Assembly (NCBI GenBank): GCA_046318155.1
Contig: JBKCUU010000050.1
Span: 1-32,737, forward strand
DNA: 32,737 nucleotides
Source: Bdellovibrio sp.
Lineage (GTDB): Bacteria; Bdellovibrionota; Bdellovibrionia; Bdellovibrionales; Bdellovibrionaceae
Reading direction: 5' to 3'
Under the pieces are notes generated by a model. That model saw only the letters and a list, made by a program, of their open reading frames with translations, was not told the DNA's origin and ran no database searches. The translations under genes were made by a program, and so were the position numbers. This document shows positions 1-32,737 of the stretch, piece after piece (the first letter of the stretch is position 1; each line of letters begins with the position of its first letter).

Positions 1-319
1 AGGGAGACAACTTCGACGGGACTTCAAGACGCTTGATTTCGCAATCATTGGTCAGCAAAAAAATCCAGTCATAGCCACGGTTAATCGCGGCGTGAAAGCC
101 CGCATTGACTCCGCCCGCGTAGCCCTGATTAACGGCTAAAACCTCGTGGTGCACCTCGGTGAACATTTGCTGAAGCAGTTCGAGGTGCTTTTTTTCAGAG
201 CCATTGTGCACAAGAATCACATCCTCTTTTAAAAAGGCGCGGGCGCTTTGCACAGCCCTTGCCGTCAGTTCAGGATGATTGTAACTCAGAACCACAATGC
301 AAAATCTCAAGCCAGACAT
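1..319 (-). CDS. Glycosyltransferase family 2, N-terminal part (runs off the window edge; missing from the ORF track)
   Basis: Manual translation from ATG 319: MSGLRFCIVVLSYNHPELT...VILVHNGS...NQGYAGGVNAG...YDWIFLLTND. These match the GT2 motifs IVV(L/P)xYN, VVDNGS, NxGFAGGxNxG and LLNND. The frame is open to the window edge. Confidence 0.85.
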   Translation of the reverse strand, partial: MSGLRFCIVVLSYNHPELTARAVQSARAFLKEDVILVHNGSEKKHLELLQQMFTEVHHEVLAVNQGYAGGVNAGFHAAINRGYDWIFLLTNDCEIKRLEVPSKLSP

Positions 320-974
320 TCCTCTCTTGCTCATCCCCGCTGCGGGCTTTGGCCGCCGCATGGGGAGCCCCGAGGCCAAAGAGATGCTCCCAGGGCCGGA
401 CGGTCGTCCTCTCATCCAATGGGGTCTTGAGCAAGCATTTTTGCGAGGCTGGCATGTGCATGTGGTCTCACGCAAAGGTAAGCAGGTGCTCGCGGAGTTT
501 TTGCGATCTCAAGCGCAGCCCGAACTGACTTGGAATGAAATTGAATCGTCACTCGAGTGCGCGGACACGTTGTTGCAAAGTGAACTTTTTTGGCGTGAGC
601 GTATGATTGTGCTTTTGCCTGATACGCGATTTGAACCCACCGAAATTTTGGATCAAATGGCCGCCTCACTTTTGGATCATGATTTGGTTTACGCCACGTT
701 CCCTGTACGTGACCCGTCGACTTGGGGAGTGATTCAGCAGAGCGGGAACAGTTGGCAGATTGCCGAGAAGTGTACGCAGGCAGAAGTTGCTGGCGAACAC
801 CAAGCTTGGGGCCTTTTGGGATTTCAACGACATACCGGGAAAAAAGCACTCGAGGCGCATCTTCGAAGTATTTTGGGAGCGGGCCCGCAGAACTTGCCGG
901 TCGTCCCTGGATTATGTTTGCTCAAGAGTTTTCAAGATCTCACCCGCGCCGAAACGGCGCCTGCCGCGCGCTAG
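297..974 (+). CDS. Sugar-phosphate nucleotidyltransferase-like protein (NTP_transferase family)
   Basis: N-terminal LIPAAGFGRRM and AKEMLP motifs, LLPD, and WGVI...IAEK as in RmlA/GalU-type enzymes. An alternative start is TTG 327. Confidence 0.8.
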   Translation: MQNLKPDIPLLLIPAAGFGRRMGSPEAKEMLPGPDGRPLIQWGLEQAFLRGWHVHVVSRKGKQVLAEFLRSQAQPELTWNEIESSLECADTLLQSELFWRERMIVLLPDTRFEPTEILDQMAASLLDHDLVYATFPVRDPSTWGVIQQSGNSWQIAEKCTQAEVAGEHQAWGLLGFQRHTGKKALEAHLRSILGAGPQNLPVVPGLCLLKSFQDLTRAETAPAAR

Positions 975-1036
975 TCCAAACTTGTGTTTGAGAGGGTGCT
1001 CCTTGCCTTCGATAAGCTCAAGTCGAGTTGATTTTG

Positions 1037-1082
1037 TCTCATCTTGAGAAAGAGCTCATCTTTTGTCGAGGCTCGCCGATAA
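1037..1082 (+). promoter_or_regulatory. TCTCA-N3-TGAGA palindrome plus sigma28 (FliA)-type promoter
   Basis: TCTCA tct TGAGA at 1037-1049. TCAT(1056-1059)-N15-GCCGATAA(1075-1082), with a perfect FliA -10 box. Confidence 0.7.
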
Positions 1083-1104
1083 GAAGGCAACAGGGGAGCT
1101 TCTT

Positions 1105-1641
1105 ATGCGCAAGAAGTGGTTTTACATTTGTTCGGGCTTGGCGATGATCGTGTTCTTTCAGAACTGCTCAAAGTCCAATCTTGATTCTCCCTCAGGTAAC
1201 CCTGAAGCAAATACCCCGACAGAGTTTAACAAGTCCTCGGCCGCCGACTTTCCGGTCGTGCAACTATGGGATTACGAAAACGGAAAAACGATGGATCTTG
1301 ATGTGGCGACAGGCCGCATCGCCGTGTTTCTTGATTTTGGCTCTGATCGCGGTCAGGACCTCTGTTTGAGTGATGCCGAAAAAACCGAAATTCAAGGTCT
1401 CATGCAACAAGCCGAAATTTGCGCGCCTGTTCTGCCTGCCGAACAGTTTTTGAATAAGCAGTGTACGATGAGTTACCGCTATCCTTACGCGGTTCTCGTT
1501 GATGGTTCGATTGAAGTTCGCTTAGGTGAAAAAACAAATGGCTGTGATGTTCCGATTGATCTTTGCGGAAGCAAAGCTCAGGATTTGCAGAAATTTGTTG
1601 GACGTATATTACAAAGTGTCGAGCAGCGCGCTTGCAACTAA
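1105..1641 (+). CDS. Cys-rich lipoprotein of unknown function
   Basis: GGGGAG SD before ATG 1105. Signal MRKKWFYICSGLAMIVFFQNC with a lipobox-like FQNC. Six further Cys in the mature part. Confidence 0.75.
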   Translation: MRKKWFYICSGLAMIVFFQNCSKSNLDSPSGNPEANTPTEFNKSSAADFPVVQLWDYENGKTMDLDVATGRIAVFLDFGSDRGQDLCLSDAEKTEIQGLMQQAEICAPVLPAEQFLNKQCTMSYRYPYAVLVDGSIEVRLGEKTNGCDVPIDLCGSKAQDLQKFVGRILQSVEQRACN

Positions 1642-1688
1642 GCGCGCCTTCAATGAGATCAGCGATTCACTTTTAAAATCGATAAAAC

Positions 1689-4451
1689 CTAATTGCTACC
1701 GAGCAGGCTCGAGGCCTTCGCGAAGGCTTGTTTAATCTTGCTGCGATCGGGAGCCGCTCCTTGGGCAAAGTCAGGGCGACCGCCGCCTTTACCGCCCATT
1801 GCTGCAGCCACCTCCTTAAGGATATTGCCAGCAGAAATTTCGGGGTTCAGGTTCTTGGTCACCGAGACGATCACTGGATGCGAGCCCGAGCCTTGGCCGA
1901 CAACGACGATGACGCCGCTGGGGATTTTATTTTTTAGCTGGTCCGTCACCTGAGCAAGCACGTCGCGGTCTTCAACGGCTAAATCCGCCATCACCAACTG
2001 CGCTTGCGCACCTTTGGCACTAAACGTCCTTGCGCCCTGCAAGAGGGTCTCAACACTGATCGAACCGCTCTGAGCTTTGCGAACCTCTTTTTCGAGAGCT
2101 TTGATTTCGTTTTTGGCGCTCTCGATCCAATCACTGGATTCAGCTTTGCTTTCAAGAAATGTCGACCAGGATTCATTAAGGCCAGTTGCGCTCCGCGCGC
2201 GCAAGTTTTCGCTGGCATGCTTCATCAAGTAGTTGAAAGCGCCGTCACTTGTGAGGGCCTCAATCCGGCGAACCCCGGCGCTCACGCCTGTCTCGGATAC
2301 AAGTTTGAACAATCGGATCTGGGCCGTATTGTTCACATGCGTTCCGCCGCAGAGTTCGGTTGAGAAATCACCCATTTTAAGAACGCGAACCTCATCGCCG
2401 TATTTCTCGCCAAACAAAGCCAGTGCCCCCGCTGCGATCGCCTCTTTGTGCTTCATCGTCGTTGCCTGAACCGGCACGGCGTTTGAAACTTCGGCATTCA
2501 CAAGCCGTTCGATCTTGGCGATCTCGTCAGCCGTGAGTGATTTGTTATGGGTAAAATCAAAGCGCAGTTTTTGCGAATCAACTAAAGACCCGGCCTGAGT
2601 GACGTGCGTCCCTAAGACGAGGCGAAGGGCGGCATGCAAAAGATGTGTGGCCGAGTGGTTGCTGGCGGTCAGACGCCTTTCGCTGCTCGAAACCGCAAGG
2701 CTCGCTTTTTCGCCCGACTTGATTTGACCAGACAGGACTTCGACCTGGTGCATGACTATGCTGTTGACCTTGACGGTGTTCAAAACCTTGGCGTGACCCG
2801 AAGTCGTTTTGATATCGCCTTGATCGCCCACCTGTCCGCCGCCTTCGGCGTAAAAGGGTGTCGAATTTGTGACGATGACGCCGGCTTGTCCTACGCTCAA
2901 GGTTGCGGCTTCAGCTGAACCATTTGAGAGTGCGATGATTTCGCCGTTACCGGTGGTGCCATCATAACCGCTAAAGCTTGAAGCCTTGTGCTGGTCCAAA
3001 ACTTTCTGAGCAAGCGCAACCAAATGACCTTCGTCGGTCGACAAGCCCTTCCCCTTCCAAGAGGCTTTTGCTTTTTCGCGGGCCGCCTGCATATGAGTTT
3101 CAAATGAACTTTCATCAACGGTAAAGTTTTTTTCGGCCGCCATCAACTGAGTTAAATCCGAAGGAAAGCCGTAGGTGTCGTAAAGTCTAAACAAGAATTC
3201 GCCCGAGATCTGTTTTTGACCTTGGGATTTGAGTCGTCTCATTTCTTCTTCAAGAATTTGTGTCCCTTGATCTAAAGTTTGCAAGAAACGTGATTCTTCA
3301 TCCTTGAGTATCGACAAAATCAAATCTTTGCGAGCTTTGAGCTCAGGGTACACCGAACCCATCGTCTCGATCAAAACCAGACTCATCTCGGGCAAGAACG
3401 AATGCTTCTCAGAAATTTTACGGCCGTAGCGAATCGCTCGGCGCAAAATCCGCCGCAACACGTACCCGCGGCCTTCATTCGAAGGAAGGGCGCCGTCTGC
3501 AATTAAAAATGATCCCGAGCGCGTGTGATCGGCCAAAACTCGCAAGGCCGCCAGGTCTTCTTGCACCTGCGCCGCCCGGTGACCATCGATCTCGGCTTTG
3601 CTGCGATCATCGCGAGATTTGCTCTCGAGCTCCAAAAGCTTTTGAATGTTCCAGCCGCCAAGTTGGCAAGCCTTCTCGATCATCGGCATAAAAAGATCAG
3701 TATCATAATTGTTCATCTTGCCTTGAAGCGCGGCGGTCACGCGTTCAAGCCCCGACCCCGTGTCGACAGAGGGCTTGGGGAGAGGATCCATCACGCCTGG
3801 AGATTTTTCGAAAAACTGCATGAAGACCAAATTCCAAATCTCAACAAAACGGTCTTCACCAGCTTTGATGCCTTCAAAGGGATCGGCAATGCGCCCGGCT
3901 TTGGGGCCGTGGTCGTAAAAAATTTCGGTGCAAGGACCGCAGGGACCGGTATCGCCCATGCGCCAGAAATTGTCTTTTTCTCCCAGGCGAAAAATGCGCT
4001 CGCGAGGCACGCCCTCTTGTTTGTGCCAAATGTCCGCGGCCTCATCATCCGTTTCAAAAACAGTGACGTAGAGTTTTTCTTTTGGAATGGCGAGATCTTT
4101 GGTCAAAAGCTCCCACGCAAAGTGAATCGCTTCTTTTTTGAAGTAATCACCGAACGAGAAATTTCCGAGCATTTCAAAAAAAGTGTGGTGACGAGCTGTG
4201 AAGCCGACGTTTTCAAGATCGTTGTGCTTTCCGCCGGCGCGCACACATTTTTGCACGCTGACGGCGCGTTTGAAATCGCGTTGCTCCAGACCCAAGAATA
4301 AATTTTTAAACTGATTCATGCCCGCATTGGCAAACATGAGGCTGGGATCATTCTCAGGAATGAGTGAGGAGCTGCTCACGATTGCGTGACCATTGCGTTT
4401 GAAGTAATCGATGAATTTGTTGCGAACTTCGAAGTGAGTCATCTTTTGCAT
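1689..4451 (-). CDS. alaS: Alanine--tRNA ligase
   Basis: Motifs FANAGMNQFK, RHHTFFEMLGNFSFGDYFK, editing NHSATHLLH/ELCGGTH and C-terminal GGKGGG. GAGGA SD before ATG 4451. Confidence 0.98.
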   Translation of the reverse strand: MQKMTHFEVRNKFIDYFKRNGHAIVSSSSLIPENDPSLMFANAGMNQFKNLFLGLEQRDFKRAVSVQKCVRAGGKHNDLENVGFTARHHTFFEMLGNFSFGDYFKKEAIHFAWELLTKDLAIPKEKLYVTVFETDDEAADIWHKQEGVPRERIFRLGEKDNFWRMGDTGPCGPCTEIFYDHGPKAGRIADPFEGIKAGEDRFVEIWNLVFMQFFEKSPGVMDPLPKPSVDTGSGLERVTAALQGKMNNYDTDLFMPMIEKACQLGGWNIQKLLELESKSRDDRSKAEIDGHRAAQVQEDLAALRVLADHTRSGSFLIADGALPSNEGRGYVLRRILRRAIRYGRKISEKHSFLPEMSLVLIETMGSVYPELKARKDLILSILKDEESRFLQTLDQGTQILEEEMRRLKSQGQKQISGEFLFRLYDTYGFPSDLTQLMAAEKNFTVDESSFETHMQAAREKAKASWKGKGLSTDEGHLVALAQKVLDQHKASSFSGYDGTTGNGEIIALSNGSAEAATLSVGQAGVIVTNSTPFYAEGGGQVGDQGDIKTTSGHAKVLNTVKVNSIVMHQVEVLSGQIKSGEKASLAVSSSERRLTASNHSATHLLHAALRLVLGTHVTQAGSLVDSQKLRFDFTHNKSLTADEIAKIERLVNAEVSNAVPVQATTMKHKEAIAAGALALFGEKYGDEVRVLKMGDFSTELCGGTHVNNTAQIRLFKLVSETGVSAGVRRIEALTSDGAFNYLMKHASENLRARSATGLNESWSTFLESKAESSDWIESAKNEIKALEKEVRKAQSGSISVETLLQGARTFSAKGAQAQLVMADLAVEDRDVLAQVTDQLKNKIPSGVIVVVGQGSGSHPVIVSVTKNLNPEISAGNILKEVAAAMGGKGGGRPDFAQGAAPDRSKIKQAFAKASSLLGSN

Positions 4452-4557
4452 AAGGTCCTCTTTATTCAAGTCTAGGAGCAAGGGCTTCGACGGTGTCCGG
4501 GACCGTTTTAGTCTGGTGACGCGCCAAGGGCAAGTGGCCTGCTGCGGTAAGCGAGAT

Positions 4558-5994
4558 TTACCGCTGAGTGCCGTTGCGAGTGGGCGGTGGGCGAGGAGTC
4601 GCAGGAGTACTGGGTCTTGCGACGGGCAGGGGCGGAGACAGTCGGCCGCCATCGAGTTCTTTCATGCAGGTTTGTTTTTTGGTCGGGTTGCGTTCTTGGC
4701 AACAAGCTTTGGCTTCGTCCGCGCGCAAGTTAAACATTTGGTAGTTCTTAGCCATCGTGGGCAGTTCGGCGTGGGGATTGGCATTTGCCATTCCGCGAAC
4801 AACGGATTCAAGCCGTGCCGCTTCGATGGTCGCAACCACTTGAGAAGACATCGGTGTAAATGAGCCATTGATCAAATTGACGGATGTCAGCTGAGCGCCG
4901 GCATTGGTATCTCGAAAATTAAAAAGAAAGCGGCCCGGCACCAGCGTTGTGGGGCGGTTGTTGATTTGAAAGGTGTCAGGCATGGGGCGGCCTGAGCGCT
5001 CGGCGTTGGCTAAGCTTTGGCGCCAGCTGACATACGCGGGGCTGTCTTCGGCTTTTGAGGGGCTTGACATCGCCTCGAGGTAATTTCCAAGAGGCGAGAG
5101 CTTCACGTCGAAGACGGTTTTCTTGCCGTCATGTTCAGTTATGAATTTAAAGCCCGAGTCCCCATCGCAAGCCAGACCGACGATTTGAGTTTTTGCCCGA
5201 AGACGAGCCGTGTAGGGCTCCATAAGACGTTGATAATAATCGCGAAGCTCAGGGTGTTCGCAGAGAAGCTTGCGGCGCTTGGCCTCGGGGAGTTGCAAGA
5301 ATTCGATGTTCTTCTTTGAGAGCACCATGTTGTGAGCTCCATAGTAGGGGGCGCACCACCAGCCTAAATCCTTTTGGCGATCAACGGCCGTCTGCCGGCG
5401 CGCGCGCGCCGTTTCTTCACGAGCGCGCTCGGCTTGGGCACGCTGAGCCGCGGTTTGCCGGCGGCGGGAGGCGGGAGTTTCTTCTCCGTCGTCCCCGTTT
5501 TCATCCTCGGGAGCTGGGCGTTCGTATTCTTCTTCGTGGACTTGATGATCGAGTTGATTGGTCATGTACTTTTGGTAGGGCTGTTCGCAGCGAATGCCCG
5601 CCTGAGTCAAGCGGTTGCGTCCCAGTTTTTGAGCGGGAGTTTCTTCTTCCATGTAACCTTCACGGGCCGTCAGCCCGCTGGTCACGCCGCCCGTGATCCC
5701 AAGCACGCGGCCTAGCCCCAACAAGAACGGCAAGAAGGTCAGTGCCTCGGAGGCGCTAAACTTCACGCAATCGGCTTCAATCAGCGAGCCGCTCAAGCAA
5801 ACGCCGCCTTTCAGCTCATTGTAAAACTCATCCATGAAAGCGAGATCACAAGTGGCTGAGCGCGAGCTCAAAGTGGGTTCGATATTCGCGCTCTCGGCCG
5901 GGGTGTTTTTTTTTGCGAAGGCGGGAGAGGCCGGAATCAGGGTGATAACGACAAAGAACAAGAATGTAACAGAATGAGATAGCTGCTTGATCAA
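4558..5994 (-). CDS. Secreted hypothetical protein, 478 aa
   Basis: TTG start after a GGGGGA SD. Signal peptide ending in AFA, several Cys, a hydrophobic Gly-rich segment, an acidic/Arg-rich insert and a Pro-rich tail. Confidence 0.75.
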   Translation of the reverse strand: MIKQLSHSVTFLFFVVITLIPASPAFAKKNTPAESANIEPTLSSRSATCDLAFMDEFYNELKGGVCLSGSLIEADCVKFSASEALTFLPFLLGLGRVLGITGGVTSGLTAREGYMEEETPAQKLGRNRLTQAGIRCEQPYQKYMTNQLDHQVHEEEYERPAPEDENGDDGEETPASRRRQTAAQRAQAERAREETARARRQTAVDRQKDLGWWCAPYYGAHNMVLSKKNIEFLQLPEAKRRKLLCEHPELRDYYQRLMEPYTARLRAKTQIVGLACDGDSGFKFITEHDGKKTVFDVKLSPLGNYLEAMSSPSKAEDSPAYVSWRQSLANAERSGRPMPDTFQINNRPTTLVPGRFLFNFRDTNAGAQLTSVNLINGSFTPMSSQVVATIEAARLESVVRGMANANPHAELPTMAKNYQMFNLRADEAKACCQERNPTKKQTCMKELDGGRLSPPLPVARPSTPATPRPPPTRNGTQR

Positions 5995-6207
5995 GGGTCC
6001 CCCACCGCTTTCTTACAAAAAAGCGGCCACGGCTGGCGAAGGCTCAGCGTTCTCTTCAAGTTTGTCACAGTGTTGGAAAAACGTCATGTGTCGAGAGGGG
6101 CCTCGACAGTCTAGTTTTCTCAGAATGAGATTTGGAGCATTGGGGCCGCTTTGGACTTTAGGAGGGCGGCCCGTGATTGGCACGGGCTCGGCGAGGTGAA
6201 TTGTGTT

Positions 6208-7917
6208 CTATTTTTTAAACATCGATTTGCAAAAAGGTGCGCGCTCGGCACCCACGAGGATGGTGATTTCGCGTCCTTGATCACTCAAGTTCACTTTGCC
6301 GTTACCCGACATGGGCAGTCCACGGCCCCACGGTGTCTCGGTGACCAAAATCTTGCCTGGCGAAACATCACTGATGACTCGCATGTCGACGATCACATCA
6401 TTCATGTAGGACAAAGGCATGTACTCTTGAACGATATACATCCCGGGGTCGCGTTGAATGCGTTGGCGCAGAGCTGGGAGCTCCGCCGCCGTCATTTTGG
6501 GTCCGACCCAAACCGAGTCGCCGCCGCGGCCGTCCACTTTTTTGACCACGTACTTTGAAAGATTCGAGAAAATCTTTTGAAACAAGACTTCATTAAGCCC
6601 GCCGCTGCGAGGGTCTGCAAAACGCTCGGTCGTTATATTTTTTAGAATCGGTTCTTCGCGTAAGTAATAGCGAATCATGTCTTCGACAAAAGTATAAAAC
6701 TCTTTGTCGCCAATAAAATCGAGTCCCGGTGCATAGTTCGATCCCACACGGCGCTCAAGAATGGCTTTGATCAAGCCATGGCCGCCGGGTGATTGCGCCA
6801 CTGCCGAGCGAAGTGAGTTGGAGTAGTCCGAGCGGTCAAGCAAGTTGTGCACATCAACCATGCGGACGCTATCGGGCTTGGTTTGCAAGCGTTCGAGCAT
6901 TTCTGTCATTTGGGCGGCGACCTTGGGGTTGAGTTTGGGATCCTCAAGATGCGATTCAAGTTCTATCACAGCTTGCTTGAGTTTGGATTCACGGTGCGAA
7001 GGATCCAGCCACCAATGTTCGCCAATCATGGCAACAAATCCGACTTTTTCGAGCGGCTGTGAGGCATCACGAACGTTTTCTATATAGACGCCGTCGTTTT
7101 GGACTTTAAGACGGCGGTTCGTTTTGTTGGTGACTGTCTCGATGCCGTAATCGCGAAAGATTTTTTGAATTCGAAAATCTTCTTTGTCGGCATAAGGCGG
7201 AGTCATATACACCACGGCCTTGCCGCCCTTAAGCGCGGCTTCGGCCTTGTATTTCGTGGCAAGATCTTTGTAAAACTCTTCGGGGCTTCGGTACGGAGCT
7301 ATTTGCGGATTTTTGGCATAGAGCTTGAGCGTTTCTTGGTAAGCCAAACGCAAATCACCAAGACCGCCGATAAAGCCTGGATTGTCTTCGATGACGCGAA
7401 AAGTCCCGCGCGCATCACGAATGATATCCGGGCCGTAGAGAAATGCAATGTGATCGGGTTTGACGAGTTTGTCATAGCCGAGTTCATAGTTGCGTCCGAT
7501 GATGCGCTCAAGAACATCCGCTGGGACAAGGTTCGCGCGCAGATAACTTCTTTGTCCTGAATAGTGATCTTGCAAAAAAGCGCGTAAGGCTTTGGCCCGC
7601 TGTTCGACGCCGGGCTTGACCACTTGATCATATTCCGCGCCGGTTAAAATTCGCGGTAAAGAATCTAAAGCATTGTCGCCGCTAAAGGCTTGGCGGCTTG
7701 TCACTAAATACTGCTCGCGCTGCTGGGGGCTCAGGCGTGACCACATTTGATGCAGCTCTCGGTACTGCGGCCGAACTTGGCCGCGTTCGTCATGCAATTC
7801 GTTGTAACCAGCAGGGGCCTGCGTTGCTTTTCGAGCCGCCGTCTCTGCATTGGCAAAGCTGGCGACCAAAAAACTTAGAATCAAAATCGAATTCGAAAGC
7901 GGTCTGGCCCAAGTCAT
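6208..7917 (-). CDS. Circularly permuted (type 2) ATP-grasp protein with an N-terminal signal peptide
   Basis: YNELHDERGQVRPQY, GVEQRAKALRAFLQDHY, PDIIRDARGTFRVIEDN, YVVKKVDGRGGDSVWVGP, YIVQE, VDMR and KVNLSDQG match DUF404/DUF407-type motifs. GGGAG SD present. Confidence 0.85.
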   Translation of the reverse strand: MTWARPLSNSILILSFLVASFANAETAARKATQAPAGYNELHDERGQVRPQYRELHQMWSRLSPQQREQYLVTSRQAFSGDNALDSLPRILTGAEYDQVVKPGVEQRAKALRAFLQDHYSGQRSYLRANLVPADVLERIIGRNYELGYDKLVKPDHIAFLYGPDIIRDARGTFRVIEDNPGFIGGLGDLRLAYQETLKLYAKNPQIAPYRSPEEFYKDLATKYKAEAALKGGKAVVYMTPPYADKEDFRIQKIFRDYGIETVTNKTNRRLKVQNDGVYIENVRDASQPLEKVGFVAMIGEHWWLDPSHRESKLKQAVIELESHLEDPKLNPKVAAQMTEMLERLQTKPDSVRMVDVHNLLDRSDYSNSLRSAVAQSPGGHGLIKAILERRVGSNYAPGLDFIGDKEFYTFVEDMIRYYLREEPILKNITTERFADPRSGGLNEVLFQKIFSNLSKYVVKKVDGRGGDSVWVGPKMTAAELPALRQRIQRDPGMYIVQEYMPLSYMNDVIVDMRVISDVSPGKILVTETPWGRGLPMSGNGKVNLSDQGREITILVGAERAPFCKSMFKK

Positions 7918-8048
7918 GAGTCTCTCCCTGATCGTAGCGGATTCATTGCCAAACGCGGTTCAGCGCTCATCACCTGTCTAAAGGTTAACCAGTGAATTCG
8001 CGCCTTCGTGGTTTTAAGCCATGGCGATCCGTCCTGCTGTTTTAAAAG

Positions 8049-8065
8049 AGCAAGGCTTGCGCCGG
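8049..8065 (-). promoter_or_regulatory. Sigma54 -24/-12 promoter candidate for the ATP-grasp gene
   Basis: Minus strand reads CCGGCGCAAGCCTTGCT = GG-N10-GC with TTGCT. Confidence 0.55.
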
Positions 8066-8112
8066 GCTTTTGCTTGCCTCGCGGATCAGGCCCAGCCTAA
8101 GATGGCGCTGCG

Positions 8113-8598
8113 ATGACAAAATTTTTAGTCGGACTAGCGACATTGTTTGGTGTGGGAAAACTTCCGAAGGCCCCAGGAACCTGGGGCACTCTTGCCACCT
8201 TTCCCATCGGAATTTTACTGATGTGGTTAGGTCCTTTTTGGCACATGGGTGTTTGCGTTTTTTTGCTGCCCGTTTCGATTTTGGCGGCCGAGGCTTATGG
8301 ACGGTTTCATGAGTCGCATGACGCTTCTGAAATTGTCATCGACGAAGTGATTGGATTTTTAGTGACGCTGGCGTGGTTGCCTCTGACGTGGCAAACGCTG
8401 TTTCTTGGTTTTGTGATCTTTCGCTTGCTCGATATCTTTAAGCCCTTTCCGATCTCGTATCTGGATCGCAATGTGCGCGGCGGCGTGGGCGTCATCGTTG
8501 ATGACGTTCTGGCCGGCGTCATTGCGAATCTCGTTTTGCAAATCATCTACAGCAAAACCAGTTGGCTGGGGGTGCAGATGATCGGAGGACTTTCGTGA
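8113..8598 (+). CDS. pgpA: Phosphatidylglycerophosphatase A
   Basis: APGTWGT, HDASEIVIDEVIG, FRLLDIFKP and GVIVDDVLAG motifs. Confidence 0.95.
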   Translation: MTKFLVGLATLFGVGKLPKAPGTWGTLATFPIGILLMWLGPFWHMGVCVFLLPVSILAAEAYGRFHESHDASEIVIDEVIGFLVTLAWLPLTWQTLFLGFVIFRLLDIFKPFPISYLDRNVRGGVGVIVDDVLAGVIANLVLQIIYSKTSWLGVQMIGGLS

Positions 8599-9089
8599 AA
8601 ACCGAATTGCGATTGCAAATCGAAAAGCTGGTGAGTGAACTGCGCCGCCGTCGCTTGTCTCTGGGATTTGGCGAGTCGTGCACGGGTGGCCTACTGAGCG
8701 GCACGGTCGCGGGGATTGCTGGTGTGTCCGATGTCTTTATGGGCTCTGTCGTCAGTTACTCTTATAACGCCAAGGTCGATTTGCTCGGCGTCTCTTGGGA
8801 CACGCTCAACAATCAGGGCGCCGTCAGTGAGGACGTCGCTCGTCAGATGTCGCGCGGCGTGTGCGAGCGGCTCAAGGTCAATTGCTCAGCTGCGATCACG
8901 GGCGTTGCGGGTCCGAGTGGTGGAACACCTGATAAGCCTGTCGGCACCGTGTGGTTTGCCGTTCGTGGACCGCGATTTGAAAGCGCCGAGAAGAAGGTGT
9001 TTTCGGGAGATCGCGAAGCCATTCAAATGCAGTCCGTTGAATTCGCAGTGGGATTTCTGCTTCGTGAACTTTCGAAAACAGATTCTTAG
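8595..9089 (+). CDS. cinA: CinA C-terminal domain protein / NMN deamidase (PncC-like)
   Basis: ESCTGG, YSYNAK, GAVSE and TGVAGPSGG..KPVGTV motifs. GTG start overlaps the pgpA stop (GTGA) after a GGAGGA SD. Confidence 0.92.
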   Translation: MKTELRLQIEKLVSELRRRRLSLGFGESCTGGLLSGTVAGIAGVSDVFMGSVVSYSYNAKVDLLGVSWDTLNNQGAVSEDVARQMSRGVCERLKVNCSAAITGVAGPSGGTPDKPVGTVWFAVRGPRFESAEKKVFSGDREAIQMQSVEFAVGFLLRELSKTDS

Positions 9090-9400
9090 ATAAGGTGTCC
9101 TTGATCAGGCGCCCTGGTTTGCGGATCGACGCCATCGGTCCTGGACCGACGTCGAGGATGATGCTCATAAAGTGTGCAGAATGGCCTTGGAGACTGGCCT
9201 TTGGTTCTGAACTCGCAATGAGTCATCATTCATTTTGTTGTCTTCGTATGTAAATCATGTGTAAGTAAATTATATGTAAGTTCGGACTCCCAAGTTCCTG
9301 ATTGATTCCCAGAGTCTTTCAGAGAACAAGGAAAGCGGGGGTTCCCGGACCGGTGGCCGAGAGGAATAAAACAGAGAAACCTCTCAGAAAAGGAAGCAAC

Positions 9401-10627
9401 GTGGAAGCAAAAGACAGTGCAAAAGAAAATAAAGTCGACACCAAAGCACAAGCCGAGAAAATCAAGGCGCTTGATCTCGCTTTAAGTACCATCGAAAAGC
9501 AATTCGGCAAGGGCTCCATCATGAAGTTGGGCACCACCGAAAGTCTTTATAAAGACATCGAAGTGATCGGAACGGGTTCGCTCGCTCTGGATATCGCCCT
9601 TGGAATTGGCGGATTGCCCAAAGGCCGCATCGTCGAAGTTTTTGGACCGGAGTCTTCAGGTAAAACAACAATTGCTCTTTCGGTTTGCGCTCAGGCTCAA
9701 AAAAAAGGTGGCGTCGTTGCTTACGTGGATGCCGAACATGCTTTGGATGTGAACTATGCTAAAAAATTAGGTGTTCGCATTGAAGATATGTTGATCTCTC
9801 AACCTGATACCGGTGAGCAAGCTCTTGAGATCACCGAGACCCTCGTTCGTTCGGGCGCCATTGACGTGCTGGTCATCGATTCTGTTGCAGCGCTTGTGCC
9901 TCGTGCCGAGATCGAAGGTGAGATGGGTGATAGCCACATGGGTCTGCAAGCCCGTCTGATGTCGCAAGCTTTGCGCAAGTTGACGGCGGCGATTAACCGT
10001 TCCAATACACTTGTGATCTTCATCAATCAGATCCGGATGAAAATCGGTGTGATGTTCGGCAATCCCGAGACAACCACTGGTGGCAACGCGCTCAAATTTT
10101 ACTCGTCAGTGCGTTTGGATGTTCGCCGTGTGGGCGCGATAAAAGATGGTGAAGAGGTCAAAGGGAACCGCACGGCCGTTAAGGTCGTTAAGAATAAAAT
10201 GGCGCCTCCGTTCACCAAAATTGAATTTGATCTCATGTACAATGAAGGGATTTCGGCTGAAGGCGATATCCTGGATCTTGCGGTGACGGCCTCTTTGGTC
10301 GAAAAAGCGGGTGCATGGTTTAGCTATAATGGTGAGCGGATGGGGCAAGGTCGCGATCAAGCAAAAAACTTCTTGCGCGAAAATCCAGCTGCTGCGGCGG
10401 AGCTTCGAAAAAAGTTGTTGGCGGCCAATGGCATTGGCAAACTTTTGCTTGATGCACCTGAAAAGGATGCCGAAGGTGTTGATCCCGAGAAAACTCCGAT
10501 TGCGGCAGCCGCGGCAAAAGCAACTTTTGAGAAGTCTGCGGATAAGTTAACAGAGAAATCGGCAAAAGCTCCTCTTCCTCAGAAATCAAATGCCAAAGAG
10601 GAAAAAGAAACAAAACGTAAGCATTAA
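9401..10627 (+). CDS. recA: Recombinase A
   Basis: [32 protein letters not shown] and GGNALKFY motifs. GTG 9401 follows an AAGGA SD. Confidence 0.98.
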
Positions 10628-10713
10628 TTGCGGTTTGCTTTGTTCGATAACTCGAGAAGATCGTTTTTAACATTTTAGATAAATCGCCTGTTTCCATGCC
10701 AGGAGGTTTCTTC

Positions 10714-10746
10714 AAAAGGCCTGTGCGAAATCACAGGTCTTTTTTT
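10714..10746. terminator. Bidirectional intrinsic terminator
   Basis: AAAAGGCCTGTG-cgaaat-CACAGGTCTTTTTTT lying between convergent genes. Confidence 0.8.
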
Positions 10747-10774
10747 CTTGAAATATCTTGAGTCTACGAAAAAT

Positions 10775-11263
10775 TTAGAGAGAAGCTGAGGCGGTCTTGT
10801 CGTTTGACTGAAACGACACACGCTTTTGCAGATTAATTTTTTTGCATTCAAGCGAGGACGTGACTTGATTCTTTTCGACCATCACGCGGATCGAGCGGAT
10901 GTGTGGCTGAAAAACAAAGTTGGGGATCTGAGCGATAAAATCCTCTGAGGCCGACAGGATGTGCAAGGCAAAAGTGGAGGCGGAGGGTACGGGGCTGGCC
11001 GCGTCCTGACTGATTTGCGGAGTGATCGTGCCTTGGTCTAAAGTATCGCCTTGAAAGCTTGAAAACCAGATTAAGCCGGTGAGACTGGTGTTTAAGACCA
11101 AGCGAATGCGCTCAAAAGACGAAGCACCTTGTTCGTCCCAGCACGACAAGTGAATCTGCTCCACGCTCGAGGCGGGTGTGTTTTGCATTGAAAAGCCAAA
11201 TCCGAAGACAGCCATGACACCGAACAAAGAAAGAATCACTGAGAGTTTTTTCATAGTTATCAT
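10775..11263 (-). CDS. Secreted hypothetical protein
   Basis: MKKLSVILSLFGVMAVFGFG signal or anchor, with a Cys near each end (LSC...LEC). Alternative start at 11254. Confidence 0.7.
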   Translation of the reverse strand: MITMKKLSVILSLFGVMAVFGFGFSMQNTPASSVEQIHLSCWDEQGASSFERIRLVLNTSLTGLIWFSSFQGDTLDQGTITPQISQDAASPVPSASTFALHILSASEDFIAQIPNFVFQPHIRSIRVMVEKNQVTSSLECKKINLQKRVSFQSNDKTASASL

Positions 11264-11271
11264 GCTTATAC

Positions 11272-11298
11272 TCTTCGGATTTAATCCTCACAACGTGA
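11272..11298 (-). promoter_or_regulatory. Sigma28-like promoter
   Basis: Minus strand reads TCAC-N15-TCCGAAGA. Confidence 0.45.
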
Positions 11299-11460
11299 GC
11301 AAATTCGGTAGGTAAAAGCGCCAAAGAGCGGAGCAAAGTTCGTCACTTTGCCCCCGCAAAAGGCGCGCTGGTCAGGCATGAGTGCCCCACCAGAAAAGTC
11401 CACCGTTAGCGTCGGTTTTTTTGACAGTCAATTCATACAATCTTAAGGCCACATTGACCG

Positions 11461-11498
11461 AAAAGCCATGACTTAAGCTCCAAAGCTTAAGCCATGGC
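11461..11498 (-). terminator. Intrinsic terminator of the glutathione peroxidase gene
   Basis: GCCATG-a-CTTAAGCT-ccaa-AGCTTAAG-c-CATGGC hairpin followed by UUUU on the minus strand. Confidence 0.7.
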
Positions 11499-11507
11499 CG
11501 GGTGAGG

Positions 11508-12005
11508 CTAAGAGCTGCTTGAGGCCAGGGCCTTCTCGATATCTTGAGAAAGATCTTCGGGTTTTGTCGTCGGCGCAAAACGATCAAGAACTTTGCCGTC
11601 TTTGCTGACCAAAAATTTTGTGAAATTCCACTTGATGGCTTCGGTCCCGAGCAACCCGGGAGCTTCGGATTTTAGAAAGTCATAAACCGGCGCTGCATTT
11701 GAACCATTGACGTCGACTTTAGCTAAGACTGGAAACGAGACTCCGTAATTCATTTGGCAAAAACTTTGAATGTCGCTGTTGGTTCCGGGTTCTTGGCCGC
11801 CAAACTGGTTGCATGGAAACCCGATGACTTGAAGTCCTTGGGCTGAATACTTTTTATACAAAGCCTCGAGGCCGGCGTACTGGGGGGTGTAGCCACATTT
11901 ACTGGCGACATTAATCACCAAGCAGGGTTTTCCCTCAAATTGTTTCAGAGGAAAAGGTTTGCCGTCGGCATCGTGAACGGTGAAATCAAAAAAGTTTTTA
12001 GACAT
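11508..12005 (-). CDS. Glutathione peroxidase (Cys-type)
   Basis: NVASKCGYT, GFPCNQFGGQEPG and IKWNFTKFLV motifs. GAGGAG SD. Confidence 0.95.
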   Translation of the reverse strand: MSKNFFDFTVHDADGKPFPLKQFEGKPCLVINVASKCGYTPQYAGLEALYKKYSAQGLQVIGFPCNQFGGQEPGTNSDIQSFCQMNYGVSFPVLAKVDVNGSNAAPVYDFLKSEAPGLLGTEAIKWNFTKFLVSKDGKVLDRFAPTTKPEDLSQDIEKALASSSS

Positions 12006-12216
12006 CTCATCTCCTCAGTCAGGGTTATCAATTTTGAGTAGAGCTCCTCTGAAGGAGCGAACTCCGGTCGAGGGGCGTTTTTATCAACGAACACTGTGAG
12101 AATCTTTTAGTCAGTGCGTGGACGTCAAGTGAACATCTGGCGAACTCATCGACCGAGCGTGGCTCTCCTCGTGGAAATTGTGGTTGTTTTACGCGGAGAC
12201 GAGAACAAAAAGACCG

Positions 12217-12261
12217 TCTCAATTTGAGAAAAGCTCATCAGTTCTGGAGCGACGCCGATAA
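12217..12261 (+). promoter_or_regulatory. TCTCA-N3-TGAGA palindrome plus sigma28 promoter
   Basis: TCTCA att TGAGA at 12217-12229. TCAT(12235-12238)-N15-GCCGATAA(12254-12261). Confidence 0.7.
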
Positions 12262-12304
12262 GGAGGTGTATTCTGAAGTCTGTTTCACAGGGGGATGGTG
12301 ACGC

Positions 12305-13771
12305 ATGAAAAATCTATTTGTTCTCACCACAATCTGGACAGCAGTTTTTTTTATCTCAACTCGGGCTAACGCGCAGTGCAGTTATGATTTTGATGCTGAT
12401 CCTTCAGCATGTGACCTGGGCAACAATGATCAGACGCCCATGGCTCCAGCCCTGCCGGCTGCCGCCAACCGCACGTCTGAGCTGTTAGTACCGCTGGGTG
12501 GACCGAACGGAACGAAAGGAGGGCTTGACGAGCGGACGCAACCAACCAAAGCAAGCCCAGTACCCCGAGGGACCAACGTGAATGCCTCCGTCAGCCCCGC
12601 GCCATCCGGAGTCGATGAGGGGCATGCCGACACCGTTCGCGAAGCCATTCAAGCTTGTCAAACGGCAGCCGAAAGCACCGAAGGCTCTTGCGCAACTGAT
12701 CGAAATAGCACGATGGGGTCAGTCATGACCGCGGGTGATCAGATCGCACGCTCGATGGGAAGTATGACGGGTTCTACGATTGGCGAGACCTGCGCTCAAA
12801 TGGCGAACTATCAAGGTGCTGCCAACACGGCACTTGGTGCGATCAAGGCCAACTGCGTGTCCTCGTTTAGTCAATGCTCGGATTCTTGTAAGACGGCTGA
12901 TGATTTGATCAAACAATTGCCTTCAGCTCAGCGTTATGAGTTTACCAGCCAACTGACGCCACTTAAAAGGCAGTGCAACAGCGCTCAAGAGCGCATTCGA
13001 GGGATCGATCAAAATATCGCATCTGCCATGCAGGCGTACCAGCGCTCACAAGCATGTCTGGCTGACGTGGGAACAACAATGCCAACCCTGGCGCAGTGCC
13101 AGGCCAATCCAAGTTTACCCAATTGTAATCTTGTCTTACCGCAAGATTGTTCGAATGCGCAAATTGCCGCCACCAATATTGCCTGTATTTGCCAAGCAAC
13201 GAATGGTCGTGATCCTCGTTGCGGAAGCGCGAACTTTTCGAGTTCGCTTCCGAATTCGGGCGGAACCTTGGACCAAGCCTCAGTCAATGATGGAACCTTG
13301 GGAGCACCTAGTTTGGATGCGTTCGGAACAAAGAGCGATTACGTCGCTCCAGAAATTAAACCCACCGCACGTGGTGAAATGAATTTGCAAGGCCAAGGCG
13401 GTGGTGGCGGCGGCGGGATCAGTGGACGCGGGGCGAATGAACCCAAGCCTCGTCAACCCGGCTACAGCCCTTCGCGCATCAATGCGGATGTTAACAAAGG
13501 TTTTATCGGCGGCGGCGCTCCTGGGTTTGGAACCAAGGGCGGTCTTGCTGGCGGAAGCGTGGGACCTGATGCGGGCTGGATCCCGCCGAAAGTGGCGCCA
13601 AATCCAAACGCCATTAACTTTGATAAGTTTCGTCCCAGTGACGCGAACTTTCGCAATCGAGGCTTGGCATCGAATGATGTCCTTCCGAGTGGCTTGCTCG
13701 CTCCGCACGTGAATATTTGGAAGCAGGTGAACTCAAGGTACCTCAAGATTATGTCGACACTGACGCCCTAA
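12305..13771 (+). CDS. Secreted Cys/Gly-rich protein, paralogue 1
   Basis: Signal peptide (ANA), Cys-rich helical region, poly-Gly linker, then WIPPK, DKFRP and HVNIWKQVNSRY. Confidence 0.85.
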   Translation: MKNLFVLTTIWTAVFFISTRANAQCSYDFDADPSACDLGNNDQTPMAPALPAAANRTSELLVPLGGPNGTKGGLDERTQPTKASPVPRGTNVNASVSPAPSGVDEGHADTVREAIQACQTAAESTEGSCATDRNSTMGSVMTAGDQIARSMGSMTGSTIGETCAQMANYQGAANTALGAIKANCVSSFSQCSDSCKTADDLIKQLPSAQRYEFTSQLTPLKRQCNSAQERIRGIDQNIASAMQAYQRSQACLADVGTTMPTLAQCQANPSLPNCNLVLPQDCSNAQIAATNIACICQATNGRDPRCGSANFSSSLPNSGGTLDQASVNDGTLGAPSLDAFGTKSDYVAPEIKPTARGEMNLQGQGGGGGGGISGRGANEPKPRQPGYSPSRINADVNKGFIGGGAPGFGTKGGLAGGSVGPDAGWIPPKVAPNPNAINFDKFRPSDANFRNRGLASNDVLPSGLLAPHVNIWKQVNSRYLKIMSTLTP

Positions 13772-13783
13772 GGAACAAAGTTC

Positions 13784-14989
13784 ATGCGCCACTTAATGAC
13801 ATTACACTCAACTCTGTTTTTAACTCTCAGTCTTTGGGCGGCTCAAGTTCATTCCGTGCAGGGCGCCGCACCACCCACCGCACGCACGGGAGGGACGCCC
13901 CTGCAACAGTGTAAGGCAAGAGCCGACGTCGTTCCAACCGCCTGCTCAACAAGAACCGACAATGCAAATGCGGCTCAGCAGGCAGAAACTTCAACGGACG
14001 TAGGTCAGGCAATGAATGAAAACGGCGGCAACGTGGCCGACATTTGCAATCAGTCTGGTCAGAATGCGCAAGCAGCGAACACATCGTTAGGACAAATCAG
14101 TGAGCAATGCCAAGCGGCCTATACCGCGTGTACGTCGGCTTGCGCTCAAGCCGAAAGTAGCCGTCAGCAATTAACGACAGCTCAAAAACGTCAGCTGGAT
14201 CAATCAAAACGCAAATGTGATTCGGCGACGGTCGCTCAGCAGCAAATCTCCGGCGAACGCACCAGTGCTCAGCAGGCGCAGCAGCGAGCGCAGCAATGCC
14301 AAAAAGATTCGGGTATGGGTCAGATGCCGCAGATGCCGCAAATGCCGCAGCAAGAACCCGAAAAGAAAAAGACCTGCCAAGAGGATCCCAACACGCCCGA
14401 GTGTTTTAAACTCAAGGAAGATTGCGCAAACCCCGAATTCGCGGCGAGCAACGAAGTTTGTAAATGTCTCTCGGGAAATTGTGCAAAAGAAAATGCAGTC
14501 CTGACAGAGCCTGATCAGGGCACCGATAGCTCGGCGGGCGGTCTGTCTAGCGATGCGAGCGGTTCTGATTCTCTGGGCGGCGGCGGCGGTGGGGACCAAG
14601 TCTATGAAGGCGCGCGGGGCGCGATGAATCTGCAAGGCCAAGGCGGCGGCGGCGGTGCTGGCGTGGCCCGTGGAAGCTCTTCGGACGCTGGGTCGGAAGA
14701 ATTTTTGGGCGAAGATCCAAAACACGTCAGTCTTGGCGCTGCAAGTGGCTCGGGCCTCGTTTTACCTGCTGGGGCAACAGGCCCAGCAGGTGGTAGCTAC
14801 AGCCCATCAGGATCGTGGATCCCACCTAAAATGAATGAAGGCTTGGATGTCGAAAAATTTCGTCCCAAGCCTGGAGACCGCAGTCCCGCGGACGTCGTCA
14901 ACCGAAGTCAAATCCACGGCTCCCATGTCAACATGTGGAAGCAAATTAATCTGAGATATCTTTCAGTTCGAGGCTCATTGAAGCCATGA
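13784..14989 (+). CDS. Secreted Cys/Gly-rich protein, paralogue 2
   Basis: AAGGA SD and signal peptide. Same motif order as paralogue 1, ending HVNMWKQINLRY. Confidence 0.85.
   Translation: MRHLMTLHSTLFLTLSLWAAQVHSVQGAAPPTARTGGTPLQQCKARADVVPTACSTRTDNANAAQQAETSTDVGQAMNENGGNVADICNQSGQNAQAANTSLGQISEQCQAAYTACTSACAQAESSRQQLTTAQKRQLDQSKRKCDSATVAQQQISGERTSAQQAQQRAQQCQKDSGMGQMPQMPQMPQQEPEKKKTCQEDPNTPECFKLKEDCANPEFAASNEVCKCLSGNCAKENAVLTEPDQGTDSSAGGLSSDASGSDSLGGGGGGDQVYEGARGAMNLQGQGGGGGAGVARGSSSDAGSEEFLGEDPKHVSLGAASGSGLVLPAGATGPAGGSYSPSGSWIPPKMNEGLDVEKFRPKPGDRSPADVVNRSQIHGSHVNMWKQINLRYLSVRGSLKP
14321..14350 (+). repeat. In-frame 9-bp tandem repeat (CARATGCCG x3; QMP x3)
   Basis: cagatgccg cagatgccg caaatgccg cag. 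Confidence 0.85.
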
Positions 14990-14996
14990 AAACACG

Positions 14997-15054
14997 TCTC
15001 ACATTGAGAATTTTCAATCTTAGTCCTTAGGACTTCGGTCTTGTTTACCGATAA
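14997..15054 (+). promoter_or_regulatory. TCTCA-N3-TGAGA palindrome plus sigma28-like promoter
   Basis: TCTCA cat TGAGA at 14997-15009. TAGG(15028-15031)-N15-ACCGATAA(15047-15054). Confidence 0.65.
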
Positions 15055-15073
15055 TAGAAAGGGGAGGACGTCG

Positions 15074-16558
15074 ATGAGACCGCCGCGATTCTATTTTTTG
15101 CTCGTTGCAATTTTTACTTTGTCTACATTGACGCCCTTGTCTTCTTGGTCGCGATTGCCAACTGAAGAAGAGCACAGAGCACTTCAGCGCAGCTCGAACA
15201 TCGGCGTCACAACGAGAGCGCCGGTTGCACAATGTCATCATGAAAAAGATGATCCAGAGCAGTTACCAGGGGGACGGCGAGTTTGTAATGAAAGTGGGTT
15301 CTGGGAGTTCGAAGCTTCAAATGTTCCCCTTCCTCCTCGCCGACCTGCAAACTTGAATCAACCGCCCGCAGGTGGAACGAATGCGACTGCCAGAACTCCA
15401 GCGGCGCCCCGAGCCGCCACGGGTGCAACGACAGCTGGAAATAGCCTTGATCAGAAACTCGCGAGCTGCAAGGCAGCGGGGCAGGCCGTTTCAACTAGTT
15501 GCTCGTCGTCCGGAGCCAATTCAAATGCATCAAATTTTTCGGGCGGTGCTCTCCAAAGCGGACAGGCGATGAATGCCCAGGAGCAAGCGCAGGTGGCGGA
15601 CATGTGCCGGCAAGCCGGACAAAACGCACAGCAGGCAAACGCCACGATCGAAGCGATCATTCAACAGTGTGAGGGTGTGATTTCGTCTTGTTCTTCTGCG
15701 TGCTCTGACGTGTCAGAAGGTTTATTGAACACGCAGCAAAAAGCCGAATTGCAATCGGCTCGAAACCAATGTTCCTCGGGTTCATACGCGCTGGCAACTT
15801 TGCAAAACCAACAAAATCAAACGCAAGAATCGGCGGATCGCGCACAGCAGTGCCTCAATGAAGCGGGCCTGGGCGGCGGCATGAATGCAAATGCGGATGC
15901 TAAGACTTTAGACTGTAACAAAACTCCGAATGCTCCCGGATGTCTTCAGGCCAAGCAAGATTGCTCAAATCCCGAATTCGCGGCTGCCAATGAAATTTGT
16001 AGATGTCCCTCGGGCAATTGCAGTTCGGCGACGAACCGAACAAATCCTGTTGAAGGTGAAGATCAGTCAACGACTGGATATGACGAGAGCCCGACGCCTG
16101 ATATGACGGCTTCAAACGGCCTAGGTATTGATCGAGCACAAGGCTATCAGAGCGACCGCCAAGACATGAGTGTGACAGGAGGCGGCGGCGGCGGTGCTGG
16201 CGGTGGATCAGCCAAAGGAGCAAATCAAGCGGGCCTTAAAAAAGGCGGTGCGCCTTCAAAAATTGACACTGATTTGTTAAACGGAACTTTAGGTGGACGT
16301 GCCGGCGGCTTTGGTCGGTCCTCCGGAGAGCCGGCAGCTGATAGCGGCAGCTATAGCAATTCGGGTTCGTGGATTCCGCCCAAAGTGGGCCGCGAAGAAT
16401 CGCCCAACTTGGATCGCTTTCGTCCAAACCTAGATCCCAAAAACTTTCGAGGCCCCTCTTCGAATAATGTTCGCAGCGAGATTTATGCTTCGCATGTCAA
16501 TATGTGGCGCCAAGTGAATTTGCGCTACATTCAAGTCATGGGTACGCTCAAGCCCTAA
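15074..16558 (+). CDS. Secreted Cys/Gly-rich protein, paralogue 3
   Basis: GGGGAGG SD before ATG 15074 and a signal peptide. Motifs DCSNPEFAAANEICRC, WIPPK, DRFRP and HVNMWRQVNLRY. Confidence 0.85.
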   Translation: MRPPRFYFLLVAIFTLSTLTPLSSWSRLPTEEEHRALQRSSNIGVTTRAPVAQCHHEKDDPEQLPGGRRVCNESGFWEFEASNVPLPPRRPANLNQPPAGGTNATARTPAAPRAATGATTAGNSLDQKLASCKAAGQAVSTSCSSSGANSNASNFSGGALQSGQAMNAQEQAQVADMCRQAGQNAQQANATIEAIIQQCEGVISSCSSACSDVSEGLLNTQQKAELQSARNQCSSGSYALATLQNQQNQTQESADRAQQCLNEAGLGGGMNANADAKTLDCNKTPNAPGCLQAKQDCSNPEFAAANEICRCPSGNCSSATNRTNPVEGEDQSTTGYDESPTPDMTASNGLGIDRAQGYQSDRQDMSVTGGGGGGAGGGSAKGANQAGLKKGGAPSKIDTDLLNGTLGGRAGGFGRSSGEPAADSGSYSNSGSWIPPKVGREESPNLDRFRPNLDPKNFRGPSSNNVRSEIYASHVNMWRQVNLRYIQVMGTLKP

Positions 16559-17008
16559 TTACCTGATCAAGGAATGCAAAGTTTGAATTGTTCGTACGCG
16601 GTCGTCTGCATGGACAAAAATGCTGAGACCCAAGGAGGTCCACCTGCAAACTAAGGGTTTAATTTTTTCGTCGCGCAATTGACTTAGAATTTGCTCGATG
16701 AGGGGGGCTGATGTGGTTCCGGCACAAGTCACCGTGACAGAGGACAAGTTGCCAGTTTCGAGGGCCCAGTCTTTTTGGGTGGTAACCCATTTTTCGATCG
16801 CCGCTAAAATTTCACGAGGTCCGGTGACCCAAACTTCACAGGCTTGACCGATCTGCTCGATTGATAAAAGTTGCGGTGACGGGATTTGCGACTGACTCCA
16901 GTTTTTTTCTAATTCCGAAAATGCGCTGGTGAGTTCGGCTCTCGAGGAGCGAAGGCGTAAAACTTTTTCGAAAGAATTGAGGGACAAGATACCAACTTTT
17001 TCGTACAT
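16559..17008 (-). CDS. Putative aspartate kinase beta subunit from an in-frame internal start (Met247, 149 aa)
   Basis: AAAGGA-tctctc-ATG inside lysC, at the kinase/ACT boundary. Confidence 0.6.
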   Translation of the reverse strand: MYEKVGILSLNSFEKVLRLRSSRAELTSAFSELEKNWSQSQIPSPQLLSIEQIGQACEVWVTGPREILAAIEKWVTTQKDWALETGNLSSVTVTCAGTTSAPLIEQILSQLRDEKIKPLVCRWTSLGLSIFVHADDRVRTIQTLHSLIR

Positions 17009-17746
17009 GAGAGATCCTTTCGAGCGAATCCAAGTACCATCAGAAATTTCTTGCGCGGGCCCCACATAAATCGAGACCTGCTCGCGCAGCGCCAGCTCGA
17101 CTGAGCGGTAGTGCAAAACCTTGGCACCCCAAAATGTCATCTCGGCCATTTGCTCATAGGTGAGTTCGCGGAGGGCCTTTGCCTCGGGAACCAATCGCGG
17201 ATCGGCAGAATAGACCGCCGAAACATCTTTCAAAATTTCGCAATGGTGCGCTTTTAGAAACGCGGTCATTGCAATCGCCGTTGTATCTGTCCCGCCGCGT
17301 CCTAGCGTCGTGATTTCTTTGGTGACGGGCGAAACCCCTTGAAAGCCGGCGACGACGACAACGGCGTTTTTTGTGAGGGCTTCTTGTACACGGCTGGCCT
17401 TTATGTCCTGAATAAAAGCATTCGAGTGCGAATCATCGGTCAGAATGCCGGCTTGACTGCCCGTGAGGCTCACCGCTTTGATCCCCACATCTAAAAGCGC
17501 CATCGAGAGCAGTGCCATGCTGATCCGCTCGCCCACGCTTAAGAGCATATCCATTTCGCGAAGTGCGGGAGTCGGGCTGACTTGTCCAGCAAGAGAAATC
17601 AGTTCATTGGTGGTTGATCCCATGGCCGAGACGACCGCAACAACTTGATGGCCGGCTCGCGCTTGCTGCGCAATCCGTTCTGCCACGCGCCGGATTTTTT
17701 TTGCATCCGAGAGGGTGGCGCCGCCGAATTTTTGCACGATCAACAT
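16559..17746 (-). CDS. lysC: Aspartate kinase (alpha subunit)
   Basis: VQKFGG, VVSAMG, VVAGFQG, TTLGRGGTDTTA, SADPR and GAKVLH motifs, with a C-terminal ACT-like region. Confidence 0.93.
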   Translation of the reverse strand: MLIVQKFGGATLSDAKKIRRVAERIAQQARAGHQVVAVVSAMGSTTNELISLAGQVSPTPALREMDMLLSVGERISMALLSMALLDVGIKAVSLTGSQAGILTDDSHSNAFIQDIKASRVQEALTKNAVVVVAGFQGVSPVTKEITTLGRGGTDTTAIAMTAFLKAHHCEILKDVSAVYSADPRLVPEAKALRELTYEQMAEMTFWGAKVLHYRSVELALREQVSIYVGPAQEISDGTWIRSKGSLMYEKVGILSLNSFEKVLRLRSSRAELTSAFSELEKNWSQSQIPSPQLLSIEQIGQACEVWVTGPREILAAIEKWVTTQKDWALETGNLSSVTVTCAGTTSAPLIEQILSQLRDEKIKPLVCRWTSLGLSIFVHADDRVRTIQTLHSLIR

Positions 17747-17761
17747 GGGGGCCTCAAAAAA

Positions 17762-18772
17762 TCAGGGCGTGCTGGCGGTTCGAGTCGCGGGTGTCCCCTG
17801 GGCAAAATCTGCCACCAGGGCAACCGAACCTCGAGGCACACGCACCGGGTGTTTTTCAATCTGCACGGGAATATAGCCGAGGACGATCTCGGCGTTAAGG
17901 TCTTTAAGTGCTTTGCGTGTCACGCCAAGGTGATCGGCCAATTGATTCAAATCCGTACCACCGCGGACCATCACCAGTTCGTAGTCTAATGGTTCAAGCT
18001 TCACCATGTCACGAAAGCCATAAAGGCTAGGTGCTTTTGAAATCAGCATGGCCGCTAAGATTTTGGGAACATACTCTTGTGTCTCGAGTGGCAAAGCGCC
18101 TGCTCGCACAAGGGCCCAGTAGTCTTTTGTTTTGTGTTTTTTGATTTGGCGGCGCAAACCGTTTTCGCCCATGTTGTAGCTGGCAGCGACCAGATACCAA
18201 GAGCCAAACTCGGTGTACAAGTCGCGGATATACCTGATGGCGGCACGGGTTGCCTTTCGCAAGTCCTTGCGTTCATCAATCCACCAGCCAACGCGTAATC
18301 CGTAACGCTCAGCTGTCGGCTGGATAAATTGCCAAGGACCAACGGCAGAAGCGTGGCTTGTAGCATAAGGATCAAAGCCGCTCTCGATCATCACCATGAA
18401 GGCTAAGTCTTGAGGCAGACCTTCGTTGCGGAGCTCGCGCTGAATAAAGGGCATGTACTTGGTCGATTTCTCGATCCATCCACGAAACCAGTTTTTACCT
18501 TTGCTTTGAAAGTGACCTACCCAATGGCTGACTTTTGCGTTGTAGGTGACAGGCAAGTCAAAAACAAGAGAAGCCGAATGCAAAGGGGCCTGAATTTTTT
18601 TAGCAAGCAGTCGGTCGCGGAGCGTGAGCGCAGGCTTGGCTTCGATCGCCAGGACCGATGGGGAGAGCGCAGTCGTGCTATTGGGTATCGGCGCGGACCA
18701 AATCGGGCCGGAAAAAATCATCATGCTTATGCCGGCAACAATCTGTTTTGCGGAACACGTCTTTCGCTTCAT
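17762..18772 (-). CDS. Lytic transglycosylase, MltD-like (SLT domain plus LysM-like C-terminus)
   Basis: MVMIESGF (catalytic Glu), AVGPWQF, AASYNMGE, LPLETQEYVPK and a LysM-like LADHLGVTRKALKDLN. Signal peptide present. Confidence 0.92.
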   Translation of the reverse strand: MKRKTCSAKQIVAGISMMIFSGPIWSAPIPNSTTALSPSVLAIEAKPALTLRDRLLAKKIQAPLHSASLVFDLPVTYNAKVSHWVGHFQSKGKNWFRGWIEKSTKYMPFIQRELRNEGLPQDLAFMVMIESGFDPYATSHASAVGPWQFIQPTAERYGLRVGWWIDERKDLRKATRAAIRYIRDLYTEFGSWYLVAASYNMGENGLRRQIKKHKTKDYWALVRAGALPLETQEYVPKILAAMLISKAPSLYGFRDMVKLEPLDYELVMVRGGTDLNQLADHLGVTRKALKDLNAEIVLGYIPVQIEKHPVRVPRGSVALVADFAQGTPATRTASTP

Positions 18773-18878
18773 TTAATCATCATCCTGGAGGAATTGGGTG
18801 ATGTCATCTGGGCCAAAGTCCTAGGATTTTCTTTGACTGTGCTGTCAGGATCTTGACGGCTTTTGCAGCCGCCTTTTC

Positions 18879-18905
18879 TTATCGGTTGATCTGGGTGCGA
18901 ACTCA
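18879..18905 (-). promoter_or_regulatory. Sigma28-like promoter of the transglycosylase(-lysC) unit
   Basis: Minus strand reads TGAG-N15-ACCGATAA. Confidence 0.55.
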
Positions 18906-18952
18906 ATAGCGTGCCGCCAGTTCTGGCCTAGGCCATTGGCCTGATGGAACGT

Positions 18953-18969
18953 TCGGCATTGCGATTGCT
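18953..18969 (+). promoter_or_regulatory. Sigma54 promoter of the flg operon
   Basis: TCGGCATTGCGATTGCT = GG(18955-56)-N10-GC(18967-68). Confidence 0.75.
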
Positions 18970-18993
18970 TTTGTTTCTGTTTGAGGGGGACTG

Positions 18994-19806
18994 ATGAGCA
19001 TGAAGGGCGTCTTTACGGCATTGAGCGGCGCGATGGCACAATCGCAAAAGCTCGACACCATTTCCAATAACATTGCCAACGTCAACACTCCTTCATTTAA
19101 AAGAGATCAGCAGCTGTTTCGCGAGTACCTTACGGCCAACGAGAGACCGTCGGATGTCATTCAGGTTCCCCGTGTGCCGGCATCGATCGAGAGCTTTTAC
19201 GATATGCAAGGCGGCGACAATAGCTTTGTTGATCCCATCGGAACCTATACCGACTTTACTCAAGGTGGATTGAAAAACACAGGAAACGGTCTCGACGTTG
19301 CCATTGATGGCAAAGGATTTTTCGAGATCGCAACTCCCGGCGGCGTTCGCTTGAGCCGTCATGGTTCATTCACCGTCGACGGTAATGGAACGCTGGTGAC
19401 GAAAGACGGGTTTCCTGTTTTGGGCGCGGCTGAGGGCGGCGTTGATCCTGCGAGCCGGGTGATTCGATCGACAGGTGGGCCTTTGAATATCGCCGACAAC
19501 GGAGAGGTCTATGACGGCGACAACATTGTGGGACGTTTAAGCCTGGTCGATGTTGCGAACAAAGATTCGCTGCAAAAACTCGGCAATAGCTTTTATGACT
19601 TCAAGCCCAACTTCCAAGCTGAAGTGACTGTGGTCCAGAACCCCGCGCTCAAGCAAGGTTTCTTGGAATCCAGTAATGTGAACATCGTTCGCGAGATGAC
19701 AGACATGATTCAGACGACACGCGTGTTTGAAAGCACGCAAAAAGCGATCAGCGCGTACGACTCGATGGCTGAAAAGCTTGTGAATGTTGTACCAAAAACG
19801 TCCTAA
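18994..19806 (+). CDS. flgF: Flagellar basal-body rod protein FlgF
   Basis: SNNIANVNT, LDVAIDGKGFF and LESSNVN motifs. Directly precedes flgG. Confidence 0.9.
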   Translation: MSMKGVFTALSGAMAQSQKLDTISNNIANVNTPSFKRDQQLFREYLTANERPSDVIQVPRVPASIESFYDMQGGDNSFVDPIGTYTDFTQGGLKNTGNGLDVAIDGKGFFEIATPGGVRLSRHGSFTVDGNGTLVTKDGFPVLGAAEGGVDPASRVIRSTGGPLNIADNGEVYDGDNIVGRLSLVDVANKDSLQKLGNSFYDFKPNFQAEVTVVQNPALKQGFLESSNVNIVREMTDMIQTTRVFESTQKAISAYDSMAEKLVNVVPKTS

Positions 19807-19842
19807 GGACGTGAGTTGTTTAACGTCTTAGGAGGAGACTGA

Positions 19843-20628
19843 ATGATTAAGGCTCTCAATACGGCTGCGACCGGGATGCAAGCACAACAAACCAATATGG
19901 ATGTCATTTCCAATAACCTGGCCAACGTGTCGACGGCTGGTTTTAAGAAGTCGCGTGCCGAATTTGAAGATCTCATGTACCAAACGACAAAAGAACCAGG
20001 AGCGGCAACCGGCCTCAATTCAGTTTCTCCGACGGGCGTGCAAACGGGTCTTGGTGTTCGGACTGCGGCCATCCAACGTGACATGGCATCTGGCAATGCA
20101 AACATGACCAAGAATCCTTTGGATCTTCAAATTGAAGGTGCTGGATTTTTTCAAGTCCTGACTCCGGACGGGCAAGTCGGATACACGCGTGATGGTCAGT
20201 TTAAAAAAGATTCGCAAGGCCGCTTGACTGACAAGAATGCCAACGTTTTGCAACCCGAGATCACGATTCCGCCTGAAGCCTCGGCCATCGACATCGCGGC
20301 GTCTGGCGAAGTTCGAGTCACCATTGGCAATACCAATGAGGTTCGTCAAATTGGTCAAATTGATGTGGTCAACTTCGTCAATCCGACGGGTCTTAAAGCC
20401 ATGGGAAAAAACATCTACTTGCAGACGACTGCGAGTGGTCAGCCCATTACTGCAAGACCTGGATTGCAGGGAACCGGTTACTTAGCCCAAGGCCAAGTCG
20501 AATCTAGCAATGTGAACATCGTCGATGAGATGGTGAACATGATTTCGGCTCAGCGGGCCTACGAAACAAATAGTAAAGCCATTCAGGCCGCCGACCAAAT
20601 GCTCCAAGCCGTCAACAACTTGAGGTAA
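19843..20628 (+). CDS. flgG: Flagellar distal rod protein FlgG
   Basis: SNNLANVSTAGFKKSRAEFEDLMYQ and AQRAYETNSKAI motifs. Confidence 0.96.
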   Translation: MIKALNTAATGMQAQQTNMDVISNNLANVSTAGFKKSRAEFEDLMYQTTKEPGAATGLNSVSPTGVQTGLGVRTAAIQRDMASGNANMTKNPLDLQIEGAGFFQVLTPDGQVGYTRDGQFKKDSQGRLTDKNANVLQPEITIPPEASAIDIAASGEVRVTIGNTNEVRQIGQIDVVNFVNPTGLKAMGKNIYLQTTASGQPITARPGLQGTGYLAQGQVESSNVNIVDEMVNMISAQRAYETNSKAIQAADQMLQAVNNLR

Positions 20629-20634
20629 GCTGCG

Positions 20635-21627
20635 ATGAGATTGAACGTGCTTTTGACAATCTGTGCATTTGTGAACGTCGCTGGGGCCCAGCAGCTTGGT
20701 GTCGCCACGGTTGTTGCCAACACGAGGCGTCCCGAAATTGCGATCATGGCAAATCCTGTTCACGAAGTTTCGGCCGGTCTCGCCGTTCAGTTGCAGGACA
20801 TTGGCGGCGCCGATTTCATCGATCACAAGGCGCAAGCCCTAGCCGCCCGTACTGTTTTGCTTGAGGCTTTCTTTGCAGGTGAAGAAAGAATCTACACCAA
20901 TATTGATTTTGTTCGGTTGCTAAAAGAAAAAATCGCAACTCAGCCCGAGCTGGCAAATTACAAATTTACTTATTTTGTTCCGGAAAAAGTAAAAGTTCGG
21001 GGCGTCAAAAACTTAATCTCTGGCCGGCGGGTTGCCAGCGAAATCCTGACGACGCTCGTTCAAAAATGCGAAAGCTGCTCGTTCAAAATTAAAGATCTTA
21101 AGATTCCCAGTATTGAAAGCCGCGCAGATATGTACGCCTATGAAGTCGATACTTCAGCGTTAAAAATTACGGGTAGTTTTCTACTTCCCATTCGAGCTCA
21201 CTTTGAGTCTCAACAGAAAACTCTTTACGTGACGGGTTCTTTGCAGACCAAATCGAGAGCCTTCGTCACGACAAAAAATATGCAGATGGGCGAGAGGCTC
21301 GAATCGACCGAACTTCGAACCGAGGAGATCGAGTTGGGCTATGCCAGTGATGCGTTTGCAAGCGAACAAGACTTTCTCGGGCGCGTCTTGAATAAGGGCG
21401 TTAGCTTGGGGCGCCCCATTTACAAATCCGATCTTAAAAAAGAAATGGTCGTGAGCCGCGGGCAAATGATCCGCGTGCTTTCGGGCAACGAAATGTTTGA
21501 AGTGTCGAGCCAGATGCAAGCCGAGGAGTCGGGTGCTGTTGGTGATTACGTCAAACTCAAGAACACCGAGACCCAAAAAATGCTGTCGGGACAAGTGATT
21601 GAACGTGGCTTGGTGAGGGTTCAGTAA
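20635..21627 (+). CDS. flgA: P-ring assembly chaperone FlgA
   Basis: Signal peptide. C-terminal VVSRGQMIRV...AEESGAVGDYVKLKNTETQKMLSGQV. Operon position. Confidence 0.88.
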   Translation: MRLNVLLTICAFVNVAGAQQLGVATVVANTRRPEIAIMANPVHEVSAGLAVQLQDIGGADFIDHKAQALAARTVLLEAFFAGEERIYTNIDFVRLLKEKIATQPELANYKFTYFVPEKVKVRGVKNLISGRRVASEILTTLVQKCESCSFKIKDLKIPSIESRADMYAYEVDTSALKITGSFLLPIRAHFESQQKTLYVTGSLQTKSRAFVTTKNMQMGERLESTELRTEEIELGYASDAFASEQDFLGRVLNKGVSLGRPIYKSDLKKEMVVSRGQMIRVLSGNEMFEVSSQMQAEESGAVGDYVKLKNTETQKMLSGQVIERGLVRVQ

Positions 21628-22367
21628 TGAAGAATGCATGTCATCTTGGTCTGATGGTCTTCCTGACACTAGCAGCGGTGCTGTCGGTTGGCTGTGCGTC
21701 GATCTTTCAAGATGCAAAAGAATCCATGGGACTAATCCCGACGACAGCTGAGGGCGAGAATATCACCAAGTTCTCCGAAAACCCAAGTGTGCTGAATGTG
21801 GCGAACCGCAACTACAAACGCATGACTCGTCAGCGTATGGAAGAAGAGGCCGAGATTCATTCTCAAGCCGGTTCAATGTGGGTCAATGATGGACAAGCGG
21901 GATACCTATTTGCGCAAAACAAATCACGCCGCGAAGGGGATTTGCTCAATGTTAAAATTGAGGGAGCCGCACAGAAACAAATCGAGACAAAAGTCGCCGT
22001 TATCAAGAAACTCTTGAAGCAACTTGAAGAAGAAGAACTGAAGAGTCAAAAAGCCGGGCAGCAATTGGCAGATGGTGGAGCCGGAGAGGCCAAGCGTGCC
22101 CCTGCGGCAGCGGCAAAGCCTGAGGAAAAAGATGAGCCATTGTCTCTGGAAGCCATTCCTACTCGCATTGTCGAGCGCACTCCCGATGGCAACTACCGTG
22201 TCAAAGGCCAACAACCTTTTATGATCGGCAAACGTGAATACAAAGTGATCGTCACCGGACTTGTTCGGCCTGAAGATTTTAATGACGAAGGCATTGCATC
22301 CGGAAAACTTCTTGATCCTCAATACGACGTTGTGAGCATTCGCAAGAAAGAGAAAACGAGCTTATGA
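21627..22367 (+). CDS. flgH: L-ring lipoprotein FlgH
   Basis: Lipobox SVGC. GDLLNVKI, DGNYRVKG and VTGLVRPEDF motifs. Confidence 0.9.
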   Translation: MKNACHLGLMVFLTLAAVLSVGCASIFQDAKESMGLIPTTAEGENITKFSENPSVLNVANRNYKRMTRQRMEEEAEIHSQAGSMWVNDGQAGYLFAQNKSRREGDLLNVKIEGAAQKQIETKVAVIKKLLKQLEEEELKSQKAGQQLADGGAGEAKRAPAAAAKPEEKDEPLSLEAIPTRIVERTPDGNYRVKGQQPFMIGKREYKVIVTGLVRPEDFNDEGIASGKLLDPQYDVVSIRKKEKTSL

Positions 22368-23359
22368 AGTACTTCTTGATGTTGGCTCTTTTGACAGCAA
22401 GTTTGATGGCTGATGCGGCCAGGCTCAAAGACATTGCCGGCATTCGCGGCGTGCGTGAGAATCAGTTGATCGGTTACGGAATTGTTGTCGGACTCAAGGG
22501 CACCGGCGATGGTAAGACTGAGTTCACCTCAAAATCATTGGTTCGCATGCTCGACAAGCTTGGAATGAAGCTTGAAAATCAAAGTCTTGAATCTAAGAAT
22601 GCAGCGGCCGTCATCGTGACGGCCAACCTGCCGGCGTTTGGCAAAGCCGGGAATTCTTTGGATGTCACGGTCAGCTCGATTGGCGATGCTTCTTCGCTCG
22701 AGGGTGGAACACTTTTACAAACGCCTTTGCGAGCTGCAAACGAGCAAGTTTACGCTGTCGCGCAAGGGACGATTTCGATCGGCGGCGATGGAAAAAATTC
22801 GTTTACGACTGTTGGCCGTGTGCCCAATGGGGGCCTGATCGAAAAAGATGTGACCAGTGATTTCTCGTCGAGAAAAATGTTTCGCCTCACCTTGCACAAT
22901 CCTGATTTCATTACGGCTTCTCGAAGCGTGATGACGATCAACCGCGAATTGGGTGGCCAGTATGCTTCGGCGAAAGATGCCGGAACTATTGATATCGTCA
23001 CACCCTTTTCTTACGAGGGCCGGGGCGTCGAGCTCTTGGCGACCATCGAAGCGATTGAAATTAATCCCGACCAAAAAGCCAAGGTCGTGATCAATGAAAA
23101 GACAGGGACCGTGATCATCGGAGAACGCGTGAAGATCTCGCGCATTGCGATTGCGCACGGAAGTCTCTCGGTCAAAGTCATGACGAAGGATTCAAAAACG
23201 CCGATCGAACAGAAGGTCGCGGTCTTGGACCCCGGTGTTGCGGTGGGTGATTTGGTTCAAGCTTTGAACAAGCTCGGAGTCTCTCCAAAGGACCTGATTA
23301 CTCTACTTCAGTCCATCAAGGCAGCTGGAGCTTTGCACGGGGAACTCGAAATTTTATGA
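22364..23359 (+). CDS. flgI: P-ring protein FlgI
   Basis: RLKDI..GVRENQLIGYGIVVGLKGTGD, GGTLLQTPL and AAGALHGEL motifs. Confidence 0.97.
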   Translation: MKYFLMLALLTASLMADAARLKDIAGIRGVRENQLIGYGIVVGLKGTGDGKTEFTSKSLVRMLDKLGMKLENQSLESKNAAAVIVTANLPAFGKAGNSLDVTVSSIGDASSLEGGTLLQTPLRAANEQVYAVAQGTISIGGDGKNSFTTVGRVPNGGLIEKDVTSDFSSRKMFRLTLHNPDFITASRSVMTINRELGGQYASAKDAGTIDIVTPFSYEGRGVELLATIEAIEINPDQKAKVVINEKTGTVIIGERVKISRIAIAHGSLSVKVMTKDSKTPIEQKVAVLDPGVAVGDLVQALNKLGVSPKDLITLLQSIKAAGALHGELEIL

Positions 23360-23402
23360 AAATAAATTTTCGTTTTGACGCAGAATGTATGACAATAGTG
23401 AT

Positions 23403-23611
23403 AGCACCTTCGACAAGGATGTTGAAGATGCTCGGGGAGGGTGGGTCGGAGATCACAAACCAAGGACGGTCTGATCACTCACACAAAAGTTTCTCGCAGG
23501 AAACAGAAGCAATAGGTCAGCGGTTGCGAAGGATTCGCAGTCTGAGGCCGAAGCAGAGAGAGTTAAGTGCAGGATGCACGACGAACTCTGACTCAACTTC
23601 CCCTTTTTTTT
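23403..23611 (+). ncRNA. Putative CsrA-binding structured RNA (CsrB/RsmZ-like sponge or flgJ leader/attenuator)
   Basis: Five stem-loops with loop GGA at 23417, 23464, 23499, 23531 and 23572. A 16-nt helix (23434-23449 with 23588-23603) is followed by T8. Confidence 0.7.
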
Positions 23612-23656
23612 CTTCTCATGCCTTTTTGCAAAAGGCGATCGCAAATCAGGTCCAAC

Positions 23657-24385
23657 ATGGCCGTTGATGGATTGAAAGGCGGGGCCATGCCCCTGCGCAA
23701 AGCCTTCACGCCCGAGCAACAAGAAGCGCGGCTCAAAGATGTCTCGAAGCAGTACGAGAAGCAGTTTCTCGGCGAGATGCTGAAAGCCATGCGCGGGACA
23801 GTGCAAGAAGGCGGTTTGGTTAAAGTAAGCCAAGCCGAAAAAATCTTTCGCGATCAGCTCGATGGGGAGCACGTCGACAAGTGGGCCGACAAGGGCGGCA
23901 TCGGCCTGCAAGATATCATTTACGATCAACTGATGGACAAATACGGAACACAACTGGGAATCAAAACTCCTGTTGCAAAACCTCGTGGCCCCATTCCGCT
24001 TGGCGACAAGTCGAATTTTAGTGGCACCTTTGTTCAGCCACACGGAGCTGAGTCCAAACAAAAAGTGACTTACCGCTTTGATCGAACCTCGTTAAATGAA
24101 GTGCAGTTGCAGCAGCCTGGGCTGGGCTCAAATTTATCAGCGAACGCCTTGAAAGCCCCATGGGACGGGGTTTTGACGGGATCACAAAGGTTAGGCTCCG
24201 AAGAGCATTTAGTTGAGGTCAGCCATACCAACGGCCTTAAGAGCCAACTTGTTTTCAAAGGGCTTCCGAGTCCAGGCCTGACCGGAACAAGTGTGCAAGC
24301 AGGCCAAACAATTGGGGTTTTAAGCCCTGAGGCCAAAAGCTTTTTTTGGTCCGTTGAAAACGGACCGAAGTCTGTCTCAGAATGA
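23657..24385 (+). CDS. flgJ: FlgJ-like rod-binding protein with a degenerate M23-like C-terminal domain
   Basis: LKDVSKQYEKQFLGEMLKAMRGTV...IFRDQLD...GGIGLQDIIYDQL (Rod-binding domain). C-terminal KAPWDG..VEVSHTNGL..VQAGQTIG. Confidence 0.85.
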   Translation: MAVDGLKGGAMPLRKAFTPEQQEARLKDVSKQYEKQFLGEMLKAMRGTVQEGGLVKVSQAEKIFRDQLDGEHVDKWADKGGIGLQDIIYDQLMDKYGTQLGIKTPVAKPRGPIPLGDKSNFSGTFVQPHGAESKQKVTYRFDRTSLNEVQLQQPGLGSNLSANALKAPWDGVLTGSQRLGSEEHLVEVSHTNGLKSQLVFKGLPSPGLTGTSVQAGQTIGVLSPEAKSFFWSVENGPKSVSE

Positions 24386-24456
24386 TTTGGTCCAAAGTGT
24401 GCCATTATGATACCATTTTGAGAAGGCTCGAATGTTCCCCAGGGAGGATTTAAGAT

Positions 24457-24792
24457 ATGAAGATCACTCACAATAAAGTTGGACAGAATCTGAATCTGCG
24501 CGACACCGGTAAAGCGGAAAAGTCTGAAAAAGCGGGAGCCTCTGCAGCCGTGAACGTCAAAGACGTGAAGACCGATACACTCCAAAACTTAGGCACGCTA
24601 GATGCGGCCAAAGTTAATTTGTCATCGCGTGCGCAAGATATTAAGCGGGCCCAAGAGATTGCACGGCAGGCACCTGACGTGAATGAAGAAAAAGTGGCGC
24701 GCTTGCAAAAATTGATCGACGAAAAGAAGTACAAAGTGGACGCCAGTGAAATCGCCGGCAAGATGATCGACGAACAAGCTTCTTGGGAATAG
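24457..24792 (+). CDS. flgM: Anti-sigma28 factor FlgM
   Basis: KVNLSSRAQ and PDVNEEKVARLQKLIDEKKYKVDASEIAGKMI motifs. Confidence 0.93.
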   Translation: MKITHNKVGQNLNLRDTGKAEKSEKAGASAAVNVKDVKTDTLQNLGTLDAAKVNLSSRAQDIKRAQEIARQAPDVNEEKVARLQKLIDEKKYKVDASEIAGKMIDEQASWE

Positions 24793-24881
24793 TGATTATT
24801 GAAGACACAGACGATTGAGGAATAAGGACTGTTCTTCACTTGTCTTTAAAATAGACGAAGTTCTCTTAAGGGGAGCGTCTC

Positions 24882-25409
24882 ATGGAAGAGACCAAAGAGA
24901 AAAAAATCGAAGGGGCCTATGCGAAGTTGGTCTCCAACCTCGAGGACCTCACAAAGATCTACCGGACTTTGTTGGATTTAGTCCGAAAAGAGAAGGACCT
25001 TTTGATTGCCGCTGACCTCGAGGCACTGGGCGAAAACAACAAAGCGAAAGAAGCCTTGATCTACAAGCTCAGAGCGCAAGACTCGGCCCGCGAGCGTTAC
25101 GCGCGCGAGCTGGCCAATCTTATTGGCGCCGATGTCAAGCAGCCCCGCTTGCTTGACATCGCCCAGCGCCTTGAAGGTGCGGCCGGCGATCGTCTCCGTG
25201 CGATTCACTCAACACTTGAGATCCTCATCCGCCGAGTTTCCGAAATTAATAAAGAAAACGAAACGTACACCCAGAGCGCCTTGAACACTTTGAATGGAGC
25301 CATGGGAGAGATCAAAGAGACTCTCGCTCCGAAGAAGACATATGGCAGTCAAGGCAAGATGGCTCACGGACCTGAAAAGGCCGGCAACTTCGTCAGCAAA
25401 GAAGCCTGA
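24882..25409 (+). CDS. flgN: FlgK/L export chaperone FlgN
   Basis: Helical protein with EK..LI..D..AL and N..N..Y patterns, located between flgM and flgK. Confidence 0.88.
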   Translation: MEETKEKKIEGAYAKLVSNLEDLTKIYRTLLDLVRKEKDLLIAADLEALGENNKAKEALIYKLRAQDSARERYARELANLIGADVKQPRLLDIAQRLEGAAGDRLRAIHSTLEILIRRVSEINKENETYTQSALNTLNGAMGEIKETLAPKKTYGSQGKMAHGPEKAGNFVSKEA

Positions 25410-25424
25410 CGGCAAGGGAAGAGA

Positions 25425-26837
25425 ATGGCCAAGATCCATGCCATGATGGACATTGGAAAGCGCTCGATGTTGAACAGTCAGACAGCGCTCCAAACTGTCT
25501 CGCACAATATCGCGAATAAGACCACCGAGGGTTATTCGCGCCAACGTGTGGACACCGTGACTGCGCCGCCGATTCAAGAGGGTCGGTTGCAGCTAGGCAT
25601 GGGCGCCAGAGCCTCTCAAGTTTCTCGCGTCAATAATCCATTTCTCGAAAAGCAAATTCAAAATGAAACCGGCAGTAAAGGTTTTCTGCAAGGGCAGGCC
25701 GACGCTCTCTCTCGCGTTGAGCAAGTTTTTAATGAACAGCTGAACAAAGGCTTAAGTCACTACGTCTCTGATTTCTTCAATGCGTACCGCGAGCTCTCGA
25801 ACAATCCCGAAAGCACGACCACGCGGACGGCTGTGAAAGAAGCCGCCGAGGCTATGACGGCAGACTTTAAGCGAGTTGATGATCAGCTCACGACCGTTCA
25901 GAAAGATATCGATATTCAGGTTCAAGCAGGCATTGTCGAGATCAATGCAATTTCAAAAGAAATCGCGACCCTCAATAAGGACATCGTGCAAGTTGAGATG
26001 CAGGGGATTCCGGCGAATGACCAACGTGACCGCCGTGATTTTCTTGTCAAACAACTGCACGAAAAAATTGATGTCAGAGTCGCCGAGGGCGACCGCGGTG
26101 CAATTTCGGTTTCGACCGCAGGCAATGCCTTGTTGGTTTCGGGACTTGATCATACCGAGCTTGTCACTTATTCGGGCGGTGTTGACAACCGCGTTCAAAT
26201 CTATGCACGACCCAGCGAAGCGCATCCCCCTTTTCTCATCACCGACCGTATTAAAGGCGGGACGCTCGGCGGCGTCATCAAGGTTCGCGATACGGTCATT
26301 GATAGCGTTCGGGAGCGTGTTGATAGTCTGGCCTACAAAATGGCGGGTGAAGTGAACGATGCCCACCGCCAAGGCTTTGACCGTACAGGAAAGCCAACTG
26401 GATTTTTCTTTGATCCCATGGGCGGCGTTCAGGGTGCGGCCAAAGCGATATCGGTCACTAATGAGATCTCGAATGACGTTAACCGAATCGCGACGGCCGC
26501 CAAAACCAATGCTCCCGGTGATGGTTCGATTGCCAATGTGATTTCGATGATTCAGTTCAAAGAAGTCATGGACGGTGATACCGCCACGATGAATGACTTT
26601 TACAATGCTCAAGTGGGACGAGTGGGCGTCATGGCCCAGACGGCCGTGAGAGCCAGGGATGCTCAAGACAATATCTTGCTCCAGGTCACCAAGCTGCGTG
26701 AGTCGGTGAGCGGGGTCAGTCTTGATGAAGAAGCGACGAAAATGCTAGAGTTTCAAAAAACTTTTGACGCTTCGGCCAGGCTGATTCGAACAGCCGATGA
26801 GATGTTTGATACTGTTCTGAATCTAAAGAGGATGTAA
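25425..26837 (+). CDS. flgK: Hook-associated protein 1
   Basis: SHNIANKTTEGYSRQR, NDQRDRRD and SVSGVSLDEE motifs. Confidence 0.96.
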   Translation: MAKIHAMMDIGKRSMLNSQTALQTVSHNIANKTTEGYSRQRVDTVTAPPIQEGRLQLGMGARASQVSRVNNPFLEKQIQNETGSKGFLQGQADALSRVEQVFNEQLNKGLSHYVSDFFNAYRELSNNPESTTTRTAVKEAAEAMTADFKRVDDQLTTVQKDIDIQVQAGIVEINAISKEIATLNKDIVQVEMQGIPANDQRDRRDFLVKQLHEKIDVRVAEGDRGAISVSTAGNALLVSGLDHTELVTYSGGVDNRVQIYARPSEAHPPFLITDRIKGGTLGGVIKVRDTVIDSVRERVDSLAYKMAGEVNDAHRQGFDRTGKPTGFFFDPMGGVQGAAKAISVTNEISNDVNRIATAAKTNAPGDGSIANVISMIQFKEVMDGDTATMNDFYNAQVGRVGVMAQTAVRARDAQDNILLQVTKLRESVSGVSLDEEATKMLEFQKTFDASARLIRTADEMFDTVLNLKRM

Positions 26838-26841
26838 GTAA

Positions 26842-27930
26842 ATGCGCGTAACAGACCGAATGGGATATGACCAGATCACGCGGAATTTGCAGAAGAATCG
26901 CTCTGAGATGGTCGATTTGCAAAATCAGGCGGCGACTCAGAAGAGGGTGAACAAGCCTTCGGATGATCCGATTGCGGCAGCCCGAGTTTTGGGGAGTCGA
27001 TTCGAAGAACGTGCGAGCACTCAGTTCGTTAAAAATATCAATATCGCGCGTTCGTTTTTAGAATTTTCGGATCAGTCGCTGGGCGAACTTTCTGAAACGA
27101 TGATGCGGTTGAAAGATCTTGCGATCCAGCAAGCCAATGATGCCAGCGCCAGTCCCGAAACCCGCCGCGTCGTGGCTGAAGAAGTTCAGCAAAACTTTAA
27201 TCAAATTGTTCAAATCGGAAACCGTAAATTGGGTGAGCGCTATATCTTTGGTGGTCACAAGACGACTTCGGCTCCCTTTACATCCGCCGGCGACTACAGG
27301 GGTGATGACGGAGATTTGAAAATCCACGTCAACAAGGATGCGTTTGTGGCCATGAATCTGCCCGGCGATAAGATTTTCTTAGGAAAAGGGATCGGGTCCG
27401 ACGGCACGATTCGTCCCAAAGCCGAAACTCCTAAAACGACCGAGCAACTTATTGAGTACCAACACGAAGAGCGTATTCGAGAACAAAACAACAAACTCCG
27501 CCAAGAAGGGCCCATCCAGCTTCGGATCCCAGCGACAGCCGGCGCCGTTGAAAACAAATTTGTTGAGACCAAGTCTCCCGAAACGGACTCTGCAGGAGTC
27601 AACGTTCTACAGGCCGTGAAGGACTTTGAGATTGCTCTCAGGGTCAATGATAAGGAACAAATTCAAAACTCGATCGACAATATGGACCAGGCGCTCGCGC
27701 AGGTTATCCACGCCCGTTCGCAAGTCGGGGCCAGGATCCAGGTGCTGACGCATTCGACCGACAGTCTGCAGAAAGCGATTGTTGACAATAAGGGCACCGC
27801 TTCGCTCCTTGAGGATGCGGACCTGCTTCAAGTTGTCAGTGATATCAGCAAATCCGACAGCACGCTCAAGGCGGCGCTTGAGACTTCGGGCCGTGTCGTG
27901 CAACCCAGCCTTCTTGACTTCTTGAAATAG
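26842..27930 (+). CDS. flgL: Hook-associated protein 3
   Basis: KRVNKPSDDP, RYIFGG..TSAPF and SLLDFL motifs. Confidence 0.95.
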   Translation: MRVTDRMGYDQITRNLQKNRSEMVDLQNQAATQKRVNKPSDDPIAAARVLGSRFEERASTQFVKNINIARSFLEFSDQSLGELSETMMRLKDLAIQQANDASASPETRRVVAEEVQQNFNQIVQIGNRKLGERYIFGGHKTTSAPFTSAGDYRGDDGDLKIHVNKDAFVAMNLPGDKIFLGKGIGSDGTIRPKAETPKTTEQLIEYQHEERIREQNNKLRQEGPIQLRIPATAGAVENKFVETKSPETDSAGVNVLQAVKDFEIALRVNDKEQIQNSIDNMDQALAQVIHARSQVGARIQVLTHSTDSLQKAIVDNKGTASLLEDADLLQVVSDISKSDSTLKAALETSGRVVQPSLLDFLK

Positions 27931-27940
27931 AAAATATACC

Positions 27941-27968
27941 TACAGTTCCTTTCAAAAGGGTCCGATAA
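27941..27968 (+). promoter_or_regulatory. Internal sigma28-like promoter for csrA-fliW
   Basis: TACA-N16-TCCGATAA. Confidence 0.55.
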
Positions 27969-28052
27969 GTCTTTTGAAGGTCATCCCGTTCAAAACACCC
28001 GCTTGGGTGATCATGGCAGGGGTGCGGCACGGAAGCTGTAAGGGAGTTCTAC

Positions 28053-28280
28053 ATGCTTGTATTAACACGGAAGTTAGGCGAGAGCATCGCCATCGACGAT
28101 CATATCAGAATCCGCGTGGTTCAAATCAAAGGCAAGCAAGTGCGCTTGGGTATTGAAGCTCCCAAGGAGACCAAAATCCACCGCGAAGAAGTTTACTTGG
28201 CCATTCAAGATACGAACAAAGAGTCGGCCGGAACTTCCAGCGAAAAGACGCGTTCGATCTCCAAGATGCTCAAGCCCTAG
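28053..28280 (+). CDS. csrA: Carbon storage regulator CsrA
   Basis: MLVLTRKLGESI...VRLGIEAP...IHREEVY, with the C-terminal extension (N..SA) typical of FliW-binding CsrAs. Confidence 0.97.
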   Translation: MLVLTRKLGESIAIDDHIRIRVVQIKGKQVRLGIEAPKETKIHREEVYLAIQDTNKESAGTSSEKTRSISKMLKP

Positions 28281-28408
28281 TTATATCCTGCGTTACAATC
28301 CAACAGGACCCGCTCTGGTGCTATTTTTTCACTCCTTTTCACCCATTTTTTGTCTTGCTGTGTCTGAGCCTTAGGGGCATCCTTTAGCCTTGAAGAGGGG
28401 GTCTTCAC

Positions 28409-28948
28409 GTGATCATTCAAACGACTCGATTCGGTCAGGTTCAAGTTCAAGACGACGAACTTCTGACGTTTCCTGAAGGAGTTCTGGGATTTAACGATTT
28501 CAGAAAGTTCGTCCTTTTGGACGATCCCAATGACGAAATCTTTGCCTGGCTGCAAAGCTGCGAAGAGCCCGCCATTGCGTTTCCGGTTTTGGAGCCCGAG
28601 CTCTTTTCGGATTCTTACCGAGTCACTTTGGCAAAATCAGAGACCGAGACTTTGAAGCTGACGCCGGAAGATGCAAAGCGCATGTTCTGCATTGTCACCA
28701 TTCCTGATGATCCGACGTTGATGACTGCCAATATGAAAGCTCCCATTGTTGTGAATCCTCGTTTGCGCTTGGCCCGTCAGTGCGTTTTGCAAGACAATAG
28801 CCTGGCGATTCGTGAGCCCATCTTTGCAAAACTGCAAGGCCGTGTGGTTTCAAATCCCGACCAGTCGATCAAAGAACAATCGGCAGGTCTTGAGGGTGTT
28901 GCGATCCGTTTGCCTGCGGGGACGCCGGATACCGAAGCTAGCTTGTAA
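28409..28948 (+). CDS. fliW: Flagellar assembly factor FliW
   Basis: TTRFG, FPEGVLGF, WLQS and TANMKAPIVVN motifs. Confidence 0.95.
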   Translation: MIIQTTRFGQVQVQDDELLTFPEGVLGFNDFRKFVLLDDPNDEIFAWLQSCEEPAIAFPVLEPELFSDSYRVTLAKSETETLKLTPEDAKRMFCIVTIPDDPTLMTANMKAPIVVNPRLRLARQCVLQDNSLAIREPIFAKLQGRVVSNPDQSIKEQSAGLEGVAIRLPAGTPDTEASL

Positions 28949-28960
28949 GCGCCGCTGATA

Positions 28961-29104
28961 GAGATAGGTTCTAAGTATGTCGAGGCTGAGGGATTTGGTT
29001 ATGATAAGCCATTGGGAACTAACAAAACAGATTCGGGACGTGCTCAGAATAGAAGAGTTGATATTGTAATCACCTCACTTAAAGATTTATCAGTTATTGA
29101 CTAA
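28961..29104 (+). pseudogene. 3' remnant of an OmpA/MotB-type peptidoglycan-binding domain gene
   Basis: Manual translation EIGSKYVEAEGFGYDKPLGTNKTDSGRAQNRRVDIVITSLKDLSVID*. No start codon or N-terminal part. Confidence 0.8.
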
Positions 29105-29119
29105 CGCATAAATAAAGGC
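29094..29119 (+). repeat. 26-bp direct repeat, left copy
   Basis: TTATTGACTAACGCATAAATAAAGGC, identical to 32597-32622. Confidence 0.9.
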
Positions 29120-29130
29120 CCTAAAAGACA

Positions 29131-29170
29131 GAAGCCGAGTCTTAAAGAAAGACTCGGCTTTTCGTTTTTT
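29131..29170. terminator. Intrinsic terminator, probably bidirectional
   Basis: AAGCCGAGTCTT-aaaga-AAGACTCGGCTT followed by a T-rich tail. Confidence 0.85.
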
Positions 29171-29189
29171 AATCTTTTGAAGAGATTCT

Positions 29190-29627
29190 TTACTCCATAT
29201 GCTTTTGCAGCTTTTTGAATTTTTCTAGGATTTCTTTCTTCTGTTCAGGTGTCAGCGTCTTGTGCAGCGCCGCTACCTTTGTCAAGTATTTATCAACTTT
29301 TTGGTTCATGCGAGTGCTGCGTTCCTCGATGATTTGTTTCACTCGTGAAGTATCCAAATTCTCGGCCATCAAGAGGGCCTCCATTTCTGAAGCTATGGTT
29401 TCTCGAAATTCACGTTCAGCCGCGTAATCTTTTTTTGCTTCTGATGCAATTTCTTTAAGAATCCGATCTTGATTTTCAGTGAAGTCCAAGTAAGACGAAA
29501 TCTTATCGCTGAATTTTTCAATTTTTTCTTCTGGCGAACGATTGCAGCTTGTCAACAGTCCCCCTGCGACTAAAACGGCAACAAGGGCAGTGGTTTTTCT
29601 AAGGCGGGTTTGTTTTGAAAAGAACAT
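29190..29627 (-). CDS. Spy/CpxP-family (LTXXQ) periplasmic lipoprotein
   Basis: AGGAG SD before ATG 29627. Lipobox LTSC. FTENQ and LTPEQ motifs. Confidence 0.85.
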   Translation of the reverse strand: MFFSKQTRLRKTTALVAVLVAGGLLTSCNRSPEEKIEKFSDKISSYLDFTENQDRILKEIASEAKKDYAAEREFRETIASEMEALLMAENLDTSRVKQIIEERSTRMNQKVDKYLTKVAALHKTLTPEQKKEILEKFKKLQKHME

Positions 29628-29704
29628 TTTATCTCCTAAAGTAAACATCTTGAAATCCAAGATGTGGTTTTAAAGCTAAGATACCGGGCTTTAGGCAGCA
29701 AATG

Positions 29705-29740
29705 GTTACTAAGACTTTACCAATTGTTACGAATTGTAAC
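29705..29740. promoter_or_regulatory. OmpR/CpxR-type direct-repeat operator
   Basis: GTTAC-N6-TTTAC-N5-GTTAC-N5-GTAAC. The reverse strand resembles the CpxR box GTAAA-N5-GTAAA. Confidence 0.65.
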
Positions 29741-29802
29741 TGTCCAGAATAGTAAGCTAGTATATGTTTTTATGTATGAACCGTTAGGCTATAGTTAAAT
29801 TT

Positions 29803-30495
29803 ATGGTCCGTGTTCTGCTTATTGATGATGATGAAAAGTTGGCCGCTTTATTGAAGCAGTACTTTTCTCAATTTGGGATAGACCTTGAAAACGAGGTTTC
29901 ACCAACGCGGGCCTTAGAAACTCTTCGTGAATCAAAAACTGATGTCATTATTCTAGATGTCATGATGCCGGAAATGGATGGATTTGAAGTCTGCAAAAAA
30001 ATTCGAAACTTTTCCGATATCCCTATCTTGATGCTCACGGCCCGTGGTGAAGCCGCCGATAAGGTTTTAGGTCTTGAACTTGGTGTCGACGATTATTTGG
30101 CAAAGCCTTTTGATTCCCGCGAACTCGTTGCGCGAGTCAAAGCTCTGATGCGTCGAACTCATAAAGACGTATTACGGAAAAAATTGACGGCAGGCACACT
30201 ACAGCTCGACCTGATTTCAAGGAAAGCCTTTCTTGAAGAAAAAAGCTTAGAGCTCAGCACTTATGAATTTGAACTGCTAAAATTGTTTATGAGCTCTTCA
30301 GGGAAGAATCTGACCCGTGATCAGATTATGGATTCACTGAAAGGCGTTGACTGGGCAGCCTACCAGCGCGGAATCGATGTGGCGGTCAGTCGCTTACGGC
30401 AAAAATTAGATGATCCCGCAAAAAATCCAAAATTTTTAAAAACAGTTTGGGGCGAAGGCTATTGTTTCATTCACCCGGTTACAGAGGATGCATGA
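29803..30495 (+). CDS. OmpR/CpxR-family response regulator
   Basis: LLIDDD, ILDVMMP and DDYLAKPF receiver motifs, plus winged-helix IDVAVSRLRQKL..KTVWGEGY. Confidence 0.95.
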   Translation: MVRVLLIDDDEKLAALLKQYFSQFGIDLENEVSPTRALETLRESKTDVIILDVMMPEMDGFEVCKKIRNFSDIPILMLTARGEAADKVLGLELGVDDYLAKPFDSRELVARVKALMRRTHKDVLRKKLTAGTLQLDLISRKAFLEEKSLELSTYEFELLKLFMSSSGKNLTRDQIMDSLKGVDWAAYQRGIDVAVSRLRQKLDDPAKNPKFLKTVWGEGYCFIHPVTEDA

Positions 30496-31802
30496 GAGTA
30501 AAATCAGATCATCTTCTTTTAAGGATCTTTTTTACTCACTTGATCGCGGCACTTGTTGTGATAGCAGTTCTTTTTGGAACTTTTAGGTTATTGCAGCCCA
30601 CTAAAAAAATTCCGGAAATCGTCGAGCGTCACGCGGCCTGGTACCTTCAAAACCTTTTAAAAGAACTCGGAGACTCTCCAACTCCAGAACAAATGAGTGC
30701 TTTCGAAGAGAAATTTTTAATTCAAGTCCTTCGCGAGGGAATACCTTTATCCAAAAACGATGTAAAATTTCCCACTTTCAAAGACATTGATGAAGATTGG
30801 GACGATGAGGCCCCGTCTCTTTTTAAATTTGGTCACGTGAACGGCTACTATTTCATTGAGCTTAAACAGCAAACTCCGCGCACAGTGTGGCTAGTTTCAG
30901 GAAGCAACTTTCCGAAGCGTTTTGCGTTTCCAATCTTCTGGGTTTTAGGGTTTGTCGTTTTTATTTTTGCCATCAGTTTTGTAAGTATTCGTCTGACCAT
31001 TCGCCCGGTGCAGTATCTCCTTAGCGGTGCAGAACAGCTAGCAAGTGGAAACTTAAAGTTTCGCATGCCCTTTAGTAAAAACGGTGAATTTCACCGGATA
31101 TCACAAACATTCAACAGCGTTGCCGAAAGATTGGAAAAACTGGTGACCAGTAAGGAGCTTCTGCTTCGCGATGTCAGCCATGATCTTCGAAGTCCACTCA
31201 CGCGAATTGGAGTTGCCGCCGAGATGATTTCTCAAGACGATTTAAAGCAATCCATAAAAGAAGATGTAAAAAGAGTCGATCATTTAATTGATCAAATTTT
31301 AGAATCCTACAATTTGCGAAGTGGTCAGCTGAATTTAAAAAAAGTCCCAGCCAATATCTGTGAGCTTTTAGCCTCACTGCAAAACGAGTACTCCAAACAA
31401 AAACCAACCGTACTTCTCGATGCTCCTCGGCTAGCCACTGCCGAGTTTGACCCCATGATGATGGAGCGCGTGTTTCGAAATCTCATCGAAAACGCACAAA
31501 AGTATTCAAAGCCTGATTCGAAACCGATTGAACTCAAAGTTGAGGATCAAGGTCACGACTGGGCAGTCACCATCAAAGACTATGGCTCAGGTATCTCTTT
31601 CGAAAATCAGAAAAAAGTCTTTGATCCATTCTTCCGTGTAGACCAAGCACGAAATCCGAATCGCAAAGCTGGCTTCGGGTTGGGCCTTTCAATTAGTAAA
31701 GCCATCATTGATGCACATGGCTTTTCAATCGAACTTCAAACTGAAATAGGCCTCGGAACTGTGGTTTCAGTACTAATGAAAAAAGAAACCTCCTTGGGTT
31801 GA
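30492..31802 (+). CDS. Sensor histidine kinase (2 TM, HAMP, HisKA, HATPase)
   Basis: DVSHDLRSPL, NLIENAQKY, DYGSGI, FDPFFR and GFGLGL motifs. ATGA overlap with the regulator. Confidence 0.95.
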   Translation: MRVKSDHLLLRIFFTHLIAALVVIAVLFGTFRLLQPTKKIPEIVERHAAWYLQNLLKELGDSPTPEQMSAFEEKFLIQVLREGIPLSKNDVKFPTFKDIDEDWDDEAPSLFKFGHVNGYYFIELKQQTPRTVWLVSGSNFPKRFAFPIFWVLGFVVFIFAISFVSIRLTIRPVQYLLSGAEQLASGNLKFRMPFSKNGEFHRISQTFNSVAERLEKLVTSKELLLRDVSHDLRSPLTRIGVAAEMISQDDLKQSIKEDVKRVDHLIDQILESYNLRSGQLNLKKVPANICELLASLQNEYSKQKPTVLLDAPRLATAEFDPMMMERVFRNLIENAQKYSKPDSKPIELKVEDQGHDWAVTIKDYGSGISFENQKKVFDPFFRVDQARNPNRKAGFGLGLSISKAIIDAHGFSIELQTEIGLGTVVSVLMKKETSLG

Positions 31803-32062
31803 TATGAGCTTCTTCCTTTAATAGTGTCATCGGTAAATCAGGGGCTAGAAGATTTGTTGGGATAAAGGTCTGCTCTAATTCCATTTTTAAGTTCATTTTT
31901 GATAAGAAATTCTGGCAGTATCGAAATCCCCATGCCTTGCAGAGCCATCTCTTTGTGTGCAGTCATCTCGTCGTCTTGATGGAAGACTGGAAAAGATCCA
32001 TTCCTTTCCATACAATTTGCAGATCGAATTCTAGAATGATTGCCAGACTCATCAACCAACAC
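31790..32062 (-). pseudogene. Degraded LysR-type regulator, C-terminal fragment
   Basis: KEMALQGMGISILPEFLIKNELKNG..LYP resembles the end of a LysR substrate-binding domain. No HTH, and the frame appears broken. Confidence 0.6.
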
Positions 32063-32210
32063 TTCATCTCATTTGCGGCTGCCTGGCTCTGGCAAGTCGA
32101 CCTCGACATCGCAACTTGATGCTGTAAAAAATCCTCAAAAAGATCGAGAAAGTAATGGGGACGCATTCTCCAGGCGGGGTGCTTGACGGCCATGATTCTA
32201 CGTTAACGGC

Positions 32211-32447
32211 GTGTCTGCGAGCACTGCCAAGGGCGCAAGCCTTTTGCTTAAGGAGCTCATCCTCAATGGTGACAACCATCGCGTTTGTTACGAGGGAGAT
32301 TTCGAGGATGCTCTAGCGAACGTTCATGGTTCGATTACGATCTCTGTAAATGATGTTTATGGCGAAAGCGTATATCCGCCGCTTGATACTTCAGTTTCAG
32401 GTAAGAATGGCGAATCTGCTTCGGCTGTGATTTCGTCCTGCAATTAA
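32211..32447 (+). pseudogene. Short ORF, probable remnant of a hypothetical gene
   Basis: 78-aa frame with protein-like composition but no SD or signal peptide. Confidence 0.3.
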
Positions 32448-32596
32448 ACAGCGCCGCCGATTCCCGTCACAGAAAATTATTGAAAACATGTTACGCAGCC
32501 CAAAGGTTGCCCTTGCTTCCGCTGCGGAGGTCAGGGCAACTAAAGAGTTGCGCAAACCTTGGCCGGAATGGCCTCAAGCTCTCCCGTCCCGATCGA

Positions 32597-32622
32597 TTAT
32601 TGACTAACGCATAAATAAAGGC
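32597..32622 (+). repeat. 26-bp direct repeat, right copy
   Basis: Identical to 29094-29119. Confidence 0.9.
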
Positions 32623-32662
32623 GCATTGGTCTTGTCCTTGCTGGCTACAAAATGACGTACTC

Positions 32663-32709
32663 GAAAAAGCTCCTCGACGTGGCTTTAGCCACGCCTCCGG
32701 GGCTTTTTC
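32663..32709. other. Long imperfect hairpin (terminator-like or REP-like)
   Basis: GAAAAAGCTCC..CGTGGCT-tt-AGCCACG..GGGGCTTTTTC. Confidence 0.55.
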
Positions 32710-32737
32710 TCTGTGCGCCATTTTTCGCTCAGCAATC

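Follow-up and report, generated by a model that had tools for sequence, protein, structure and literature searches.

The window analysed here, a stretch of 32,737 nucleotides from a Bdellovibrio genome (contig JBKCUU010000050.1), carries a flagellar gene cluster in the order flgF, flgG, flgA, flgH and flgI, a gap of about 300 bp, and then flgJ, flgM, flgN, flgK, flgL, csrA and fliW (Table 1). A sequence-only reading that preceded this analysis had placed csrA and fliW in the same cluster, and both are recovered over cut-off by their Pfam profiles. The flgI-flgJ gap contains a structured RNA of about 210 nucleotides, and also a reading frame, absent from the sequence-only reading and hereafter called the bridge ORF, that spans the whole RNA element. 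Elsewhere in the window, at 12305-16558, lie three tandem secreted-looking ORFs of 488, 401 and 505 aa, rich in Ser, Gly, Gln and Cys and sharing a common C-terminal motif.

Table 1. Features of the flgI-flgJ interval and of the csrA-fliW pair, in window coordinates
Feature	Positions	Strand	Basis or remark
flgI (P-ring)	22364..23359	+	NCBIfam NF003676 over cut-off; TGA overlaps bridge ATG
Bridge ORF, 103 codons	23356..23667	+	From flgI stop across promoter, RNA and terminator; ends 8-10 nt inside flgJ
Putative -10 box of RNA promoter (GACAAT)	23391..23396	+	Weak in this genome; HD100 start mapped equivalently
Small RNA, APsRNA1 homolog	23402..23611	+	Start inferred at 23402-23403
H1, long stem, GGA 23417-23419 in loop (A-AGGA-U)	23403..23432	+	
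Enclosing helix, 5' strand	23434..23449	+	Fold and compensatory-change analysis
H2, GGA 23464-23466 in hexaloop on ACC/GGU	23451..23476	+	
H3, highest sequence conservation of element (GCAGG), GGA 23499-23501 predicted paired	23489..23504	+	
H4, interrupted arm, GGA 23531-23533 in loop	23509..23554	+	
H5, GGA 23572-23574 (CAGGAUG) in loop	23559..23587	+	
Enclosing helix, 3' strand, and U8; terminator-like end	23588..23611	+	HD100 RNA ends at matching place
flgJ (rod-binding domain)	23657..24385	+	PF10135 over cut-off; start codon inferred
csrA, 75 aa, R44, N55, C-terminal extension	28053..28280	+	PF02599 over cut-off
fliW	28409..28948	+	PF02623 over cut-off

Folding of positions 23395-23615 with RNAfold yields five hairpins at -76.4 kcal/mol (z -3.17), a value that none of 200 shuffles equals, together with an enclosing helix of 15 pairs (-23.5 kcal/mol) that is followed by U8 at 23604-23611. 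The sequence-only reading had described the element in the same terms, and its sequences and coordinates agree with the DNA. It had also put a GGA at the apex of each hairpin, which stands for H1, H2, H4 and H5 and fails for H3. There the GGA is predicted to pair, with an unpaired probability of 0.09 in the window and a mean of 0.12 over the 55 homologs, 54 of which show the same pairing; the open form of H3 drawn in that reading is locally 1.2 kcal/mol less stable than the paired form. None of 500 dinucleotide shuffles reaches the four GGA hairpin loops of the element, and a folding-based scan of the genome ranks it first, as the sole stretch with four such loops among 1002 GGA-rich candidates. 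A simple stem scan counts three sites in it and gives the top rank to a flagellin leader; a scan for promoters and terminators by local hairpins detected neither the promoter of the RNA nor its terminator. A covariance-model search found no second copy of the RNA in this genome. The genome also carries a dispersed palindromic element in at least nine copies (G000:C80:2559-2627, C82:5948-6011, 6181-6259, C93:744-812, 999-1068, C23:55577-55647, 56967-57036, C3:54-135 and C41:9-79). Its conserved core of ~65 nt contains two small hairpins, most of them with a GGA loop, and is enclosed by nearly perfect inverted arms that reach ~45 bp and vary in sequence from copy to copy. Several copies lie near contig ends.

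To follow the element through its relatives we aligned 55 of 62 non-redundant copies with MAFFT, excluding seven with long insertions and without fitting the alignment to the structure; the genomes share kinship, and counts over them are not independent samples. GGA stands at H1, H2, H3 and H5 in all 55 homologs (as GGGA in two of the H3 copies) and at H4 in 48, with unpaired probabilities of 1.0 at H1, 0.94 at H2, 0.97 at H4 and 0.98 at H5, as against an average of 0.26 for the other GGAs of the element. In this alignment 90.2% of the cells at predicted pairs are paired, compared with 80.6% in shuffles and 38-47% in slid controls, and 27 of the 49 pairs show change on both sides. Compensatory change is seen at 9 of the 10 stem pairs of H1, at all five inner pairs of H4 and at three of the four inner pairs of H5; in H2, whose outer stem has no conserved register, and in H3 the 55-sequence set contains none. 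An order-wide alignment fitted to the covariance model, and biased toward it, has change on both sides at 44 of the 49 pairs. The 72 order-wide matches have 3.15 GGA loops on average against 0.30 in shuffles, with 16 divergent copies retaining just one or two. The 55-homolog alignment and the unpaired probabilities thus bear out an RNA whose GGA loops stay constant while its stems covary, and the flgI-flgJ RNA feature is real and conserved.

The covariance model detects one copy of the RNA in 122 of the 150 genomes sampled from the family and 115 of the 150 sampled from the order, with all 13 families represented, and every match with a comparable flgI position is a single copy directly 3' of flgI. 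Inspection of 20 model misses at flgI revealed 13 divergent copies, one weak copy (E 0.078) and six cases in which flgJ abuts flgI. Nine genomes of one genus, g3 (the six abutting cases and three more), have no RNA at the flgI site and retain csrA; likewise, 16 of 17 genomes that lack flgI have no RNA, and 11 of these 16 retain csrA. With csrA kept in these g3 genomes and in 11 of the flgI-less ones, no loss of the RNA follows csrA apart from the flagellar cluster, and we discarded co-loss of the two as evidence, since it is confounded with loss of that cluster. Searches elsewhere in five RNA-less g3 genomes (best E 0.017) and in five flgI-less genomes (best E 0.028) gave nothing significant. 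The flgI-less genomes of the order that keep csrA (G153, G158, G167, G169, G217, G220, G229, G240, G243, G261 and G265), several of them without fliW, hint at non-flagellar roles of CsrA. At ten g3 loci (L116, L118, L130, L132, L146, L147 and L185-L188) a divergent RNA begins 2-16 nt after the flgI stop, a gap too short for a promoter, and there is no bridge ORF.

Outside the order, a whole-genome model search of 120 genomes gave five weak matches (E 0.007-0.05), none of them on the flgI contig. When the search was confined to 40 stretches directly after flgI in other orders, 12 matched the model on the sense strand with E up to 0.05, 13 had a flgJ start that coincides with the flgI stop or lies up to 16 nt from it, and 10, from family f20, had a short leader before flgJ, with a GGA hairpin in six of the 10. 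Homology of the RNA beyond the order is therefore suggestive only. A single sequence pattern retrieved 48 matches, and the named records among them are nearly all from Bdellovibrio and its relatives. Two records labelled Streptomyces griseus and Bacillota (L055 and L078) hold a Bdellovibrio-type locus and are probably mislabelled bins.

The Rfam search that the sequence-only reading had proposed yields no family match for the window or for eight homolog loci, the best hit being a 22-nt piece of RsmV at E 0.67. 6S RNA was likewise rejected as a candidate: the element has no RF00013 match, and a 6S RNA lies elsewhere in all five genomes searched, this one included. Judged by its sequence and setting, the RNA and APsRNA1 of Bdellovibrio bacteriovorus HD100 are homologs; Karunker et al. 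(2013, PMC3627812) described the latter as a 207-nt transcript at 499,375-499,581 on the + strand, with a mapped start and without a FliA site. The published sequence (their Fig. S1) is, by eye, one letter off each of the B. bacteriovorus loci L057 and L041; L057 in turn matches the window at 159 of 190 aligned positions, with a further 35 gap positions in the alignment, and the flgI-flgJ position, strand and size of the two RNAs correspond. In that paper APsRNA1 is given no function, CsrA is mentioned zero times, no overlapping reading frame is described and no homology is reported outside B. bacteriovorus, whereas here the RNA is found across the order. The sequence-only reading knew of no description of such a system; the RNA itself has been in print since 2013, unconnected with CsrA.

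For APsRNA1 the same paper gives RPKM values of 50,451 (attack phase) and 3,181 (growth phase), while its Table S1 lists 15.0 and 9.0 for flgI (Bd0535, 498,325-499,332) and 7.7 and 41.5 for flgJ (Bd0536, 499,642-500,349). The mapped start and attack-phase levels thousands-fold above those of the two neighbors therefore indicate a free RNA transcribed from its own promoter, and, on the level measured in the HD100 homolog, we consider it to be mainly a stand-alone transcript and not a co-transcribed spacer. Co-transcription with the ring genes, as suggested earlier, is therefore not supported as the main source of the RNA; the level of APsRNA1 varies with the phase of the life cycle and does not track the expression of those genes. 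A -10 motif of the form TANA[AC]T lies within 45 nt upstream of the RNA in 46 of 55 homologs, as against one of 55 when a control window is scanned; this genome is among the nine that lack a strict match. In one of four public RNA runs, assessed through contigs only, summed depth is about 1.4e5 over the RNA against 1-2e3 on the flanks; the other three gave flat single contigs. An inverted repeat, TGTTTC-N5-GA[AC]ACA, occurs in 55 of 114 upstream regions, with a selecting score that favours the repeat. Neither the public runs nor this repeat are taken as evidence here.

Turning to the potential protein partner, csrA accompanies the RNA in 111 of the 115 order genomes that carry it, fliW in 108 and the pair in 107. 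N55, which is needed for binding of CsrA by FliW, and R44 are retained in the CsrA encoded here, and the adjoining fliW together with the conserved N55 suggests, at the level of the genes, a FliW-regulated CsrA. The CsrA of B. bacteriovorus represses a flagellin reporter, and it also repressed a mutant reporter (PMC13443453), so that its specificity may be loose; a transposon screen in HD100, cited in the same paper, implicated csrA in predation. Bd0543, tabled as a putative transmembrane protein with 41 RPKM in attack and 3,077 in growth phase (PMC3627812), would correspond to fliW by its position and size, and the mRNAs of the major flagellins are highest in attack phase (Bd0604, 11,984 versus 6, in the same source). 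These HD100 expression patterns fit, without proving, a split of labour in which FliW acts in growth phase and the RNA in attack phase.

Several potential CsrA ligands were noted in passing. One flagellin leader of this genome bears GGA hairpins; the leaders upstream of 7974 (-) and 9386 (-) on contig C109 (G000:C109) have several GGAs in predicted hairpins beside the ribosome-binding site and are likely CsrA targets, and a GGA loop appears in the MFE fold of three of seven flagellin leaders. The csrA leader (window 28010-28052) has a predicted GGA hairpin loop (CACGGAAG) just 5' of its ribosome-binding site, a possible autoregulatory site. The c-di-GMP-riboswitch RNA merRNA, which dominates the attack phase, bears many GGA motifs (PMC3627812, Fig. 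S1) and could be a second CsrA ligand.

We consider it probable that the flgI-flgJ RNA is a Csr/Rsm-like CsrA decoy in FliW-encoding bacteria. The element combines what marks such sRNAs elsewhere: multiple GGA loops, of which four out of five are exposed and conserved; stems conserved by structure, as the two-sided changes attest outside H2 and H3; a separate abundant transcript, known from the published HD100 homolog and preceded by the conserved -10 box; and a host that encodes a CsrA with R44, whose B. bacteriovorus counterpart represses a reporter. In 27 of the 55 homologs, H1 departs at two of 12 letters from the SELEX consensus as cited in PMC7652899. The separately transcribed RNA would bind CsrA dimers through its four exposed loops, a fifth site opening only if H3 melts, and would titrate CsrA off mRNAs, with its greatest effect while the cells swim freely in attack phase, and alongside the antagonist FliW; both the binding and the titration in vivo are inferred. 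Against this reading weigh the losses of the RNA in genomes that keep csrA, the 16 divergent copies with one or two GGA loops, the predicted pairing of the GGA in H3, the most invariant part of the element, and the possibly loose specificity of CsrA. The constancy of H3 could speak for a different main partner, in that H3 or another part might bind some other protein, or might base-pair with mRNAs, a guess made by Karunker et al. about the attack-phase sRNAs (PMC3627812), with CsrA being secondary. H3 is under sequence constraint without compensation, and its G98-C99-A100-G101 is invariant in 63 of 63 order-wide sequences, some of which have lost H1 or H4. Against this, [A/C]A(N)GGA is maintained in four separate loops whose stems covary independently of one another, more than a single seed would call for, and the element has no long conserved single-stranded stretch, making this alternative improbable.

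The bridge ORF opens with an ATGA overlap at the flgI stop (23356-23359) and has no Pfam match. Of the six frames across the RNA, one is free of stops in 43 of 55 homologs and the remaining five in one to four. For a wider count we took 68 distinct loci of the family with flgI and flgJ matches, genus g3 excluded, 58 of which have an NTGA start. In 52 of the 58 the frame is open through the terminator, in two it runs off the fetched DNA unstopped and in four it closes early; neither of the two other frames is open at any of the 58, and at the 10 loci without the overlapping start the frame is open in none. The chance of 80 open codons is 0.6%. Moreover, 46 of the 52 open frames stop within -15 to +25 nt of the in-frame flgJ start, 13 as an exact NTGA overlap, and these stops hold even where inserts push the ORF, which ranges from 88 to 247 aa, past 200 codons. 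In spite of this conserved architecture the encoded residues appear unconstrained: over 41 of the 52 loci, near-duplicates and copies without the anchor motif having been dropped, pN/pS is 1.01 for the bridge against 0.15 for the last 30 flgI codons, the values by segment are 0.91-1.02 with no third-position excess, and the phase shifts freely after H4.

The sequence-only reading held that protein-coding evolution of the region would speak against its RNA, and what was found is divided: conservation holds for the frame and does not extend to the amino acids. If the gap were a small-protein gene with incidental or secondary GGA hairpins, the conserved start and frame would be expected, and one could further point to 22 related predicted proteins in databases, none of them named beyond 'hypothetical', and to a similar N-terminus with QET/ARM motifs in the ORF of five families of other orders. 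In those five families the frame runs from the flgI stop to an overlap with the next gene in eight of nine loci, the ninth being without a start, and in a further family, f15, it continues in-frame into FlgJ in three of three. The pN/pS values in the present family give no sign of purifying selection, however, and the change of frame after H4, the span of lengths, the retention of the RNA where the ORF is lost and the abundant transcript that begins downstream of the ATG all stand against a protein gene; for this family the small-protein reading is largely refuted, and we hold it very improbable as an account of the gap. The f15 loci (L222-L224) have a GGA-hairpin element and U tract inside the frame, as an N-terminal extension of FlgJ.

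The bridge ORF looks instead like a ribosome bridge, to judge from its frame and endpoints. On balance we favor the view that it is translated and promotes read-through or coupling. The short RNA transcript lacks the bridge start codon, while on the operon mRNA the conserved open frame overlaps the RNA. According to a review (PMC7858274), an intrinsic terminator lying more than ~100 nt inside an ORF is suppressed when ribosomes are coupled to transcription, and here the terminator lies about 250 nt into the bridge. On transcripts coming from flgF-flgI, the overlap of the flgI stop with the ATG would let ribosomes restart on the bridge ORF, traverse the RNA, block folding of the terminator and reach the flgJ start, transcription-translation coupling in Bdellovibrio being assumed; transcripts from the RNA's own promoter just 3' of flgI, having no bridge start codon, would fold and terminate at the long-range helix and U tract. 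Both bridge translation and ribosome-dependent read-through are deductions from this arrangement. flgI and flgJ may once have been directly coupled, with the RNA gene coming between them later and selection keeping the frame open.

Against the bridge reading, no more than 42 of 105 distinct RNA copies order-wide have the bridge, and in several copies without it the flgJ start lies 6-50 nt after the U tract, where the terminator must therefore leak. This arrangement bears on a further alternative, namely a cis-acting leader or attenuator, in which CsrA binds the nascent RNA, alters terminator formation and so tunes flgJ-flgM-flgN-flgK-flgL-csrA-fliW, with feedback on csrA, the abundant short RNA being a terminated by-product. 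The proximity of flgJ to the U tract where the bridge is absent, the invariable single-copy position directly after flgI and the short f20 leaders with a GGA hairpin before flgJ would all suit such a device, as would the HD100 ratio of flgJ to RNA, which rises from ~0.015% in attack to 1.3% in growth phase on only 18 and 29 reads. The RNA, though, exceeds flgJ 77- to 6,500-fold, and in growth phase flgM (1,344 RPKM), the gene after flgM (432) and the gene at the fliW position (3,077) stand far above flgJ (41), and are therefore independent of read-through from the RNA. Pairing of the 5' strand of the enclosing helix with H3 was tried as an anti-terminator and rejected as weak (median -6.4 versus -20.9 kcal/mol). 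We accordingly regard the attenuator as unlikely. Returning to the decoy and bridge together, we tentatively propose, as a possibility that falls somewhat short of likely in its entirety, that Bdellovibrionales place one CsrA under FliW in growth phase and under an independently evolved RNA sponge in attack phase, the sponge gene lying between the coupled flgI and flgJ and being rendered transparent to the operon by a bridge ORF whose peptide is irrelevant and whose ribosomes melt the terminator and hand on to flgJ.

A literature search, with most subscription papers outside its reach, found no CsrA-linked RNA of this kind for Bdellovibrio, no case of FliW together with an sRNA and no published case resembling the bridge ORF; a 2020 review lists the combination of FliW with a CsrA-decoy RNA as undetermined. 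The RNA has been detected once before, as an orphan transcript, and its role as a CsrA sponge in a FliW organism is a strong candidate. If true, this would provide a function for APsRNA1, the orphan RNA of 2013, and the decoy reading points to a post-transcriptional component in the switch between attack and growth. Should the bridge ORF be translated, it would represent a general design for nesting within an operon a gene that brings its own promoter and terminator, and it warns that a conserved frame need not mean a functional protein.

Like CsrB/CsrC and RsmX/Y/Z/V of Gammaproteobacteria, the RNA has several short hairpins exposing A(N)GGA, an own promoter, a U-tract end and high, regulated abundance. 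It differs from them in that a long-range helix, which serves at the same time as the terminator, encloses four of its five sites, and in that it coexists with FliW and is nested in an operon encoding csrA. The BarA/UvrY (GacS-GacA) models NF007018 and NF008318 were over cut-off in none of four genomes, with the E. coli control passing in one of 14 controls. The RNA is hence a candidate for one that works like a Csr/Rsm sponge yet stands outside the Rfam families of CsrB, CsrC and RsmX/Y/Z/V. With the CsrA-FliW-flagellin switch of Bacillus, Campylobacter and Geobacter the present system shares csrA beside fliW after flgKL, a CsrA with N55 and a C-terminal extension, and GGA hairpins in a flagellin leader; organisms with that switch are described as being without CsrB-type sRNAs (PMC4894983, PMC13407953), and the sponge known from C. 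jejuni is the flaA mRNA leader (same sources), unlike the dedicated sRNA found here. Ribosome-dependent suppression of terminators (PMC7858274) offers a parallel to the proposed bridge, since there too a translated frame over a terminator can prevent it from folding. The overlap at flgI and the bridge is of the NTGA type by which genes are joined in known translational coupling. In attenuators with leader peptides a translated frame over the terminator can also prevent its folding; the frame described here differs in having no sensing codons and no conserved peptide, and appears only to span a nested sRNA gene.
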